From assembly GCA_934294885.1 (NCBI GenBank), contig CAKRAK010000005.1, positions 9,535-73,534 on the forward strand: 64,000 nucleotides of DNA, read 5' to 3'. Positions 1 through 64,000 of the stretch are shown here, in pieces (the stretch's first letter is position 1; every line of letters begins with the position of its first letter). The DNA is from an uncultured Lachnospiraceae bacterium (lineage in GTDB: Bacteria; Bacillota; Clostridia; Lachnospirales; Lachnospiraceae). The notes below the pieces were generated by a model, which saw nothing but the letters and a program-made list of their open reading frames with translations, made no database searches and was not told where the DNA came from. The position numbers and the translations under genes were made by a program.

Positions 1-588
1 ATCAATGAATCCTCCAAATCAGTTGAGGCAATCCGTCAGGCCGCAGATATGATAGCAGAAATTGCCAGCCAGACCTCACTGCTTGCATTAAATGCCAGCA
101 TTGAAGCTGCTAGGGCAGGCGAAATGGGTAGAGGATTTTCTGTTGTTGCCAGTGAGATTTCCAATCTTGCAACCCAGTCTGATGAATCAACAAGAAAGAT
201 TCAGAAAATTGTTGCAGATGTAATCGCATCTTCCCAGCGTAATATTATTCTCTCAAATCAGGTAAAGGATGCGGTTAATAATGAAGGAACGGTATTAAGT
301 AAGGTAAGTAACAGCTTTGATGTTGTAGATGAAAAGATATTACAGAGTGCAGATGCCATGAATGAGATTTCACTAAAGACGGAACGATTGGTGGAAGTGA
401 AAGGAAAGGTTTTGGACGAGATTAATACACTGTCGGCTATTTCAGAAGAGGATGCTGCCGGATGTGAAGAAACAAATGCCAGCATGGTTGAGTTTAAGAC
501 TAATATCGAGAACATCAATCAGCAGGCTTCCGACACAAAGGATATCTCTGTTCAGTTAAATGAATCTGTGTCATATTTTAAAATGTAG
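1..588 (+). CDS. methyl-accepting chemotaxis protein, C-terminal part (5' end lies outside the window)
   Basis: Frame 1 is open from nt 1. It contains the MCP signalling-hairpin motif [34 protein letters not shown]. Stop at 586-588. Confidence 0.9.
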
Positions 589-614
589 TGTTCACAGAAA
601 CTTCACAAAAATTA

Positions 615-641
615 TTAGCACTCACTATTGACGAGTGCTAA
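615..641 (+). promoter_or_regulatory. CIRCE operator (HrcA binding site), perfect TTAGCACTC-N9-GAGTGCTAA
   Basis: Read directly: TTAGCACTC (615-623), 9-nt spacer, GAGTGCTAA (633-641). It lies 117 nt upstream of the hsp20 ATG. Confidence 0.9.
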
Positions 642-656
642 TAAGAGTGGTATAAC
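628..656 (+). promoter_or_regulatory. sigma-A type promoter of hsp20 (TTGACG-17-TATAAC) overlapping CIRCE
   Basis: -35 TTGACG at 628-633, 17-nt spacer, -10 TATAAC at 651-656. The -35 box sits in the CIRCE spacer and right arm. Confidence 0.6.
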
Positions 657-757
657 ATAATTACAGCAAGGGAATTGATAAAAAGATTCCGGACTGCTTA
701 GAATGTAACTGATACAATCTAACAGATGTTAGAGTTAATTTAAAGGAGGAATGTCTT

Positions 758-1186
758 ATGTTGATGCCTAGTATTTTTGGAGAAGATTTTGTAGATGATT
801 TTTTTGGATACCCAACAAGAAATAACAAATATTATGTTGAGAATCATGATATGATGAAAACAGATATCAAAGAAAAGGATGATCAGTTTGAATTGGATAT
901 TAACCTTCCGGGATACAAGAAGGAAAATATATCAGCTGAATTGAAGGATGGTTATCTGACCATCAGTGCTCATACCGAGAAGAAGACAGAATCAGAAGAT
1001 TCCGGTAAGTACATCCGCAAGGAGCGTTATGAAGGTTCATGCAGCCGTAGCTTTTATGTGGGAAAGGACGTTACAAAAGAAGATATCAAAGCGAAGTATG
1101 AAAACGGTATTCTTTCACTGGTGGTTCCAAAGGTTGACAAGAAACCAAAGGTAGAAGAGAAACATTTCATTTCAATTGAAGGATAA
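758..1186 (+). CDS. Hsp20/alpha-crystallin family small heat-shock protein
   Basis: 142 aa. The alpha-crystallin domain pattern (MKTDIKEKDDQFELDINLPGYKKENISAEL...GILSLVVPK) is typical of the family. RBS AAAGGAGGA lies upstream. Confidence 0.9.
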   Translation: MLMPSIFGEDFVDDFFGYPTRNNKYYVENHDMMKTDIKEKDDQFELDINLPGYKKENISAELKDGYLTISAHTEKKTESEDSGKYIRKERYEGSCSRSFYVGKDVTKEDIKAKYENGILSLVVPKVDKKPKVEEKHFISIEG

Positions 1187-1195
1187 GATTGGAAA

Positions 1196-1245
1196 AGAGG
1201 AATCGGTGTCCGGTTAATAACCGGATGTCGGTTTCTCTTTTTCTT
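1196..1245 (+). terminator. intrinsic terminator after hsp20
   Basis: Imperfect hairpin agaggaatcggtgtccgg / ccggatgtcggtttctct with several G-U pairs, followed by a T-rich tract. Confidence 0.6.
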
Positions 1246-1590
1246 TGAATGTAAGTCGACATGAAGAAACCATGTTTGTATGAATTTGTATGGGGCAGAA
1301 AATGTTGCTTTTTCTACAGATGAAAAAAACATGTTACGGATTCTTTTTTTTAATGATATTTTTGACTAAAAAAATATGAAAAAAGGGGATGAATTTTGAC
1401 ATTTCGACACTTGATATCTTAAGAAAATCGGTTTAAACTTAGGAAATGCAGATGGCTGCATTTTACATAAATATTTCTTTTGTATGAAAGAAATAGGACA
1501 AATCAGGTTGCTGTAATGGTGGTTATTGGTAGTTTGAATAAACATTTTTGCAGATACCTAAAAGAAACTAAAAGGTAAGGAGATGGTTTT

Positions 1591-2277
1591 TTGGGCAGTT
1601 TGGCAGAAGACCTGATGAAGGAACTGGAATGTGAAACAGTGTTTACGCTTCCAATCGGAAAAGGGATTCCAATTTATGAATCCGTCGTCGTAACCTGGAT
1701 TATCATGGCAGTTTTGATTGTGGTTGCCTTTATATTTACAAGAAATTTAAAGATTGACCATATCAGTAAACGTCAGGCTATTGCAGAATTAGTGTATACC
1801 AAGTTAACCAATTTAGTATCCGGAATGATCGGAGAAAAAGGAACTGCTTACGTTCCATATCTGGTTACGGTGCTTTTGTATATTGGTGTTGCCAATATCA
1901 TTGGTTTGTTTGGTTTCAAGTCCCCGACAAAGGATTTGAATGTTACAATCGCCTTAGCCGTAATGAGTATTATACTTGTGGAAGCCGCAGGTATTTACCA
2001 TTTGGGATTTAAGAAATGGTTGAAAAAATTTGCTCAGCCGGTAGCAATTGTAACCCCGATTAACATTCTTGAAGTGTTTACCAGACCATTATCATTGTGT
2101 ATGCGACTTTTTGGTAATGTGTTAGGTGCATTCGTTATCATGGAATTAATTAAAATTATTGTTCCGGTCATTGTTCCGGCAGTATTCAGCTGTTACTTTG
2201 ATTTGTTTGACGGATTACTTCAGGCATATGTATTCGTATTTTTGACATCACTTTATATTAGTGAGGAAATTGAGTGA
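1591..2277 (+). CDS. atpB: F0F1 ATP synthase subunit a
   Basis: Polytopic membrane protein containing the a-subunit motif with the essential Arg (LSLCMRLFGNVLGAF). It is the first gene of the atp operon. TTG start follows RBS AAGGAGA; an ATG at 1615 is an alternative start. Confidence 0.9.
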   Translation: MGSLAEDLMKELECETVFTLPIGKGIPIYESVVVTWIIMAVLIVVAFIFTRNLKIDHISKRQAIAELVYTKLTNLVSGMIGEKGTAYVPYLVTVLLYIGVANIIGLFGFKSPTKDLNVTIALAVMSIILVEAAGIYHLGFKKWLKKFAQPVAIVTPINILEVFTRPLSLCMRLFGNVLGAFVIMELIKIIVPVIVPAVFSCYFDLFDGLLQAYVFVFLTSLYISEEIE

Positions 2278-2331
2278 TTTAGGTATGATACAAACACCTA
2301 TTGAAAAATGAAAGAAAAAGGAGAAATGAAT

Positions 2332-2559
2332 ATGTCAACTTTATTAGCTATTGGAGCAGGTATCGCAGTATTAGGTGCTATTGGAGCCGGTGTAGGAATT
2401 GGTGTTGCAACAGGTAAAGCAACAGAAGCAATCGCAAGACAGCCGGAAGCAGCAGGTAAGATTAACTCAACTTTGATTATTGGTTGTGCCCTTGCAGAGG
2501 CAACTGCTATTTACTGTTTTGTTATCGCATTAATGATTATTGTATTATTAGGTAAGTAA
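2332..2559 (+). CDS. atpE: F0F1 ATP synthase subunit c
   Basis: Two-helix hairpin with ARQPE loop and carboxylate helix ALAEATAIY. The ATG at 2332 has the best spacing to RBS AAAGGAG (2317-2323); the ORF is open from 2308. Confidence 0.9.
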
Positions 2560-2581
2560 TTAGGAAAGGCAGGTTAGTAAT

Positions 2582-3064
2582 ATGCTGAAAATAGATGCAG
2601 CAAATATTATTTTTACTGTAATTAACCTATTAGTTCTTTTCGTTGCTATGAAAATATTCTTCTTTAAACCGATTGCAAAGGTAATTGAAGAACGTCAGAA
2701 GGAAGCAGATAAACAGTTAGATGATGCTGCTGCAAAACAGTCAGAGGCTCAGATTCTGAAAAACCGCTATGATGAAATGCTTGACGGTTTTGAAGAAGAA
2801 AGAAAACAGACCATTGCAAAGGCTCGCCAGAATGCAGATGCAGAGTATCAGAAGATTATAAATAATGCACAGAATGAGGCACGTCAGATTAAGCAGACGG
2901 CTGAAAGTGATGCACAGAAAGAAAAGACGAAAATTATTAAAAATGCTGAGAAGGAAATTGCCGACATGGTAGTGGATGCAGCAACGAAGGTAGTAGGTAC
3001 ACAAAGCGGAGCGAATATTGACAGCTCTCTTTATAATGAATTTTTAGGTAAAGCAGGTGATTGA
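2582..3064 (+). CDS. atpF: F0F1 ATP synthase subunit b
   Basis: Single N-terminal TM helix followed by a long charged coiled-coil region. Position in the operon fits. Confidence 0.9.
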   Translation: MLKIDAANIIFTVINLLVLFVAMKIFFFKPIAKVIEERQKEADKQLDDAAAKQSEAQILKNRYDEMLDGFEEERKQTIAKARQNADAEYQKIINNAQNEARQIKQTAESDAQKEKTKIIKNAEKEIADMVVDAATKVVGTQSGANIDSSLYNEFLGKAGD

Positions 3065-5097
3065 TAGTGACTTCTACAAGTATTTCATATGCGTCAGATT
3101 TGCAAAACGTAGCCAATGCCAAGGAGTTACTAAAACAGGTTAAGGATATATTGGATGCAGTGCCTCAGATTCGAGTGGAATTTGAGGATCCTACGGTAGA
3201 GATTACAAAAAAACATATTGTAATTGACCGGGTATTTCCAAGTGAAATCCGCAATTTTTTAAAATTGCTTTGCGATAATGACGATTTTAATTTATTTGAT
3301 GAGATTTGTGAGGCGTTGGAGGATCTTTTGAAGACGCCGACAAAGGAAGCCGAAAGGGCAGAGTTGGTTTATGTTACTCCTCCGAATGAGGAACAGCTTG
3401 CAGGTATTCAGAAATTCCTTGGAAAGGAATTTGGTAATGCTGATATTGAAATTGATCTGAAAAAGGATCCGTCTATAAAAAGCGGATTTGTGCTCCGGGT
3501 AGGAACAAAGGAATATGACTGGAGTGAAAAGGGTCGTATTGCCCAGTTGGAAAATCGGATTGCCAATGCAGTTTCTGCTACGGCAAATCGTTCCGTTAGC
3601 GAGGAAGGAATTGTCTCTATATTAAAGGCAAGTATTGATGACTTTGAGTTAGAGGCAAAAAACAAAGAAATCGGTATTGTAAACTGGGTTGGTGATGGAA
3701 TCGCCAATGTAGATGGTATCGACCATGCATTTTACGGTGAAATTGTTGTATTTGACAGTGGCGTAAAGGGAATGGTTCAGGATGTCAGAAGAGATGAGAT
3801 TGGTGTTATCCTGTTCGGTCGGGATACAGAAATCCATGAAGGCACCAGAGTTGTACGTACCGGTAAGATGGCAGGTATTCCGGTAGGAGAAAACTTTAAA
3901 GGTCGTATCGTTGATGCATTAGGTGCTCCGATTGACGGACAGGGTGAAATCGTAGCCGATGGATATCGTCCGATTGAGAATCCGGCACCGAGTATTGTTG
4001 ACCGTAAATCAGTATCGGTTCCTATGGAGACAGGTATCCTTTCTATTGATTCCATGTTCCCGATTGGACGAGGACAAAGAGAGTTGATTATCGGCGACCG
4101 TCAGACAGGTAAGACATCCATTGCCATGGATACCATATTAAATCAAAAGGGAAAAGATGTTGTTTGTGTGTATGTAGCGATTGGACAGAAGGCATCAACC
4201 ATCGCCAAGCTTGTAAATAACTTGAAGAAGGGCGGTGCAATGGATTATACCATTATCGTATCCGCTACAGCAGCAGATCCGGCACCTTTGCAGTACATTG
4301 CACCATATTCGGGAACTGCACTGGCTGAGTACTTTATGTATCAGGGAAAGGACGTGTTGATTATATATGATGACCTTTCTAAGCATGCGGTTGCATATCG
4401 TGCAATTTCCCTATTGTTGGAAAGAAGTCCGGGACGTGAAGCTTATCCGGGTGATGTATTCTATTTACATTCAAGATTGTTAGAGCGTTCTTCCCGTCTG
4501 ACGCCGGAAGCAGGAGGCGGTTCCATTACAGCCCTTCCGATTATTGAAACACAGGCAGGAGATGTATCCGCATATATTCCGACAAATGTAATTTCTATTA
4601 CAGACGGTCAGATATATTTGGAAAGTGAGTTGTTTAATGCAGGACAGCGTCCGGCTGTAAACGTTGGTCTTTCCGTATCCCGTGTTGGTGGTGCGGCACA
4701 GACAAAGGCAATGAAAAAGGCTGCCGGCTCTATACGTATTGATTTGGCTCAGTATCGTGAGATGGAAGTATTTACACAGTTTTCATCTGACTTAGATGAG
4801 AATACAAAGAAACAGTTATCTCATGGTCGTTCATTGATGGAATTGTTAAAACAGCCTCTTGGTAATCCATTTAGTATGGCGGAACAGGTTATAACATTAG
4901 TATCTGCAAATGCCCATATATTCAGTGATATGGACGCTTCCAAGGTTAAGAAATTCCGTATGGATTTATTACAGGAGTTCCATACCAATCATTCCGATCT
5001 GATTTCTCAGTTAGAGAATGCTAAGGATTTAACGGATGATATTAAGGACCGTATTGTAGATGCTGCCAAAGACTTTGTAGAACACTATGAAGGATAG
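3061..5097 (+). CDS. atpA: in-frame fusion of ATP synthase subunit delta (OSCP, about aa 1-175) and subunit alpha (about aa 180-678)
   Basis: 678 aa. The N-terminal part ends with the delta-type motif GFVLRVGTKEYDWSEKGRIAQLENRI. A short linker ANAVSATANR follows. Then comes a canonical alpha N-terminus (SVSEEGIVSILKASIDDFELEAKNKEIGIVNWVGDGIANVDG), P-loop GDRQTGKT and the rest of alpha. There is no separate atpH ORF in the operon. Confidence 0.85.
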   Translation: MIVTSTSISYASDLQNVANAKELLKQVKDILDAVPQIRVEFEDPTVEITKKHIVIDRVFPSEIRNFLKLLCDNDDFNLFDEICEALEDLLKTPTKEAERAELVYVTPPNEEQLAGIQKFLGKEFGNADIEIDLKKDPSIKSGFVLRVGTKEYDWSEKGRIAQLENRIANAVSATANRSVSEEGIVSILKASIDDFELEAKNKEIGIVNWVGDGIANVDGIDHAFYGEIVVFDSGVKGMVQDVRRDEIGVILFGRDTEIHEGTRVVRTGKMAGIPVGENFKGRIVDALGAPIDGQGEIVADGYRPIENPAPSIVDRKSVSVPMETGILSIDSMFPIGRGQRELIIGDRQTGKTSIAMDTILNQKGKDVVCVYVAIGQKASTIAKLVNNLKKGGAMDYTIIVSATAADPAPLQYIAPYSGTALAEYFMYQGKDVLIIYDDLSKHAVAYRAISLLLERSPGREAYPGDVFYLHSRLLERSSRLTPEAGGGSITALPIIETQAGDVSAYIPTNVISITDGQIYLESELFNAGQRPAVNVGLSVSRVGGAAQTKAMKKAAGSIRIDLAQYREMEVFTQFSSDLDENTKKQLSHGRSLMELLKQPLGNPFSMAEQVITLVSANAHIFSDMDASKVKKFRMDLLQEFHTNHSDLISQLENAKDLTDDIKDRIVDAAKDFVEHYEG

Positions 5098-5115
5098 TGG
5101 AATAGGAGTGTTGTT

Positions 5116-7468
<2,353 letters not shown>

Positions 7469-7489
7469 GAATGAAAGAAGAGGATAGGG

Positions 7490-7903
7490 ATGAATACATT
7501 TTCATTAAAGATAATTGCATGTGACAGAGTCTTCTATGACGGACCATGTGAAATACTTGTTTTCCCCGGTGTGGATGGTGAAATGGCAATTATGGCGAAT
7601 CACGAACAGATGACCACAACAATTGAAATCGGTAATCTCAGATTCCGTACACCGGATGGAAAGGAACAGATTGCGGTTGTTTCGGATGGTTTTTTGAAAG
7701 TGAACCATAATGAGGTAAATGTTTTGGTTTACTCAGCTGAACGACCGGATGAAATTGATGCTTTCCGAGCGGAAGCTGCTGCAGAACGTGCCAGAGAGCA
7801 GTTGCAGCAAAAACAAAGTATTATGGAATATCATGTTTCTACCGCATCTCTTGCCAGAGCTATGGCGAGATTAAGCGGACGAGATAAGTATATGTTAAAA
7901 TAA
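7490..7903 (+). CDS. atpC: F0F1 ATP synthase subunit epsilon
   Basis: 137 aa with a beta-sandwich plus helical-hairpin pattern. It is the last gene of the operon. Confidence 0.9.
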   Translation: MNTFSLKIIACDRVFYDGPCEILVFPGVDGEMAIMANHEQMTTTIEIGNLRFRTPDGKEQIAVVSDGFLKVNHNEVNVLVYSAERPDEIDAFRAEAAAERAREQLQQKQSIMEYHVSTASLARAMARLSGRDKYMLK

Positions 7904-7908
7904 CGATG

Positions 7909-7951
7909 AAAAGTGCCATTTGTGTGCAATTACATAAATGGCACTTTTTTT
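7909..7951 (+). terminator. intrinsic terminator of the atp operon
   Basis: Stem aaaagtgccattt / aaatggcactttt followed by a T7 run. Confidence 0.85.
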
Positions 7952-8037
7952 CAGATTAACATTTTTTTGAAACGGGCATACTTTTAGTGTAGAATGATGT
8001 TATGACGGTAAAACGCAAATTAACATTCGGAGGATTT

Positions 8038-8961
8038 ATGAATATCACAACAAATTATTTTCAATTCAAATCAATAGAGGATCAATTAGAAATTGACTGC
8101 ATGGAAGTATACCCCGATACACCGCCTAAAGGAATTGTACAGTTTGTTCATGGAATGTGCGAGCATAAGGAACGGTATAAGGATGTTATGACTTTTCTTG
8201 CTAATCAGGGATATTATTGTGTGATACATGATAATCGGGGACACGGAAAAAGTATAGAATCAGAAGATGATCTGGGATATTTTTATGATGGCGGATATTT
8301 GGCGTTGATTGAGGATGTGCATCAGTTGGTTTCCTTAATGAAGGATAAGGTAAGCCCGGAGCTTCCGTATTGTTTAATTGGTCACAGTATGGGTTCCATG
8401 ATCGTCCGCTGCTTTTTGAAGAAATACGATGATGAAATTGACAGACTGATCGTTCTTGGCAGTCCTTCTAAAATTCCCGGTATGCGGCCGGTACTTGCTT
8501 TTGCTAAAGGACTGGAGATGGTAGAAGGTGGAAGAGAACATTCAAAACTGATTGACTATATTATACAAAACTACATGTATGAAAGCTGGTTTAAGGAGGA
8601 AGGGCTTCATTCCTGGGTATGCTCCGACCCGGAGGTGGTGGAAGAATATAATGACGATCCTTTTTGTAATTATACCTTTACTATTCAGGGCTATGTGAAT
8701 CTGATTCAACTTACAAAAATGACCTATGATAAAGATGGATGGGAGGTAAAGAATCCGTCACTACCGATATTCTTTGGTTCAGGAAGTGACGATCCTTGTA
8801 CTTTAAGTCCGAGAGACTACGGAAAGGCAGTGCATTTCCTGAAGGAGCGAGGTTATACCAATGTAACGGCTACCTTATTTCACGGTATGCGTCATGAACT
8901 GTTAAATGAAAAAAACAAAGACAAGGTATATAAAGCCATTCTTTCACATATAGAGGGATAA
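8038..8961 (+). CDS. alpha/beta hydrolase, lysophospholipase / monoacylglycerol-lipase-like
   Basis: HG oxyanion motif FVHGMCEH and nucleophile elbow GHSMGS. The ATG at 8038 follows RBS GGAGGA; the ORF is open from 8002. Confidence 0.75.
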   Translation: MNITTNYFQFKSIEDQLEIDCMEVYPDTPPKGIVQFVHGMCEHKERYKDVMTFLANQGYYCVIHDNRGHGKSIESEDDLGYFYDGGYLALIEDVHQLVSLMKDKVSPELPYCLIGHSMGSMIVRCFLKKYDDEIDRLIVLGSPSKIPGMRPVLAFAKGLEMVEGGREHSKLIDYIIQNYMYESWFKEEGLHSWVCSDPEVVEEYNDDPFCNYTFTIQGYVNLIQLTKMTYDKDGWEVKNPSLPIFFGSGSDDPCTLSPRDYGKAVHFLKERGYTNVTATLFHGMRHELLNEKNKDKVYKAILSHIEG

Positions 8962-9005
8962 AAAATCCTTTCCTTCCGGCCAAACCGAAGGGAAAGGATT
9001 TTTTA
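8960..9005. terminator. bidirectional terminator between convergent genes
   Basis: Stem aaaaatcctttccttc / gaagggaaaggattttt, with A/T runs on both sides. Confidence 0.8.
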
Positions 9006-9752
9006 TTCCTTATGTTCATCGATATATTTTAATACTGCGGAGAAAAGCGCATTTTTAATATTAGGGAACTGCTGTTGATTTTTTGCAATCCATTCTTTGA
9101 TTTCCTGACGTTTGGTATATCCGTCAGCAGGACATGGATTTTTCATTACCGGCAGCTTATATTTTTTGGAAAAACTGATTACCTTATGCTCCGGAATCAG
9201 GATCATGGGACGGATAATCGCAGAATGAAATTCTTCTAATTTCGTAACCGGAAGTATGCTGTGGTATCGGCCTTCCACCAATAAAGACATCATGCTGGTC
9301 TCGATAAAGTCATCCATATGATGTGCATAGGCGATTTTTGTGCAGGAAAGCTCATTGGCTTTTTCCGTTAATGCACTCTTTCTCATTCTGGAACAAAGAG
9401 AGCAGGGATGCTTTTCTTTTCTCATTTCAAAAACAATATCGTATATCTGGGTGGAGACAGCATAAAAAGGAACGTCTAAGCTTTGGCAAAAGGCTTCCAT
9501 ATTCTGAATGGCTTTGTTTTTGTCAAAGATAATGTTACCTTCAGCGTTGGTGTAATTGACGCCGATATCCACATAGATGGCTGCCAGTTGGAATTTCTTT
9601 GGATAGAATTCAGACAGTTTTTTTAGCCCCATCAGCATTGCAAGACTATCCTTTCCGCCGGACAGACCAACCGCTATTTTATCTCCGTCATCTATCATGT
9701 TGTAGTTTTGTATCCCTTGTCGTAAATAGCTTGTTAAGCGTTGTAAATCCAT
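9003..9752 (-). CDS. PP-loop ATPase, tRNA 2-thiocytidine synthetase (TtcA)-like
   Basis: PP-loop SGGKDS and Cys motif PCSLCSRMRKSAL. The ATG at 9752 is preceded by RBS AGGAGAA. The longer ORF to 9797 would overlap the upstream regulator gene. Confidence 0.75.
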   Translation of the reverse strand: MDLQRLTSYLRQGIQNYNMIDDGDKIAVGLSGGKDSLAMLMGLKKLSEFYPKKFQLAAIYVDIGVNYTNAEGNIIFDKNKAIQNMEAFCQSLDVPFYAVSTQIYDIVFEMRKEKHPCSLCSRMRKSALTEKANELSCTKIAYAHHMDDFIETSMMSLLVEGRYHSILPVTKLEEFHSAIIRPMILIPEHKVISFSKKYKLPVMKNPCPADGYTKRQEIKEWIAKNQQQFPNIKNALFSAVLKYIDEHKE

Positions 9753-9769
9753 AGCTTCTCCTTGATATA

Positions 9770-10393
9770 TTAATTTAGCTGTTTGTAATAAAAACATGCT
9801 AATTGTGTTCGGTCTCTAAGCTCTAATTTTTCTAAGATATGACTGATATAATTTCTTACGGTTCCTTCGCTTAAGAACAGGCGCTCTGAAATCTCTTTGT
9901 TATTAAGACCATCCGCCACCAGTTTGATAATGTCGAAATCTTTTTGACTGAGATCAAATTCTGAAAGGGAGGGAGATAAATCCTCCTGAATCAGGGAAGG
10001 GATTTTATTCATGATTTCGTTTCCGAAAACGGACTGTCCATTGTAAACTGCGGTAATGGCAGGGGCAATGCTTTCAAAATTCTGCTTTAGGATATATCCC
10101 TTTGCTCCGATTTTTATGGCTTTGATAATATATTCATCATCGGAAAAGGTTGTCAGCAACAGGATTTTTGCCTCCGGATAGTCCTTTAGAATGGTTGTGG
10201 CAGCTTCTAAACCGTTTGTCTTTTTCATTTGGATATCCATTAGTAAGATATCGGGCTGATAGCTACGGTATAGAGAAATTGCTTCTTCTCCGTTACTGCC
10301 TTGGGCAATTACCTGAATTTCTCCCGTTGCTTCTAATATTGTTTTTAAAGAAAGTGATACCAATTGGTCATCATCTATTATGATAATTTTCAT
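9770..10393 (-). CDS. response regulator, NarL/LuxR (FixJ) family
   Basis: Receiver domain (IIIIDDD...DILLMDIQM) plus a C-terminal LuxR-type HTH (EISERLFLSEGTVRNYISHILEKL). Confidence 0.9.
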   Translation of the reverse strand: MKIIIIDDDQLVSLSLKTILEATGEIQVIAQGSNGEEAISLYRSYQPDILLMDIQMKKTNGLEAATTILKDYPEAKILLLTTFSDDEYIIKAIKIGAKGYILKQNFESIAPAITAVYNGQSVFGNEIMNKIPSLIQEDLSPSLSEFDLSQKDFDIIKLVADGLNNKEISERLFLSEGTVRNYISHILEKLELRDRTQLACFYYKQLN

Positions 10394-11505
10394 TTCTCTT
10401 CTCCTCTCAGTACAGTAATGAGTATACGGAATCCATCCTGTGTAAAAAATTTTGCTGTACCGTTCATGTTTTTTGCCCGTTCTATGATATTGGTAATACC
10501 CATTCCTGTTGAATCCGGTATGTGGATATCCGTTCCGTTATCTTCAATCAGCAGCTGATAAAATCCGGGATGTTCCCGGACAAGTACATGAAGCTTTGTG
10601 CCATTGCTGTGTTTGATACAGTTATTTACAGCTTCCTTTGTGATGGCGATAAAGGCATATTTGATGTCTGTGTTCAGATGATTGCTGATATCATAGTCTA
10701 AGGTTACTTCAAATTGGGAAGCTGTTGACAGTATATCACAAATAGCCGACTTTAAATCAATGGATTCATCATGCAGATCGTGGACACTGTTACGAATACT
10801 GGTCATGGCAGTATTTAAGGTATCGCTTAATGCATGAATTGGTTCTGTTAAAGCTTCGTCTTGGTTGATTACCAAAATGGCACCGGTTTGTAAGATAGAC
10901 CGTGTTAACAGATGACCTACATTATCGTGAATTTCTCTTGCAATTCTGTTTCGTTCCTGCAAGGTTGCGGCATAAATGGCAGTATCCTGTTCCTGACGAA
11001 GCATCTTATTATGCTTTTCTAACAGCAGTGAATGTTCTGTGCTGGTATCTCTTTGCAGGATCAGTTGTTCCTTAAGGGAGGAATCATGCCTGTAGTAATC
11101 GGAAAGAAGTATTGAAAAACAGCAAAGCAGCAACAGAACAGTAAAAGCCTGAAATCCTAATATATGATAACTCCAAAATAAATTCAATATGCATAAAACC
11201 AGAGATAATTTATATTTATAGCGATAACAGTCATACAGCAAAACCGGAAGAAAGGCAATGCTGTAAGGAACGAAAAACATAAGCAACAGCAGAATAACCG
11301 GTAAAATTTGATAGCAGTCAAATTTGACAGCGGAAGGCTTCCCTTCATGAAACGTCTGCCATATCTGTTCTGTAATGGTGTTGTTGCAGGCTGCCAATAT
11401 GGCAATAAGGCAGACAACAGTGCTTTGGGTTGTAATATGGGAAAGACGGAGATAAAAAATGGCACAGCATATGTAAATTAGTGTTTTATCCATGATCTTG
11501 TGCAT
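10390..11505 (-). CDS. sensor histidine kinase, HisKA_3 type, with a polytopic N-terminal membrane domain
   Basis: H-box ERNRIAREIHDNVGHLL and an HATPase_c region. About 5-6 predicted TM helices. Its stop overlaps the regulator start (ATGA). Confidence 0.9.
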   Translation of the reverse strand: MHKIMDKTLIYICCAIFYLRLSHITTQSTVVCLIAILAACNNTITEQIWQTFHEGKPSAVKFDCYQILPVILLLLMFFVPYSIAFLPVLLYDCYRYKYKLSLVLCILNLFWSYHILGFQAFTVLLLLCCFSILLSDYYRHDSSLKEQLILQRDTSTEHSLLLEKHNKMLRQEQDTAIYAATLQERNRIAREIHDNVGHLLTRSILQTGAILVINQDEALTEPIHALSDTLNTAMTSIRNSVHDLHDESIDLKSAICDILSTASQFEVTLDYDISNHLNTDIKYAFIAITKEAVNNCIKHSNGTKLHVLVREHPGFYQLLIEDNGTDIHIPDSTGMGITNIIERAKNMNGTAKFFTQDGFRILITVLRGEEK

Positions 11506-11696
11506 TGTTTGACCTTCCTTTCCCGGTTTCCGATTATTGTTTTCCTATTATGCAGAGGGTGTTATCTTTATGTAACACGAATAAATTATACAATCTAATG
11601 AAACCCATGGCAATTGTTATAGCAGAAAAGTGATAAATGTCACATGTAAGAACTGACTTTATTCACTTGGTTCCTTTTTGGTTTGATGTATAGTAG

Positions 11697-11913
11697 TATA
11701 TAGATAATTTCGAAACGGATACTGTTTCATACTACCTTGATATAATATATCGCAGGCACGCTTGCGCTTCATCCGCACACAGCGGTACTAAACTTGGAAT
11801 ACGCAGGTGCGATTCCTCGTTAAGTACCGGTGTGCTACAAGAGCCTGCTTATATATTATATTAAGGTAGTATGAATTGTGAGTATAGAAAAGCGTTTCGA
11901 AAATATCTATATA
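11697..11913 (+). repeat. long-hairpin dispersed repeat, copy A (core 11745-11856)
   Basis: The 112-nt core is near-identical to 24398-24509 and 50148-50260. The flanks form further inverted repeats: catactaccttgatataat / attatattaaggtagtatg and tatatagataatttcgaaacg / cgtttcgaaaatatctatata. Confidence 0.9.
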
Positions 11914-11951
11914 AAAGAATTGGAAATGTGGTAGCACAGAAAGGAACAGAT

Positions 11952-12890
11952 ATGGGTAAGGCGATAGAAGTGAAAAATCTGGTAAAACGGTATAAGGATT
12001 TACTGGCTTTGGATCATTTGAATCTTGAAGTCAATGAAGGAGAAATTTTTGGGCTGTTAGGTCCAAACGGTTCCGGAAAAACAACAACCATTAACTGTAT
12101 ATTATCCCTGCTTACTTACGATAAGGGAGAAATCAGAGTATTTGGAAAGGAAATGAAACCGGACAGCTACGACCTGAAAAAAGACATCGGTATTGTAATG
12201 CAGAATGTAGCGGTATTTGATGAGTTGACGGTTTATGAAAATATAGATTATTTCTGTGGACTGTATATAAAGGATAAAGTGTTAAGAAAGGAATATGTAG
12301 AGGAAGCAATTGCTTTCGTTGGGTTGGAGGATTATAAAAAAATGCACCCGAAAAAGCTATCCGGCGGTCTGCTTCGAAGGTTAAATATTGCCTGTGGAAT
12401 CGCCCATAAGCCGAAGCTGATTTTCTTGGATGAACCTACGGTTGCTGTGGATCCCCAAAGCCGGAACAAAATTCTGGAAGGAATCGAATCCCTAAATAAA
12501 AATGGTGCAACCATTATTTATACTTCCCATTATATGGAAGAGGTTGAGCAGATCTGTACCCGTATTGCAATTATGGATAAAGGAAAGAAAATTGCAGTGG
12601 GAACTACAGACGAACTGAAAGGAATGATAAAGAATACAGAGAAAATCCGGGTAGAGGTATTGGGACTGGAAGAAGAAAATCTTCTTGCATTAAAGGAACT
12701 ACCCCATGTTTATGAGACTACCTATGAAAATGGCATACTGAATCTTTATTATGCAGGGGGAACCCATAATCTTGTCAGGGTGTTGGATTATTTCCAAAAA
12801 GAAAATATCAGTTTTGGAAGAGTTTATTCCGAACTGCCTACATTGAATGATGTATTTCTTGAGATTACGGGAAAGGAATTAAGAGATTAG
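11952..12890 (+). CDS. ABC transporter ATP-binding protein (ABC-2 type system)
   Basis: Walker A GPNGSGKTT, signature LSGGLLRR, Walker B LIFLDEPT. The ATG at 11952 follows RBS AAAGGAA. The ORF extension back to 11871 lies inside the hairpin repeat. Confidence 0.9.
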   Translation: MGKAIEVKNLVKRYKDLLALDHLNLEVNEGEIFGLLGPNGSGKTTTINCILSLLTYDKGEIRVFGKEMKPDSYDLKKDIGIVMQNVAVFDELTVYENIDYFCGLYIKDKVLRKEYVEEAIAFVGLEDYKKMHPKKLSGGLLRRLNIACGIAHKPKLIFLDEPTVAVDPQSRNKILEGIESLNKNGATIIYTSHYMEEVEQICTRIAIMDKGKKIAVGTTDELKGMIKNTEKIRVEVLGLEEENLLALKELPHVYETTYENGILNLYYAGGTHNLVRVLDYFQKENISFGRVYSELPTLNDVFLEITGKELRD

Positions 12891-12906
12891 GATTGGAGGA
12901 AGAGAT

Positions 12907-14034
12907 ATGTTTGTACATAATTTTAAATATGCATTAAAATCCCTATTCCGGAATAAAACAACCATGTTTTGGACTCTGATCTTTCCGATTGGACTTACAA
13001 CATTTATGTTTATGGCATTTCATGATCTGATGAAAAAAGAAGAAATGATGGAAGTAATTCCGGTTGCCGTGGTGGATTATCAGGATGGGGAAAATGGATT
13101 GCTGAATGTTCTGGAGATTTTGTCGGAGGGGGACGATCCTGTACTTAGGATTAAAAAGACGGATGAGAAAAAGGCAAAGCAGTTATTGCAGGATAAAAGT
13201 GTTGAGGCAATCATTGATGTTGCGGATATTCGTCTGGTCGTAAATGAAAATGGTTATAATGCCCTTGTTTTACAGGTTATATTAGAACAATATAAACAGA
13301 AGGAAAATATTGTAAAAGATATTTTGAAAACCAATCCCGGGCTGCTTCCCTCAGTTGCGGAGAGCATAGGGAAGAATCCCTCTTATTACGTAGAACAACG
13401 CACTTCGGACTCCAATCAGGATCAATACAACAATTATTTTTATGCGATTTTTGCCATGGCATGTTTGTTTTCTTCTTTTGTTGCAGTAGAGCGGATTGGA
13501 AGGATTCAGGCAAATGTAAGTCCGTTGGGAATGAGAAGGTGTCTGTCCCCTAATCCTAAGTTTGTGGTGATTGTGTCTGAATATCTGGCATTGTTAATGG
13601 TTCAGTTTGCTATAGAAGTGATTACCCTGATCTATATGACTATTTTGGGAATTGATTTTGGTAATCAATATCCGGCTATTTTGTTGATTCTGCTCCTTGG
13701 CTGTAGTATCGGATTGTCCATGGGAGTCATTATAGGTTCCGTTTCAAAAATGAACGAGGCGGGAAAGACCGGTCTGGCGGCATCCGTTACCATGATCTTA
13801 TCCGTAATGGCTGATTTGTGTACCGGGGGAATTAAAGATATGGTGGAACATAATTTCCCGATTTTAAATCGTATCAATCCTGCTGTTTTGATTTCCGACA
13901 GTTTTTATGCCTTGAACGTATATGATAATTATACAAAGTATTTTCAAAATATTGGAATTATGGCGGCGATGTCGATTTTGCTGGTGATTATCAGTTCATT
14001 TATTTTAAGGAGGAACAGGTATGCAAGTGTTTAA
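12907..14034 (+). CDS. ABC-2 family transporter permease
   Basis: N-terminal TM helix, a large extracytoplasmic loop, then five C-terminal TM helices. It immediately follows the ATPase gene. Confidence 0.8.
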   Translation: MFVHNFKYALKSLFRNKTTMFWTLIFPIGLTTFMFMAFHDLMKKEEMMEVIPVAVVDYQDGENGLLNVLEILSEGDDPVLRIKKTDEKKAKQLLQDKSVEAIIDVADIRLVVNENGYNALVLQVILEQYKQKENIVKDILKTNPGLLPSVAESIGKNPSYYVEQRTSDSNQDQYNNYFYAIFAMACLFSSFVAVERIGRIQANVSPLGMRRCLSPNPKFVVIVSEYLALLMVQFAIEVITLIYMTILGIDFGNQYPAILLILLLGCSIGLSMGVIIGSVSKMNEAGKTGLAASVTMILSVMADLCTGGIKDMVEHNFPILNRINPAVLISDSFYALNVYDNYTKYFQNIGIMAAMSILLVIISSFILRRNRYASV

Positions 14035-15172
14035 GGCGTATTTTAAGGTGTTGAATCAATATAAAGGCTCTGTTATCCGATATATTACTATTTTTGTAAT
14101 CATATTATATTTTTTCATTGTTCCGGCTTTGGCAGAAAGTGATAATCAGGACTATGTTGAAAAAAAGTGTACATTTACGGTATTTGATTATGACAATAGC
14201 CAGGCAAGCAAAGGTGTCATTGATTACCTTTCAAAAAGAAATACATTAGTAGAAATCAAAGCAGATGAAAAAGAAGTGATTCAGGATGAATTGTACTATC
14301 GGAATATTGTATGTGCCCTTCGGATTCCAAAGGGATTTGAACGTCATTTAAAGGAAGGAACGGCGGAAGATTTCTTAGAGGTTGTAACCATTCCGGGAAC
14401 TCGGGCTTCCGCTGCTTTTGAAACGCAGCTGGACGGGTGCTTAAGTGCAGTTGCTACTTACATAGATGCGGGATTTTCCGTCTCGGAAGCCATGGAAAAG
14501 GCAGAGAAGGCGTTAGATGTCAATGTGGAGGTATCCTTGTCGGATGGAGGGGATGATACCGTCCATACAGGCAGGTACTATTATTATAATTATCTGGCAT
14601 GGGTTTTAATGTGTGTCATGATAGAGGGTATCAGTCCCTGCTTATTGGTGTTTTCAAGGGACGAGATGAAAAAAAGAATGGAATGTTCGGCATATCGTTT
14701 TTCCCGTTTTAATAAAGAACTGATGCTAAGTGTTTTTGTATCGGGGTTGATGATATGTGGAGTTTTTGTACTGGTATCTGTGGCAGGGTTTAAGAATGAG
14801 ATGCTGAATGTTTCCGGATTGCTGAATATCATCAATATGCTGTGTTATATGTTGGTGGCATTGGCAATCGCATTTTTAATCAGCAGATTGCTTCACAGAG
14901 TGGATTTGCTGGCAATGGTATCCAATATTATTTCTCTTGGAATGGCATTCCTTTGCGGTATTTTTGTCCCGAGGCAATTTTTAGGTGATAACATTGTAAA
15001 GGTTGCCCATTTCCTTCCGGCATACTGGTATAGCGAAGCTGTTACGGCATTGGATCGTTATACATCCGGGATGCTGCCGGATATCATGAAGTATATGGGC
15101 GTAGAGCTGTTGTTTGCAGTTGTGCTTGTTGTACTGGCTCTTGCTATTTCAAGAAAGCAACAGATGAAGTAA
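14021..15172 (+). CDS. ABC-2 family transporter permease (second subunit)
   Basis: Same topology as the preceding permease. Overlaps it by 14 nt. Confidence 0.8.
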   Translation: MQVFKAYFKVLNQYKGSVIRYITIFVIILYFFIVPALAESDNQDYVEKKCTFTVFDYDNSQASKGVIDYLSKRNTLVEIKADEKEVIQDELYYRNIVCALRIPKGFERHLKEGTAEDFLEVVTIPGTRASAAFETQLDGCLSAVATYIDAGFSVSEAMEKAEKALDVNVEVSLSDGGDDTVHTGRYYYYNYLAWVLMCVMIEGISPCLLVFSRDEMKKRMECSAYRFSRFNKELMLSVFVSGLMICGVFVLVSVAGFKNEMLNVSGLLNIINMLCYMLVALAIAFLISRLLHRVDLLAMVSNIISLGMAFLCGIFVPRQFLGDNIVKVAHFLPAYWYSEAVTALDRYTSGMLPDIMKYMGVELLFAVVLVVLALAISRKQQMK

Positions 15173-15216
15173 ATCGGTTGAGAAAATAAAGAGATTGTAG
15201 TATATTGATAGAAGAT

Positions 15217-15264
15217 AAAGAGTGATTGTAAAGTAAGAAGATTATTTTATAATCACTCTTTTTA
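15217..15264 (+). terminator. intrinsic terminator after the ABC-2 operon
   Basis: Stem aaagagtgatt / aatcactcttt with a large loop, followed by a T run. Confidence 0.55.
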
Positions 15265-15312
15265 ACGGAGAATCAGAACCGGTTCGGATTGCCTGACGGA
15301 AAGAGGTAGGAT

Positions 15313-15981
15313 ATGGAAAGAAATGTAAATTTAGATGAGATAACAGATGGAAAAAAATATAAGCTAAACGATATGGTAAAGGCGGACTGTGGTAATTGTG
15401 AAGGCTGTTCTGCCTGCTGTAAGGGTATGGGGAATTCCATTGTCCTTGATCCCTATGATGTGTACCGCCTGACAACAGGCTTAAACGTCAAGTTTGAGGA
15501 ATTACTTGTAGATAAACTGGATTTAAATGTTGTGGAAGGCATCATCTTACCGAATCTTAAGATGAACGGAAGGGGTAACAGCTGCCGGTTTTTAGATGAT
15601 AACGGAAGATGCAGCATCCATTCCCTTCGACCGGGAATCTGTCGTATCTTTCCATTGGGAAGGCTTTATGAAAATGATAGCTTTGACTACATTTTACAGG
15701 TGCATGAATGTAAGAAAACGAATCGCTCCAAAATAAAAGTAAAAAAATGGATTGATACGGAAGATATCGAAAAAAATCAACAGTTTATTACCCGGTGGCA
15801 TTATTTCTTAAAGAATGTTACCGAAAAGCTACAGGGATTTTCGGAAGAAAAGATAAAGGAAGTGGACATGTTGATTTTAAATGTTTTCTTTGTTACTTTG
15901 TATGAAGGAAACAGAGATTTTTACCGGCAGTTTGAAGAACGGATGCAGTCTGTAACCGGAATTCTTTTAAAAATCGGGTGA
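15313..15981 (+). CDS. YkgJ-family (UPF0153) cysteine-cluster protein
   Basis: CGNCEGCSACC and CRFLDDNGRCSIHSLRPGICRIFP motifs. Confidence 0.75.
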   Translation: MERNVNLDEITDGKKYKLNDMVKADCGNCEGCSACCKGMGNSIVLDPYDVYRLTTGLNVKFEELLVDKLDLNVVEGIILPNLKMNGRGNSCRFLDDNGRCSIHSLRPGICRIFPLGRLYENDSFDYILQVHECKKTNRSKIKVKKWIDTEDIEKNQQFITRWHYFLKNVTEKLQGFSEEKIKEVDMLILNVFFVTLYEGNRDFYRQFEERMQSVTGILLKIG

Positions 15982-16041
15982 TGATTTGCCTTTTTGCATA
16001 AGAAAAAGACATTGGCACACAATAAGGAAAAGGAGATTTGA

Positions 16042-17103
16042 ATGATGAAGATATTATTTTATGATGCAATGAGCTATGATAAAGAATCCTTTGACCGGGC
16101 TTTGAAAAAGTATCCGGAGATTGAGATTACTTATCAGGAAATTGATATTTCGGAAAAAACGGTTTCTCTGGCAAAGGGGTATGATGCAATTTGTGCTTTT
16201 GTAAATTCCAATTTGTCGGCAACGATATTAGAACAGCTTAAGGAAATCGGAATTTCTCTTGTGCTGTTACGTTGTGCAGGCTTTAATAATGTGGATTTAA
16301 AAAAGGCAAAGGAATGTGGAATTACCGTGTTGCGTGTCCCGGGATATTCCCCACAGGCGGTAGCAGAGCTTGCTATGACCCTTGCCCTTTGTGTGAATCG
16401 TCATGTGCATAAAAGCTATATACGTGTAAGAGAGAATAATTTCAGCCTAAACGGCTTGACGGGAATTGATTTTTATGGGAAAACAGCAGGTATTGTAGGA
16501 ACCGGAAAAATCGGTGCTGCCATGGCAAGAATCTGTCGTGGATTTGGTATGAAGGTAATTGCTTATGATATGTATCCCAATCCGGAATTGGATTCAAGAA
16601 ACCGCAGTAAGATTGTAAAGGAAAGACTGGAAGAATTGGAATGCGGATGTCTGGATGTGGGATTTGTGGAGTATAAGCCGTTAGAGGATGTGTTAAAGGA
16701 AAGTGACTTGATTTCCCTTCATTGTCCGTTAACGAAGGAATCCCGCCATTTAATCAACAAGGATACCATTGCCATGATGAAGGATGATGTGGTGCTTGTA
16801 AATACTTCAAGGGGCGGACTTGTGAATACAGAGGATTTGATTGCCGGAATCCGTAATAAAAAGTTTTTTGGTGTCGGTCTGGATGTATATGAAGAGGAAA
16901 GCAGAAATGTATATGAAAACAGGGAAAATGAATTTTTGGAGTCTTCCGTTACCGCAAGACTGCTGTCGTTCCCGAATGTTGTAATTACGTCTCATCAGGG
17001 CTTTTTAACAAGAGACGCATTGGAGGCAATCAGCATGATCACTCTTCAGAATGCAATAGATTACCAAAATGGAACCATCTGTGAAATGAATGAGATAAAG
17101 TAG
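16042..17103 (+). CDS. D-isomer-specific 2-hydroxyacid dehydrogenase (D-lactate dehydrogenase-like)
   Basis: NAD-binding GTGKIGAAMARI and the catalytic-domain pattern LVNTSRGGLV...GLDVYEEE...ITSHQGF. Confidence 0.8.
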   Translation: MMKILFYDAMSYDKESFDRALKKYPEIEITYQEIDISEKTVSLAKGYDAICAFVNSNLSATILEQLKEIGISLVLLRCAGFNNVDLKKAKECGITVLRVPGYSPQAVAELAMTLALCVNRHVHKSYIRVRENNFSLNGLTGIDFYGKTAGIVGTGKIGAAMARICRGFGMKVIAYDMYPNPELDSRNRSKIVKERLEELECGCLDVGFVEYKPLEDVLKESDLISLHCPLTKESRHLINKDTIAMMKDDVVLVNTSRGGLVNTEDLIAGIRNKKFFGVGLDVYEEESRNVYENRENEFLESSVTARLLSFPNVVITSHQGFLTRDALEAISMITLQNAIDYQNGTICEMNEIK

Positions 17104-17216
17104 TAAAAATCACTTGTAGATATTTCATTTTCAGTTATAATAAAGAATAGAAAACGATATGGAAATTGCGAAGTGCCGGAGGTATTTCGCAATTTCTCTG
17201 TAAGTAGGAGGAAGTT

Positions 17217-18143
17217 ATGATAAATACATTAGTAGAAAAAATTGCAGCCTTGAATGCACCGGTAGTAGTAGGGTTAGACCCGATGCTTGCATATGTTCCG
17301 GAGCATATTAAAAAAGCTGCTTTTGAACAGTACGGAGAAACCTTAGAGGGTGCAGGAGAAGCAATTTGGCAGTTTAACAAAGGAATCGTAGATGCAACCT
17401 GTGATCTGATTCCTGCCGTAAAGCCACAGATTGCCATGTATGAGCAGTTCGGAATTCCGGGACTTGTGGCATTTGAAAAGACTTGTGCTTACTGTAAAGA
17501 AAAGGGTCTGGTTGTAATCGGAGATATTAAGCGTGGAGATATCGGTTCTACATCGGGAGCTTATGCAACCGGTCATCTTGGCAAGGTTACAGTCGGAAGT
17601 CATACATATTCCGGTTTTTCGGAGGATTTTGTTACAGTGAATCCATATCTTGGAACCGATGGTGTAAAGCCTTTTGTGGATGTATGTAAGGAAGAGAACA
17701 AAGGAATTTTTGTTTTGGTAAAGACATCCAATCCTTCTTCCGGAGAATTTCAGGATCAGTTGGTGGATGGAACTCCTCTTTACGAATTGGTTGCCCGCAA
17801 GGTCGTTGAATGGGGTAATGAATGTATGGGAGATGTTTACAGCAATGTAGGATGCGTAGTGGGTGCTACTTATCCTGAGATGGGTAAAGTGTTGCGTAAG
17901 CTTATGCCAAAAACATATATTTTAGTACCGGGTTATGGTGCTCAGGGTGGTAAAGCGGAGGATCTGGTTCATTATTTTAATGAGGATGGATTAGGTGCAA
18001 TTGTAAATTCTTCAAGAGGAATTATAGCTGCCTATAAGCAGGACAAATACGCAAAGTTTGGTCCGGAGCATTATGCAGATGCATCCCGTCAGGCTGTTGT
18101 TGATATGATTGAGGATATTACCGGAGCATTGGCAAAAAGATAA
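17217..18143 (+). CDS. pyrF: orotidine-5'-phosphate decarboxylase, type 2
   Basis: 308 aa. VVGLDP and GDIKRGDIGSTS motifs. Followed by pyrK and pyrD. Confidence 0.9.
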   Translation: MINTLVEKIAALNAPVVVGLDPMLAYVPEHIKKAAFEQYGETLEGAGEAIWQFNKGIVDATCDLIPAVKPQIAMYEQFGIPGLVAFEKTCAYCKEKGLVVIGDIKRGDIGSTSGAYATGHLGKVTVGSHTYSGFSEDFVTVNPYLGTDGVKPFVDVCKEENKGIFVLVKTSNPSSGEFQDQLVDGTPLYELVARKVVEWGNECMGDVYSNVGCVVGATYPEMGKVLRKLMPKTYILVPGYGAQGGKAEDLVHYFNEDGLGAIVNSSRGIIAAYKQDKYAKFGPEHYADASRQAVVDMIEDITGALAKR

Positions 18144-18186
18144 TTTACTTAATTTAACATGAACTTATGATAAATGGAGGCATTTT

Positions 18187-18951
18187 ATGGGAGCAGTTAA
18201 AAAAACAGTAAAGGTCAGAAGACAGGATCAGTTAGCAAGTGATATTTACAGTCTGATCTTATATACGCCGGAGATTGCAGAATGTGCAAAGGCGGGACAG
18301 TTTGTTTCTGTGTATAGTAAGAATGGAGCCAATCTGTTACCGAGACCAATCAGTCTTTGTGAGATTGACAAACAGGAGGGAACCATTCGTTTGGTATATC
18401 GTGTTGTGGGAAAAGGAACGGAAGAGTTTTCTCACTTAAAGGCCGGTGATACGGTTGATGTTATGGGACCTTTGGGAAATGGGTTCACAAAGAAGGATAA
18501 GACAGCAATTTTAATCGGAGGAGGAATCGGTATTCCACCAATGGTTGAGCTTGCCAAGGAACTAAATTGTGAAAAAAATATCGTGCTTGGTTTTCGGGAT
18601 GAAACATTTTTGTTAGAGGATTTAGAACCCCGTGGAGAGGTATATATTGCCAGTGAAGACGGAAAGACCGGTGTGAAGGGTAATGTAATAGATGCCATTA
18701 AGGAATATAACATCAAGGGAGATATTATCTATGCCTGTGGACCAACACCGATGCTTCGGGCGATTCGTGAATATGCTTTTGAGCATAATATGGAAGCACA
18801 GCTTTCTTTTGAAGAAAAGATGGCCTGCGGTATCGGGGCATGCCTTGCCTGTGTTTGCAAGTCTACAGATGTGGATGCCCACAGCCATGTAAAGAACAAG
18901 AGAGTTTGTAAGGATGGCCCTGTATTTGATGCAAGGGAGGTGGAATTATAA
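18187..18951 (+). CDS. pyrK: dihydroorotate dehydrogenase B electron-transfer subunit
   Basis: FAD/NAD-binding fold with RPISLCE, and a C-terminal 2Fe-2S motif CGIGACLACVC. Confidence 0.9.
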   Translation: MGAVKKTVKVRRQDQLASDIYSLILYTPEIAECAKAGQFVSVYSKNGANLLPRPISLCEIDKQEGTIRLVYRVVGKGTEEFSHLKAGDTVDVMGPLGNGFTKKDKTAILIGGGIGIPPMVELAKELNCEKNIVLGFRDETFLLEDLEPRGEVYIASEDGKTGVKGNVIDAIKEYNIKGDIIYACGPTPMLRAIREYAFEHNMEAQLSFEEKMACGIGACLACVCKSTDVDAHSHVKNKRVCKDGPVFDAREVEL

Positions 18952-19853
18952 TGAATCTGTCAGTGAATATTGCAGGTGTTGAGTTTAAAAATCCTGTTAC
19001 CGTTGCATCCGGTACATTTGGTTCCGGTGCAGAATATTGTGATTTTGTGGATCTGAATCAGTTAGGTGCTGTAACGACGAAGGGCGTTGCCAATGTTCCG
19101 TGGCCGGGTAATCCGACTCCTCGTATTGCCGAGATTTATGGCGGTATGATGAATGCCATTGGACTTCAGAATCCGGGTATTGATGTGTTTTGCGAAAGAG
19201 ATATTCCTTTCCTGCACCAATATGATACCAAAATTATTGTTAATGTATGCGGAAAATCCGAAGCAGATTATGTCGAGGTTGTAGAGCGCCTGGGGGATGA
19301 AAAGGTAGACATGCTGGAGATTAATGTTTCCTGTCCCAATGTTAAAGAAGGTGGTATTGCCTTTGGACAGGATCCGAAAGCATTAGAGCAGATTACAAAG
19401 GCAGTAAAGGCAAAGGCAAAACAGCCCATCATTATGAAATTAAGTCCCAACGTAACAGATATTACGGTTATGGCAAAGGCGGCAGAGGCCGGTGGAGCAG
19501 ATGTCCTTTCCTTAATCAACACATTAACAGGAATGAAAATAGATATTAACCGCAGACAATTTGCTGTGGCAAATAAAACAGCGGGAGTTTCCGGACCGAT
19601 TGTAAAGCCGATTGCAGTGCGAATGGTTTATCAGGTGGCAAATGCCGTAAAGCTTCCGATTATCGGAATGGGCGGAATACAAAATTATGAGGATGCCATA
19701 GAATTTATGATGGCAGGTGCAACCATGGTTTCTGTAGGAACTGCTAATTTCCATAATCCGTATGTAACAATGGAGATTATCGACGGTATGAAGCGCTTCA
19801 TGGAGGAAAAGGGAATTTCTGACATAAATGAAATCATTGGCTGTGTTAAGTAA
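18951..19853 (+). CDS. pyrD: dihydroorotate dehydrogenase B catalytic subunit
   Basis: GTFG, NAIGLQNPG and EINVSCPN motifs. The start overlaps the pyrK stop. Confidence 0.9.
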   Translation: MNLSVNIAGVEFKNPVTVASGTFGSGAEYCDFVDLNQLGAVTTKGVANVPWPGNPTPRIAEIYGGMMNAIGLQNPGIDVFCERDIPFLHQYDTKIIVNVCGKSEADYVEVVERLGDEKVDMLEINVSCPNVKEGGIAFGQDPKALEQITKAVKAKAKQPIIMKLSPNVTDITVMAKAAEAGGADVLSLINTLTGMKIDINRRQFAVANKTAGVSGPIVKPIAVRMVYQVANAVKLPIIGMGGIQNYEDAIEFMMAGATMVSVGTANFHNPYVTMEIIDGMKRFMEEKGISDINEIIGCVK

Positions 19854-20021
19854 CCCGGTGATAGGGAATGGTTTCTCTGGGTTTTGAAAATAATACCTAT
19901 GAATTATTGGATTTTTGTGTTATGATTGTTGTGTTATGAGCGGATTTGGAAATCGTCGGTTGCTGGTGCTTTCCCATTCGTATCAGAGCAGGAATGATGT
20001 TACAGCATAAGGAGATAAAGT

Positions 20022-20696
20022 ATGGAACAGTATAAAAAAGAGTTTATTGAATTTATGATTGATTGTAATGTATTAAAGTTTGGTGATTTCGTTACAAAGA
20101 GCGGAAGAAAGACACCGTTTTTTGTAAATACAGGATTTTATCGCACTGGTTCCCAGTTACAGCGGTTAGGTGAGTATTATGCAGAAGCAATCAACAATGA
20201 GTTTGGTTTTGATTTTGATGTATTATTCGGACCTGCATATAAGGGTATTCCTCTTACCGTTGCAACAACTATGGCAATTGCGGAAAGATATGACGAGGAT
20301 ATAAAATATTGTTCCAATCGTAAAGAAGTAAAGGATCACGGAGATAAGGGAATTCTTCTAGGTAGTCCGATTGAAGACGGAGATAAGGTTGTGATTATTG
20401 AGGATGTTACTACAGCAGGAACTTCTATTGAAGAGACTTTACCGATTATTAAAGCTCAGGGAAATGTTGAGATGGTAGGAATGGTTGTATCTGTTGACCG
20501 TATGGAACGGGGACAGGGCAGCAAGTCTGCATTAAAAGAAATCGAAGAAAAATATGGTTTTAAGACAACTTCTATTGTAACAATGAAGGAAGTTGTGGAG
20601 CATTTGTATAATAAACCATATAAGGGAAAGATTATTATTGATGATACAATCAAAGCAGCTATTGATGCATATTATGAGCAGTATGGCGCACAGTAA
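20022..20696 (+). CDS. pyrE: orotate phosphoribosyltransferase
   Basis: PRPP-binding motif VVIIEDVTTAGTS. Confidence 0.9.
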   Translation: MEQYKKEFIEFMIDCNVLKFGDFVTKSGRKTPFFVNTGFYRTGSQLQRLGEYYAEAINNEFGFDFDVLFGPAYKGIPLTVATTMAIAERYDEDIKYCSNRKEVKDHGDKGILLGSPIEDGDKVVIIEDVTTAGTSIEETLPIIKAQGNVEMVGMVVSVDRMERGQGSKSALKEIEEKYGFKTTSIVTMKEVVEHLYNKPYKGKIIIDDTIKAAIDAYYEQYGAQ

Positions 20697-20720
20697 GAAT
20701 TATATTTTTAGGAGGTGTCT

Positions 20721-20873
20721 ATGAACGAAAAAATATATAAGACAATGAAGAGAGTCGGTAGTTGGAATATTGTTTTTGGCGTAATTATGATTACATTGGG
20801 TTTGGCCATTGGAATTATTCAGATTGTTCATGGAGGAAAGCTTTTGGTTCACAAAAGAGATATCACTTTTTAA
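20721..20873 (+). CDS. small (50 aa) membrane protein, not in the supplied ORF track
   Basis: ATG at 20721 lies 5 nt after a strong RBS AGGAGG. It encodes MNEKIYKTMKRVGSWNIVFGVIMITLGLAIGIIQIVHGGKLLVHKRDITF with one TM helix. Stop at 20871-20873, followed by a terminator. Confidence 0.55.
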   Translation: MNEKIYKTMKRVGSWNIVFGVIMITLGLAIGIIQIVHGGKLLVHKRDITF

Positions 20874-20890
20874 GGTTGATTTGATAATGA

Positions 20891-20922
20891 AAAAGGATTT
20901 GCAATGTGCAAATCCTTTTTTT
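20891..20922. terminator. bidirectional terminator
   Basis: Stem aaaaggatttgca / tgcaaatcctttt, flanked by A and T runs, between convergent genes. Confidence 0.8.
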
Positions 20923-20926
20923 GTTC

Positions 20927-21472
20927 TTATCTTTTTTCTGTCGTTGATGTTTTTTTGTTATTTGTCCGGTTCTGATTTTTTGTGGGATATTCCTGAATCT
21001 TTCCGTCATCTCCAACCCGGTAGATTAAACCGGAAGTGGCATCTACATAGAATTCTCCAAACATTTTCCCTGAATCATCGGAGGTGTCATACAAATTGAA
21101 ATGATATCCCTTTGAGCCTTCCTGATAGTCAACCAGATCCTTTTTTTCATCTCTTAGTTCAAATTTTGCATCTGAGTGATAATTTCCCATTGTATCAAGA
21201 AAATAGTCATGAGCATCTGAATAATTATCAAATCCATTGTCACCTACTAAGTCGTCTACTGCATTTCCAACCCCATCTATAACATCCTCGGCAGCATCGC
21301 CTACATTATCCACAACATCTTCTGCCACGGAATCTTCCTTTGTAGATGCATTCTGCCCCAAATCAGGGTCATTGTTGCCGCTTGTTGAACCGGAGGTTGT
21401 GCTGGAACCACAACCGGTCATGGTAATCAGCAACGCACCTGTAAATAAAATACGAAATAAAATCTTTTTCAT
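20927..21472 (-). CDS. lipoprotein of unknown function
   Basis: Signal peptide with lipobox LITMTGC, a low-complexity Ser/Thr/Asp linker, and a small C-terminal globular domain. Strong RBS AGGAGG. Confidence 0.75.
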   Translation of the reverse strand: MKKILFRILFTGALLITMTGCGSSTTSGSTSGNNDPDLGQNASTKEDSVAEDVVDNVGDAAEDVIDGVGNAVDDLVGDNGFDNYSDAHDYFLDTMGNYHSDAKFELRDEKKDLVDYQEGSKGYHFNLYDTSDDSGKMFGEFYVDATSGLIYRVGDDGKIQEYPTKNQNRTNNKKTSTTEKR

Positions 21473-21535
21473 ATTGGCCTCCTTTTAATCTGATTTTTTA
21501 GACAGATATAGTATGTGTTGATTTAAATAGCTTAT

Positions 21536-22309
21536 TCATTTTTTTTCAGATTGATCAAATTGTTTGCCTGTATGATCAATATAATAATTTTCTTTATAAA
21601 TTAATTGAGATACCGGTACAAAGGAATATCCATCTTCTTTTAATGCGGATAACATTGGAGAGAGAGCATCCTTTGTATATTTTGAACCGTTGTGAAGCAA
21701 AAGAATTGCTCCGTTTTCCAGATTCTTGTGATTGCAGACCCGCTGGATAATGGCGTCTATACCGTAATCCTTCCAGTCGAGGCTGTCTACAGATTGATTA
21801 ATAGACCAGTAACCGCATTCTTTGGCAGTATCTACAACCAAGTCATTCCAATCACTGTAGGGTGCCCGGAAAACATTCATGTTTTTTCCGGTAAGTGCAG
21901 ATACGGTTGTGTCACAATCTGTAATTTCTTTTTTTATCTCGTCCTTGGATAACTGTGGCATATGCTTGTGGTTCATTCCATGGTTACCTAATTCATGCCC
22001 TGCCTGATCTATTTTTATAATGGCATCCGGATGTTCCTTTGCCCATTGTCCGGTTACAAAAAAGGTAGCTGTCACTTGATATTGTTCTAAAATCTGTAAA
22101 ATCTGGTCTAAATCTTCCGTTCCCCACGCACTGTCAAAGGTAAGGGCAAGCTGTTTGTTGTTTGTCTGAACACAATAGATGGGAAGTTCGGAATTGGTAA
22201 ATTCATGAAGGGTAGATATGTAGCTTTGTCCGGAATATTTTTTCAGAGCAAAGAGCAGCACGAAAATCAGGAGGGTCAGAGTAATATATTTCATATAATT
22301 AAAATGCAT
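21536..22309 (-). CDS. polysaccharide deacetylase (NodB homology; PdaB/PdaA-like)
   Basis: N-terminal TM anchor. NodB motifs LTFDSAWG, HELGNHGMNH and LLLHNG. Confidence 0.8.
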   Translation of the reverse strand: MHFNYMKYITLTLLIFVLLFALKKYSGQSYISTLHEFTNSELPIYCVQTNNKQLALTFDSAWGTEDLDQILQILEQYQVTATFFVTGQWAKEHPDAIIKIDQAGHELGNHGMNHKHMPQLSKDEIKKEITDCDTTVSALTGKNMNVFRAPYSDWNDLVVDTAKECGYWSINQSVDSLDWKDYGIDAIIQRVCNHKNLENGAILLLHNGSKYTKDALSPMLSALKEDGYSFVPVSQLIYKENYYIDHTGKQFDQSEKK

Positions 22310-22387
22310 GACGGATTTCCTGACAGAATTTATAAAAAGATATGAGCTTGACAGGGAAATTAGAACAAAAAAAGGGAAAAGTATGAT

Positions 22388-23482
22388 ATGATGATAAAAA
22401 TGGTTTTTCGGTTAGGTGGTGAGCTTGTGAAAAAGATTTGGAATGGATTAAGATATGGTGATGGACAGACCAGAGCGTGCATTGGTGGAGTTTTGCTGTT
22501 TGCGGTGCTGGCTGTTGTATTGATGGTTGTTTCCTGCTTAAGTGGGAAGTTTGGTATTTTTATACTGGGACTGTTATCGGCAGTGGTGGCAATTATCATA
22601 TCTCAGACTTTTCATCTGGTAGAGGATAGCTTTGTTGCGGTGACAGATTCCAAGGGCGGTAAAAATTCAGTTCGTGCTTATTCTGCAAAGAAGATAAATG
22701 TAATGGAACAGAAGAAGGATAAAGAACCGGAAACACACACAAAAGAGGAGACTGGCCATGAGACAGAAGAGACAAACCGGTTTGATGGGTATAATCAACA
22801 ATATATGAAGAAAATCTATCGAAAATATCATGTGAAAAAAGACCACAGACCAATCATCATAGATTCATCAGATTCCTATCATATAAAGGAGTGTCCTGCA
22901 TTTATATGGAGAGTGCATAATAAGGTGTATTTGCTGCTGCTGGAAAAGGAGCCGCGTAAAATAGCCATTTCCAGAGACTTGATCACCCATATGGAATATG
23001 AACCAAAGGTTCGGTGTGACCGTTCAAAAGAGTATCTTGCATTTAAAAAGGAAAATCTGGTAACCGGAGTATTCCGGGAATTTCTGCCGGATTATTTTGA
23101 ATCTAAGGCTCAAAACCGTAACCTGAAATATAAAAATCTGTATAAGCTGTACGCTGATATTATGTTAACTAATCGAAGTGCTTATACCGTTATGGATTTG
23201 CTGTGTCTGGATTTTGTGCCGAAGGATAAGATAACACAGTCGGACAAATTAAATTCCTACTTCAAAAAAGTATATGCGGCATATATTCTGTATCAGGATA
23301 AGGTCTACAGTATTACGGAATATAAGAATCAGATAGAAGAAATCCTTAAGGAGCTGTGCTATTCAGATGTACCCCGTTCGGAGTTTCAGGCAACCCTTGA
23401 TAACATGGTTAAGGGCAGAATGATATCCAGGGAATATGCGGATTATTACAGCAGTCTGAAGGATAAAAAGAGGCTGTCATAA
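22388..23482 (+). CDS. hypothetical membrane protein
   Basis: Two N-terminal TM helices, a charged linker (EQKKDKEPETHTKEETGHETEE), and a C-terminal domain of about 230 aa with no motif I recognise. Confidence 0.6.
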   Translation: MMIKMVFRLGGELVKKIWNGLRYGDGQTRACIGGVLLFAVLAVVLMVVSCLSGKFGIFILGLLSAVVAIIISQTFHLVEDSFVAVTDSKGGKNSVRAYSAKKINVMEQKKDKEPETHTKEETGHETEETNRFDGYNQQYMKKIYRKYHVKKDHRPIIIDSSDSYHIKECPAFIWRVHNKVYLLLLEKEPRKIAISRDLITHMEYEPKVRCDRSKEYLAFKKENLVTGVFREFLPDYFESKAQNRNLKYKNLYKLYADIMLTNRSAYTVMDLLCLDFVPKDKITQSDKLNSYFKKVYAAYILYQDKVYSITEYKNQIEEILKELCYSDVPRSEFQATLDNMVKGRMISREYADYYSSLKDKKRLS

Positions 23483-23490
23483 GACGGTAT

Positions 23491-24315
23491 TCAGGAAAGA
23501 TCTGTGAGAAGGGAAAGATATTCTTCAAAGCAGACACCGTTGTTAATAGGGATATTCTTTCCGGCAGATGATTCCAAACATGTTTTAACAAAATCAGATG
23601 CAAGTTCAATTCCTTTTTTTAATGGAATATTCTTTAGTATACAGCCTGCTATAACAGAGGCGAAAACATCCCCGGTTCCCGGTCTTAAAGGAAGTATTTT
23701 TTCCTGTTCATATACGTAAAAATCCTCATTACAGTAGCATGCGGTTCCGATTTTTTCGTGTGCTTCAATGCCGGTTACGATAATTTTTTTATCCGTATCA
23801 TGGGCGAGTCTCCGGCACATAGATTTAATATTGTCTATAGTCAAATTGTCACTGTAATCCGTATCTGTTAATATACATAATTCGGTAATATTTGGAGTGA
23901 TTACCGTAGCAGCATCCGTTAATTTTTTCATCGCGTTACACATGCTGTCGGTGTAGGAATCGTATAAGCTTCCGTGATCCCCCATAACAGGGTCAATGAT
24001 AATATCCTTAAACTTAAAATCATGAATCATATTAAGAATAATCTGAATTTGTTTTTCGGAACCAAGGAATCCGGTGTAGATTCCATCGAAAGAAAAATTC
24101 AGATTTTTCCATGTCTGAATATATTCTTCCATATACTCTGTAAAATCAACCATCGTATACTCCGGAAATTCCGTCTGGTTCGAAAGGATTGCAGTGGGAA
24201 CAATGCCACATGTGATTTTCATAGCAGATAATATGGGGAGTGCAACCGTAACGGAGCAGCGTCCCATTCCCGATAAATCATTAACAATAGCGATGGATGT
24301 CTGAGCCTGATTCAT
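23491..24315 (-). CDS. pdxK: pyridoxal/pyridoxamine kinase (ribokinase superfamily)
   Basis: IVNDLSGMGRCS N-terminus, GFLGS, and the C-terminal GTGDVFASV anion-hole motif. ATG at 24315 with RBS GAAAGGAA. Confidence 0.8.
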   Translation of the reverse strand: MNQAQTSIAIVNDLSGMGRCSVTVALPILSAMKITCGIVPTAILSNQTEFPEYTMVDFTEYMEEYIQTWKNLNFSFDGIYTGFLGSEKQIQIILNMIHDFKFKDIIIDPVMGDHGSLYDSYTDSMCNAMKKLTDAATVITPNITELCILTDTDYSDNLTIDNIKSMCRRLAHDTDKKIIVTGIEAHEKIGTACYCNEDFYVYEQEKILPLRPGTGDVFASVIAGCILKNIPLKKGIELASDFVKTCLESSAGKNIPINNGVCFEEYLSLLTDLS

Positions 24316-24350
24316 AATAAATTCCTTTCTGTAATGCAAGTAATACCGGT

Positions 24351-24558
24351 AATCGCGAAACGCTTTTTCCTTTATAATTTGTGCAAATTTAATATGGATA
24401 TATCGCAGGCACGCTTGCGCTTCATCCGCACACAGCGGTACTAAACTCGGAATACACTAACGTTTTTCCTCGTTAAGTGCCGGTGTGCTACAAGAGCCTG
24501 CTTATATATCATATTAAATTTTGCACAATGATATAGTTTACTAAGCGTTTCGCAAATT
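24351..24558 (+). repeat. long-hairpin dispersed repeat, copy B (core 24398-24509)
   Basis: Same core as copies A and C. Arms ttgtgcaaatttaatatggatatat / atatatcatattaaattttgcacaa, and basal stem aatcgcgaaacgc / gcgtttcgcaaatt. Confidence 0.9.
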
Positions 24559-24762
24559 CTAAGCAGAATTATGTGATCTAAGTTAATTTTACAATTACCT
24601 GTATAACATAGTATATAAGTGGGGAAAAATCAAGGGATATGAAAAAACTCCGTTTTTGAAATAATAACTGGCATGGTTAAAATAATAAAAACTGGATGTT
24701 TTGACCATGCCAATGTTGGGTTATAATGCAGCGAAAAGAAGGAAAGAGAGGATTATGAAAAA

Positions 24763-25320
24763 ATGGAAGGAACAAAAGTAGAAGAAACAAAAGTAAGCAC
24801 ATCATCCGGCAAAGCAAAACAGATTGCATTAGATGGTATGTTTGTTGCATTAACATTGGTATTTACAGCATTTGTTAATATTCAGGTGCCAAGCTTTGGT
24901 GGTGCAGGAGGATTGATTCATTTGGGAAATGTACCACTTTTTATTGCAGCTATTTTGTATGGAAAAAGAACAGGAGCACTTGCAGGAGGACTTGGAATGG
25001 GTCTGTTCGATATTATGAGTGGTTGGGCCTTGTGGGCACCATGTACCATTATTACTTGTGGATTGATGGGATTTGTAGTCGGTCTGATCTGTACAAAGTG
25101 GAAGGGATATATTGCGAAGGTTGTTGCAATGATTGCCGCATTGGGTATTAAGCTGTTAGGATATTATGTTTTCGAAGCATTTATCATGGGGAACGGAATG
25201 GCTGCTGCATTAAAGTCAGTTCCCGGTAATATTATTCAGGTTGGAATGGCAATGCTGATTGTTATGATTATCATTGAGCCTTTATCAGCAGGCGTAAGAA
25301 TGATATCCCGTAATAACTAA
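24763..25320 (+). CDS. ECF-transporter S component (substrate-capture subunit), specificity unknown
   Basis: 185 aa, about 6 TM helices, Gly-rich pattern typical of ECF S components (GGLIHLGNVPLFIAAILYG...GLFDI). No linked EcfA or EcfT gene. Confidence 0.65.
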   Translation: MEGTKVEETKVSTSSGKAKQIALDGMFVALTLVFTAFVNIQVPSFGGAGGLIHLGNVPLFIAAILYGKRTGALAGGLGMGLFDIMSGWALWAPCTIITCGLMGFVVGLICTKWKGYIAKVVAMIAALGIKLLGYYVFEAFIMGNGMAAALKSVPGNIIQVGMAMLIVMIIIEPLSAGVRMISRNN

Positions 25321-25340
25321 TTTAGAAATGGTAGGATAAA

Positions 25341-26456
25341 ATGATGTATAAAATGATGACACCGGGTCCCACAATGGTCGCTGAAAATGTGAGAACCGCA
25401 AGAAGCCTGGAAACAGGTAATCCGGATTTTGATCTGGAATTTTATGATTACTATAAAGATACCTGTAATTTATACAGTAAGATGTTGCATACAAAGAATG
25501 AAAGTCTGATCTTAAGCGGAGAAGGAATTCTTGGATTAGAGGCAGCAATTGCATCGGTTACGGAAGCAGGAGACAGGGTGCTTGTAATTGATAATGGTGT
25601 ATTTGGAAAAGGCTTTGCTGATTTTGTGAAAATCTACGGCGGCAATCCGGTCTTGTACACAACTGATTATAAAAAAACAGTGGATGTGGAAGACCTTCGT
25701 CGGTATTTGGAAAAGGATTCTGATTTCAAATATGCTACAGTTGTCCATTGTGATACACCGAGCGGAATGTTAAATGATGTTGCAGGGATTTGTCCGTTGC
25801 TGAAGGAATATGGAATCTTAACGGTGGTGGATTCCGTATCAGGAATGTTTGGTAATGAGTTAAATGTGGATGAAGCACAGATTGATATATTATGTGGCGG
25901 TTCCCAGAAGGCAATTTCCTGTCCGATCGGACTTACCCTTGTTACATTAAGCGAGGCTGCAAAAAAAATGATGGAAAACCGGAAAACACCGGTGGCATCT
26001 TTTTACTGTAATCTGATGATATTTAAAAATTATTATGAGAATAAATGGTTCCCATATTCTATGCCAATCAGTGATATTTATGGATTAAGACAGGCATTGG
26101 AGAATATAGATGAAGATCCTGATTTTACATCCCGGCATAAAAGAATCGCCGAGAAAACAAGGCAGGCATTGCTTCGCTCCGGTTTGAAGCTGTACGGAGA
26201 GAACGGATATTCCAACACCGTTACTGTTTTCTGTATTCCGGATGGTGTGACGGCAAAGGATATTTTAGACCGGATGGAAGATCAATACAATATTTTATTG
26301 GCAGGCTCCTTTGATGTATTGACAGGTGAAGTGATCCGGATTGGTCATATGGGTTATAACTGTAATGATACCAATATGACTGAAACCTTAGATGCATTGA
26401 ATCAGACATTGCAGGATTTGGGTGTAAGCCTTCCGAATAAGCTGGAGTACCAATAG
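25341..26456 (+). CDS. class-V (fold type I) PLP-dependent aminotransferase
   Basis: About 370 aa with PLP-lysine context GGSQKAISCPIGL. Lies 20 nt after the S-component gene. Confidence 0.8.
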   Translation: MMYKMMTPGPTMVAENVRTARSLETGNPDFDLEFYDYYKDTCNLYSKMLHTKNESLILSGEGILGLEAAIASVTEAGDRVLVIDNGVFGKGFADFVKIYGGNPVLYTTDYKKTVDVEDLRRYLEKDSDFKYATVVHCDTPSGMLNDVAGICPLLKEYGILTVVDSVSGMFGNELNVDEAQIDILCGGSQKAISCPIGLTLVTLSEAAKKMMENRKTPVASFYCNLMIFKNYYENKWFPYSMPISDIYGLRQALENIDEDPDFTSRHKRIAEKTRQALLRSGLKLYGENGYSNTVTVFCIPDGVTAKDILDRMEDQYNILLAGSFDVLTGEVIRIGHMGYNCNDTNMTETLDALNQTLQDLGVSLPNKLEYQ

Positions 26457-26601
26457 GGCAATGCTGTCCAAAAGAGGTAATGGCTTAATAAAATTAAGCA
26501 CAAATTTAATTATTTGTATGAAATTAAAAAAAAAGCTTGCTTTTTTTAATGAAGTGGTTTATAGTATGTCTATCAAAGGCAAATACGAAAAGCAAGGACA
26601 A

Positions 26602-26633
26602 GGGTGTTCTCATTTAGGAGAATACCCTTTTTT
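26602..26633 (+). terminator. intrinsic terminator (end of the aminotransferase operon and/or glnN leader attenuator)
   Basis: Stem gggtgttctc / gagaataccc (one G-U pair), 6-nt loop, T6 run. Lies 54 nt upstream of the glnN ATG. Confidence 0.7.
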
Positions 26634-26686
26634 AATGAATTTGCTTGGATATTTATAATATTATATAACGAAAGGAAGTATTTATT

Positions 26687-28795
26687 ATGAGTGAAAATGT
26701 AGCAGAAATCTTTGGATCAAATGTATTTAATGATGCAGTTATGCGAGAGCGTCTTCCTAAGGCAGTATATAAGGAATTAAAAAAGACGATTGAACTTGGC
26801 AAAGAGTTAAACCCTGCAATTGCAGATACGGTTGCAAATGCCATGAAGGACTGGGCAATTGAAAAAGGTGCTACTCATTATACACATTGGTTCCAGCCAA
26901 TGACCGGTATTACCGCAGAAAAACATGACGCATTTATTACACCGACAGCAGACGGAAAAGTAATTCTTGAGTTTTCAGGAAAAGAATTAATAAAGGGTGA
27001 ACCGGATGCATCTTCATTCCCTTCCGGTGGTCTTCGTGCAACAAATGAAGCAAGAGGATATACGGCATGGGATTGTACTTCACCGGCATTTGTTAAGGAA
27101 TCACCGGACGGAAGCACCGTACTTTGTATTCCAACCGCATTTTCATCTTATACAGGTGAAGCTTTGGATAAGAAAATTCCTTTATTGCGTTCTATGGAAG
27201 CTGTTAATGTACAGGCACTTCGTATTTTGAAGCTTTTCGGTAACACAACAGCAACAAAGGTAACGACATCTGTTGGACCGGAGCAGGAATACTTCTTAAT
27301 TGATAAAAAAGATTACGCAAAGAGAAAAGACTTAATCTTTACAGGAAGAACTCTTTTCGGTGGAATGCCTCCTAAGGGACAGGAAATGGATGACCATTAT
27401 TTTGGTACTGTAAGAGATCGTGTTCTTTCCTATATGAAGGACTTAAATATTGAATTATGGAAATTAGGTATCACAGCAAAAACACAGCATAATGAAGTTG
27501 CTCCTTGTCAGCATGAGTTGGCTCCGATTTACGGAACAACTAATGTAGGAACAGACCACAATCAGCTTGTAATGGAAACGATGAAAAAGGTTGCAGAGCG
27601 TCATAATCTGGCTTGCCTGTTGCATGAAAAGCCATTCGCCGGTGTAAACGGTTCTGGTAAGCATAATAACTGGTCAATGTCTACTGACGATGGCATGAAC
27701 CTTCTTGAGCCGGGCAAGACTCCTCATGAAAATGTTCAGTTCCTGTTATTCCTTACTGCAATTTTAAAGGCTGTTGATGAGCATGCTGATTTGTTAAGAC
27801 TTTCTGCTTCTTCAGCAGGAAATGATCACAGATTAGGAGCAAATGAGGCACCTCCTGCAATTATTTCCGTATACTTAGGAGAGCAGTTAGATGATGTATT
27901 AAAGCAGTTAGATACAACCGGTGAAGCTACAAGCTCATTACAGGGTAAAGAATATGAGTCAGGTGTCAGCACACTTCCTTCCTTCTTACAGGATGCAACA
28001 GATCGTAACCGTACATCTCCATTTGCCTTCACAGGTAACAAGTTTGAGTTCCGTATGGTTGGTTCTACCCAGTCGATTGCAACACCAAATATCATTTTAA
28101 ATACAATTGTAGCCGATTCTTTGTGTGAGATTGCAGACGAGCTGGAAAAGGCTGATAACTTTGATATGGCTGTTCATGATAAGATCAAGGAGTTAATCGC
28201 TAAGCATAAGAGAATTATCTTTAACGGAAACGGTTATTCTGAGGAGTGGGTTGCAGAAGCAGAGAAGAGAGGTCTTCCAAATATTAAGTGTCTTGTAGAT
28301 GCAGTTGCTGCATTTAAGGATGCCGATAATATTGCAATGTTTGAAAAATTCGGTGTATTATCTGCTGCAGAGTGTGAATCCCGTGCAGAAATCTATTATG
28401 AGAATTATGCAAAGCAGATTAACATTGAAGCAAAGACAATGCTGGATATGGCTAAGAAGCAGATTATTCCTGCAGTTATGAAGTATGCCGGAGATACCGC
28501 AAAGGGTGTAAATGAATTAAAGGCTGTAGGCGTTGATACTTCTGTACAGGAAGCAATTCTTAAAGATATTTCAGTTGAACTTAAGGCAATGACTGAGGCT
28601 GTTGCAAATCTTGAAAAGCTGGATGCAAAGGCTCTTGAAATGGAAGAGAATATGGAACAGGCTGCAAGATGCTTCCATGATGAAGTATTCAGTGCAATGA
28701 GCGAGGTTCGTAAGCCTGCTGATAAGTTAGAGGAATTGGTGGATAAGACATATTGGCCATTCCCACAGTATGAAGATATTTTATTCTACGTATAA
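26687..28795 (+). CDS. glnN: glutamine synthetase, type III
   Basis: 702 aa, a length typical of GS type III. N-terminal [25 protein letters not shown] and central [10 protein letters not shown]..., [15 protein letters not shown] motifs. Confidence 0.9.
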
Positions 28796-28825
28796 TCTTA
28801 CATAGAACTTTATATTGTATAAAAA

Positions 28826-28858
28826 GAAGAAACCGGTTGATGACCGGTTTCTTTTTTT
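28826..28858. terminator. bidirectional terminator
   Basis: Stem gaaaccggt / accggtttc flanked by A and T runs. Overlaps the stop of the convergent gene. Confidence 0.8.
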
Positions 28859-29456
28859 ACGCTTTATATTCAAATATATATTTTTCAAAGCCGTTAATAA
28901 CGGTAGTATGTTCGTTATAGATACATTCCCGCTGTTGCTTCCAGCTGTAGTTTAGATGCACATGACCATGTAAAAAGTATTTTGGTTTGTATTTATCCAA
29001 TAAATTCCGGAATATTTTGAATCCGGAGTGGGGAAGATCTTCCCCGTCATTCAATTGATAGGCCGGGGCGTGGGTAACAAGAATGTCAAAGCCGTTGTTT
29101 TTTCGTAATTTAAACCATAATTTTCGGACTCTGTGAGCCATTTCCTGTTCGGTATATTGATAGGTTCCGTAGTTATAGTTTTTGGAACCGCCTAAACCTA
29201 AAATGCGTATGCCCTGATAGACGTAGATGTCATCGTCAATACAGATACATCCGTCAGGAGGTGTTGTATCATATATCTCATCATGATTTCCGTGAACATA
29301 AAGAATCGGAACCTTTGCAAAGGTAGCAAGGAATGACAGGTATTGAGGTTTCAAATCTCCGCAGGAAATAATCAGATCGATATTATCTAATTTGCTCTTT
29401 TCAAAATAATCCCACAGGTATTTCGACTCTTCATCGGCAAGTACAAGTACATTCAT
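28857..29456 (-). CDS. metallophosphoesterase (calcineurin-like) family protein
   Basis: Motifs VLADEES, CGDL, GNHD, THAP and HGHVH. Confidence 0.85.
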   Translation of the reverse strand: MNVLVLADEESKYLWDYFEKSKLDNIDLIISCGDLKPQYLSFLATFAKVPILYVHGNHDEIYDTTPPDGCICIDDDIYVYQGIRILGLGGSKNYNYGTYQYTEQEMAHRVRKLWFKLRKNNGFDILVTHAPAYQLNDGEDLPHSGFKIFRNLLDKYKPKYFLHGHVHLNYSWKQQRECIYNEHTTVINGFEKYIFEYKA

Positions 29457-31393
29457 AGCAGAGACACCCCTCCTTTATCCGGTGTGGCTGGGTCAAGTCC
29501 CCGTAATTCAACTACCGGTTTAGCTGATTCCTTTAAATCATCAATTACAGGAATGGAACCGTTGATATTTTCAGCCAGCCAGTCAATGGTCATGATTGAT
29601 TCCGGAGGAAGTAATTCGTTATCCTTTACTTGCAGGATACCCTTTTGGTCGGTAATCGGACCGGAAAATGGATGGAAAATCCCCTGCTTAATGGAATACT
29701 TCATAATTTCGATTAATTTTGCTGTTTCCCGTGGAATCCGGTTGGAACATATTACATCGATTACCTGTGCCGATAATCCCCACCAGTAATTGATTGCTTT
29801 GCTTTCCATAACCTCTTCCTCTATTTTCCAGGAGCCTTTCATGATACTGTTTACCAGTTTTTCATAAAATACACCCCAGTGATAGATCGACATTGCAAGA
29901 TTGGTTCGTTCGTCATTATGAATGGAGTAAAGTCCGAATTTTTTGGAATCATCATTTGGTGTGATCATATCCTGGGCAGAGATATAATTAATCTGTTCGT
30001 CCCAAAATAATTTTTCTGTGTCGGATTGTTTTACTGATGACCATGACAGATATACGGTAGCCCGCGGATTCACCATTTTTGCCCCTAAGGCAAAAGCATT
30101 AATGCTGGCAGTTACACCGTAAATCGGGTAGTCGGCAATATATCCGATCTTGTTATTCTCACATAAGGCTCCGGCAACCATTCCTGTCAGGAATTTAGCT
30201 TCATACATTCGTGTATAGTAGGTTCGAATGGCGTTGTGGGATGAGTTCGGAGCACAGTTTAGTATTTTAACATTGGGATGAGATGCGGCAACCTTGATGC
30301 ATGCCTTAATAAGCTGTGGGGTAACGGTGAATATGATTTTATTACCATCATCACATGCCTGTTCCAAAATATCTTCTCCATCTTCTTCTATGTTATTCAG
30401 TATATAGCTGGATGTTTCAATAGCATCTCCAAATGCCTCTTCCAAATGCAGACGCCCAAGCTCATGGCTGTAAATCCAGTTTGAGACAGATGGTTCTTTA
30501 TCATAAATGAATGCAATTTTTATGGTGGAGGTTCTAAGCTTATTCAGGAAATTGTCAACTAATTTCTTATCCTCGGTAGGATCCATTAATAATTCAACAG
30601 AGTCATCCTCGCTTAATAAAGAAATTTCAGACCAGATTTTTTGCAGCTTATCTTTTATTTCATTTCTTGTCATTTCCCTTGCTTCGTCATAAGGATAAAG
30701 GGAAAGGAAAAATAAAAGCGCATCTCCACAGGTGATATTTCTAAGCTTATATCCTCCAAGAGAACCGTATGCCTGATAAAAGGCAGTGTGGAAGGAACCG
30801 AAATCCCGGCATTGATCCTCGCTCCAGCTGTCGGTGGAACTATATCCGGTAGCTTCGATTAATTTTCGGTAGCTTCCTAATTTTGAAAATTGGAGATAGT
30901 TAATTTTGTTCAGTTTATAAAAATCCATGTATTCATAGTAAATCTGAACCTTTGGGTCGTCACTGTATTTTGGTATCTTTCTTGTGACCTCTGCTACGAT
31001 ATCTGAGGAATCAAAGTACTTTAACACGCTGGTTCGTTTATTTCCCTCTACAACATAATAGTTGTTCATATATTCGTAAACCTTGATTGCATCATGGATT
31101 CCCTCGTTAATCTGTGCATCTACAAGATTTGACCATTTTACGGAAAATTCACTTCCGTAATCTAAAAGAGGCATAAAGTTAGAAGCAAATGCCTGGGTAC
31201 GACCGGCAGTGCTGGTTCCCACAACCTGATGTAAGGGAATACTCATAACGCCGAGATTAACCTCGCCGTCTGTGTCTTCGAAGGAAAGAATCTCATCTAA
31301 GACAGGCAGATATGGATATTCGCCTCGGGATGTCTTTTCTTTAAAAGCCTTTAATCCAAGTTTTTGAGCTTTGATATAATCTTCGTATGCCAT
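29453..31393 (-). CDS. cytoplasmic fusion protein: ParB/Srx-like N-terminal domain plus BMP (PnrA-like) family domain
   Basis: No signal peptide. N-terminal IKVYEYMNNYYVVEGNKRTSVLKY resembles the ParB/sulfiredoxin core. C-terminal IKIAFIYD...TGMVAGAL...IGYIADYPIYGV...NAFALGAK is BMP/PBP-like. ATG at 31393 with RBS AAAGGA. The stop overlaps the next start (ATGA). Confidence 0.65.
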   Translation of the reverse strand: MAYEDYIKAQKLGLKAFKEKTSRGEYPYLPVLDEILSFEDTDGEVNLGVMSIPLHQVVGTSTAGRTQAFASNFMPLLDYGSEFSVKWSNLVDAQINEGIHDAIKVYEYMNNYYVVEGNKRTSVLKYFDSSDIVAEVTRKIPKYSDDPKVQIYYEYMDFYKLNKINYLQFSKLGSYRKLIEATGYSSTDSWSEDQCRDFGSFHTAFYQAYGSLGGYKLRNITCGDALLFFLSLYPYDEAREMTRNEIKDKLQKIWSEISLLSEDDSVELLMDPTEDKKLVDNFLNKLRTSTIKIAFIYDKEPSVSNWIYSHELGRLHLEEAFGDAIETSSYILNNIEEDGEDILEQACDDGNKIIFTVTPQLIKACIKVAASHPNVKILNCAPNSSHNAIRTYYTRMYEAKFLTGMVAGALCENNKIGYIADYPIYGVTASINAFALGAKMVNPRATVYLSWSSVKQSDTEKLFWDEQINYISAQDMITPNDDSKKFGLYSIHNDERTNLAMSIYHWGVFYEKLVNSIMKGSWKIEEEVMESKAINYWWGLSAQVIDVICSNRIPRETAKLIEIMKYSIKQGIFHPFSGPITDQKGILQVKDNELLPPESIMTIDWLAENINGSIPVIDDLKESAKPVVELRGLDPATPDKGGVSLL

Positions 31394-31569
31394 AATATAA
31401 TCCTTTCTGTTGTTGTGTTTATCAGTATATGTATAAATTTTGTTTCTATTATGATTACGAAGGTATGATAGCATATTGGAAGAGAAAAAACCATTTCTAT
31501 TTACAAAAGAATTAAATCAAGTTAGAATAATACAATGCCGTTTAAGTAGCAATGGAAAGTTGGTTAAAT

Positions 31570-33591
31570 ATGAAAAATTTATATATTGCAGAAAAACCCA
31601 GTGTTGCCAGAGAATTTGCCAAGGCTTTAAAAATAAATGGGGGAAGTAAGGATGGCTACATCGAATCGGATCAAGCTATTGTTACATGGTGTGTGGGACA
31701 TCTGGTAACCATGAGTTATCCGGAAGAATACGATGAGGCATTAAAGAAATGGAGCTTTGATACCCTTCCCTTTTTGCCGGATAAATTCAAATACGAGGTG
31801 ATCGGAAGTGTAGCAAAACAATTTAATATTGTGAAAGGCCTATTGAACCGGGAGGACGTGGAATGTATATATGTATGTACCGACTCCGGGCGGGAGGGTG
31901 AATACATATACCGCCTGGTAGATGATATGGCGCAGGTTCCGGATACGACAAAAAAACGCCGTGTATGGATTGATTCCCAAACAGAGGAAGAGATTCTTCG
32001 AGGCATCCGGGAGGCAAAGGATTTGCATGAGTATGATAATTTATGCGCTTCGGCATATCTTAGAGCCAAGGAAGATTACCTTATGGGTATTAACTTCTCA
32101 AGGGTGTTGTCTTTAAAATACAGTTATTCCGTAAGAGATTATTTAGGTCTCAAAAAATGTGTGATTTCAGTTGGTCGTGTTATGACCTGTGTTCTTGGCA
32201 TGATTGTCCGCAGAGAGCGGGAAATCAGACAATTTGTAAAGACACCGTTTTACAGAGTTGTAGGAAATGTCCTGTTAGAGGACGGAGGCTTTGAGGCTGA
32301 ATGGAAAGCGGTTCCCGGAAGTCTTTATTTTGAATCTCCTGCCTTGTATAAGGAGAATGGGTTTAAAGAAAAGAGTCAGGCGGAAGCACTGATTGCCCAA
32401 TTATCATCAGAAAAGAATGATGAGGGAAATGTTTCTGCAATTGTGGAAAAAACGGAAAAAAAGAAGGAAAATAAAAATGCGCCGTTACTGTATAATTTGG
32501 CAGAGCTGCAAAATGATTGTTCCCGTTTATTTAAAATCAGTCCGGATCAGACATTGCAGATTGTCCAGGAGTTATATGAAAAGAAAATGGTTACTTATCC
32601 GAGAACGGATGCGAGAGTATTGTCTACTGCAGTAAGTAAGGAAATCTATAAAAATATATCCGGACTTAAGAATATACCTGCAATGAAGCCTTATGCAGAG
32701 AATATATTAAATAGTGGAAGCTATAAGGGGATTGCGAAGACAAGATATGTGAATGACAAACAGATTACGGATCATTATGCAATTATTCCTACCGGTCAGG
32801 GTTTGAATGCCTTTCAGGGACTGAATGATGTGGCGAAGAAGGTATATGAGATTATTGTCCGCAGATTTTTGAGTATTTTTTATCCACCTGCTGTTTATCA
32901 GAAGGTTGCGTTGATATTGAATTGTAAGGGTGAAAAGTTGTTTGCGAACTTTAAAGTTCTTACCGAGGAGGGATATCTTCCGATTACGGAGTATTCCTTT
33001 GGGAAAAAGAAGGATGAGGAAGAAAAATATTCTGCCAAGATGGTAGAGGCTGCCATGTCCTTGAAAAAAGGTGGGCAACTATTCATTTCTTCCTTTGATA
33101 TAAAAGAAGGAGAGACTTCTCCGCCAAAGAGATACAGTTCGGGAACATTGATTCTTGCAATGGAAAATGCAGGACAGTTAATAGAGGATGAAGATTTAAG
33201 AGCGCAGATTAAGGGATGTGGTATCGGAACCTCTGCAACAAGGGCGGAAATCATAAAAAAGCTGGTCAATAATAAATATCTGAATCTGAACAAGAAGACT
33301 CAGATTATCACGCCGACACAAATGGGAGAGATGATACATGATGTAGTGGCATATTCCATTCGTTCCCTGTTGAATCCGGAATTGACGGCGAGCTGGGAAA
33401 AGGGACTTTCCTATGTGGCGGAAGGCAGTGTTACAGAAGATGAGTATATGAAGAAGTTGGAAACCTTTGTAAGGCAGAAGACGGATAATGTCAGAGAGAA
33501 CAATTATCAGTATCAATTAAGAAAATGTTTTGATTACACCGCACAGTTTTATAAGAAAGAAGCTGTAACAAAGAAGAAGGGTAACAAGTAG
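31570..33591 (+). CDS. topB: DNA topoisomerase III (type IA)
   Basis: Toprim N-terminus MKNLYIAEKPSVAREFAKAL, the DSGREGE acidic cluster, and active-site region VTYPRTDARVL. Confidence 0.85.
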   Translation: MKNLYIAEKPSVAREFAKALKINGGSKDGYIESDQAIVTWCVGHLVTMSYPEEYDEALKKWSFDTLPFLPDKFKYEVIGSVAKQFNIVKGLLNREDVECIYVCTDSGREGEYIYRLVDDMAQVPDTTKKRRVWIDSQTEEEILRGIREAKDLHEYDNLCASAYLRAKEDYLMGINFSRVLSLKYSYSVRDYLGLKKCVISVGRVMTCVLGMIVRREREIRQFVKTPFYRVVGNVLLEDGGFEAEWKAVPGSLYFESPALYKENGFKEKSQAEALIAQLSSEKNDEGNVSAIVEKTEKKKENKNAPLLYNLAELQNDCSRLFKISPDQTLQIVQELYEKKMVTYPRTDARVLSTAVSKEIYKNISGLKNIPAMKPYAENILNSGSYKGIAKTRYVNDKQITDHYAIIPTGQGLNAFQGLNDVAKKVYEIIVRRFLSIFYPPAVYQKVALILNCKGEKLFANFKVLTEEGYLPITEYSFGKKKDEEEKYSAKMVEAAMSLKKGGQLFISSFDIKEGETSPPKRYSSGTLILAMENAGQLIEDEDLRAQIKGCGIGTSATRAEIIKKLVNNKYLNLNKKTQIITPTQMGEMIHDVVAYSIRSLLNPELTASWEKGLSYVAEGSVTEDEYMKKLETFVRQKTDNVRENNYQYQLRKCFDYTAQFYKKEAVTKKKGNK

Positions 33592-33603
33592 AGAGGAGCT
33601 ATT

Positions 33604-34275
33604 ATGAAAGAGCAGATTACGATTAAAAACATGTATACATTGGAAGAAACAATGGCAAAGGAATTAATGGAGCAGTATACCTATCCATGGGAGGTGCTTC
33701 CTCTGATTGGAGATTTTATTAAGAAGATAGGACCAACCCTTTCAAAGGAAATCTATGAAGAAAAGGGCGAAAATATATGGATTGCCAAATCCGCAAAAAT
33801 CTATCCTAACAATTATATCGCAGGTCCTTGTATTATCGGGGAGCATACGGAGGTTAGACCGGGGGCCTTTATCCGGGGAAATGCTCTTGTAGGAAATGAC
33901 TGTGTTGTTGGTAATTCTACGGAATTAAAAAATGTAATTTTGTTTAATCACGTACAGGTGCCTCATTATAATTATGTGGGAGATTCTGTTTTGGGATATT
34001 TTTCCCATATGGGAGCCGGTTCCATTACTTCAAATGTAAAAGCAGATAAAACCCTTGTCCATGTAAAAGGAACCGATGTGGACATAGATACCGGCTTAAA
34101 GAAGTTTGGTGCTATGCTTGGTGATCATGTGGAGATTGGTTGTAACTCAGTTTTGAATCCGGGTTCTGTAATCTGTAGTAATTCCAATGTATATCCGGTC
34201 AGTATGGTAAGAGGTATTGTACCACCGGATTCCATTTATAAGGATAAATTACATATTGTCAAAAAAGAAAAATAA
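33604..34275 (+). CDS. left-handed beta-helix (hexapeptide-repeat) family protein
   Basis: Repeated [LIV]-G-x4 hexapeptides (IIGEHTEVRPGAFIRGNALVGNDCVVGNSTELKN...). Lies 12 nt after topB. Confidence 0.65.
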   Translation: MKEQITIKNMYTLEETMAKELMEQYTYPWEVLPLIGDFIKKIGPTLSKEIYEEKGENIWIAKSAKIYPNNYIAGPCIIGEHTEVRPGAFIRGNALVGNDCVVGNSTELKNVILFNHVQVPHYNYVGDSVLGYFSHMGAGSITSNVKADKTLVHVKGTDVDIDTGLKKFGAMLGDHVEIGCNSVLNPGSVICSNSNVYPVSMVRGIVPPDSIYKDKLHIVKKEK

Positions 34276-34355
34276 TCATGGTTTGTTCCCATGATTTGTT
34301 TACAGATGATTGCGAAGCACCCCAAATGCCTAAAGGGAGCTTCGCAATTATTTTT

Positions 34356-34787
34356 TTATTTGTTTGTGGGAATGGCCTGTTCTACTGCGTTTTTGATTGC
34401 CTGATTTAAAATGATGTATGTATATTGGTTTTCCTGTGAATATTTAATATCATCAATGCTTTCGGCAGTGGTAATCTGGTCATTTATTTCATTAAGAGCC
34501 GGTTCTAACAGAGGATACATGGTTGTTACGGTTTCGTTGAGGTTTTCGATGTTAACCCCTGTAACCCTGTCTTCATCTACGGTAACAGCAACATTTAAGG
34601 TATTTTCTCCTAAAGTAATCGTTGAGGAATAGACACCGGGAATATAGCTTCCGGTTGTTTTGGTTTTCTGCTTTGCTGTAAACATGTTGATCAGTATGAT
34701 AATGAAAATAAGAGCAAGGACAACTAAAATTCCTGTATAGATAAGCTCTTTTGCTTTTACAACTACGATTTTTGTATTTGTTCCCAT
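34356..34787 (-). CDS. membrane-anchored protein with a weak FMN_bind-like domain
   Basis: ATG at 34787 with a strong RBS AGGAGG. One TM helix, then GSYIPGVYSSTITLGENTLNVAVTVDEDRVTGVNIENLNET. The longer ORF to 34973 runs into the riboswitch region. Confidence 0.55.
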   Translation of the reverse strand: MGTNTKIVVVKAKELIYTGILVVLALIFIIILINMFTAKQKTKTTGSYIPGVYSSTITLGENTLNVAVTVDEDRVTGVNIENLNETVTTMYPLLEPALNEINDQITTAESIDDIKYSQENQYTYIILNQAIKNAVEQAIPTNK

Positions 34788-34862
34788 ATGGTTCCTCCTG
34801 AATATTGTTACTATAAAGATATGTTTTATCTGTGAAAAATAGAACTTCAAGGATAAATTAGG

Positions 34863-34891
34863 TTGCACAATTATAAGTCCGGGAGTATAAT
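34863..34891 (+). promoter_or_regulatory. sigma-A promoter of the rib operon (TTGCAC-17-TATAAT)
   Basis: -35 at 34863-34868, 17-nt spacer, perfect -10 at 34886-34891, about 20 nt upstream of the riboswitch. Confidence 0.7.
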
Positions 34892-34912
34892 GCTTTATGG
34901 TAAGTGAATAAA

Positions 34913-35035
34913 TCTTCAAGGCGGAGTGAAATTCTCCACCGGCGGTGTTGGTATAGAGTGCCTGAGCCCGCAAGCCGTAAGGCAGGAACCAGTGAGATTC
35001 TGGTGCCGACAGTATAGTCTGGATGAAAGAGGATG
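34913..35035 (+). promoter_or_regulatory. FMN riboswitch (RFN element) aptamer
   Basis: Conserved blocks GGCGGAGTGAAATTCTCCACCGGCGGT, AGCCCGCAAGCC and GTGAGATTCTGGTGCCGACAGTATAGTCTGGATGAAAGAGG match the RFN consensus. Upstream of ribD. Confidence 0.9.
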
Positions 35036-35081
35036 GAATAGGAATTTGTCATGGAGACATGTGCAGATAAACAGAGAGGAT

Positions 35082-35120
35082 AAAGCTTTGAAGTATGGAT
35101 ATATTTCAAAGCTTTTTTTA
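35082..35120 (+). terminator. riboswitch expression-platform terminator
   Basis: Stem aaagctttgaa / ttcaaagcttt, 12-nt loop, T run. Confidence 0.8.
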
Positions 35121-35372
35121 CGCGAAGCAACGAGCCAAGGTATGTGCTTGCACAATACTTTGGCGACTGCCGCGATAACTTGCGAAAACCGCGAAGCACG
35201 TTTCGCATAGTATAGGCGAAGCAACGAGCCAAGGTACGTGCTTGCACGATACTTTGGCGACTGCCGCGATAACTTGCGAAACCCACAAAGAGCGTTTCGC
35301 ATAGTATACGCGAAGCAACGAGCCAAGGTATGTGCTTGCACAATACTTTGGCGACTGCCGCGATAACTTGAG
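35121..35372 (+). repeat. tandem repeat, 2.7 copies of a 93-94-nt structured unit
   Basis: The GCGAAGCAACGAGCC unit starts at 35123, 35216 and 35310. Each unit contains the hairpins caaggtatgtgc-tt-gcacaatactttg and tgcgaaaac...gtttcgca. Confidence 0.95.
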
Positions 35373-35391
35373 AAAAGACAGGTGTATCAGA

Positions 35392-36561
35392 ATGAATGAT
35401 AAAAAGGATAATCGGGAAAAGTATATGTATCGTGCCATTGAACTGGCACAACTGGGACTTGGAAAAGTCAACCCCAATCCATTAGTTGGAGCCGTTATCG
35501 TAAAGGATGGCAGGATTATCGCAGAGGGATATCATGCCAGATATGGAGAGCTGCATGCAGAACGGAATGCATTTCAGAATTTAAAGCACAAAGAGGATGC
35601 AAAGGGAGCAGAATTATATGTAACATTAGAACCGTGTTGTCATTACGGAAAACAGCCTCCATGTACAGAGGCAATTATTGAACATGGGATTTCCACGGTG
35701 TATGTAGGTTCCAATGACCCTAATTCTTTGGTGGCGGGAAAAGGGATTCAGCAGCTAAGGGATGCAGGGATAAAGGTTGTTACCGAGTTTATGAAGGAAG
35801 AATGTGATGCGCTAAATCCGGTATTTTTCCATTACATTACAACCAAGACCCCCTATGTGGTCATGAAGTATGCCATGACACTGGATGGTAAAATTGCGAC
35901 TCATACCGGACATTCCCGCTGGGTATCCGGAGAAGCCTCCAGAGCAAGAGTGCATGAAACAAGAAATGCATTGTCTGGTATTATGGTTGGTATTGGAACG
36001 GTATTAAATGATAATCCGTTACTGACCTGTCGTATGGAAGGGGGAACGAATCCCACAAGGATTGTATGTGATACCAAATTAAGAATCCCGCTGTCCAGCC
36101 AAATCATAGATACGGCAGATGAGGTGCCAACCATTGTAGCAACAACTGCACCCCATCCCGAATATAAAAGATTCTGGAATGAAGAAAAGGCATTTCTGGA
36201 AAAAAATAATGTTACGGTTTTGGTGGTAAAAGAAAAAAATAACCGGATTGATTTACAGGATCTTATGATAGAGCTTGGAAAATTAAAGATAGACAGTATA
36301 TTAATCGAAGGCGGTTCGGCTTTGAATTATTCAGCACTACAGGCCGGTATCGTGAATCGGATAGAGGCGTATGTTGCACCTAAAATATTCGGAGGGGTGG
36401 GATTTTTCACTCCTGTGGGTGGTGAGGGTGTTGAACTTGCTACAGATGCGTTAAAAGTAAAATTCGTGTCGGCAAAACCCGTTGGAGAGGATATTCTTTT
36501 AACCTATGATGTAGAAAAGAAGATAGAAGAAATTTCAGAAGATAAGAAAGAGGAGGTATGA
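35392..36561 (+). CDS. ribD: bifunctional diaminohydroxyphosphoribosylaminopyrimidine deaminase / 5-amino-6-(5-phosphoribosylamino)uracil reductase
   Basis: Deaminase zinc motifs HAERNA and PCCHYGKQPPC, plus the reductase domain. The ATG at 35392 is the first start after the repeat array; the ATG at 35425 is an alternative. Confidence 0.9.
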   Translation: MNDKKDNREKYMYRAIELAQLGLGKVNPNPLVGAVIVKDGRIIAEGYHARYGELHAERNAFQNLKHKEDAKGAELYVTLEPCCHYGKQPPCTEAIIEHGISTVYVGSNDPNSLVAGKGIQQLRDAGIKVVTEFMKEECDALNPVFFHYITTKTPYVVMKYAMTLDGKIATHTGHSRWVSGEASRARVHETRNALSGIMVGIGTVLNDNPLLTCRMEGGTNPTRIVCDTKLRIPLSSQIIDTADEVPTIVATTAPHPEYKRFWNEEKAFLEKNNVTVLVVKEKNNRIDLQDLMIELGKLKIDSILIEGGSALNYSALQAGIVNRIEAYVAPKIFGGVGFFTPVGGEGVELATDALKVKFVSAKPVGEDILLTYDVEKKIEEISEDKKEEV

Positions 36562-36563
36562 TT

Positions 36564-36866
36564 ATGGTTAAGCATATGATTATTTGGACATTAAAGGAAA
36601 CGTTATCAGAGGAAGAAAAGAAGACGGTAAGGGAAGGCATAAAAGAAGGTCTGGAAGGTCTGACCGGAAAAATTGAGGGCTTGTTGGAAATCAAGGTTCA
36701 TATAGACGGACTTTCTTCCTCCAACACAGATCTTATGCTGGAAAGCAGCTTTGAAAGCTTCGAGGCGTTGAAGGGATATTCCGGTCATCCGGCTCATGTA
36801 GCGGTTGCAAATGAAAAAGTACGTCCGTATACACAAATCCGCAGCTGCTTTGATTATGAAGTGTAG
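36564..36866 (+). CDS. Dabb (stress-responsive dimeric alpha/beta-barrel) domain protein
   Basis: 100 aa. VKHMIIWTLKE...EALKGYSGHPAHVAV is typical of the Dabb family. RBS GAGGAGG lies 7 nt upstream. Confidence 0.75.
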   Translation: MVKHMIIWTLKETLSEEEKKTVREGIKEGLEGLTGKIEGLLEIKVHIDGLSSSNTDLMLESSFESFEALKGYSGHPAHVAVANEKVRPYTQIRSCFDYEV

Positions 36867-36916
36867 TGACCGGATCAGGAAAGTCAGATTGAGATAAGGC
36901 AGGTAGAAGAGATAGA

Positions 36917-37573
36917 ATGTTTACAGGTATTGTTGAAGAATTAGGAACGGTAGTTTCCATCAGTAAGGGTACAAAATCCTCGAAACTGACATTACAGGGT
37001 GATGTCATTTTTGAGGACATGAAGCTGGGAGATTCCATTGCGGTAAATGGAGTCTGTCTTACGGTTACGGAAAAAACAGCAAACACCTTTACGGTAGATG
37101 TAATGGCGGAAACATTACGAAGGTCTTCCCTTGGCAATTTGTCAAAGGGAGGAAAAGTAAATATGGAGCGTGCCATGGCAGCAAACGGCAGGTTTGGAGG
37201 ACATATCGTAAGCGGACATATAGACGGAACCGGAACCATTGAAAGCTTTGTTCAGGAGGATAATGCCACATGGGTGACGATTACAACCTCCGGTAAAATT
37301 TTAAAATATATAATTGAGAAAGGTTCCATTACAATTGATGGTATATCCTTAACGGTGGCGTATGTGGATAACAGATGCTTTAAAGTGTCGCTGATTCCTC
37401 ATACAGCAGCCAATACAACGTTGCTTATGAAAAAGGCTGGAGATATTGTTAACTTAGAGAATGATATTATCGGAAAATATGTAGATAAGCTGTTAGGATA
37501 TCAGGGAGAAGAGGAATCCGGAACATCTTCAAAGGTGTCCATGAATTTCCTTGCAGAGAATGGTTTTATCTAA
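36917..37573 (+). CDS. ribE: riboflavin synthase (alpha chain)
   Basis: MFTGIVEELG N-terminus and a duplicated lumazine-binding repeat (GDSIAVNGVCLTV / GSITIDGISLTV). Confidence 0.9.
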   Translation: MFTGIVEELGTVVSISKGTKSSKLTLQGDVIFEDMKLGDSIAVNGVCLTVTEKTANTFTVDVMAETLRRSSLGNLSKGGKVNMERAMAANGRFGGHIVSGHIDGTGTIESFVQEDNATWVTITTSGKILKYIIEKGSITIDGISLTVAYVDNRCFKVSLIPHTAANTTLLMKKAGDIVNLENDIIGKYVDKLLGYQGEEESGTSSKVSMNFLAENGFI

Positions 37574-37637
37574 TCGGTAGTGTAATGGAATTAAGAGAAG
37601 TGAATTATCAAAGTGAAAGCAGACAAGGAGGATAACG

Positions 37638-38840
37638 ATGTTAGAATTTAATACAACAGAAGAGTTGTTAGAAGAATTAAAAGCAGGAAAGGTTATTGTG
37701 ATTTTAGATGATGAAAACCGTGAAAATGAAGGTGATGTGATTTGTGCCGCACAGTTTGCAACGACAGAAAATGTGAACTTTATGGCAAGCTATGCAAAGG
37801 GATTGATCTGTATGCCTATGGATGCAAGCTATACGGATAAATTGCATCTGCCACAAATGTGTCTTACCAATACAGACAATCATTGCACTGCTTTTTCCGT
37901 TTCCGTTGACCATGTAGATACGACAACAGGAATTTCCGCTTATGAAAGAGGCATTACTGCCAGAAAATTTGTGGAAGACGATGCAAAACCGGAGGATTTC
38001 AGAAGACCGGGACATATGTTCCCATTAGAGGCTCGTCCGGGTGGCGTGATTGAAAGAGACGGACATACGGAGGCAACGGTGGATTTATGTAAGCTTGCAG
38101 GATTAAAGCCGGTAGGCTTGTGCTGTGAGATTATGCGTGATGACGGTATGATGGCGAGAAAGGAAGATTTACTTGCATTTGCAAAAAAGCATAATTTAAA
38201 AATCGGAACTATTAAAGACCTGATTCAGTATCGGAAAGAACATGAAGTGTTTGTGGAATGTGTTGCCAGTGCAAAGATGCCGACCCGCTACGGGGAATTT
38301 ACAATTTACGGATATGTAAATAAGTTAAACGGAGAACATCATGTTGCTTTAGTAAAGGGAGATATTACAGATGGAAAGCCGGTTTTATGCAGAGTGCATT
38401 CGGAATGTCTGACCGGTGATGCATTGGGCTCTGCACGATGCGATTGCGGACAACAGTATGATGCCGCAATGAAAATGATCGCAAAAGAGGGCAGAGGTGT
38501 ACTTTTGTATCTTCGTCAGGAGGGCAGAGGAATCGGTTTGATCAACAAGATTCGTGCGTACCAGCTGCAGGATCAGGGCTTGGATACTGTGGAAGCCAAT
38601 CTTGAATTGGGATTTCCGGAGGATGCAAGGGATTATACGATTGGAACACAGATTCTTGTAGACCTTGGTGTAAAGGAGCTTCGCCTTATGACCAATAATC
38701 CATTAAAGGTATATGGGTTAGAGGGGTACGGTTTGTCTATCGTAGAGCGGGTTCCGATTGTAATGGAGCCGGGCAAATATGATGCCTTTTATTTGAAAAC
38801 AAAGCAGGAGAAAATGGGACACATTTTAAATTACAAATAA
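37638..38840 (+). CDS. ribBA: bifunctional 3,4-dihydroxy-2-butanone-4-phosphate synthase / GTP cyclohydrolase II
   Basis: [10 protein letters not shown] and RPGHMFPL (DHBP synthase), plus [20 protein letters not shown] (GTP cyclohydrolase II). Confidence 0.9.
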
Positions 38841-38959
38841 TAAATGGATATTATAGGCAGAGATGATAAAATGTTGGCAATTACTTTTCGTATATGTTAA
38901 TATAATTGTATATGTTTACTTTTCGAATACAAAAATACGGAAGAAAAAGAGGTAGTGGT

Positions 38960-41887
38960 ATGAGAATAGGTTTGGACGTAGGTTCAACTACATTAAAATG
39001 TGTTGTTTTAGACGATAGTGATCAGATTGTATATAAGGATTATCAAAGACATTTTTCTCAGATTACAACGAAAACCGTTGGAATGCTTGAAGATATTATG
39101 AACAAATTCCCGGACGAAGAAAATATGAGTCTTTGCATTTCCGGTTCTGCCGGCATGGGTATTGCCGATGATCTTGGAATCCCTTTTGAACAGGAGGTGT
39201 ATGCCACCCGTGTAGCGGTGAATAAAGTAATTCCCGGTACCGATGTTGTAATTGAGCTTGGTGGAGAAGATGCAAAGATTTTGTTTTTAACAGATGGATT
39301 AGAGGTTCGTATGAATGGTTCCTGCGCAGGTGGAACGGGAGCTTTTATTGATCAGATGGCGACCCTTTTGAATATGGAAGCCGGAGAGATGAATGAAGCA
39401 GCAAAGCATTATGAAAAGATTTATACCATAGCCAGCCGTTGTGGTGTTTTTGCCAAGTCAGATGTGCAGCCCCTCTTAAATCAGGGTGCACAGAAGAATG
39501 ATATTGCAGCCAGTATTTTCTATGCAGTAGTGAATCAGACTATCGCAGGTCTTGCACAGGGACGTGAGATTGAAGGGAAGGTTGTATATTTAGGAGGTCC
39601 TCTTACGTTTTTGTCAGAGCTTCGTAAGGCATTTGACCATACATTAAAGCTTGAGGGAATTGCACCGGATAATTCCTTATACTTTGTTGCAATGGGTGCG
39701 GCTCTTAAAAAGGAGACCAAATCCTTTGATTTGAAGGAACTGCAGGAGGCTGTAAAGAATTATACCGCTTCCGGTGGATATGCAAGCTGTAAACCTCTTT
39801 TTACCTCGGAGGATGAGTATCAGCAGTTTATAGACCGTCATAAAAAGAATTCCGACCATATTAAGAATGTGGATACCTTAAAGGGTTCTGCATTTTTAGG
39901 TATTGATGCCGGTTCTACAACAGTAAAGGCGGTTGTTACAGACGAGGATGCCAATATTCTTTGTTCGGAATATTTGCCAAATGGTGGCAATCCGGTTCCG
40001 ATCATTAAGGCATTTTTGGAAAAATTATACAAACAATACCCGGATATTCATATAGAAGCATCTGCGGTAACCGGATACGGTGAAGAGATGATCATGAATG
40101 CCTTTGGTGTTGATTTCGGTATTGTAGAAACGGTGGCGCATTTTACGGCTGCGAAAAAGTTCCAGCCGGATGTGGATTTTATTATTGATATTGGTGGTCA
40201 GGATATCAAATGCTTCCAAATTAGAAATAACGCAATCGACAATATTTTCTTAAATGAAGCATGCTCTTCCGGTTGTGGTTCTTTCTTACAGACCTTCGCG
40301 GGAGCTTTAGGATATCCGATTGATAAGTTTGCAAAATTAGGTTTGTTTGCCGACCGGCCTGTAGACTTAGGTTCCAGATGTACCGTATTTATGAATTCCT
40401 CTGTAAAACAGGCACAAAAGGATGGCGCAACGATTGAGAATATATCAGCGGGTCTGTCTATCTCGGTTGTTAAGAATGCGTTGTATAAGGTAATCCGTGC
40501 GGCCTCTGCAAGTCAGTTAGGGGAGCATATTGTAGTACAGGGTGGAACTTTCTTAAATAACGCTGTTTTGCGTGCCTTTGAACAGGAAATCGGACATGAT
40601 GTTGTACGTCCTGAAATGGCGGGAATTATGGGAGCTTACGGTGCTGCATTATATGCAAAGGAAAACAGTACCGGAAAGAGCACGATTATTCAGGCAGATG
40701 AATTGGCAGAATTTAAGCATGATATCACAATGACAACCTGTAACGGATGTAATAATCACTGCAAATTAACGATTAATACCTTTGCCAACGGAAGACGTTT
40801 TATCAGTGGCAATCGCTGTGACAAGCCTACCGCAAAGAAGGTGGAAGGTAATCGTTATGATTTATATGAATATAAGCTTCGGTTATTGGATGAATATCGG
40901 AAGTCTGACATTCCGAAAGAAATGTCAAAGGGAACCATAGGAATCCCAATGGGACTGAATATGTATGAGCTGCTTCCGTTTTGGTTTACATTATTTACTA
41001 AGCTTGGTTTTAATGTAGTGACCTCTCCGAATTCAAGCAGAAGTCTTTACTTAAGCGGACAACATACCATTCCGTCGGATACGGTTTGTTTCCCTGCAAA
41101 GCTGATGCATGGACATATCGAGTATCTTTTGAAGGAAGACGTAGATGCAATCTTTTATCCATGCTTAAGCTATAATCTGGATGAAGGTTTAGGTGATAAT
41201 CATTATAACTGTCCGGTTGTTGCATATTATCCGGAGGTGCTTTCTGCCAATGTAAAGGCACTTCGGGATGTAAAATTTATTTATGATTATTTGGGAATCC
41301 ATCGTAGAAAGGATTTTACGAAGAAATTCCATGAATTGTTAAACCGATATTTTGGTGAATTTAAGTTTTCGGAGGTTTCCGTTGCTTGTAATTATGCGTA
41401 TCAGGAATATGAAAAGCATATGCACCTTGTTCGTATGGAAGGCAAGAAATATCTGCGCCTTGCAAAGGAAGAGGGCAAACCGGTTATTGTTCTTGCCGGT
41501 CGTCCGTATCATCTTGATCCGGAGATTAACCATGGAATCAATAAGTTAATCTGTGATTTGGGTGCTGCGGTTATAACGGAAGATTCCATATCGGATATTG
41601 CAAATCATCCAAAGACAAAAGTCTTGAATCAGTGGATGTATCATTCCAGAATGTATGCGGCAGCACAGTTTGTAGCAGATGCGAAGGATCCGGCACTGAA
41701 TCTGGTTCAGTTGGTATCCTTTGGCTGTGGTGTAGATGCCATTACAACAGATGAGGTTCGCCGGATACTGGAGGAACAGGGAAAAATATATACTCAGATA
41801 AAGATAGATGAAATTACAAATCTTGGCGCAGTTAAGATCAGACTTCGTAGTTTATTTGCTGCTTCAGGACAGAAAGGAGAGAAGTAA
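38960..41887 (+). CDS. double BadF/BadG/BcrA/BcrD-type ATPase (2-hydroxyacyl-CoA dehydratase activase-like) with a C-terminal extension
   Basis: Two ATPase modules start with MRIGLDVGSTTLKCVV and FLGIDAGSTTVKAVV. Cys cluster CNGCNNHCKL...GNRCDKP. ATG at 38960 follows RBS AGAGGT. Confidence 0.75.
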   Translation: MRIGLDVGSTTLKCVVLDDSDQIVYKDYQRHFSQITTKTVGMLEDIMNKFPDEENMSLCISGSAGMGIADDLGIPFEQEVYATRVAVNKVIPGTDVVIELGGEDAKILFLTDGLEVRMNGSCAGGTGAFIDQMATLLNMEAGEMNEAAKHYEKIYTIASRCGVFAKSDVQPLLNQGAQKNDIAASIFYAVVNQTIAGLAQGREIEGKVVYLGGPLTFLSELRKAFDHTLKLEGIAPDNSLYFVAMGAALKKETKSFDLKELQEAVKNYTASGGYASCKPLFTSEDEYQQFIDRHKKNSDHIKNVDTLKGSAFLGIDAGSTTVKAVVTDEDANILCSEYLPNGGNPVPIIKAFLEKLYKQYPDIHIEASAVTGYGEEMIMNAFGVDFGIVETVAHFTAAKKFQPDVDFIIDIGGQDIKCFQIRNNAIDNIFLNEACSSGCGSFLQTFAGALGYPIDKFAKLGLFADRPVDLGSRCTVFMNSSVKQAQKDGATIENISAGLSISVVKNALYKVIRAASASQLGEHIVVQGGTFLNNAVLRAFEQEIGHDVVRPEMAGIMGAYGAALYAKENSTGKSTIIQADELAEFKHDITMTTCNGCNNHCKLTINTFANGRRFISGNRCDKPTAKKVEGNRYDLYEYKLRLLDEYRKSDIPKEMSKGTIGIPMGLNMYELLPFWFTLFTKLGFNVVTSPNSSRSLYLSGQHTIPSDTVCFPAKLMHGHIEYLLKEDVDAIFYPCLSYNLDEGLGDNHYNCPVVAYYPEVLSANVKALRDVKFIYDYLGIHRRKDFTKKFHELLNRYFGEFKFSEVSVACNYAYQEYEKHMHLVRMEGKKYLRLAKEEGKPVIVLAGRPYHLDPEINHGINKLICDLGAAVITEDSISDIANHPKTKVLNQWMYHSRMYAAAQFVADAKDPALNLVQLVSFGCGVDAITTDEVRRILEEQGKIYTQIKIDEITNLGAVKIRLRSLFAASGQKGEK

Positions 41888-41889
41888 GA

Positions 41890-43194
41890 ATGGACAATCT
41901 GAAAGAAAATGACGTAAATCATAACAGCTGCGGTTCAGGATTGTCAGCATCACCGGAACGGGTGTTGTTCACAAAGGAAATGAAAAAGGATTACACAATC
42001 CTGATTCCGGATATGTTACCGGTTCATTTTCGTTTGCTTCGAACGATTTTCACCCAGAATGGTTATAAGGTAGCCCTTTTAAAGAATACCGGAAGAAAAG
42101 TAGTGGATACGGGATTAAAATATGTACATAATGATACATGTTATCCGGCATTACTGGTAATTGGACAGATGATAAGTGCTCTTCAAAGCGGTAAATACGA
42201 TGTGAATAAAACAGCATTGATCATTACTCAGACCGGTGGCGGATGCAGAGCTTCCAATTATATCCATTTGCTTCGTAAGGCATTGGTCAAAGCGGGACTT
42301 TCCCAGGTTCCGGTTATTTCTCTGAATGTATCCGGACTGGAAAGTAATCCGGGCTTTAAGCTGACATTGGAGATGATCTATCAGGCATTTATCGGGCTTG
42401 CTTATGGGGATTTGTTTATGCTGTTGAAGAACCAGACAAGATCCTATGAAGTGAATAAGGGAGATGCAGATAAAGTCATTGATAAATGGTGTAAAATCTT
42501 ATCCCAGCAATTCCGTCAGCGAAAGGGATATACCCCAAAGGGTGTAGAGAAAAACATGAAAGCAATCGTTGAGGATTTTGCAAAGATTCCCTTATCTGGT
42601 GAGAAGAAAACGAAGGTTGGAGTTGTTGGAGAAATCTATGTAAAATATTCCTCTATGGCAAACAACAATCTGGAAGAATTTCTGGTTAGTCAGGATTGTG
42701 AGGTTATGGTGCCGGGTGTAATGGGCTTCATGATGTTCAAGGTAGATAACCGTATTGAGGATATTAATTTATATGGTGGTAATCCTGCCAAGAAGAAAGT
42801 GTGTCAGGCACTGATGAAGTATTGTAAGGTGTTAGAGGGTAATATCGTGGATGCTGTAACCAAGTACAGCGATTTTACACCTCCTGCAAAATATGAACAT
42901 ATTAAAGAACTGGTAACCGGTGTGGTTGGTCTTGGTAATAAGATGGGAGAAGGCTGGCTGTTAACGGCAGAGATGTTGGAATTGTCCGAATCCGGCTATG
43001 GAAATATCATCTGTGCACAGCCGTTTGGATGTCTGCCAAACCATATTGTGGGAAAGGGCATGGTAAGAAGGATTAAGGAAATATATCCAAATGCCAATAT
43101 TGTTCCGATTGATTACGATCCGGGAGCAACAAAGGTTAATCAGGAGAATCGTATCAAATTAATGCTTTCTGTAGCGCGGGAAGAACAGGAATAA
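41890..43194 (+). CDS. 2-hydroxyacyl-CoA dehydratase-like (D-component / DUF2229-like) protein
   Basis: Starts 3 nt after the activase-like gene. HNDTCYPA, TQTGGGCRASNY and AQPFGCLPNH motifs are typical of this family. Confidence 0.65.
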   Translation: MDNLKENDVNHNSCGSGLSASPERVLFTKEMKKDYTILIPDMLPVHFRLLRTIFTQNGYKVALLKNTGRKVVDTGLKYVHNDTCYPALLVIGQMISALQSGKYDVNKTALIITQTGGGCRASNYIHLLRKALVKAGLSQVPVISLNVSGLESNPGFKLTLEMIYQAFIGLAYGDLFMLLKNQTRSYEVNKGDADKVIDKWCKILSQQFRQRKGYTPKGVEKNMKAIVEDFAKIPLSGEKKTKVGVVGEIYVKYSSMANNNLEEFLVSQDCEVMVPGVMGFMMFKVDNRIEDINLYGGNPAKKKVCQALMKYCKVLEGNIVDAVTKYSDFTPPAKYEHIKELVTGVVGLGNKMGEGWLLTAEMLELSESGYGNIICAQPFGCLPNHIVGKGMVRRIKEIYPNANIVPIDYDPGATKVNQENRIKLMLSVAREEQE

Positions 43195-43218
43195 TCAAAG
43201 ATAAGAAAGGGGTGTTTT

Positions 43219-44928
43219 GTGATGAATTCAAATAATGTACGTTTGAGCAGAAACAACGAAACGGCACTGCAGCTCGTTATTATTCTGACAGTGGTTCGTC
43301 TTGTGTTCAGTTTATTTGCAAAGAAAGAACTTTTTAGTACCACCTGGCTGGTGATTCAGGCTGTGTTATGTGTTGCATTGATTGCAGGCTGCGTTGTGAT
43401 GTATAAGCTGATGACAGACAGTGAGCTTGTAAAATTTATTGCCTGTGGGGGTTTTGTTGTTGTCGCTGCAATTTCAATTTTTAATAATAATGAGGCGCAT
43501 AATATTATTCCTTTGTGTGCATTGATTGTTGTTACTTTAACATATTTGGATGAGATGTTCAGTGCCATGTGTGCAGGATTATGTGGTGTATTTCTGATTA
43601 TAAAAACGATCATTATGTTTGTTAAAGTCGGTGCATCCATGGGAAGTATGTGGCTTGCAGCATTGCTTTTGTTCGGTGTTATGACATATATCTTATATGT
43701 AACAGCATCTAATGTAGTCAGAATGCAGCAGACAGACCAGCAGGAAATACAATATCATCTGATGTATCAGGAAGAGGTTACCCAGAATATGGTTGGGGTT
43801 GTAAATGATGGTAATCAGCATATTGAGGCATTGCAGACAACCCTGGATAATTTCCATGCCGCAACAGAAGAGGTTGCCCGTAGTGTAGATGCGATTTCCC
43901 ACAGTGTAACGGAGACGGCATTAAATATTGAAAACCAGACGGATATGACCGCTCAGATTCAGGAAATTATAGATCAACTGATTGAAGTAAAGGATCGCAC
44001 CGTTTCTTCTGCAAATCAGGCAGTATCGGCAACGGAAACCGGTGGAAAGCTGGTTGCTCAGTTGAAGGAGAAGTCTGCAGATATTGCCATAACCAATCAA
44101 AATGTTACAGAGGTGGCAATGGAATTGCAATCTAAAATTGAATCCGCAGAGGAAATTACCCAGTTGATTTATCAGGTATCTTCCCAGACCAACCTTCTTG
44201 CATTGAATGCATCCATAGAGGCTGCAAGAGCGGGAGAAGCCGGACGGGGATTTTCTGTTGTTGCTGACGAGATTCGAAAGCTGGCAGATAATACAAAGCA
44301 GTCTATTGATAAAATCACGGAATTGTTACAGGGTATTACAGAATTATCCAACCACACAGCGAAGCTGGTCAATAATTCTGTAAAGGCATCGGATGCTCAG
44401 GCGGAATATATTGATGAGGTTACTAATGCATTCGAAAGTATTTCCGGAGTGGTAGAAGAGCTTCATGGCAATATGTCCAGTCTGGATAGTCTGAGTACGA
44501 ATTTAAGTGAAAGTAATAATGTAATCATTGATAGTCTGATGAATCAGCAGGCAGCCAGTGAAGAGATGGCGGCAAATGCACAGTCATCGGCTGATTTAAG
44601 CCAGAGTAATCTGGATGATCTGACAAATGTTATCGGCGAGTTAGATGAAATTGCCCGGATTATCGGCAGTTTGAGGGAGATTGAAGGAATGGAAGATGTT
44701 GAGGCTCCTTCCAAGGAGGCACCAATTCCAGAGGTGCCGGCACCGGAGACCGCTGGTTTTCAACCGGAGGCTTCATTTGAGGAACCTTGGGAAGCAGAAC
44801 CGGATATGGAGCTTGAGGAGGCTGAATCGGAAGAAGTTCCGGATGAAGCTCCGATTGGCTTTACGCCACCAAGTCCGGAAAGTCTGATGAACGGAGATTA
44901 TGATGACGACTGGGGCGAGAAGCTCTAA
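43219..44928 (+). CDS. methyl-accepting chemotaxis protein with a polytopic membrane N-terminus and an acidic Pro/Glu-rich C-terminal tail
   Basis: Signalling motif [38 protein letters not shown]. About 5-6 TM helices in the first 165 aa. GTG at 43219 or ATG at 43222. Confidence 0.9.
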
Positions 44929-44950
44929 CAGGAACAGAAGATGAAAGTAT

Positions 44951-44992
44951 GGAAGGATTGAATTCTTTTGGGAATTGAATCCTTCTCTTTTA
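44951..44992 (+). terminator. intrinsic terminator
   Basis: Stem gaaggattgaattc / gaattgaatccttc followed by a T-rich tract. Confidence 0.8.
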
Positions 44993-45093
44993 TTCTTCTT
45001 TATTTAAACTGTTTGTTCAGGCATTTGCACAAATTATGATAGTTATCACGGAAATATCCAATGCCTTACAGGAGAGCACAGAGAGGAGACAGA

Positions 45094-45369
45094 ATGTTTC
45101 GCGTTTGGGGAAAATTAATAAAAGATAATCATTTAGTAAAGGATTCCGTTGTGGTGGTAGACGATATGTCATTAAGCAGAACGAAAAAGACATACGCCGC
45201 TTTGGATATGTTATGCCGGGAATTTGATCTGGCAAGACCCATTTGGTTAGAGTCCAATAAGAAAGATTTTATAAGAGTGGCAAAGACACGGTTTACTCAG
45301 GACAGCTTTATTGAAACGATTCCCTTTGATTATCTGGAGTTTCAGGTAATAGAAGAGGATTACGGATGA
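45094..45369 (+). CDS. hypothetical small protein (91 aa)
   Basis: ATG at 45094 follows RBS GAGAGGAGA. No motif recognised. Confidence 0.5.
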   Translation: MFRVWGKLIKDNHLVKDSVVVVDDMSLSRTKKTYAALDMLCREFDLARPIWLESNKKDFIRVAKTRFTQDSFIETIPFDYLEFQVIEEDYG

Positions 45370-45478
45370 CACAAAATTAATACAGGATATTCACATTTTT
45401 GTCACATTCGGTTGATAGTATAACTCTTGAAAGTAAACAATATATTGTTCAAGTAAGTTATAGAAGGGTGGCTTTATT

Positions 45479-46978
45479 ATGGAAGAGAGTAATAACCAAA
45501 ACAATAACCAAAATAATAACCAAGTCAGTACAACGGGATCAACGTATCATTACGGACCGAATGAAAGTCCATATAGCAGAGAGTCGATTAATGGTAACTA
45601 CAGTTATCAGTATTATCAGCAGGATGCAGGTCAGAGTATGACCGATAATAAAGAAAAACGTAAAAAGAAAAAAGAAAAGCATTCTAAGGGCAACGGTAAA
45701 AAGGTTGCTGCCTTAGTAGGAAGTGCAGTTGCATTTGGATGCATTGCGGGTGCGGTAATGTTTGGTGTTACTGCAGTTGGTAATAAGGTGTTTAAGACAA
45801 AAACAGCGGTATCATCTACAGAGATTTCTCCTGTTACAACATCAACATCGGATTCTAATGCATCCACAAATCAGGATGTGGCAGACGTTGTAGAGAACGT
45901 AATGCCATCCATCGTATCTGTTACCAATACATCCGTACAGCGTGTCAGATCATGGTTCGAGTCATATGAACAGGAGGTTCAGGGAGCAGGCTCCGGTATC
46001 ATTATCGGTCAGACTGACGGAGAAGTTTTGATTGCAACCAATAATCATGTTATAGATGGAGCAAAGGAGATTACCATTACCTTCTGTGACGATGAATCAG
46101 TGGAAGCGACTGTAAAGGGAACAGATTCCATATCTGATCTGGCAGTTTTAGCAGTTAAGACATCCGATATGAAGGATGAGACAGTTGATAAGATAAAAGT
46201 AGCTGCATTAGGTTCTTCAGATGATTTACGTGTAGGAGAATCGGCCATTGCAATCGGTAATGCATTAGGTTACGGACAATCTGTTACAGTAGGATATATC
46301 AGTGCATTGAACCGAGAGGTTGAGGCAGAGGATGCATCAACAATTAAGATGTTACAGACAGATGCAGCTATTAATCCGGGTAACAGTGGTGGTGCACTAT
46401 TGAATGAAAAAGGTGAAGTGATTGGTATTAATTCCGCCAAATATGTAGACAGCACGGTAGAAGGTATGGGTTATGCAATCCCAATTTCAGATGCGATTCC
46501 GATTATCAATGATTTGATGAATCAGGAAGTTATCGCAGATGACGAACAGGGTTATCTTGGAATACAGGGTAATGATATTACAGACGAGTATGCAAGTGGA
46601 TTTAATATGCCAAAGGGTGTCTATGTTGTTAAGATATTAGATGATTCCCCAGCCAGCTCATGTGGTCTGAAAGCAGGAGATGTTATTACAAAGATTGCAG
46701 GTCGTGAGATTTCCAGCATGGAAAATCTTCAGAGTGTTTTGTCTAACAAGAAAGCAGGAGAAGAGGTTGAGTTAGTAATACAACGTAATAATGAAAAGGG
46801 CGAATACGAGGAGGTAACATTAAAGGTTACATTAGGAGCCAAAAAGGATATGCCGGATCAGGGTTCTTCCGATTCCTCAGATTCTTCCGATGAAGATACA
46901 ACCACAGAGGAACAGTCTTCACAGCAAAAGATACCGGATGAGTTACAGGAGCAGTACGAATATTTCTTCGGTAATTAA
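45479..46978 (+). CDS. htrA: HtrA/DegP-family serine protease (S1C) with one PDZ domain
   Basis: TM anchor. Catalytic contexts TNNHVI, SDLAVL and GNSGGAL. The PDZ domain contains GLKAGDVITKI. Confidence 0.9.
   Translation: MEESNNQNNNQNNNQVSTTGSTYHYGPNESPYSRESINGNYSYQYYQQDAGQSMTDNKEKRKKKKEKHSKGNGKKVAALVGSAVAFGCIAGAVMFGVTAVGNKVFKTKTAVSSTEISPVTTSTSDSNASTNQDVADVVENVMPSIVSVTNTSVQRVRSWFESYEQEVQGAGSGIIIGQTDGEVLIATNNHVIDGAKEITITFCDDESVEATVKGTDSISDLAVLAVKTSDMKDETVDKIKVAALGSSDDLRVGESAIAIGNALGYGQSVTVGYISALNREVEAEDASTIKMLQTDAAINPGNSGGALLNEKGEVIGINSAKYVDSTVEGMGYAIPISDAIPIINDLMNQEVIADDEQGYLGIQGNDITDEYASGFNMPKGVYVVKILDDSPASSCGLKAGDVITKIAGREISSMENLQSVLSNKKAGEEVELVIQRNNEKGEYEEVTLKVTLGAKKDMPDQGSSDSSDSSDEDTTTEEQSSQQKIPDELQEQYEYFFGN
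45491..45523 (+). repeat. in-frame 12-nt coding tandem repeat (AATAACCAAAAY, 2.75 copies) encoding NNQN repeats
   Basis: Read directly: aataaccaaaac aataaccaaaat aataaccaa, inside the htrA 5' end. Confidence 0.9.
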
Positions 46979-46990
46979 ATATTGATTTTA

Positions 46991-47038
46991 GAATCCCCGA
47001 ATGATTCCGTTACAGGAAGGATTCGGGGATTTTTTTGT
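46991..47038 (+). terminator. intrinsic terminator after htrA
   Basis: Stem aatccccgaat / attcggggatt followed by a T7 run. Confidence 0.85.
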
Positions 47039-47155
47039 TGTATAAAATATAAAAAAATGAAAAATATAGAATGAAACTGGATTTTATTTTTTTAATGGTA
47101 TATAATAATGGAGGGTTTTTATAATGTAATTAGGGTTAAAACCGGGGAGTAACAG

Positions 47156-49465
47156 ATGAAAAAACGAATGAATATTGCATTATGTGTTGGCATGATTGAA
47201 AACGCATTTTCTTACTCCATTATAGATGGGGCTATGTTAGGAGCAAAAGATATTGATGCGAATTTGTATATCCTGCCGGTAGGTATTGTGAATGCACAGT
47301 ACGATAATAGCGGTGCGAATTATTATCGATATCAATATAACACGTTGTGCTCGTTGATTTCTGAAAAGTCAATAGATGTCGTGGTTCTTGAATACGGAAC
47401 GATAACTTCTTTTTTGAATCAGGAACAAAAGGCAGAGTTTTTAAGTCAGATTGGAGATATTCCGATTGTTTTGATTGCCGGAGAATATCCGGGATATTCC
47501 AGTGTCTGTGTTGATAATCAAACGGGACTATGTGAGATTATCCGGTATTTACGTGAAGAAAAACAATGTACAAAGATTGGTTTTGTCAGTGGACCGAAAA
47601 CCAGTCAGGATGCCCGCGAAAGACTGGATGTATACAAGAGTATGGTAGAGAAGTATCAGCTTCCTTTAGGGGATGACTGGATCGTTTACGGCAATTTCTC
47701 TGAGTTTTCGGAGACTGCCGTAGAGGAATTGTTAGAAAACCATCCGGATGTGGAGGCTATTGTTTGTGCTAACGATCAGATGGCGTCCGGTTGTTATAAG
47801 ACACTGAAAAAGCATCATTTAGAACCGGGCAAAGATGTTTTTGTAACCGGCTTTGATGATAGTTCTGTTTGTATGCTGTTAGAACCGCATCTGACCAGCG
47901 TGAAAGCGGACACAAAGGAATTGGGTTATCTTGCAGTAAAGGAATGTGAGCGGGTTGTTGGAAAAAAATTGGTAACCAGCTCGATTTCTACAAAGATGGT
48001 TCTTAGAGAGTCAGTAGGATCAATTGATGATTCTATCGTTGTAGATGACGCGGTTGGGGATGAAGATACTCCTGATTTCGTACAGAATCTAGCCGATAGG
48101 ACGTTTAAAAAATATTTCTGTAATTATTTTGAAAGTAAAGAGACCACCAGAATGAAGACTCTGGTAAATCGTTATTTTTCATATTTCTTTCAGCTTGTGG
48201 ATGGGGATGGCCGCCTGCATTTGGATTCAAAGGAATTTTCGGAAGCGTATCAGGAATTTGGTCTTACTTATCAGCATGGATATATCGGTATGGTTGATTT
48301 TATTTCCATCATTTATATGTTGTATCATTGCATTAATCATAAGATCAAATCTGAAAAAGACAGTCTGCTGTTAGTTGAAGAAATTTCAGACATGAATCAG
48401 TTATTTATTTCCAATATTACCAAACAGCAATTGGCAGATGAGGAGAAAACCAAGATTTTCGAGGTTTCATTAACCAATATTACAAGAGATATGTTACAGA
48501 ACTCAGATTCTGATGAGAAGATATACGGAACTGTTTTAGAAAAGCTAAAAGATATGGGATTCCGTTCGGCATACATTTTCCTCTATGAGGAACCGGTATC
48601 TCACATGTGTGAGGATATATGGGAAGGAAAAGATGATATATGCGTCGGAGCTTTTTATAATAATGACCAGGTGGAGTTATATTCCAAGAATGAGAAGATG
48701 ATACCTATAAGCAGGTTGTTTGTTTCCGATATTTTACCGAATGACCGACAGGTGAGTATGCTGGTTATGCCGCTGTTTTCCGGAACGGAGCAGTATGGTC
48801 TGATTTTTACCGAGTCCGGTTTGGAGTATTTCCGGTATGCTTCTCAGATTGTCTGTCAGGTAGGTGTGTCGGTAGATGTACTTACGATTATAAAAAAACA
48901 GAACAGGATCAAGCAGGCATTAGAGAAAAATCTTGCTTTGATGGAAGAGAACAACAAAGTGTTGGATGCCATGAGTCATACGGATGCATTAACGGGTATT
49001 TATAACCGTAGAGGATATGAAGATAAGGTAAGGGCTCTTCTGGCAGATCCGGCAAATTACGGAAAAAGGGCACTTACTTTATACGGTGATATGGATTGCC
49101 TTAAAGTCGTGAATGATGAGTTTGGACATGATGAAGGCGATTTCTCTTTAAAAACCATTGCGGATACATTGCGGGATTCGTTTCAAAGTACAGCTGTGGT
49201 TGCCAGAATGGGAGGAGATGAATTTGCCGCATTTGCATTTGTTCCCTCAGAGCATTACTCTGAGAAAGTCAAAAAACGCATACGAAGTATTTTGATGGAA
49301 AAGAACATTAATGATAAACCATATTACGTGAATATGAGTCTTGGTACTCATGAGTTCGTGATTACTGAGAACAGCGATTTCGAGGAACTGTTGGGGAAAG
49401 CCGATGAGGAGCTGTACAAAGAAAAGAAGAACAAAATAAAAGTTGTATACAAAGAGAAAAAATAA
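47156..49465 (+). CDS. diguanylate cyclase with an N-terminal LacI-type (PBP type 1) sugar-binding-like domain lacking an HTH
   Basis: The N-terminal ~290 aa resemble the periplasmic-binding-protein fold of LacI/PurR regulators (IGFVSGP...RERLDVYK...ANDQMASG...GFDD). C-terminal GGDEF domain (TGIYNRRGY...RMGGDEFAAF). No signal peptide or TM helix. Confidence 0.75.
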   Translation: MKKRMNIALCVGMIENAFSYSIIDGAMLGAKDIDANLYILPVGIVNAQYDNSGANYYRYQYNTLCSLISEKSIDVVVLEYGTITSFLNQEQKAEFLSQIGDIPIVLIAGEYPGYSSVCVDNQTGLCEIIRYLREEKQCTKIGFVSGPKTSQDARERLDVYKSMVEKYQLPLGDDWIVYGNFSEFSETAVEELLENHPDVEAIVCANDQMASGCYKTLKKHHLEPGKDVFVTGFDDSSVCMLLEPHLTSVKADTKELGYLAVKECERVVGKKLVTSSISTKMVLRESVGSIDDSIVVDDAVGDEDTPDFVQNLADRTFKKYFCNYFESKETTRMKTLVNRYFSYFFQLVDGDGRLHLDSKEFSEAYQEFGLTYQHGYIGMVDFISIIYMLYHCINHKIKSEKDSLLLVEEISDMNQLFISNITKQQLADEEKTKIFEVSLTNITRDMLQNSDSDEKIYGTVLEKLKDMGFRSAYIFLYEEPVSHMCEDIWEGKDDICVGAFYNNDQVELYSKNEKMIPISRLFVSDILPNDRQVSMLVMPLFSGTEQYGLIFTESGLEYFRYASQIVCQVGVSVDVLTIIKKQNRIKQALEKNLALMEENNKVLDAMSHTDALTGIYNRRGYEDKVRALLADPANYGKRALTLYGDMDCLKVVNDEFGHDEGDFSLKTIADTLRDSFQSTAVVARMGGDEFAAFAFVPSEHYSEKVKKRIRSILMEKNINDKPYYVNMSLGTHEFVITENSDFEELLGKADEELYKEKKNKIKVVYKEKK

Positions 49466-49498
49466 CAAAAAGTTCAGGTTAATTCCTGAACTTTTTGT
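49466..49498 (+). terminator. intrinsic terminator
   Basis: Stem acaaaaagttcagg / cctgaactttttgt. Confidence 0.8.
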
Positions 49499-49506
49499 TA
49501 TTTCTA

Positions 49507-49534
49507 TTGACAATTGCAATAAAGTTTATATAAT
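49507..49534 (+). promoter_or_regulatory. sigma-A promoter of marR (TTGACA-16-TATAAT)
   Basis: Perfect -35 at 49507-49512 and perfect -10 at 49529-49534. Confidence 0.7.
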
Positions 49535-49559
49535 AAATACTTGCCTAAGGAAAGTATTT
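49535..49559 (+). promoter_or_regulatory. candidate MarR operator (perfect 8-bp inverted repeat AAATACTT-N9-AAGTATTT)
   Basis: Read directly, immediately downstream of the -10 box and upstream of marR. Confidence 0.5.
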
Positions 49560-49603
49560 TGATGAAAGGACAAAATAGTACCGAAAGGGGAAAGAGGTAA
49601 TTT

Positions 49604-50074
49604 ATGGGAGAACATCAGGAAATAATAGAGGAGTTCTATAATACCCTGCGACGGTTTCACAATAGTAAACCAAAGTTCAAGGGGGATGGCGATTTGGCAA
49701 ATGTTGAATTTTTTATGTTGATGGGATTGTCTGTATTAATAGATATGAAAAACGACGGTGAACAGAAAAAGGATGTTACCTTAGGGGATATCATGAGGAT
49801 GAGCGGTATGTCGGTTTCGGCAGCATCCAAAAAAATCAGTATATTGGAAAAAAAAGGATATATTCACCGGGAGACATCAAAAACAGACAGGCGGAGTATT
49901 TCTCTTAAGCTTACGGAAAAGGGTAAAGAAATATGTGAAGAGGAAAAAAAGAAAAAACGCGTATTTATAGAACGGCTGATTGCGGAAATGGGAGACGAGA
50001 ATATGAAACTGCTGTTAGAGTTATCCAATCGTGCATTTGATATCATGGAAAATATGGATTGTTCCGAGAAATGA
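49604..50074 (+). CDS. MarR-family transcriptional regulator
   Basis: Winged-helix pattern GDIMRMSGMSVSAASKKISILEKKGYIHRETSKTDRRSISLKLTEKG. Confidence 0.85.
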   Translation: MGEHQEIIEEFYNTLRRFHNSKPKFKGDGDLANVEFFMLMGLSVLIDMKNDGEQKKDVTLGDIMRMSGMSVSAASKKISILEKKGYIHRETSKTDRRSISLKLTEKGKEICEEEKKKKRVFIERLIAEMGDENMKLLLELSNRAFDIMENMDCSEK

Positions 50075-50098
50075 ATTTGACCACTGCGTTTAACAGGT

Positions 50099-50308
50099 AA
50101 TTGCAAAACCCATGCAACCTTCCTTTATTTGTGCAAAATTTAATATGATATATCGCAGGCACGCTTGCGCTTCATTCCGCACATAGCGGTACTAAACTTA
50201 GGATGCGCTTACGCTTTCCTTCGTTAAGTACCGATGTGCTACCAGAGCCTGCTTATATATCATATTAAATTTTGCACAATTAATGACAATCCAAAGGGTT
50301 TTGCAATT
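50099..50308 (+). repeat. long-hairpin dispersed repeat, copy C (core 50148-50260)
   Basis: Same core as copies A and B. Arms ttgtgcaaaatttaatatgatatat / atatatcatattaaattttgcacaa (perfect), and basal stem aattgcaaaaccc / gggttttgcaatt. Confidence 0.9.
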
Positions 50309-50341
50309 CCCTGACAGAGCTTAAATCGGAAAGGAGTAAAG

Positions 50342-52600
50342 ATGTTTAAGGTATTAAAGTATGCAAAGAAGTTATGGTATGTCGTAGTACTCATATTTCT
50401 GTTGCTGATTGTACAGGTATATGGAGAACTTACACTGCCGCAATTTACATCGGATATCGTGGATGTAGGAATTCAGAATCAGGGATTGGAGTATCCGATT
50501 CCGGAACGGATTTCCAAGGAAACCATGGATAATTTGAAACTGTTTATGGATGATGATGTATGGTCCTTTGTGGAAAGCTGTTATAAAGAAGGGGATGAAG
50601 AGTATCAGGTTGATATTGCCTCTATGGAAAAAGAACAGTATGAACAATTAAAGGATGACATGATTGTTCCTGAGTTAATGTTATATTTTATGACTTCTGA
50701 CAGTGAGGAGGCGAAGGCTTTCCAACAACAGATTAAAGCGGGCATGGCTTCCGGTATGATGACCAAAAATCAGGAGGAACAGGGAAATGAAATGCCTGCC
50801 GGAGAAGTGACTGGACAGAACATGGCAGAGCTGCCGCTTTTGGATATGATGAAACTGATTCCGAAGGAACAGCTTCAAGGTATGTTAGAGGAAGGTAAGA
50901 AGCAATTAGAACAATATCCGGAATATATGTCAGAATCCATGGGTGTTCGGTTTGTCAGTATGGAATACGAAAAGCTCGGTATTGATATGGATGATTACCA
51001 GATGGATTATCTGAAATCAATGGGAATTAAGATGTTGCAGCTTGCGGTGCTGATTATGCTTGTTAGTATGATGGTAGGATTCTTATCCTCAAGACTTGCC
51101 GCCAGTGTCGGCAGGGATGTAAGAAGTCAGGTGTTTAATAAAGTAATGAGCTTTTCCAATGCGGAAATGAATCAGTTTTCAACCTCGTCTCTGATTACGA
51201 GATGTACCAATGATGTACAGCAGATACAGATGCTGCTTACAATGCTATTCCGTATTGTTTTATTTGCACCACTTATGGGAATTGGCTCCATATTCAAGGT
51301 AATGGAAACGACAACTAAAATGGTATGGGTAATTGTTCTGGCAGTTGTTCTGATTATGATGCTGATCATGGTATTAATGCTTGTTGCGATGCCAAAATTC
51401 AAAATTATGCAAAAGCTTGTAGATGGTTTGAATCTGGTATCAAGAGAAATCCTTACAGGTCTTTCCGTTATTCGTGCATTCGGAAGAGAGAAGAACGAAG
51501 AAGAACGGTTTGATGATGCGAGCACCCGGTTGATGAAGACACAGCTGTTTACTTCAAGAACCATGGCGCTGATGATGCCAACTATGATGTTTATCATGAA
51601 TGGAGTAAGTGTTTTGATCATATGGTCCGGCGCACATAATATAGATAACGGAACCATTCAGGTAGGAGATATGATTGCCTTTATTACCTATGCAATGCAT
51701 ATTGTGATCAGCTTTCTGATGATATCTATGGTTTCCATTATGATGCCAAGAGCTGCGGTTGCTGCAGATCGTATTGAAGAAGTGTTACAGTGCAAAAATG
51801 AAATTGTGGATAAAGAGGAGCCGGTTGCTTTACCGGAAACCTTGAAGGGTGATGTTGCTTTTGACCATGTATCCTTCCGCTATCCAAATGCAAAGGAAGA
51901 TGCCTTAAAGGATATTTCCTTTGAAGCAAGGGCAGGACAAACAACCGCAATTATCGGAAGTACCGGTTGCGGAAAGTCTACGTTGGTTCATTTGATTCCG
52001 AGATTGCTGGATGTAACAAAGGGACGGATTACCATAGACGGAATTGATATCAAAGATATGAAAATGAAGGAGCTTAGAGAACAGATTGGATTTGTTCCTC
52101 AAAAAGGAATTTTGTTCTCCGGTACAATCGCTTCGAATATCCGATATGGTAATGTAAATGCAAGTGATGATCTGGTAAAGGATGCAGCCCGGATTGCTCA
52201 GGCAACGGAATTTATAGAAGAAAAGTCCGATAAGTATGATGCTTCGATTGCCCAGGGAGGAAATAATGTATCCGGCGGACAAAAACAACGTCTTGCCATT
52301 GCCAGAGCCATTGCGAAAAATCCTAAGATTTATGTGTTTGATGACAGTTTTTCGGCATTGGATTATAAAACAGATGTCGCCCTTAGAAGGGAGCTAAAGA
52401 ATCAGGTAGGAGATTCTACCGTGATTATTGTTGCACAGCGTATTAGTACAATTTTACATGCAGACCGGATTCTTGTATTGGATGACGGAGAAATCGTAGG
52501 CTGTGGCACCCATGAGGAATTGATGCGGAACAATGAAGTATACCGGCAGATTGCTCAGTCGCAGTTGTCAGCTAAGGATTTAGAGGAAATGGGGTGTTAA
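50342..52600 (+). CDS. ABC exporter permease/ATPase half-transporter (degenerate-site partner) with a large insertion between TM1 and TM2
   Basis: Walker A GSTGCGKST and signature VSGGQKQR. Walker B is IYVFDDSFSALD, with Asp in place of the catalytic Glu. A hydrophilic insert of about 170-190 aa follows TM1. Confidence 0.85.
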   Translation: MFKVLKYAKKLWYVVVLIFLLLIVQVYGELTLPQFTSDIVDVGIQNQGLEYPIPERISKETMDNLKLFMDDDVWSFVESCYKEGDEEYQVDIASMEKEQYEQLKDDMIVPELMLYFMTSDSEEAKAFQQQIKAGMASGMMTKNQEEQGNEMPAGEVTGQNMAELPLLDMMKLIPKEQLQGMLEEGKKQLEQYPEYMSESMGVRFVSMEYEKLGIDMDDYQMDYLKSMGIKMLQLAVLIMLVSMMVGFLSSRLAASVGRDVRSQVFNKVMSFSNAEMNQFSTSSLITRCTNDVQQIQMLLTMLFRIVLFAPLMGIGSIFKVMETTTKMVWVIVLAVVLIMMLIMVLMLVAMPKFKIMQKLVDGLNLVSREILTGLSVIRAFGREKNEEERFDDASTRLMKTQLFTSRTMALMMPTMMFIMNGVSVLIIWSGAHNIDNGTIQVGDMIAFITYAMHIVISFLMISMVSIMMPRAAVAADRIEEVLQCKNEIVDKEEPVALPETLKGDVAFDHVSFRYPNAKEDALKDISFEARAGQTTAIIGSTGCGKSTLVHLIPRLLDVTKGRITIDGIDIKDMKMKELREQIGFVPQKGILFSGTIASNIRYGNVNASDDLVKDAARIAQATEFIEEKSDKYDASIAQGGNNVSGGQKQRLAIARAIAKNPKIYVFDDSFSALDYKTDVALRRELKNQVGDSTVIIVAQRISTILHADRILVLDDGEIVGCGTHEELMRNNEVYRQIAQSQLSAKDLEEMGC

Positions 52601-52601
52601 T

Positions 52602-54467
52602 ATGTCAGACGAACAGATGAGAGTAACACCGCCGAAAAGAAGAAGAGGACCTGGACACGGTCCGGGAGGCGGCATGGTGGCAACCGAAAAACCAAAGGAT
52701 TTCGGAAAAACCATGAAAAAGTTAATCAATTATATATCCAAATACCATGTGATTTTAATAGTGGTAGCGATTTTTACCATTGGTTCAACGGTGTTCAATA
52801 TTGTAGGTCCTAAGGTGCTTGGTAAAGCGACTACAGAGATTTTCAAGGGCTTAATGAGCAAATTACAAGGTGGAGCCGGAATTGATTTTGAGAGAATCGG
52901 ACAGATTGTGCTGATTATGGTTGGTATTTACGGCTTGTCCATGCTGATGGGTTATGTTCAAGGCTTTTTGATGAGCAGTGTGGTACAAAAGATTGCCTAC
53001 CAGCTTCGAAAAGAAATTTCTCAAAAGATTAACAAGCTGCCTATGAACTATTACGATAAGCACAGCTTTGGAGATGTCTTATCCAAGATAACAAACGATG
53101 TTGATACATTAACGACAGGTCTGAATCAGTCTGTGACCCAGTTGATTTCATCGGTTGCCACCTTGATTGGTGTGTTGGTTATGATGTTAAGTATTTCTCC
53201 TATGATGACTTTGGTTGCGTTGTTACTGCTTCCTCTTTCCGCTGTGGGAATTATGGTTATTGTCAAAAATTCACAGAAATATTTCATCCGCCAGCAGAAT
53301 CTGTTGGGAGATGTAAACGGACAGATTGAAGAAAACTTCGGAGGTCATAATGTTGTAAAGTTATTTACAAGAGAGGAAATTGTCCGGTCTGAATTTGAGA
53401 AAACCAATGATAAGCTGTATCATTCCGCATGGAAGTCCCAATTTATATCGGGACTGGCACAACCGATCATGGTATTTGTGGGAAACCTCGGCTATGTAGG
53501 TGTTGTTATTCTTGGAGGATATTTAAGCATTAAGGGAACCATTGAGGTGGGTGATATTCAGTCATTTATCCAATATGTCAGACAGTTTACCCAGCCAATC
53601 CAGCAGGTGGCGCAGGTTTCCAACATGTTACAGTCTACTATGGCAGCGGCAGAGCGTGTGTTTAATTTCTTAGAGGAGGAGGAAGAGATAGTTAAGGCAG
53701 AAAATCATACCGACCGGGATATCAAAAATATTGAGGGAAATGTCGAGTTTGATCATGTATGCTTTGGCTATTATCCGGATAAGATTATTTTAAAGGATTT
53801 CTCTGCTAAGGTTCGAAGCGGACAGAAGATTGCAATCGTAGGACCTACGGGAGCAGGTAAAACAACTCTGGTGAAGCTGCTGATGCGTTTTTATGATTTA
53901 AATGGCGGTAATATCTATATTGATGGTGTGAATGTGAAGGACTTTGATAAGGATGAGGTCAGAAACTGCTTTGGAATGGTATTACAGGATACATGGCTGT
54001 TTAAGGGAACCATTATGGAAAATATCAGATATGGCCGGTTAGACGCTACCGATGAAGAAGTAATTGCGGCAGCAAAGGCAGCCCATGCCCATCATTTTAT
54101 ACAGACCCTGCCGGGTGGTTATGAGATGGAGTTAAATGAAGAGGCAAGCAATGTATCTCAGGGACAAAAACAGCTCCTTACCATTGCAAGAGCAATTCTT
54201 GCGGATCGTAAACTGCTGATTTTAGACGAGGCCACTTCTTCTGTAGATACCCGTACGGAGGTTCGTATCCAGAAAGCTATGGATAACCTGATGAGGGGCA
54301 GAACCAGCTTCGTAATTGCCCATCGTCTTTCTACAATCCGTGATGCGGATATGATTCTGGTTATGAAGGATGGCGATATTATTGAACAGGGTAATCATGA
54401 AGAACTGATGAATCAGAATGGATTCTATGCGGATTTGTATAATTCCCAGTTTGAAGAGACAGCATAA
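52602..54467 (+). CDS. ABC exporter permease/ATPase half-transporter (consensus-site partner)
   Basis: Walker A GPTGAGKTT and Walker B LLILDEATSSVD. The signature is degenerate (VSQGQKQL). Starts 2 nt after the upstream gene. Confidence 0.85.
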   Translation: MSDEQMRVTPPKRRRGPGHGPGGGMVATEKPKDFGKTMKKLINYISKYHVILIVVAIFTIGSTVFNIVGPKVLGKATTEIFKGLMSKLQGGAGIDFERIGQIVLIMVGIYGLSMLMGYVQGFLMSSVVQKIAYQLRKEISQKINKLPMNYYDKHSFGDVLSKITNDVDTLTTGLNQSVTQLISSVATLIGVLVMMLSISPMMTLVALLLLPLSAVGIMVIVKNSQKYFIRQQNLLGDVNGQIEENFGGHNVVKLFTREEIVRSEFEKTNDKLYHSAWKSQFISGLAQPIMVFVGNLGYVGVVILGGYLSIKGTIEVGDIQSFIQYVRQFTQPIQQVAQVSNMLQSTMAAAERVFNFLEEEEEIVKAENHTDRDIKNIEGNVEFDHVCFGYYPDKIILKDFSAKVRSGQKIAIVGPTGAGKTTLVKLLMRFYDLNGGNIYIDGVNVKDFDKDEVRNCFGMVLQDTWLFKGTIMENIRYGRLDATDEEVIAAAKAAHAHHFIQTLPGGYEMELNEEASNVSQGQKQLLTIARAILADRKLLILDEATSSVDTRTEVRIQKAMDNLMRGRTSFVIAHRLSTIRDADMILVMKDGDIIEQGNHEELMNQNGFYADLYNSQFEETA

Positions 54468-54521
54468 ATAAAAAGTTATAAAACTTACGGATGTCAAAGC
54501 CAAAACAGTATGGTATAATAA

Positions 54522-54555
54522 AAGTCACGATGCAGATAAGTGTCGTGGCTTTTTG
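54522..54555 (+). terminator. intrinsic terminator after the ABC exporter pair
   Basis: Stem agtcacga / tcgtggct (one G-U pair) followed by TTTTTG. Confidence 0.55.
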
Positions 54556-54599
54556 TTTAATATGCCGGCAGGCAGATGATAATTCAAAGGAGAAGGTAT

Positions 54600-56789
54600 T
54601 TGAAAAAAGGAAAAAATAAAGGTGTATTCATCATTGAAATGAAGCCTCCGTATAAGATATTGGAATGTGATACCGATTTCCTTAAAATGATGGAGTATTC
54701 TGTTGATGATATCAAAAAGAAAATTCATATACTGAAGCATATGGTACAGCCGGAGGATTACGGAGATTATGTAGCCTCTATGGAATATCAGTTGAAGAAG
54801 TCCAATTATACCAGCGACCGGATACACATTCTTTCAGGCTCCGACCGTTATTTGTATATGCTGGTAAAGGGACAGGCATTTTTATTAAAGGATGGCAGGG
54901 AGGTTTTAAAGTGTACCTGTCTGAATGTGTCTACCTTAGAGACAGCAACCTTGGTAACAGAACAGGCATTTTCGGATCTTGAAATGTTTTCCCAGTCGGT
55001 TCGCTGCGGACTCAGTAAGCATATATGTGATAATTCCTTATCTCTTATCTGGGCGAACGATTATTTTTACAGACTGTTCGGATATACGAAGGAGGAGTAT
55101 CAGGAACAATACAAGGATCAGTTGATTCCGCTGATTTATCCTGAGGACCTAGCCCTTGTGGTAAACAGTATTACCAGCTTAGTGGAGGATCATGAGATTG
55201 ATATATCCTTCCGGGTGAAGCATAAAATAAAAGGCTTCCGCTGGGTAAATCTGGTAGCGGCAAGTGTGGAGGATGATCAGGATGATTTTCCGGTTGCCAA
55301 TTTTGTGTTAAACGATATTACCAACCTGAAATATGCAGAAATGCAGGCGCAGTTAGAAGCAAAGAAATACGAGATTGTTGCAGATATTTCAGAGGAAATT
55401 CCTTTTGAATATGAGATGTTGACGGATACTTTAACTTACGCCAAAAAATACGAGACGATATTTGGAAGAAAAAGCGTTTACAGGCATCCGGTACAGCAGT
55501 TTGCGGATCGTCATTACATATCAGATGATACAATGGAGCATTTCTCCGGAAGCTTTGAAGCGGCAAGAAGAGGAGAGACTATTTATAATACGGAGTATAA
55601 GCTGAAAAATATCAAGGGTGAATATGAATGGTATTATTCAACGTTTTCTCTGATTCAGGATGAATCGGGCAATCCCCTTCGGGCAGTGGGTGTCATTCGT
55701 AATATTCATCGCATGAAGAAGGAGCAGGAGTCACTCCTTGCCAGAGCACAGACCGACTCCATGACCGGTTTGCTGAATAAGGCAACAATAGAGGCATACA
55801 TCGGAGAGCAATTAAAGGATGTGCAGCCGGGAACCCAGGATGTTTTAATGGTGGTGGATATTGATGATTTCAAGGATGTAAATGATCTGTTTGGACATCT
55901 GACCGGTGATGAGGTAATTGTTGATATTGCAAAAGCTCTGATGCGTTTTACCTTCAGTGATGGGGTGGTAGGACGAATTGGCGGTGATGAATTCATCGTT
56001 TACATGAAGAATGTGTTAGATACTACCTTTGCCTGTGAGAAGGCTCAAAAGGTTGCACATTCCGTACTGGAAAAATATCCGGGAGGTAATGGCAAACCAA
56101 AGGTTACACTCAGTATTGGAATTGCTACAACGGATATTGCGATTCCATATGGTATGCTGATGGAAAAGGCAGATGCAGCAGTATATCAGGCGAAGCTTAA
56201 CGGTAAAAACGGATATGTCCTTTATGAGGAGTCGTTGGAACGGGGAACCTATCATAATGAGAGAAAAAAGAATAGCTGCAAATTTAATTCCGTAATCATT
56301 GGTAATGTGATCGATTTGCTTTGTGAGAATGTACATGTGGAAACGGGTATCAGGCAGGTGCTTCAATATGTGGGAGACTGTCTTGGACTTCACAAAATTA
56401 CAATCTGGACATATGAAGAAAACCATAGCTTTGTATCAAAGTCCATTGAGTGGCTTGCAGCAAACTATCCGGGAATGGAATGTAGTGAAGGTTCGCAGAA
56501 TTCCATTGCGTGGGAAGAGATTGACACTTTGACGATAACCGGAACCTTCCATTGTGCAAATAAGGATTCTGTTAAGTTAAGTAACTTTTCAAAGGGACCT
56601 TTTGCGGAGGCGGATGAATTTATTCAAAGTAAGTTTGAATATGATGGCAAGGTGATTGGCTATATTGGTTATTTTAATTATTCCGATGAAGAACGGTGGA
56701 CAATAGAGACAATAGAAACCATTCATATGATTACAAAAACTCTGACAGGATATATGCAGAGAAAATATCTCGAAGATAAAAGCTCATAA
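54600..56789 (+). CDS. PAS-domain diguanylate cyclase with an extra C-terminal GAF-like domain
   Basis: GGDEF domain (TGLLNKATIE...RIGGDEFIVY) is preceded by PAS-like repeats and followed by about 170 aa. TTG at 54600 lies 3 nt after RBS AAGGAGAAGG; the ORF is open from 54576. Confidence 0.8.
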   Translation: MKKGKNKGVFIIEMKPPYKILECDTDFLKMMEYSVDDIKKKIHILKHMVQPEDYGDYVASMEYQLKKSNYTSDRIHILSGSDRYLYMLVKGQAFLLKDGREVLKCTCLNVSTLETATLVTEQAFSDLEMFSQSVRCGLSKHICDNSLSLIWANDYFYRLFGYTKEEYQEQYKDQLIPLIYPEDLALVVNSITSLVEDHEIDISFRVKHKIKGFRWVNLVAASVEDDQDDFPVANFVLNDITNLKYAEMQAQLEAKKYEIVADISEEIPFEYEMLTDTLTYAKKYETIFGRKSVYRHPVQQFADRHYISDDTMEHFSGSFEAARRGETIYNTEYKLKNIKGEYEWYYSTFSLIQDESGNPLRAVGVIRNIHRMKKEQESLLARAQTDSMTGLLNKATIEAYIGEQLKDVQPGTQDVLMVVDIDDFKDVNDLFGHLTGDEVIVDIAKALMRFTFSDGVVGRIGGDEFIVYMKNVLDTTFACEKAQKVAHSVLEKYPGGNGKPKVTLSIGIATTDIAIPYGMLMEKADAAVYQAKLNGKNGYVLYEESLERGTYHNERKKNSCKFNSVIIGNVIDLLCENVHVETGIRQVLQYVGDCLGLHKITIWTYEENHSFVSKSIEWLAANYPGMECSEGSQNSIAWEEIDTLTITGTFHCANKDSVKLSNFSKGPFAEADEFIQSKFEYDGKVIGYIGYFNYSDEERWTIETIETIHMITKTLTGYMQRKYLEDKSS

Positions 56790-56799
56790 AAGTTATTTC

Positions 56800-56838
56800 A
56801 GAATGTGTAAGAAATCTCTTGCACATTCTATTTTTTTT
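56800..56838 (+). terminator. intrinsic terminator
   Basis: Stem agaatgtg / cacattct followed by a T8 run. Confidence 0.75.
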
Positions 56839-56884
56839 CGATAACATAAGAGAATCAGATTGTACAATCTAAGGAGGAGATTTT

Positions 56885-57598
56885 ATGAAACAGATTTCAT
56901 TGGAAGAAGAATTAAAGAATAATACATACCCTGGAAGAGGTATTGTAATTGGTGTTTCAGAGGATGGCAAATATGCAGTAACGGCATACTTTATAATGGG
57001 AAGAAGTGAGAACAGCCGTAATCGCGTGTTCGTAGAGGAGGGACAGGGAATCCGTACCCAGGCCTTCGACCCTGCAAAGCTGGAAGACCCAAGCCTGATT
57101 ATATATGCACCTGTCCGGGTACTTGGCAATAAAACAATCGTAACCAACGGAGATCAGACGGATACCGTCTATGATGGATTAGATGAGGAGCTTACCTTTG
57201 AACAGTCGTTACGGACAAGACAGTATGAACCGGATGGCCCGAACTACACACCTCGTATTTCCGGTGTTATGCATATTGCAAAGGGTAAGTTTGATTATGC
57301 AATGTCTATTTTAAAGAGCAACAACGGAGACCCGGATTCCGATAACCGTTATACATTCAGCTACAATAATCCAAAAGCAGGACAGGGACGTTTCATTCAC
57401 ACCTATGCCCGCAATGAAGAGCCGCTCCCAAGCTTTGAGGGAGAACCAAAGTGGGTTGATATAAAGGGTGACATTGATTCCTTTACCAATATGGTATGGA
57501 ACAGCTTAAATGAGGACAACAAGGTATCCTTATTTGTCCGTTACATTGATATTGAAACCGGAAAATACGAATCCAGAATTGTGAATAAAAACAAATAA
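56885..57598 (+). CDS. IMP cyclohydrolase, PurO-like (archaeal type)
   Basis: N-terminal YPGRGIVIGVSEDGKYAVTAYFIMGRSENSRNR is characteristic of the PurO-like IMP cyclohydrolase family. Confidence 0.7.
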   Translation: MKQISLEEELKNNTYPGRGIVIGVSEDGKYAVTAYFIMGRSENSRNRVFVEEGQGIRTQAFDPAKLEDPSLIIYAPVRVLGNKTIVTNGDQTDTVYDGLDEELTFEQSLRTRQYEPDGPNYTPRISGVMHIAKGKFDYAMSILKSNNGDPDSDNRYTFSYNNPKAGQGRFIHTYARNEEPLPSFEGEPKWVDIKGDIDSFTNMVWNSLNEDNKVSLFVRYIDIETGKYESRIVNKNK

Positions 57599-57605
57599 GA
57601 AAAAT

Positions 57606-57657
57606 GAAAACCCTCGGATATTGGACAAAAAAACGATATTTGAGGGTTTTCTTTTTT
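57606..57657 (+). terminator. intrinsic terminator
   Basis: Stem gaaaaccctc / gagggttttc with a long loop, followed by a T6 run. Confidence 0.6.
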
Positions 57658-57840
57658 GGGGCTTGTGAAAATGTCATTTTTCAATAGGAAAAGCCTTTGA
57701 ATTTGTTTACAGAAAATAAAATCAATGATAAAATTACAATAATTGTTCGTGATTTTACAAGGGATTCCGTATTTCGGAATGGATCATAAAATACAACACG
57801 GAACAGACAAAATAACAATATTTTAGTGCGGGAGGTTGCT

Positions 57841-60159
57841 ATGAACGTAAAGATTGAACAGTGGATGAACTGGATTCTGTTTGATGAGTTAATGGATGGG
57901 AAAATTAATGCACCAAAACATATACTTGGTAATCATGATTATGGAGAAGGTCAGATGATTACTACTTACAAGCCACATTCGGAAAGTTGTAAGATAATTG
58001 CACCATCAGGAAAAACAGAATATGAGATGGAACAGGTTGATGAAAGAGGGTTTTATGCGTTATATCTTCCAAAGAAGAAGTTTAACGGAAGCAAATACCG
58101 GATTGTCACCAATTACAAGGATGGCTCTACCATAATCTCTGCAGATCCTTACAGCTTTGAGAATCAGATCGGAGAAATGGATATCTTCTTATTTTCAGAG
58201 GGTAATCATTGGGAAATTTACAAAAAACTGGGCGCACATCCGATGAAGTTAGATGGAGTGGCAGGAACTTATTTTGCTGTATGGGCTCCTCATGCCAGAA
58301 GAGTATCTGTGGTCGGTGACTTTAATATGTGGGACAGTGCCTTGCATCCGATGAATATGGTTGGAACCTCCGGCCTTTTTGAATTGTTTATTCCGGATGT
58401 TGCCGAGGATGCGGTATACAAATTCAATATATTAAGCCGTTACGGAGAAGAAATATTTAAGGCAGACCCATATGGAAACTGTACGCAGTTCAGACCGGAT
58501 AATGCAAATGTTGTTAAGGATATTACAAAATATCACTGGAAAGATGCAGCATGGATGGAGGAACGTAAAAAGGTCAGCCGTTCAGAGGCTATGAGAAAAC
58601 CGATTTCTATTTATGAGATGCATTTAGGCTCTTGGAAGAAGAAAAAGGAAGACGATGAAAATGGTTTCTATACATACAGAGAGCTGGCTCCTATGGTAGC
58701 GGATTATATTAATGAGATGGGGTATACCCATATTGAGTTAATGGGAATTGCCGAGTATCCTTTTGATGGCTCATGGGGATATCAGGTAACAAATTATTAT
58801 GCACCGACCCGTCGATATGGTGATCCGGAAGACTTTATGTACTTCATTGATTATATGCACAAAAAAGGTATCAGTGTTATTTTAGACTGGGTTCCTGCTC
58901 ATTTTCCAAAGGATGCTCACGGATTAGGCCGCTTTGATGGAATGCCTTTGTACGAGCATCCGGATCCAAGAAGAGGAGAACATCCGGACTGGGGTACTTA
59001 TATTTTTGATTACGGAAGAAATGAAGTATCCAACTTCCTGATTGCCAATGCACTGTTCTGGGCAAAGGAATACCATGTTGATGCATTACGTGTAGATGCC
59101 GTAGCGTCTATGTTATATCTTGACTACGGTAAACAGGATGGTAACTGGTTACCGAATGAAGACGGCGGTAATGAAAATTATGATGCAATCAAATTCTTAA
59201 TGAAGTTAAACAAAACAATTGAAGAATTGGAGCCGGGCGTGTTCGTCATTGCAGAGGAATCTACTTCATGGGCAGGTGTTACAGCTCCGGTTTCTATGGA
59301 TGGACTGGGCTTCCTGTTCAAATGGAACATGGGCTGGATGAATGATTTCCTTGAATATATGAAGCTGGATCCGTATTTCAGACAGTTTAATCATAATCGT
59401 TTAACCTTCAGTTTGATGTATGCATATTCCGAGAATTTTGTCCTTGTATTTTCACATGATGAAGTGGTTCATCTGAAGTGTTCTATGCTGAATAAGATGC
59501 CGGGACTTCATGATGACAAGTTTGCAAACCTTAGGGTTGCATACGGATTTATGTACGGACATCCGGGAAAGAAATTATTATTCATGGGCCAGGAATTTGC
59601 ACAGCTTAGAGAGTGGAGCGAAGCAAGAAGTCTTGACTGGTTCTTATTAGAAGGTGAGGATGCAGAAAGCCACAAGGGTATTCAGGCATATGTTAAGAAG
59701 TTAAATGAATTATACAACCGGTATGATGCTTTTTATTATAATGATCAGGATCCGATGGGATTTGACTGGATTTGCTGTGATGATCCGCAAAGTTCTATTA
59801 TCTCATTCATTCGTCGTGGTTCCACAGCAAAGAATCAGTTGTTGTTTGTATGCAACTTTACGCCGGTAGACCGGGATGGTTTTGTTGTCGGGGTGCCATG
59901 TGCCGGTAAGTATACAGAGATTTTGAATTCCGATGCTACAGAATTTGGCGGACAGGGCAGAGTAAACGGAACACCGATTGCCGCTGTGAAAGAACCATGG
60001 AATGGACAGGAATATTCGATTTCCATGCATTTGCCACCGCTTTCCGTTACCGTATTTCAGTATGATTATACAGACGGAACCGAGAAGAAGGCTTTACCGA
60101 AAAAGACAAATACAAAGGCTATTGCGGAACGTAAGTCTAACGAAACTAAGAAAAAATAG
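57841..60159 (+). CDS. glgB: 1,4-alpha-glucan branching enzyme
   Basis: GH13 motifs ILDWVPAHF, GLRVDAVASMLY and FVIAEEST. ATG at 57841 follows RBS GGGAGG. Lys-rich C-terminal tail. Confidence 0.9.
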   Translation: MNVKIEQWMNWILFDELMDGKINAPKHILGNHDYGEGQMITTYKPHSESCKIIAPSGKTEYEMEQVDERGFYALYLPKKKFNGSKYRIVTNYKDGSTIISADPYSFENQIGEMDIFLFSEGNHWEIYKKLGAHPMKLDGVAGTYFAVWAPHARRVSVVGDFNMWDSALHPMNMVGTSGLFELFIPDVAEDAVYKFNILSRYGEEIFKADPYGNCTQFRPDNANVVKDITKYHWKDAAWMEERKKVSRSEAMRKPISIYEMHLGSWKKKKEDDENGFYTYRELAPMVADYINEMGYTHIELMGIAEYPFDGSWGYQVTNYYAPTRRYGDPEDFMYFIDYMHKKGISVILDWVPAHFPKDAHGLGRFDGMPLYEHPDPRRGEHPDWGTYIFDYGRNEVSNFLIANALFWAKEYHVDALRVDAVASMLYLDYGKQDGNWLPNEDGGNENYDAIKFLMKLNKTIEELEPGVFVIAEESTSWAGVTAPVSMDGLGFLFKWNMGWMNDFLEYMKLDPYFRQFNHNRLTFSLMYAYSENFVLVFSHDEVVHLKCSMLNKMPGLHDDKFANLRVAYGFMYGHPGKKLLFMGQEFAQLREWSEARSLDWFLLEGEDAESHKGIQAYVKKLNELYNRYDAFYYNDQDPMGFDWICCDDPQSSIISFIRRGSTAKNQLLFVCNFTPVDRDGFVVGVPCAGKYTEILNSDATEFGGQGRVNGTPIAAVKEPWNGQEYSISMHLPPLSVTVFQYDYTDGTEKKALPKKTNTKAIAERKSNETKKK

Positions 60160-60354
60160 AAAATGCCATTGTGATATATTACGAGAAATGCATAAAAATT
60201 GTGTGAAATATCGTCATTTTTCAACTGCGATTTTAATGGAAAACGGTTGAAAGCATGTTTTTAGTATGCTAAACTTGTTAGCGTTGCGTATAATTGTTGA
60301 ATATTTGGTAATGATTATTCAACAGACAGATGATAATAGGAATGAGGTTTTCAA

Positions 60355-62187
60355 ATGCGAATGACAAGAGACGATATTCGTAATGTAGCAATTATTGCCC
60401 ATGTAGACCATGGTAAAACAACATTAGTAGACGAATTATTAAAACAGAGTGGTGTATTTAGAGAGAATCAGGAAGTAGCGGAACGAGTTATGGATTCCAA
60501 TGACATCGAGCGGGAACGAGGAATTACGATTCTGTCTAAAAATACAGCAGTACATTATAAAAATACAAAAATTAATATTATTGATACTCCGGGACATGCG
60601 GACTTTGGTGGAGAAGTAGAACGTGTTCTTAAGATGGTAAACGGTGTAATTCTTGTTGTAGATGCTTTTGAGGGTGCGATGCCTCAGACCAAATTTGTTT
60701 TAAAAAAAGCACTGGAATTGAATTTGGCTGTTATCGTATGTGTGAATAAAATCGACAGACCGGAAGCCCGTGTTGAGGAAGTGGAAGAAGAGGTTTTGGA
60801 ATTGCTTCTTGATCTGGAAGCTACGGATGAACAGTTGGACTGTCCGTTTGTTTATGCTTCTGCAAGGGATGGTGTGGCGAAGCTGAATATGGATGATGAG
60901 GCAAAGGATATGTCTCCGTTATTTGAGACAATTCTTTCTCACATTCCGGCACCGGAAGGAGATCCGGAGGCAGATACACAGGTTCTGATTTCTACAATCG
61001 ACTATAATGAATATGTAGGTCGTATCGGAGTAGGAAAGATTGACAACGGAAGTCTCAAATTAAATCAAGAGGTATTACTTGTTAATTATAATGATGAGAC
61101 AAAGAACAAAAAAGTTAAGATCAGTAAATTATATGAATTTGAAGGCTTGGATAAGGTTGAAGTGAAAGAAGCCGGTATTGGTTCTATTGTTGCTATTTCC
61201 GGTATTGCAGACATTCATATCGGAGATACTTTATGTGATGTGGATCATCCGGATCCGATTCCGTTCCAGAAAATTTCTGAGCCGACAATTTCTATGAACT
61301 TTATGGTAAATGATTCTCCTCTCGCAGGAAAAGAGGGAAAGTTTGTTACATCCAGACATTTAAGAGATCGTTTGTTCAAAGAGCTGAATACAGATGTATC
61401 CCTGCGGGTTGAGGAGACAGAAGGAACCGATACTTATAAGGTATCCGGAAGAGGAGAGCTTCATTTGTCGGTTCTGATCGAGAATATGCGTCGTGAAGGT
61501 TATGAATTTGCCGTCAGTAAAGCGGAGGTTATTTACAAGAAGGATGAGAATGGAAAGAAGTTAGAGCCTATGGAGATTGCATACATTGATGTGCCGGAGG
61601 AATTTTCCGGAACGATTATCAGTATGCTGAATGAACGAAAGGGTGAGCTTCAGGCTATGAGTCCGGCTCATGACGGAACCGTTCATCTGGAGTTTAACAT
61701 TCCGGCCAGAGGTTTGATTGGTTTCCGTGGAGACTTTATGACGTCAACAAAGGGAACCGGAATTATTAATACAATTTTTGATTCTTACGGACCATATAAG
61801 GGTGATATGATGTATCGTAGTCAGGGTTCTTTGATTGCATTTGAATCCGGTACATCCATAACCTACGGTTTGTATAATGCACAAGACAGGGGAACCTTGT
61901 TTATCGGACCGGGAGAGGCTGTATATGCCGGTATGGTAATCGGTCAGACCGGTAAAGCAGAGGATATAGAGATTAATGTATGTAAGGCAAAGCACCTGAC
62001 GAATACCCGTTCTTCAGGGGCGGATGAAGCTTTAAAATTAACGCCTCCTAAGGTTTTAAGCTTAGAGCAGGCACTTGAATTTATTGATACGGATGAGTTG
62101 TTGGAGATTACACCGGAACATATCCGGATTCGTAAGAAAATCCTTGATCCAACACTTCGTAAGCGTGCAAGAATTAACGGAAAGTAA
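60355..62187 (+). CDS. typA: translational GTPase TypA/BipA
   Basis: G1 [14 protein letters not shown]3 [11 protein letters not shown] and G4 NKID. About 610 aa. Confidence 0.9.
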
Positions 62188-62200
62188 TAAGCAAGAGAAG

Positions 62201-62233
62201 GACAGGAATTATATGTTATAATTCCTGTTTTTC
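62201..62233 (+). terminator. intrinsic terminator after typA
   Basis: Stem acaggaattat / ataattcctgt followed by a T5 run. Confidence 0.85.
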
Positions 62234-62282
62234 TAAGTATTGCGTTTTATGAGAATCTGACAATATAGATTAAGGAGGGACG

Positions 62283-63221
62283 ATGGACGGAATCAGTTTA
62301 CGAGGAAGAACTGCAAGACATCTTGTAGAGGTCGCACATAATTTCCCGTTGCTTCGGGACAAGGTGAATAATGGAGAAAACAGACAGAAATTATATGAAA
62401 AGGAAAAACAATGGATATGTCCTGAGCATTTAAGTCTGGAACAGATTGACATGCCTGATTTTCAAATGGAAAAATTAACATCGGTCATAAAATCTCCTGA
62501 TATAGCAGATGGTATCATCATTCAGTTACATGGTGGTGGTTACTACGGTCCGATTCATAATATATATAGAGATATGGCAGCCCTTTATGTGGAAGTGAGT
62601 GACGGAATGCCGGTTTTGAGTGTGGATTACAGGGTTGCTCCCGATAATCCCTATCCGGCGGCATTAAATGATGCACTTACCGCCTATAAATGGGTATTAA
62701 ATGAAGGTTATGAGCCTTCCAGAATTATAATTGTGGGAGATTCTGCCGGTGGCGGTCTTGCACTTGCAGTGGGACATTATCTAAAGGATCATAATATGCC
62801 TTTTCCGGCAGGTTTTGTGGTAATGTCGCCATGGACGGATCTGGCACTTACCGGTGACAGTTATCAGGATAATTTTGAGATAGATCCAATATTTGGTGGT
62901 ACGAAGGAAAGTCTCGTTTTTCAAAATGAATACTACCGTCTGGATTATCCGGAGAATCCTTACATATCCCCCCTTTATGGAAGCTTTGAAGATTTTCCAC
63001 CGATGCTGATACAAGTAGGAGATATGGAAATGCTGTTAAGTGATTCCCTGCGGGTTGCAGAAAAAGCAAAGCAGGCAGGCTGTCTTGTAAAGCTGCATGT
63101 CTTTGAGGGAATGTTTCATGATTTCCAGATGGGTCTGCTTTATTATCCGGAGTCAAAAAGTGCCTGGATCGAAGTAGGCAGGTATATACGATATATAAAG
63201 AGGGATTGGGAAAATGTTTAA
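62283..63221 (+). CDS. alpha/beta-hydrolase fold-3 esterase/lipase (HSL-like)
   Basis: HGGGY oxyanion motif and nucleophile elbow GDSAGG. Strong RBS AGGAGG. Confidence 0.85.
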   Translation: MDGISLRGRTARHLVEVAHNFPLLRDKVNNGENRQKLYEKEKQWICPEHLSLEQIDMPDFQMEKLTSVIKSPDIADGIIIQLHGGGYYGPIHNIYRDMAALYVEVSDGMPVLSVDYRVAPDNPYPAALNDALTAYKWVLNEGYEPSRIIIVGDSAGGGLALAVGHYLKDHNMPFPAGFVVMSPWTDLALTGDSYQDNFEIDPIFGGTKESLVFQNEYYRLDYPENPYISPLYGSFEDFPPMLIQVGDMEMLLSDSLRVAEKAKQAGCLVKLHVFEGMFHDFQMGLLYYPESKSAWIEVGRYIRYIKRDWENV

Positions 63222-64000
63222 GATTACAAATTATTTAAAGGAGTATAAAAAAGAAAGTATTATCGCTCCTCTGTTTAAAATGTTAGAGGCAAGCTTTGAG
63301 TTATTGGTGCCTCTTGTTATGTCCGCAATCGTGGAAACCGGTATCAAAAATCAGGATACGGGCTATATCGCCAAGATGGGGGGCATTCTCGTTTTGTTAG
63401 CCGTAGTCGGATTGACATGTTCCATTGTTGCCCAGTATTTTGCGGCAAAGGCAGCAATCGGATTTGGTAAAAATGTAAGACGGGATCTGTTTGCTCATAT
63501 CAACCGCTTATCATATCAGGAATTGGATCAGGCGGGAACTTCCACACTGATTACAAGAATGACAAATGATATTAACCAGATGCAGTCAGGCGTTAATATG
63601 TTCTTACGATTGTTCTTACGTTCTCCCTTTATTGTATTTGGTGCTATGATCATGGCATTTGTGGTGGATGTTAAGGCTGCTATGGTATTCGTGGTAGCAA
63701 TTCCTTTGTTGTCCATTGTTGTATTCGGAATCATGCTTTATTCCATTCCCTTGTATCAGAAGGTTCAAAAGGCTGTGGACAGAGTTTTGTTGATTACAAG
63801 AGAAAATCTTGCCGGTGCAAGAGTCATCCGGGCGTTCAATCGTCAGCAGGATGAGAAAACAGATTTCAGAGAGGGAAGTGAAACGCTTTATAAAATCCAG
63901 ATGTTTGTGGGAAAAGTATCTGCGGTTATGAATCCGGTAACCTATATTATTGTGAATGTAGCAATTATTGCGATTATCTGGGTCAGTGGAATCAGGGTAA
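63214..64000 (+). CDS. ABC exporter permease/ATPase, N-terminal part (3' end outside the window)
   Basis: Not in the ORF track because no stop occurs in the window. The ATG at 63214 overlaps the esterase stop (ATGTTTAA). The frame encodes a type-I exporter TMD (MFKITNYLKEYKKESIIAPLFKMLEASFELLVPLVM...). Confidence 0.8.
   Translation, partial: MFKITNYLKEYKKESIIAPLFKMLEASFELLVPLVMSAIVETGIKNQDTGYIAKMGGILVLLAVVGLTCSIVAQYFAAKAAIGFGKNVRRDLFAHINRLSYQELDQAGTSTLITRMTNDINQMQSGVNMFLRLFLRSPFIVFGAMIMAFVVDVKAAMVFVVAIPLLSIVVFGIMLYSIPLYQKVQKAVDRVLLITRENLAGARVIRAFNRQQDEKTDFREGSETLYKIQMFVGKVSAVMNPVTYIIVNVAIIAIIWVSGIRV

Follow-up and report, generated by a model that had tools for sequence, protein, structure and literature searches.

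Correia elements (CREE or NEMIS) of Neisseria, which measure 100–155 bp and duplicate a TA at the target, are gene-less, multicopy sequences in the 100–300-bp range that have terminal inverted repeats and form long hairpins. They insert near the starts of genes and are transcribed as part of the mRNA leader. ERIC/IRU, BOX and RUP repeats of enterobacteria and Streptococcus pneumoniae are likewise imperfect palindromes that are intergenic and lie in transcribed regions, and the movement of RUP is ascribed to an IS630-type transposase, with duplication of a TA. Invertons, among them the invertible promoters of Bacteroides and the cwpV and flgB switches of C. difficile, consist of a short segment, upstream of genes and bounded by inverted repeats, that occurs in both orientations in nature. 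The IS4 family generates target duplications of ~10–13 bp (subgroups IS231, ISH8 and IS4) (PMC2266710, Table 1), which is about one helical turn. This family (for example IS231 and MIC231 of the Bacillus cereus group) also has non-autonomous derivatives bounded by the terminal repeats of the parent.

The element described here occurs in three copies in the window, by which we mean the whole 64,000-nucleotide stretch of Lachnospiraceae DNA that was analysed, and belongs to a previously undescribed family in uncultured gut Lachnospiraceae. We put the probability at roughly 80% that this is a new family of non-autonomous, fully palindromic (“foldback”) miniature inverted-repeat transposable elements (MITEs), and not a gene-specific RNA. 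The original prediction, made from the letters of the window, had likened the repeats to Correia/RUP/BOX-type miniature elements or to a cis-acting structured RNA. The first likeness is borne out by terminal repeats, target duplications, empty sites, dispersed copies and breaks in assemblies.

Exact matching finds three copies of the 22-mer CGCAGGCACGCTTGCGCTTCAT in the 64-kb window, all on the + strand and against a chance expectation of zero, and the 3′ block of the element likewise occurs three times. Profile searches, one with the core and one with the whole element, return just these three copies in the window, with no degenerate extras, in agreement with the exact search and with the number first reported. 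A 112-nt core had been taken as the repeating unit; the real unit is the whole element, which is 209–220 bp long in the window and 197–284 bp across the family. Each copy (A, B and C) is predicted to form a single long interrupted hairpin of ~100 bp, with ~100 paired positions, as had been proposed. Predicted folding energies range from −79 to −99 kcal/mol, with z-scores of −9.8 to −13 against dinucleotide shuffles (−12.1 for copy A). There is no real gene inside the copies in the list of window open reading frames (ORFs), the ORF at 11871 being merely an upstream extension of the ATPase frame. Proteins encoded in the window match only metagenome-assembled genomes (MAGs) labelled Lachnospiraceae.

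From the outside in, the element consists of a terminal inverted repeat, an AT-rich spacer, an inner inverted repeat and an asymmetric core with a variable apex. The terminal inverted repeats span 17–20 bp and have the consensus TAGRCGTTTGCGAAAC; they read TAGRCGTTTGCGAAAC(K)CAT at both ends in the relatives from the MAG LOHA42 and from contig L060, and each of the three window copies has diverged versions at its two ends. Each copy has two spacers, of 8–21 nt, which are poorly conserved. The inner inverted repeats are 22–25 bp long across the family and 25 bp in the window copies. They enclose a conserved, asymmetric core of ~100 nt, whose outermost helix, P1, is GCAGGC/GCCTGC. Inside P1 come a 3-nt bulge, a short CTTG/CAAG helix, a ~10-nt bulge on one arm only (CGCTTCATCC) and then P2. 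The P3 helix carries a conserved A·A mismatch, with CTAAA/CTAAG on both arms. The apex ranges in length from a 12-nt hairpin up to two extra hairpin modules (~100 nt, in L008).

Copy A, complete on the + strand at 11701–11909 (209 bp), is delimited by the profile envelope, by the fold and by sister species that do not have it. Its left terminal repeat, TAGATAATTTCGAAACG (11701–11717), is homologous to TAGRCGTTTGCGAAAC and pairs with the right one, CGTTTCGAAAATATCTA (11893–11909). The arms of its inner repeat (11726–11750 and 11851–11875) enclose the core (11751–11850), in which P1, the bulges, the CTTG/CAAG helix, P2, P3 and the apex are all recognisable. The sequence TGATATAAT, pointed out earlier as −10-like, is indeed present at 11738–11746, within the left inner arm. 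Copy B (24348–24561, + strand, 214 bp; profile envelope 24346–24561) has the terminal repeats GGTAATCGCGAAACGC on the left and GCGTTTCGCAAATTCTA on the right, inner arms at 24379–24403 and 24504–24528, and a core at 24404–24503. Copy C (50094–50313, + strand, 220 bp) has CAGGTAATTGCAAAACCC and GGGTTTTGCAATTCCCTG as its left and right terminal repeats, and its inner arms, TTGTGCAAAATTTAATATGATATAT at 50129–50153 and the right arm at 50255–50279, form a perfect 25-bp repeat around a 101-bp core (50154–50254). The outer and basal helices that had been listed for the three copies are present.

The copies bear the marks of insertion. Exact direct repeats abut the element termini, which in LOHA42 were set by alignment of the copies: 11 bp in L002 (ACTACAAATAT), 10 bp in L005 (TTACATCATA) and 11 bp in L008 (TGTATTTTCTT). 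The member in L060 has an 11-bp duplication in which 9 of 11 positions match. Exactly at the predicted junctions of window copies A and C, degenerate duplications with 8 of 11 positions identical are found, namely TATAGTAGTAT (11689–11699) and TATAAAAGAAT (11910–11920) around copy A, and ACTGCGTTTAA (50083–50093) and ACAGAGCTTAA (50314–50324) around copy C. The earlier statement that no direct target duplication is visible thus holds for copy B, at whose junctions none is recognisable, but not for copies A and C, nor for the relatives with exact repeats of 10–11 bp. A polymorphic copy in L049 has no clear target duplication either, only 0–3 bp. Since insertion duplicates 10–11 bp of AT-rich target DNA, the cut is staggered.

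Unoccupied sites complement the duplications. Two sister species, whose ATPases are 87–88% identical to that of the window, have no element at locus A, and their spacer between the HK and ATPase genes is 233 or 190 nt versus 446 nt in the window. Locus C is empty in LOHA42, which has a syntenic GGDEF-marR-ABC-ABC arrangement with a marR-ABC spacer of 42 nt; removing element C and one copy of its duplication from the window leaves a spacer of 36 nt. The L008 copy is absent from the sister contig L058, and its excision restores a normal leader length. The divergent member in L049 is missing from L050 and L051, which are of the same species. The features by which MITEs are recognised were therefore found together: small size, no coding capacity, shared terminal inverted repeats, abutting target-site duplications, and dispersed copies with filled and empty sites. 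The copies also break MAG assemblies at the element ends. No transposase flanked by these terminal repeats was seen in the window, in the loci examined or among the IMG/VR matches, and it had been noted at the outset that neither transposase nor recombinase is visible, which is so for the window ORFs and the loci checked.

In a scan of one genome per species, a 21-mer of the core was found in two MAGs only. Lachnospiraceae LOHA42_bin.042 has at least nine copies, of which six lie no more than ~100 nt from a contig end, and a Hadza MAG has one. A diverged member of 197 bp was found by synteny in L049, and a scan of IMG/VR for the terminal repeats yielded the contig L060, with a 224-bp member that has the same terminal repeats and a diverged core; a second candidate from that scan, L059, was dismissed as a chance match in coding DNA. 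A looser terminal-repeat scan of IMG/VR returned 30 loci, with the repeat pair in L060 alone and no autonomous element. Neither the core 21-mer nor the P3 hairpin pattern matched anything in IMG/VR, BLAST of copy A found no match in plasmid and phage collections, and a pattern for the 3′ side found none in JGI metagenomes. Four 19-mer matches in JGI metagenomes were set aside as chance occurrences in GC-rich coding DNA. Literature searches on invertons or MITEs in Lachnospiraceae returned nothing relevant, and the core sequence is absent from those supplementary files of the hCom2 inverton survey (PMC11892184) that were searched.

Outside the window, the genes next to the element are unrelated to one another: a MocR regulator, a Na/Ca exchanger, DUF1015, MTHFR, an SSF symporter, a carboxyltransferase and cobalamin genes. 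The flanks are unrelated housekeeping genes, and the orientation of the element relative to them is mixed. Insertions are intergenic and often 10–45 nt upstream of a ribosome-binding site; those in L002, L005, L008, L009, L010 and L060 are roughly 10–30 nt from one. These leader-proximal positions indicate that the elements tend to occupy leaders. In the window, copy B is located between a pyridoxal-kinase-like gene (− strand) and an ECF S-component gene (+ strand), and copy C between the marR and ABC exporter genes of one operon, its right end ~17 nt upstream of a ribosome-binding site.

Copy A lies immediately to the right of a promoter-like pair, TTGGTT (11667–11672) and TATAGT (11689–11694) spaced by 16 nt, whose −35 and −10 positions as the ABC-2 promoter were assigned from an alignment with sister species; the same comparison shows a conserved palindrome, GTGATAAATGTCAC, at 11630–11643. 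The left target duplication of copy A overlaps the putative −10 box TATAGT of the ABC-2 operon. By this assignment, copy A would sit between the promoter of the ABC-2 operon, which is of the resistance type, and its ribosome-binding site, at about +1 of the transcript, and would be read as part of the leader; being downstream of the putative promoter, it is probably transcribed. It had been described as an element of the 5′ region of this operon. The leader position does fit, but the element is an insertion there and not a native regulator.

A rival reading casts the ~210-nt hairpin as a cis-acting structured RNA, a leader by which transporter operons would be regulated, whether as a riboswitch, a protein-binding leader or a processing site. 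In its favour, every window copy lies upstream of transporter genes and on their coding strand, the folds are very stable, the covariation is significant, and the putative promoter to the left of copy A makes its transcription probable. Yet sister species carry the ABC-2 and marR-ABC operons without the element, copies elsewhere adjoin unrelated genes in either orientation, core orientation varies between strains at loci A and C, and target-site duplications mark the copies as insertions. The Rfam search that had been suggested matched no family to the element: at the gathering threshold the window yields the FMN riboswitch alone, and the locus, searched with E-values up to 10, gives nothing but generic hairpin models far below threshold. 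Randomly oriented copies or a match to a MITE end had been named as outcomes that would speak against the original prediction, and mixed orientation together with terminal repeats and duplications is largely what was found. Empty sites and mixed orientation largely refute the cis-RNA reading, and we regard it as extremely improbable.

The pattern of substitution in the stems also weighs against it. The covariation that had been noticed between copies is real: across nine distinct cores from five subfamilies, 9 of 26 core pairs show two-sided changes, a level reached by none of 500 shuffles, and structures slid by 1–3 columns give 0–1 two-sided pairs. Stem changes altered both sides in 15 cells versus one side in 3. 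Nearly all of them lead from one Watson-Crick pair to another, with very few G·U intermediates. The complementary strand folds as well as or better than the one originally considered, and both strands fold about equally well overall, neither being consistently more stable; G·U pairs number 37 on the complementary strand versus 14. Watson-Crick changes, equal stability of the strands and the lack of an Rfam model together favour complementarity at the DNA level over a strand-specific RNA. In the foldback MITE reading, the hairpin and its covariation would reflect the foldback architecture itself, and complementarity could be kept in the DNA by selection among element lineages or by correction of one arm templated by the other.

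Conservation between copies and between species is far higher in the core and inner repeats than in the spacers, and the ~10-nt bulge and the A·A mismatch persist through subfamilies whose stems covaried. Such a pattern is not predicted for a MITE that simply decays neutrally. Judged from the sequence comparison, the conservation and the persistent asymmetries make it likely that the core serves the element or the host in some way. Read in either direction, the core contains neither a sigma-70-like promoter nor an intrinsic terminator. Three further candidates were rejected: inward- or outward-facing sigma-70 promoters in the repeats or spacers, of which none is consistent across copies; a sigma-54 promoter in the conserved GGCACG..TTGC block, which has the wrong spacing as judged by eye; and a small ORF on the complementary strand (MKRKRAC...), which lacks a ribosome-binding site and has no conserved counterpart in L049 or L060.

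A core read as a single-stranded hairpin, with its bulges and mismatch recognised by an HUH/Y1 transposase or a tyrosine recombinase in the manner of IS200/IS605-derived PATEs, REP/RAYT systems or the attC sites of integrons, would explain the conserved asymmetry, which a DDE transposase would not. It would also account for an extrahelical bulge and an A·A mismatch that are conserved despite covarying stems. The variable terminal structure resembles that of attC sites, GTTAAGT fits GTTRRRY, and the L049 insertion has no clear duplication. However, the element has clear terminal inverted repeats and 10–11-bp duplications, and IS200/IS605 elements and attC recombination are not known to produce either. 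The GTTRRRY-like motif adjoins the apex, not the outer ends as in attC, and the ORFs and neighbour genes scanned include no integron integrase, cassette array, TnpA or RAYT. We consider this explanation very unlikely.

Comparison of strains revealed that the centre of the element is rearranged. Bases 50154–50254 of copy C are present as the exact reverse complement, between identical flanks, in L034–L038; the core is likewise flipped in L090–L093, and the flipped junction is also present in two short contigs, L041 and L042. The flipped form amounts to 11 contigs from several studies and falls into two strain clades that are 1.1–1.4% diverged, and the forward form is found in one clade of 4 contigs (the window, L039, L040 and L043). 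Both copy C junctions were recovered from one run, ERR7747140, as assembled consensus contigs, and both are forward. At locus A, at least nine contigs have a different allele between unchanged flanks. The core of this second allele (L016 type) is on the opposite strand, and because its inner repeats and one spacer differ too, we rejected a simple inversion as the relation between the two alleles. The + strand shared by the window copies, which had been put forward as a common trait, is thus not one of the family, given the flipped core of copy C and the oppositely oriented allele at locus A in other strains.

Deletions are seen as well. In L026, locus B has lost its inner repeats and core and has kept its terminal repeats and spacers; this was considered as the clean empty site of an independently mobile inner module and rejected, the junction fitting a deletion at TTTG microhomology. 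L044–L048 carry a solo terminal-repeat remnant with the centre deleted. An exact flip, a replaced inner module and a deleted centre among strains only ~1% diverged mark the element as a hotspot of structural variation, and the flippable 101-bp centre is its one unusual feature. Breaks in Logan contigs were considered as a sign of mixed orientation within samples and set aside, repeat collapse at k=31 being sufficient to explain them.

A flipping centre raises the question of a programmed inverton, in which the inner 25-bp repeats would be the sites of a site-specific invertase encoded elsewhere and the 101-bp core, as a directional leader, attenuator or promoter for example, would switch the flanking genes ON and OFF within a population. 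In copy C, inverted repeats do enclose a segment that occurs both ways round: the core is exactly reverse-complemented between perfect 25-bp repeats and the 101 bp are otherwise identical. The core is directional and conserved, copies lie in leaders or between the genes of operons, where orientation could matter, and core orientation differs between strains at locus A also. Against this, the orientation of copy C follows haplotype clades, and on an unrooted tree of three clades one flip event is enough, so the copy C flips do not demonstrate phase variation. Relative orientation is uniform elsewhere: all eight canonical LOHA42 copies share one core-to-spacer orientation, the copy B core has the same orientation in all nine contigs that carry it (L024, L025 and L027–L033), and each locus A allele is seen in one orientation only. 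The inner repeats differ among copy A, copies B and C, the L016-type allele and the LOHA42 copies, and so offer no common recombinase site. The core, as described above, lacks a promoter or terminator to be switched, and there is no recombinase among the 30 window ORFs and the 10 genes adjoining LOHA42 copies that were scanned. To our knowledge, described invertons are ~150 bp or longer, and the 101-bp core is shorter. A programmed inverton thus seems unlikely.

The foldback MITE reading suggests a mechanism in which a DDE transposase encoded elsewhere would move the element in trans. The length of the duplication is suggestive of an IS4-family-like enzyme, an assignment that stays tentative given that the ends are unlike the published signatures of this family. 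By analogy with Correia, ERIC and BOX, the elements may be co-transcribed into mRNA leaders as long hairpins, and any effect on neighbouring genes would be a by-product. Recombination between the inner repeats, or template switching from one to the other, could have produced the flip at copy C.

A bolder extension would see in the element a portable, self-contained orientation switch, whereby transposition places a directional core in leaders and operon spacers, and flips, made by a recombinase or by hairpin-templated strand switching, alter the expression of the adjoining gene. It would explain the conservation of the core and inner repeats, the survival of the bulges and the A·A mismatch, and the occurrence of both orientations in nature. 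We think it improbable, at about the level of the programmed inverton. Frequent flipping, if it occurs, would make the family a mobile phase-variation cassette, a kind of element previously undescribed. The foldback MITE reading has practical consequences of its own: these ~200-bp blocks break assemblies of gut Lachnospiraceae MAGs, and they should not be mistaken for riboswitch-like leaders. Copies that add a long double-stranded RNA leader absent in sister species are also natural experiments on the tolerance of leaders to insertion.

Set beside the described systems, the element fails as an inverton, as an attC site, as a PATE and as a member of any Rfam family. With the Correia elements it shares gene-less multicopy organisation, size class, terminal inverted repeats, long hairpins and placement close to gene starts; this comparison is by description and not by sequence. 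It differs from them in its 10–11-bp duplication and its length of 197–284 bp, and in being palindromic over its full length, with nested repeats and a centre that is flipped between strains. ERIC, BOX and RUP are palindromic and intergenic as it is; they have different hosts, and we know of no sequence motif that they have in common with it. BOX is modular, with a variable number of internal units, and the apex of the present element has 0 to 2 extra hairpin modules (L008); RUP is set apart from it by the duplication, which is 10–11 bp here. A target duplication of about one helical turn likens the element to the IS4 family, but its ends are unlike the published signatures of that family (CAT... 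or -AATR...) (PMC2266710), and what lies between them is a foldback palindrome, neither a cassette nor the product of a simple internal deletion. Unlike those of invertons, its invertible segment has no recognisable promoter or terminator and no nearby invertase, and its repeats differ between copies. The orientation of copy C tracks clades, and the whole structure lies inside a transposable element with target duplications.

Decayed and diverged relatives of the element, a palindromic repeat of the MITE type, occur in sister species. In five contigs (L044-L048) of one sister species, a solo terminal repeat, TAGGTATTTGCGAAACACAT, is followed by a fragment of an inner repeat and adjoins the start of the kinase gene (for example at 9800-9819 in L044); this is a decayed copy with an internal deletion, lying in the same intergenic region at a different position. 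A diverged family member of 197 bp occupies approximately positions 3875-4071 of L049; of three assemblies of this species, L049 carries it and L050 and L051 lack it. Its target duplication is not clear (0-3 bp), whereas duplications elsewhere in the family are 10-11 bp.

Copy A lies within a locus of divergent gene groups (window 9770-15172), one encoding a HisKA_3 kinase together with a GerE-type response regulator, the other an ABC-2 ATPase with two ABC2_membrane_3 permeases, an arrangement that resembles LnrJK/LnrLMN of B. subtilis. The palindrome GTGATAAATGTCAC (11630-11643) is probably the operator of the response regulator, since it is kept in sister species (L044 and L049), as is a promoter-like -35/-10 pair. 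Beside copy B, an inverted repeat conserved across strains, CTGGCATGGTTAAAAT...TTTTGACCATGCCAAT (~24672-24718), lies between the element and an ECF S-component gene (24763) and may be the operator of that gene. Elsewhere in the window, a full-length FMN riboswitch (RF00050; 34908-35038, + strand, 101.8 bits) precedes a riboflavin operon (from 35332) that includes a lumazine-binding protein (36917-37573).

The scans of IMG/VR yielded a 224-bp family member at 1857-2080 of L060 (IMGVR_UViG_3300029696_000215), which shares the family's terminal repeats but differs from it in the core, and whose 11-bp duplication is identical at 9/11 positions. It lies ~25 nt upstream of a ribosome-binding site, and the product of the gene begins MAKVGIVMG. 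The host contig is classified as viral; it may be bacterial or a prophage flank. Another sequence, TGGACGTTTGCGAAACTCAT, recurs in many IMG/VR contigs (L061, L062, L067-L069, L078, L080, L081, L084, L086 and L087), and because no paired repeat accompanies it in any of these, it is probably conserved phage coding sequence with no relation to the element.

The apex of the copy in L008 holds two extra hairpin modules (3303-3480), each with CTAAG on both arms, and the truncated copies in L003 and L007 begin the same apex variant. Because these modules are similar to the P3 hairpin, the apex looks like a modular expansion, its repeated hairpins being comparable to boxB units.

Follow-up and report, generated by a model that had tools for sequence, protein, structure and literature searches.

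Between the FMN riboswitch and the ribD gene of an uncultured Lachnospiraceae bacterium lies a tandem array of a hairpin-forming unit, and the question raised by this locus is whether the array belongs to the rib leader or is a guest in it. The array was studied in a window of 64,000 nucleotides (the whole stretch of DNA that was analysed), in the 2.46-Mb genome containing it (G000), in conspecific assemblies and in related genomes. Probably, the array is a member of a dispersed repeat of the mobile type that inserted past the terminator and was amplified in tandem to a strain-variable extent, and not a rib-specific device.

The rib leader and its array

All features of the leader are on the plus strand of the window. 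A sigma-70-like rib promoter (TTGCAC-N17-TATAAT region, 34863-34891, 10 of 12 hexamer matches) lies upstream of the riboswitch. The FMN riboswitch aptamer (RF00050) was found at 34908-35038, scoring 101.8 bits where the gathering score is 66.2 (E = 1.7e-22). The expression-platform terminator at 35082-35119 is an AT-rich 15-bp hairpin with a T7 run and a fold energy of -15.7 kcal/mol, and it is conserved in the sister species G004 and G007. The end of the T-run and the following A form a TTTA at 35117-35120, the presumed insertion target, which is common to all conspecific alleles. The left junction at this locus reads TTTTTTTA followed directly by CGCG.

Tandem Repeats Finder placed the array at 35119-35376, with a period of 94, 2.7 copies, 92% matches and a score of 453, and a second repeat search returned the same three copies with identities of 100, 91 and 79%. 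Both searches confirmed the initial annotation, which had 2.7 tandem copies of a 93-94-nt unit separating the terminator of the FMN riboswitch from ribD. Unit 1 (35121-35214) is a full long form with the core hairpin (35136-35162) and its outer stem, and with the second hairpin at 35181-35207. Unit 2 (35215-35308), also a full long form, is 91% identical to unit 1, and its core hairpin and second hairpin are located at 35230-35256 and about 35275-35301. Unit 3 (35309-35375) is a short form, 99% identical to unit 1 over 70 nt, in which the core ends with GATAAC at 35367 and is followed by TTGAGAAA, fused to the native AAGACAGG. This right junction was found in every conspecific allele, the 0.7-copy allele included. 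The Shine-Dalgarno sequence (AGGTG) and start codon of ribD (35380-35394, ATG at 35392) are native sequence common to the sister species. ribD itself (35392-36561) encodes a deaminase/reductase of 389 aa, and the Pfam domains dCMP_cyt_deam_1 and RibD_C are listed for identical loci.

A single 94-nt unit is predicted to fold into a long irregular hairpin and a second hairpin, with -34.8 kcal/mol and z = -3.1 compared to shuffled sequences. The hairpins ascribed earlier to each unit are present in the sequence, and the loop of the second hairpin is indeed replaced between unit 1 and unit 2. A double change described as compensatory, from T35143-A35154 to C35237-G35248, is also present, but pairing at these two stem positions is not strictly kept within the species. 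Among 35 units of conspecific assemblies the combinations were TA in 15, CG in 11, CA in 6 and TG in 3. Mismatched recombinant forms are thus mixed in, and the local covariation at these positions is weak evidence.

Sister species and strain alleles

In the sister species G004 and G007, whose RibD proteins have 87-88% amino-acid identity, the riboswitch and the orthologous terminator are followed by about 85 nt of unrelated spacer and then by the same AAGACAGGTGTAT...ATG. The array was absent from the rib leaders of G004, G007, G006 and the others compared. Since the leaders of the sister species are without the array, it would have replaced or entered that spacer after the species split. It was inaccurate to state that the ribD ribosome-binding site normally comes straight after the RFN platform, as in relatives some 70-90 nt of unrelated spacer lie at this position.

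About 35 conspecific loci from independent human-gut metagenome assemblies were collected by exact look-ups of RibE and three close variants, and 19 of these span the leader; a metagenome scan with the terminator sequence gave no matches. The shortest distance from terminator to ribosome-binding site, 75 nt with 0.7 units, was read across in two assemblies (L332 and L335), and a third (L342), starting inside the terminator, fits the same form. A distance of 100 nt, corresponding to one internally deleted unit plus 0.7 (about one copy), was seen in four assemblies and a distance of 169 nt (1.7 units) in five. The 263-nt form with 2.7 units is that of the window and of two further assemblies (L320 and L323). 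Two assemblies with N gaps, one each, carry at least 363 nt (at least 3.7 units) and at least 457 nt (at least 4.7 units). The scaffold L340 has 230 nt including an N gap and is not placed in a size class, and the array is where about ten other contigs end. The left junction, TTTTTTTA joined to CGCGAAGC, is the same in all alleles, as is the right junction, GATAACTTGAGAAA joined to AGACAGG.

The allele series with identical outer junctions indicates a real array with the behaviour of a variable-number tandem repeat, and the suggested variation of unit copy number was thereby found between strains. An assembly artefact, i.e. a collapsed or expanded repeat, is exceedingly improbable. It would fit the roughly ten public contigs that break inside the array and the N gaps found there in three scaffolds, but the clean series of 0.7, 1.7 and 2.7 copies shares its outer junctions, and the recurrence of the identical 2.7-copy structure in the independent assemblies L320 and L323 shows that this form is not an artefact.

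A dispersed repeat family

The search for solo units elsewhere in the genome, proposed in the initial annotation, was successful. BLAST and an iterated nhmmer profile identified 11 further solo copies in G000 with 71-90% identity, giving 12 loci in total. The copies occur in two forms, a long form of about 95 nt with both hairpins and a short form, about 60 nt, made up of the core alone and ending in GATAAC. At nearly every locus in G000 the element starts 0-3 nt past the hairpin and T-run of an intrinsic terminator and in the same orientation, with the typical junction TTTTA followed by CGCGAAGC. Terminator adjacency (hairpin and T-run) was scored at 9 of the 12 loci by a strict test and at 10 by eye, while 5.5% of random TTTA-preceded genome positions passed the strict test. 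At one locus a ZMP/ZTP riboswitch (RF01750) precedes a purH-like gene, and the copy there is located behind the riboswitch terminator; another copy is behind a promoter-proximal leader hairpin. The genes beside the copies are unrelated. At three loci the gene on the downstream side is in convergent orientation, which means that the element does not act as its leader. For the protein encoded upstream of one copy (C14), an exact look-up returned no record. What had been taken by implication for a structured module belonging to the rib leader is hence one unit of a dispersed repeat family, present beside unrelated genes and across Lachnospiraceae.

The core of about 60 nt consists of GCGAAGCAACGAGCCAAG, a variable stem with a GCTTGC apex and TTTGGCGACTGCCGCGA, and the second hairpin module is optional. 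With its flank, the core consensus reads (TTTA)-TTCCCGCGAGCAACGAGCCAAG-[variable stem, apex GCTTGC]-(A)TTTGGCGACTGCCGCGAGG. In the core hairpin one G.T pair is invariant, the adjacent position is C.A or T-A, and there is a possible tandem G.A motif. Over 66 diverse copies, 85.5% of cells were paired and 18 of 25 pairs were changed on both sides, values matched by none of 500 shuffles. This strong family-wide covariation suggests that the core hairpin is under selection. The 3' module is found in two types. Type B, present in the rib array, G006 and Alkalibaculum, is GAGAAAC-loop-GTTTCTC, and type A, the commonest form in Lachnospiraceae, is GGGTCAAATACCCCGC...GCGGGGTATTTGACT. In the genome G063 the type-A module alone occurs more than 100 times, which makes the family a mosaic of modules.

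A covariance model built from eight long-form copies matched in 14 of 44 genomes of the genus, and an independent tandem pair was found in G006. A scan of prokaryotic genomes, one for each species, with a strict core pattern matched at least 120 stretches, and about 80 loci were listed. Among the matches listed, most were from Lachnospiraceae (Blautia, Dorea, Acetatifactor, Kineothrix, Lacrimispora, Parablautia and [Clostridium] symbiosum), and Alkalibaculum sporogenes was also among them, with arrays of 92-93-nt period. The strict-pattern counts in five genomes were 46 in G063, 26 in Dorea sp. 5-2, 25 in Alkalibaculum, 13 in Lachnospiraceae bacterium M18-1 and 8 in Acetatifactor muris. Tandem arrays were present in G006 and G064, in Alkalibaculum (x4, x3 and x2) and in other Lachnospiraceae, and they recur independently in at least three lineages. 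The repeat itself was unmatched in Rfam 15 even at E <= 10 in searches of the array, the 11 other loci and 8 loci of other genomes; the Rfam matches at these loci were FMN at rib and ZTP at one other locus. The family is widespread, PATE/REP-like and apparently undescribed.

Carriage by phages was considered and rejected. Of 22 pattern matches on viral contigs three were true family members, and two of these lie just past the 3' end of a tRNA and may therefore be host flank.

Other hairpin repeats of the window, at 11705-11915, 24350-24560 and 50100-50310, belong to D1, a separate foldback MITE that is about 205 nt long, has the inverted ends TTGCGAAACGC and occupies some 65-70 loci of the genome. 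A kinship between the rib units and these dispersed repeats had been proposed, and the units do have a stem of 8-9 nt, TTGCGAAAC paired with GTTTCGCA, in common with the D1 ends. The proposal, which depends on this stem alone, was not supported. A D1 profile HMM gave about 140 matches genome-wide, none on the array or on any family copy, and in other family members, as far as Alkalibaculum, the stem is GAGAAAC paired with GTTTCTC. The stem common to the rib units and D1 could possibly be due to local gene conversion.

Mobility, mechanism and rival readings

Signs of present or past mobility of the family were seen in G063, a metagenome-assembled genome of 3.2 Mb from an uncultured Lachnospiraceae bacterium, where 46 copies have an identical core. 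The 40 copies inspected are near-identical elements of 157 nt, ending in TTTGACT. TTTA precedes all 40, and the flanks are otherwise random. The ends are asymmetric (TTCCCGCG... and ...GGGGTATTTGACT), and neither inverted termini nor a target duplication was found in the 40 copies. Empty orthologous sites were observed at two loci. At the C14 locus, G014 reads TTTTATTATA followed directly by CAAATCGGGAGG where G000 carries a 60-nt core, and at the C1b locus G024 has the terminator, about 30 nt and then the ribosome-binding site. The T-run and A (TTTA-type) were already present at both empty sites. In other species the C1b locus holds diverged or partial copies, or a different MITE. Diverged copies at one orthologous terminator in several species may have been vertically inherited or re-inserted, and some of the sites may be ancient.

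Copies cluster on one strand over long stretches. Of the 12 copies in G000, 9 are on the G-rich strand, as are 32 of the 40 in G063, although gene orientation yields the same bias. The association with terminators depends on the subfamily. Type-B copies are behind terminators in 9-10 of 12 cases in G000 and in about 15 of 17 in Alkalibaculum, and also in the group of G006, G001 and G049, compared to 4 of 40 in the young type-A burst of G063; some other Lachnospiraceae copies adjoin the start of a divergent gene. Because so few of the G063 copies are at terminators, the adjacency in G000 could reflect the survival of harmless insertions and not targeting. The terminator pattern could be due to subfamily-specific targeting of the hairpin and T-tract or, equally, to survival of harmless TTTA insertions.

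Comparison to known systems points most closely to the IS200/IS605 elements. These lack inverted repeats and do not duplicate their target; they integrate 3' of a tetra- or pentanucleotide, have hairpins in subterminal position and favour the lagging-strand template (PMC7290912, PMC3333891). Terminator-like sequences are most enriched just upstream of them (bioRxiv 10.1101/2025.07.22.666184). Like the PATEs, the non-autonomous IS200/IS605 derivatives reduced to their ends that a Y1 HUH transposase moves by 'peel and paste', the family is without terminal inverted repeats and target duplication, has an invariant TTTA directly 5' of its left end and subterminal imperfect hairpins with conserved mismatches, clusters on one strand and is frequently positioned past terminator-like hairpins. 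Unlike in PATEs, an autonomous element sharing the ends was not found, a Y1 transposase was not found in G000 and G063, and the right module is interchangeable between subfamilies. In type A both apices of the end hairpins are GCTTGC, whereas in the rib-array subfamily the left and right hairpins are unrelated, unlike classical IS608-type ends. Searches for a partner covered several gene families. Y1_Tnp (PF01797) was not found in G000, G063 and G062 among ten genomes searched, an absence that is weak evidence for the metagenome-assembled G063, and of five genomes searched for the TnpB marker PF07282, G000, G063 and G064 gave no match. The flanks of Y1_Tnp genes in G006, G048, G049, G055, G060, G061 and G064 had no similarity to the family by an unfiltered covariance model or blastn-short. 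PF04986 (IS91, Y2) is present in G063, G060 and G064 and was not found in G000 and G006. IS91 was rejected as a partner, with the IS ends determined in G060 being unrelated and no core nearby. Since the anatomy matches and the autonomous partner was not found, the element behaves as a PATE would but cannot be classed as one.

The family also resembles the enterobacterial REP/BIME sequences with their RAYT (TnpA-REP) transposases in its short imperfect intergenic palindromes, stem covariation, conserved mismatches and mosaic of modules, and in its tandem clusters of strain-variable unit number, which at the rib locus ranges from 0.7 to at least 4.7; the unit number of BIME clusters is known to vary between E. 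coli strains (PMC3333891). It differs in that a GTAG-type 5' tetranucleotide is missing, the units are direct and not alternating, and the copies lie past terminators and do not act as an mRNA 3' hairpin. With regard to a RAYT/REPtron arrangement, PF01797 was not found in G000, and the copy lists show no inverted pair flanking a gene. Classical MITEs, small repeats of Firmicutes (RUP, BOX and bcr1) and D1 are likewise gene-less, multi-copy, intergenic, hairpin-forming and strain-variable, but the family is without the terminal inverted repeats and target-site duplication of classical MITEs. The Clostridiales-1 RNA motif (RF01699) is another intergenic hairpin motif of gut Clostridia with unknown function. 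It matched the array at chance level only (12.4 bits vs a gathering score of 48, E = 6.4), and other family members were unmatched.

A functional extension of the rib leader, tuning mRNA stability, translation or riboswitch read-out with the copy number as a tuning knob, was considered very unlikely. The array is located exactly between the expression platform and the ribosome-binding site, a core of at least 0.7 copies is kept in all conspecific assemblies readable across the leader, the copy number is hypervariable as in contingency loci, and the ZTP riboswitch has the same core in the same position, all of which would fit such a role. However, the rib leaders of two sister species are without the array, and the element is also found beside unrelated genes and between convergent genes. 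No sigma-70-like promoter was predicted inside the array, and inspection by hand for motifs of sigma-54 and sigma-D, and for hybrid promoters that would use the terminal TTGACT, turned up nothing convincing. For the ribD Shine-Dalgarno sequence the predicted unpaired probability was 0.24 in the 0.7, 1.0, 1.7 and 2.7-copy alleles alike, and for the ATG it was 0.97-0.99 in the same alleles; the corresponding values in the sister species were 0.39 and 0.86. Terminator and ribosome-binding site are intact in every allele. The earlier proposal that the array would be part of the 5' UTR of read-through rib transcripts is supported by its position, and in such transcripts, on these predictions, it would most likely be a neutral or nearly neutral passenger. 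A broader functional reading, quite unlikely as well, is that the core acts as a structured RNA, or as a DNA site bound by proteins, and is kept behind terminators for processing or blocking of read-through or for REP/BIME-like binding of nucleoid or topology proteins, so that the copies reflect function over selfish mobility. The strong stem covariation with conserved internal-loop and base sequences would agree with this, as would the G.T wobbles that the second hairpin has on its top strand in Alkalibaculum, the orientation matching the upstream terminator and the persistence of diverged copies at one orthologous terminator in several species. Yet the burst of identical cores is mostly away from terminators (4/40), some copies adjoin divergent gene starts, and presence or absence differs at orthologous sites. 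Furthermore, the ends of single-strand-DNA transposons covary likewise, and the element has neither a promoter of its own nor an Rfam family.

Mobility could instead be RNA-mediated, with the element as a retroelement-like hitch-hiker on the machinery of group IIC introns, which, as Robart, Seo and Zimmerly reportedly found in 2007, insert just past intrinsic terminators in sense orientation. The sense insertion directly past the terminator T-run mirrors this behaviour, and the core of the G000 subfamily is superficially domain-V-like (GAGCC..., 9 + 5 bp, bulge in the 3' strand). In contrast to such introns, the repeat has no ribozyme domains (V and VI, RF00029) or reverse transcriptase, and its 60-157 nt are far too small for a ribozyme. 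No copy searched gave an Rfam group II intron match, the domain-V-like geometry is not kept in other subfamilies, and the young burst is not associated with terminators, making this route highly improbable. It is also unlikely, though less remote, that the repeats represent a widespread and undescribed terminator-homing, non-autonomous class in gut Firmicutes, moved by an enzyme unrelated to the Y1/Y2 HUH type or by a host factor recognising the terminator hairpin and T-tract, through which strains would alter riboswitch-controlled expression heritably. If true, the insertion of such a class between riboswitch terminators and genes (FMN, ZTP), together with its copy instability, would amount to heritable expression change.

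The rib array is best read as a local amplification of a non-autonomous, gene-less repeat, mobile now or formerly, which resembles ends-only derivatives of IS200/IS605. After the split from the sister species, one copy would have inserted at the FMN riboswitch terminator, directly 3' of the TTTA that its T-run forms. Homologous recombination or replication slippage between units would then have expanded and contracted the array, leaving the strains at 0.7 to at least 4.7 units. By analogy with BIME clusters, unequal recombination or slippage would best explain the tandem arrays of the family in general. Judged from anatomy, family movement could be a single-strand 'peel-and-paste' of the IS200/IS605 (HUH) type acting in trans, a specific mechanism that is possible but less likely than not.

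Lachnospiraceae are a dominant family of the gut, and the repeats are abundant in them. The family joins a strict TTTA target that is not duplicated, one subfamily closely tied to terminators, modular right ends and recurrent tandem amplification, and with no transposase linkable to it, it provides a concrete handle on a mobilisation system. The rib array itself is a natural allelic series, from 0.7 to at least 4.7 units, usable for studying effects on riboswitch-controlled genes. In riboswitch leaders the repeats can be mistaken for regulatory RNA structure. They break short-read assemblies, and in public gene calls they gave false N-terminal extensions of RibD, which was called with 445 or 468 aa instead of 389 aa.

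Riboswitch and lipoprotein leaders

A second riboswitch leader in G000, the genome that holds the window, is invaded by the 94-nt family. A ZMP/ZTP riboswitch (RF01750, 56 bits) was identified at G000:C10:35765-35940 (L053:216-390), and its terminator is immediately adjoined by a short-form core, the conserved hairpin of about 60 nt, which is followed by a ribosome-binding site and a purH-like gene. Another short-form copy was located in the leader of a lipoprotein gene (L047, G000:C14:26493-26561), 3' of the promoter-proximal hairpin and its T-run, and TTGACT-17-TACTAT was observed upstream of this hairpin. The orthologous site was empty in G014 (L216, G014:C4:148060-148220), and a decayed remnant of the short-form copy was present in the sister species G004.

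Neighbours and modules of the core

In two genomes (L393:515-760 in G060:C23, and L107), the short-form core was found directly 5' of one small HTH gene, excisionase-like and shared by both (MANNKMNIEGKNY...), and for this reason the core may travel with an integrative element. Several family copies (L354, L366 and L111) follow immediately after the 3' end and T-run of a tRNA gene. Two of these three are on contigs classed as viral, which perhaps merely reflects prophage or host boundaries.

The right module of type A, the commonest Lachnospiraceae subfamily, (GTCAAATACCCCGC...GCGGGGTATTTGAC) was observed without a core well over 100 times, genome-wide, in G063. It is a palindromic repeat in its own right and combines with the core, in like manner to the combination of BIME motifs.

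The D1 foldback MITE

D1, a foldback MITE of about 205 nt with the inverted ends TTGCGAAACGC...GCGTTTCGCAA, is abundant in G000, with about 65-70 loci in 2.46 Mb. Three copies are located in the window (11705-11915, 24350-24560 and 50100-50310), and shorter, arm-only derivatives are also present. At one 94-nt family locus, C1b, G000 carries the 94-nt element, whereas a copy of D1 type is found at that site in the sister species G007.

Annotation of the rib operon

RibD was called as 445 or 468 aa, and not 389 aa, at the rib locus of public assemblies (L313, L315-L317 and L319). The longer proteins are artefacts of annotation for which the repeat is responsible, as gene callers read through the array. 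A Dabb-domain gene (stress-responsive A/B barrel, PF07876; 100-102 aa) is located between ribD and ribE within the operon, at window positions 36558-36866.

Follow-up and report, generated by a model that had tools for sequence, protein, structure and literature searches.

The window analyzed here is a 64,000-nucleotide stretch of DNA from an uncultured Lachnospiraceae bacterium. On its plus strand, a gene encoding a marR-family regulator (49604-50074; Pfam MarR, 7.7e-09) is followed by a pair of ABC exporter genes. The first exporter has fused membrane and ATPase domains (50342-52600; ABC_membrane 1.8e-32, ABC_tran 4.8e-31), and the second also contains ABC_membrane and ABC_tran domains (52602-54467, plus strand). 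A predicted sigma-70-type promoter matching the consensus TTGACA-16-TATAAT at 12 of 12 positions lies upstream of marR (49507-49534, plus strand), and the GGAG core of the Shine-Dalgarno sequence of the first ABC gene lies at 50333-50336. Most of the gap between marR and this ABC gene is occupied by a repeat element, copy C, which spans 50094-50313 (220 bp), matches positions 2-218 of the 219 positions of the family profile, and is assigned to the plus strand by the orientation of its asymmetric core. The original prediction had correctly placed the element between the marR stop and the ABC start codon, with limits that were slightly too short: copy C begins 19 nt (not 25) downstream of the marR stop codon and stops 28 nt (not 33) short of the ATG, with the GGAG core 20 nt past its end.

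Copy C is bounded by a left terminal inverted repeat, CAGGTAATTGCAAAACCC (50094-50111, plus strand), which is 94% complementary to the right one, GGGTTTTGCAATTCCCTG (50296-50313, plus strand). Both are homologous to the ends, TAGG(C/T)..TTGCGAAAC, of an insertion sequence (IS) of ~1755 bp described below. Directly abutting the two ends are ACTGCGTTTAA (50083-50093) and ACAGAGCTTAA (50314-50324), which we read as the left and right copies of a decayed target-site duplication; they are identical at 8 of 11 positions, a match that is not significant on its own, and this degree of decay makes the insertion look old. Further inside, the left and right hairpin arms (50125-50153 and 50255-50283, plus strand; 29 nt, 97% complementary) enclose the asymmetric core (50154-50254, plus strand), the region of the element in which conservation across the genus is highest. 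As RNA, copy C is predicted to fold into a single long, imperfect hairpin with an energy of -97.5 kcal/mol and a z score of -12.9, a value equalled by none of 200 shuffled sequences. No open reading frame of 50 or more amino acids lies inside 50094-50313, consistent with the lack of coding capacity of a MITE. Searches against Rfam 15 gave no match for the element at the gathering score, nor at E <= 10 in 49950-50450; the single match in the window at the gathering score is an FMN riboswitch elsewhere. A plus-strand scan of 50075-50341 found no promoter-like or terminator-like sites, in agreement with the earlier reading of this gap. Promoters directed outward or inward from the arms and core were searched for as well, yielding weak matches and one minus-strand site at 50289-50262.

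Copy C is a member of a MITE family, small non-coding transposons of ~217 bp, with about 50 copies in this genome. The repeat had been described from three copies; combined BLAST and profile searches of the genome (2.455 Mb in 44 contigs) identified ~51 full-length copies, together with fragments and short variants. A search of the same genome with the 121-nt core gave 40 scored matches, and a 28-nt word from the core occurs three times in the window, where none is expected. Alignment of the copies with their flanks gave common ends, on the left approximately TAGGC.TTTGCGAAACGC and on the right the complement of this sequence, which form 18-nt terminal inverted repeats that are conserved across copies, as in other MITEs. 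Copy lengths range from 209 to 228 bp, within the MITE size limit of about 300 bp. Direct repeats stand immediately outside the ends and differ from copy to copy, as expected for target-site duplications of a MITE. Against a control in which left and right flanks were taken from different copies, the flanking repeat exceeded the 99th percentile in 17 of 39 copies, with lengths of 8-16 bp, mostly 10-14 bp. Two other copies lie in the window. Copy A (11701-11909, plus strand), whose inner arms have been replaced as a block, has its right end 42 nt upstream of the ATG of an ABC ATPase gene. The left end of copy B (24346-24562, plus strand) lies 30 nt upstream of where a kinase gene on the minus strand begins. 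Close placement before a start codon had been attributed to copies A and C only; copy B likewise has a start codon ~30 nt away, on the opposite flank.

Across species, conservation is higher in the core than at the ends, an unusual pattern for a MITE. The core holds a conserved asymmetric loop, CGCT..CGCT, and its apical module, CGGTACTAAA...TTAAGTACCG, is found again at the tip of a second long-hairpin repeat. The conservation of the core and the shared apical module hint at a function beyond the MITE account. The second repeat family is ~170 bp long, has at least 20 copies (for example G000:C16:59188-59374 and L006:911-1068), and has in common with the MITE core an apical module of ~45 nt; its copies end in GAAAGC followed by a run of T and are often found at contig ends. 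Short elements of 60-125 bp with two terminal repeats and little or no core were also observed (G000:C1:218835-218932, C12:45088-45197, C13:17014-17121, C24:13099-13213 and C28:13127-13186). Core-less variants persist at the same kind of site as full-length copies. Since they still carry target duplications, the core is dispensable for mobility. Elsewhere in the window, three tandem 94-nt units (35119-35400) lie between the terminator of the FMN riboswitch (34908-35038) and the downstream gene, which by eye begins with the ATG at ~35393; each unit holds an inverted pair, TTGCGAAA(A)C...GTTTCGCA, resembling the MITE ends.

A scan of viral contigs from IMG/VR with a 17-nt end motif identified 49 contigs (L151-L199), many of which contain two inverted ends 1745-1770 bp apart around a single 485-aa open reading frame. 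The terminal repeats of the MITE are thus those that bound an autonomous IS of ~1755 bp. The two elements have only their terminal 16-19 bp in common, and their interiors are unrelated. Perfect duplications of 9-12 bp flank 11 of 16 IS copies. The 485-aa protein contains a DUF772 domain (2.4e-12), the only domain to pass the Pfam threshold, and among NCBIfam models it matches NF033551 (IS1182 family) best, at 64.4 bits against a cut-off of 270, a score below that for membership. The ISfinder definition of the IS1182 family gives a length of 1.3-1.95 kb, a single open reading frame and terminal inverted repeats. With 1745-1770 bp, one open reading frame and ends of 16-19 bp, the IS fits this description, and judged by its sequence the 485-aa protein is best described as a putative distant IS1182/IS5-like DDE transposase.

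Intact transposases are present in four other species of the same genus (G006, G013, G003 and G004, with identities of 80%, 69%, 68% and 49%), fragments or weak partial matches occur in eight further species, and the protein is very abundant in gut metagenomes, where its clusters have thousands of members. It was not found in the genome from which the window derives. That genome also contains no PF01609 (DDE_Tnp_1) or rve transposase, no IS-like repeats of 400 bp or more, and no pair of terminal repeats 1-3 kb apart enclosing an open reading frame. Mobilization in this genome would therefore have been historical or in trans. The PF01609 transposases of the genus were considered as alternative mobilizers and rejected, none of them having these ends. 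Full-length IS copies are present in many viral-class contigs, usually just upstream of a gene start, and phages or prophages may ferry the transposase between hosts.

The position of the insertions relative to the adjacent gene is regular. A GGAG or GAGG motif is found ~17-24 nt past one end in 25 of 39 MITE copies. For the left end, the motif occurs 17-24 nt beyond in 20 of 39 copies (P = 4e-18; random intergenic positions give a background of 4% per flank), and for the right end in 6 of 39. When flanks were read by eye, adding short or mis-started genes, about 26 left and 7 right ends were located 19-43 nt from a start codon. Copies with well-preserved duplications obey the rule in 16 of 17 cases, and MITE copies in other species keep the same spacing to the Shine-Dalgarno sequence. 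The IS behaves alike, with the motif 17-22 nt beyond one end in 15 of 16 copies; in 14 of these the end concerned is IRL, next to the start of the transposase gene, so that the transposase gene and the target gene diverge. A peak only four bases wide, present in young insertions and in both IS and MITE, points to target-site choice as a better explanation than later selection. The regular distance to the ATG is a rule of insertion of this family and not a feature of ABC transporters. The near-identical spacing of copies A and C to ABC start codons, to which attention had been drawn, is accordingly real as a regularity, and the link to ABC transporters falls away because the same rule holds next to unrelated genes.

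Orthologous marR-ABC loci were compared for the presence of the element. At L041 (ABC identity 78%), L048 and L043-L051, the end of marR and the ABC start are 0-45 nt apart, and the element is absent. At L042, from another Lachnospiraceae species (69% identity), an independent insertion, a mini-element of 67 bp that has the same ends and a duplication of its own, ATGAGATATA, is located 30 nt upstream of the ABC ATG (L042:2870-3000). Five long contigs from other metagenomes encode an identical MarR protein and keep the 267-nt spacer. Two pattern scans of metagenomes for an empty allele within the species returned nothing, and an exact-protein look-up returned filled alleles alone. The five filled strain contigs and the failure of these searches to recover an empty allele indicate that copy C was inserted long ago and is fixed in the species. 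An empty-site comparison had been put forward as a way to distinguish a regulatory element from a MITE insertion; with respect to occupancy of the locus, as distinct from any effect on expression, it came out on the side of the MITE. A reading of the element as a dedicated cis-regulatory RNA tied to ABC transporters is not supported, in view of these empty loci, the terminal repeats, the duplications and the partner IS.

Copy C very probably lies inside the marR-ABC transcript, since promoter-like sites are limited to the one upstream of marR and no terminator separates the genes. Nine copies, copy C among them, are located in short gaps between co-directional genes, an arrangement that favors read-through. 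In L006, a copy is preceded by a lysine riboswitch (104 bits) with its terminator and followed by the regulated gene's ribosome-binding site, a placement that makes sense only if transcription passes through the copy. The earlier assignment of copy C to a marR-ABC mRNA is thus supported. The L006 copy (L006:1180-1710; G000:C7) also has a near-perfect target duplication, with an exact 12-nt core of ATGATTTACTAT in the orientation of the copy as aligned. If transcribed, copy C would form a hairpin of ~100 base pairs ~20 nt upstream of the Shine-Dalgarno sequence, which could be cut by RNase III or block exonucleases, in analogy to Correia elements and REP sequences.

Comparison of strains revealed that the arms of the element recombine. 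The 151-nt block at 50129-50279 is present as its exact reverse complement in five long strain contigs (L212-L216), the flanks of which are ~1.3% diverged from the window, and the inverted block is bounded by 25-nt perfect inverted repeats. With two short contigs added, seven contigs are inverted, and three contigs and the window are direct. Either strand of the asymmetric core can consequently sit in the mRNA. A second event affected copy B: in L224 (896-1201, compared with window 24316-24762), the central 143 bp of the palindrome are lost and the ends are kept, which indicates how short end-only variants arise. As in invertons, a short segment bounded by inverted repeats and situated upstream of a gene, here immediately before the ribosome-binding site, occurs in both orientations within the species, and the core might on this basis be an invertible DNA switch that turns a promoter or other signal ON or OFF for the adjacent gene. 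We consider this very unlikely. Orientation is perfectly linked to the single-nucleotide polymorphism A50108C in all 11 sequences, which fits one past inversion between the 25-nt arms and not rapid switching; unlike in invertons, the two orientations behave as linked haplotypes. Other copies were not seen flipped: the 46 aligned full-length copies match the profile over its whole length on one strand, with none found inverted by inspection, and copy B is direct in all six strain contigs that keep its core. Searches yielded no convincing promoter in the core and no invertase or other recombinase linked to the element. The hairpin shape, intergenic position and high copy number also recall other classes of palindromic repeat, namely REP/BIME with RAYT, IS200/IS605-type palindromic elements, or a described Rfam RNA. 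Such an assignment is extremely improbable and was rejected on the basis of the direct 9-14-bp duplications and of the partner IS, a DDE-type element with which the family has its 18-bp terminal repeats in common; the lack of an Rfam match extends to E <= 10.

Complementarity between the arms is strongly maintained. The substitutions originally reported in copy C relative to copies A and B, C to T at 50184 and G to A at 50234, were confirmed at the base level; they convert a C-G pair (C11780/G11830 in copy A) into T-A. Across the alignment this pair (columns 98/171) is C-G in 39 copies, T-A in seven and broken in none, so that the paired change is reproduced outside copy C and single, uncompensated changes at this position are absent. 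Five of the seven T-A copies, including copy C, share an extra T and other markers; the remaining two have G-C for A-T at the neighboring pair. The shared markers define a subfamily from which copy C inherited its T-A pair. The description of a clean compensatory change therefore holds for the change itself and fails for its origin, which was not in copy C. Over the 46 copies, 42 of 63 pairs are changed on both sides, compared with 20.2 +/- 2.3 after shuffling (0 of 500 shuffles as high); cells changed on both sides number 172, compared with 57 in the shuffles; and 91.8% of cells are paired, compared with 28-49% when partners are slid. The basal stem, gcaaaaccc/gggttttgc in copy C, co-varies among copies A, B and C. 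The claim that helix integrity is kept is thus well supported by the family as a whole, and other species add further, deeper compensated changes.

What maintains the complementarity is a separate question. The extent of the covariation, its depth across species, the very likely transcription of the element in operons and 5' leaders and its fixation in all strains examined are what a selected cis-acting RNA of the marR-ABC operon would predict, whether as a stabilizer, an RNase III site or a regulator-binding site, and such a role could also have been acquired by exaptation. We judge this explanation improbable, because ~50 copies stand next to unrelated genes, orthologous operons do without the element, core-less short variants persist at the same kind of site, and strains of the species differ in the orientation of the core. 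The pair tables contain ~20 G.U and ~30 A.C cells on the aligned strand, a tally without strand bias that is uninformative on which strand folds and lends no support to selection on an RNA. The block replacement of both arms in copy A suggests a DNA-level event rather than stepwise compensation. Together with the unbiased wobble cells and the documented recombination between arms (the 50129-50279 inversion and the central deletion in L224), it makes selection on RNA no more likely than a process at the DNA level or descent from palindromic masters. Complementarity could in that case be kept by extrusion of a hairpin or cruciform and subsequent mismatch correction or template switching between the arms, by a requirement of the transposase for matched subterminal sequences, or by spread from a few palindromic master copies, with the RNA hairpin as a by-product. 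Inheritance of compensated states by a subfamily, as for the T-A pair, favors this explanation, to which we assign a probability a little short of even; what speaks against it is that core pairs far from the terminal repeats, such as columns 111/160 and 116/155, co-vary in several lineages, each with several pair types.

Taken together, we interpret copy C with considerable confidence as a fossil non-autonomous transposon, a MITE that carries the ends of its parent IS, was inserted upstream of a Shine-Dalgarno sequence and is probably read through as a hairpin. In the proposed pathway, the 485-aa DUF772 transposase of the ~1755-bp IS would recognize the two 18-bp terminal inverted repeats flanking the long imperfect palindrome with its conserved asymmetric core, and would mobilize the element. 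Staggered cuts by the transposase would generate the 9-14-bp target duplications. Insertion would take place ~8 bp upstream of a purine-rich Shine-Dalgarno region, presumably through its recognition, so that the distance from one element end, usually the left (IRL), would be 17-24 nt to GGAG/GAGG and ~30 nt to the start codon. In an ancestor of the species, the element would thus have entered the short marR-ABC intercistronic gap, where it is now fixed and its duplication has decayed. Read-through from the marR promoter would then place the ~100-base-pair hairpin in the operon mRNA, as a possible RNase III substrate or exonuclease block. The family itself would spread from palindromic masters, with the arms kept matched by selection on the hairpin or by arm-to-arm correction at the DNA level.

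Several known systems resemble this family. Like the Correia elements, which are MITEs of Neisseria, its members are short and non-coding, have terminal inverted repeats at their ends and occur near genes in many copies. Correia elements are co-transcribed with neighboring genes, form long hairpins and are cut by RNase III. They have a TA duplication and a length of 100-155 bp, whereas the present family has 9-14-bp duplications, a length of ~217 bp, a fixed Shine-Dalgarno distance, no sequence relation to them and an autonomous partner identified here. The ERIC/IRU and RUP/BOX elements of enterobacteria and pneumococci likewise form imperfect palindromes in transcribed intergenic sequence, with lengths of 100-200 bp, and compensated stem changes have been reported for ERIC. 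Their hosts and sequences differ from those of this family, and these elements are not known to keep a fixed spacing to ribosome-binding sites. The partner IS shares with the IS1182 family an N-terminal DUF772 domain, a length of ~1.75 kb, a single open reading frame and its best NCBIfam match. Within that family, IS1272 targets hairpins and leaves no target duplication, and palindromes are the target of some other members (PMC4923244). The partner IS instead makes 9-12-bp duplications and inserts upstream of Shine-Dalgarno sequences in a preferred orientation, and its score lies far below the family cut-off (64 vs 270 bits). A literature search for insertion upstream of Shine-Dalgarno sequences, or for MITEs in Lachnospiraceae, found nothing.

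We regard the Shine-Dalgarno-upstream insertion rule of this IS/MITE family and the inversion polymorphism of the core as the most interesting of the results. More tentatively, and with less than even probability, the observations can be extended to a broader proposal for gut Lachnospiraceae. An IS and its MITEs would follow an oriented Shine-Dalgarno target rule, by which dozens of leaders, including those of riboswitch-controlled and operon-internal genes, gain a ~100-bp hairpin; the core, occasionally invertible and with its apical module also in the second repeat family, could then be a spreading RNA or DNA control module. For the locus itself, reading the marR-ABC spacer as the scar of a transposon and not as a dedicated riboregulator avoids a misannotation. 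Studies of target-site selection would profit from a DDE-type transposase whose insertions keep a constant distance to ribosome-binding sites. For the organism, the family would amount to a natural experiment, in which ~1-2% of the genes of a gut bacterium tolerate a 217-nt hairpin between their promoter or riboswitch and their start codon.
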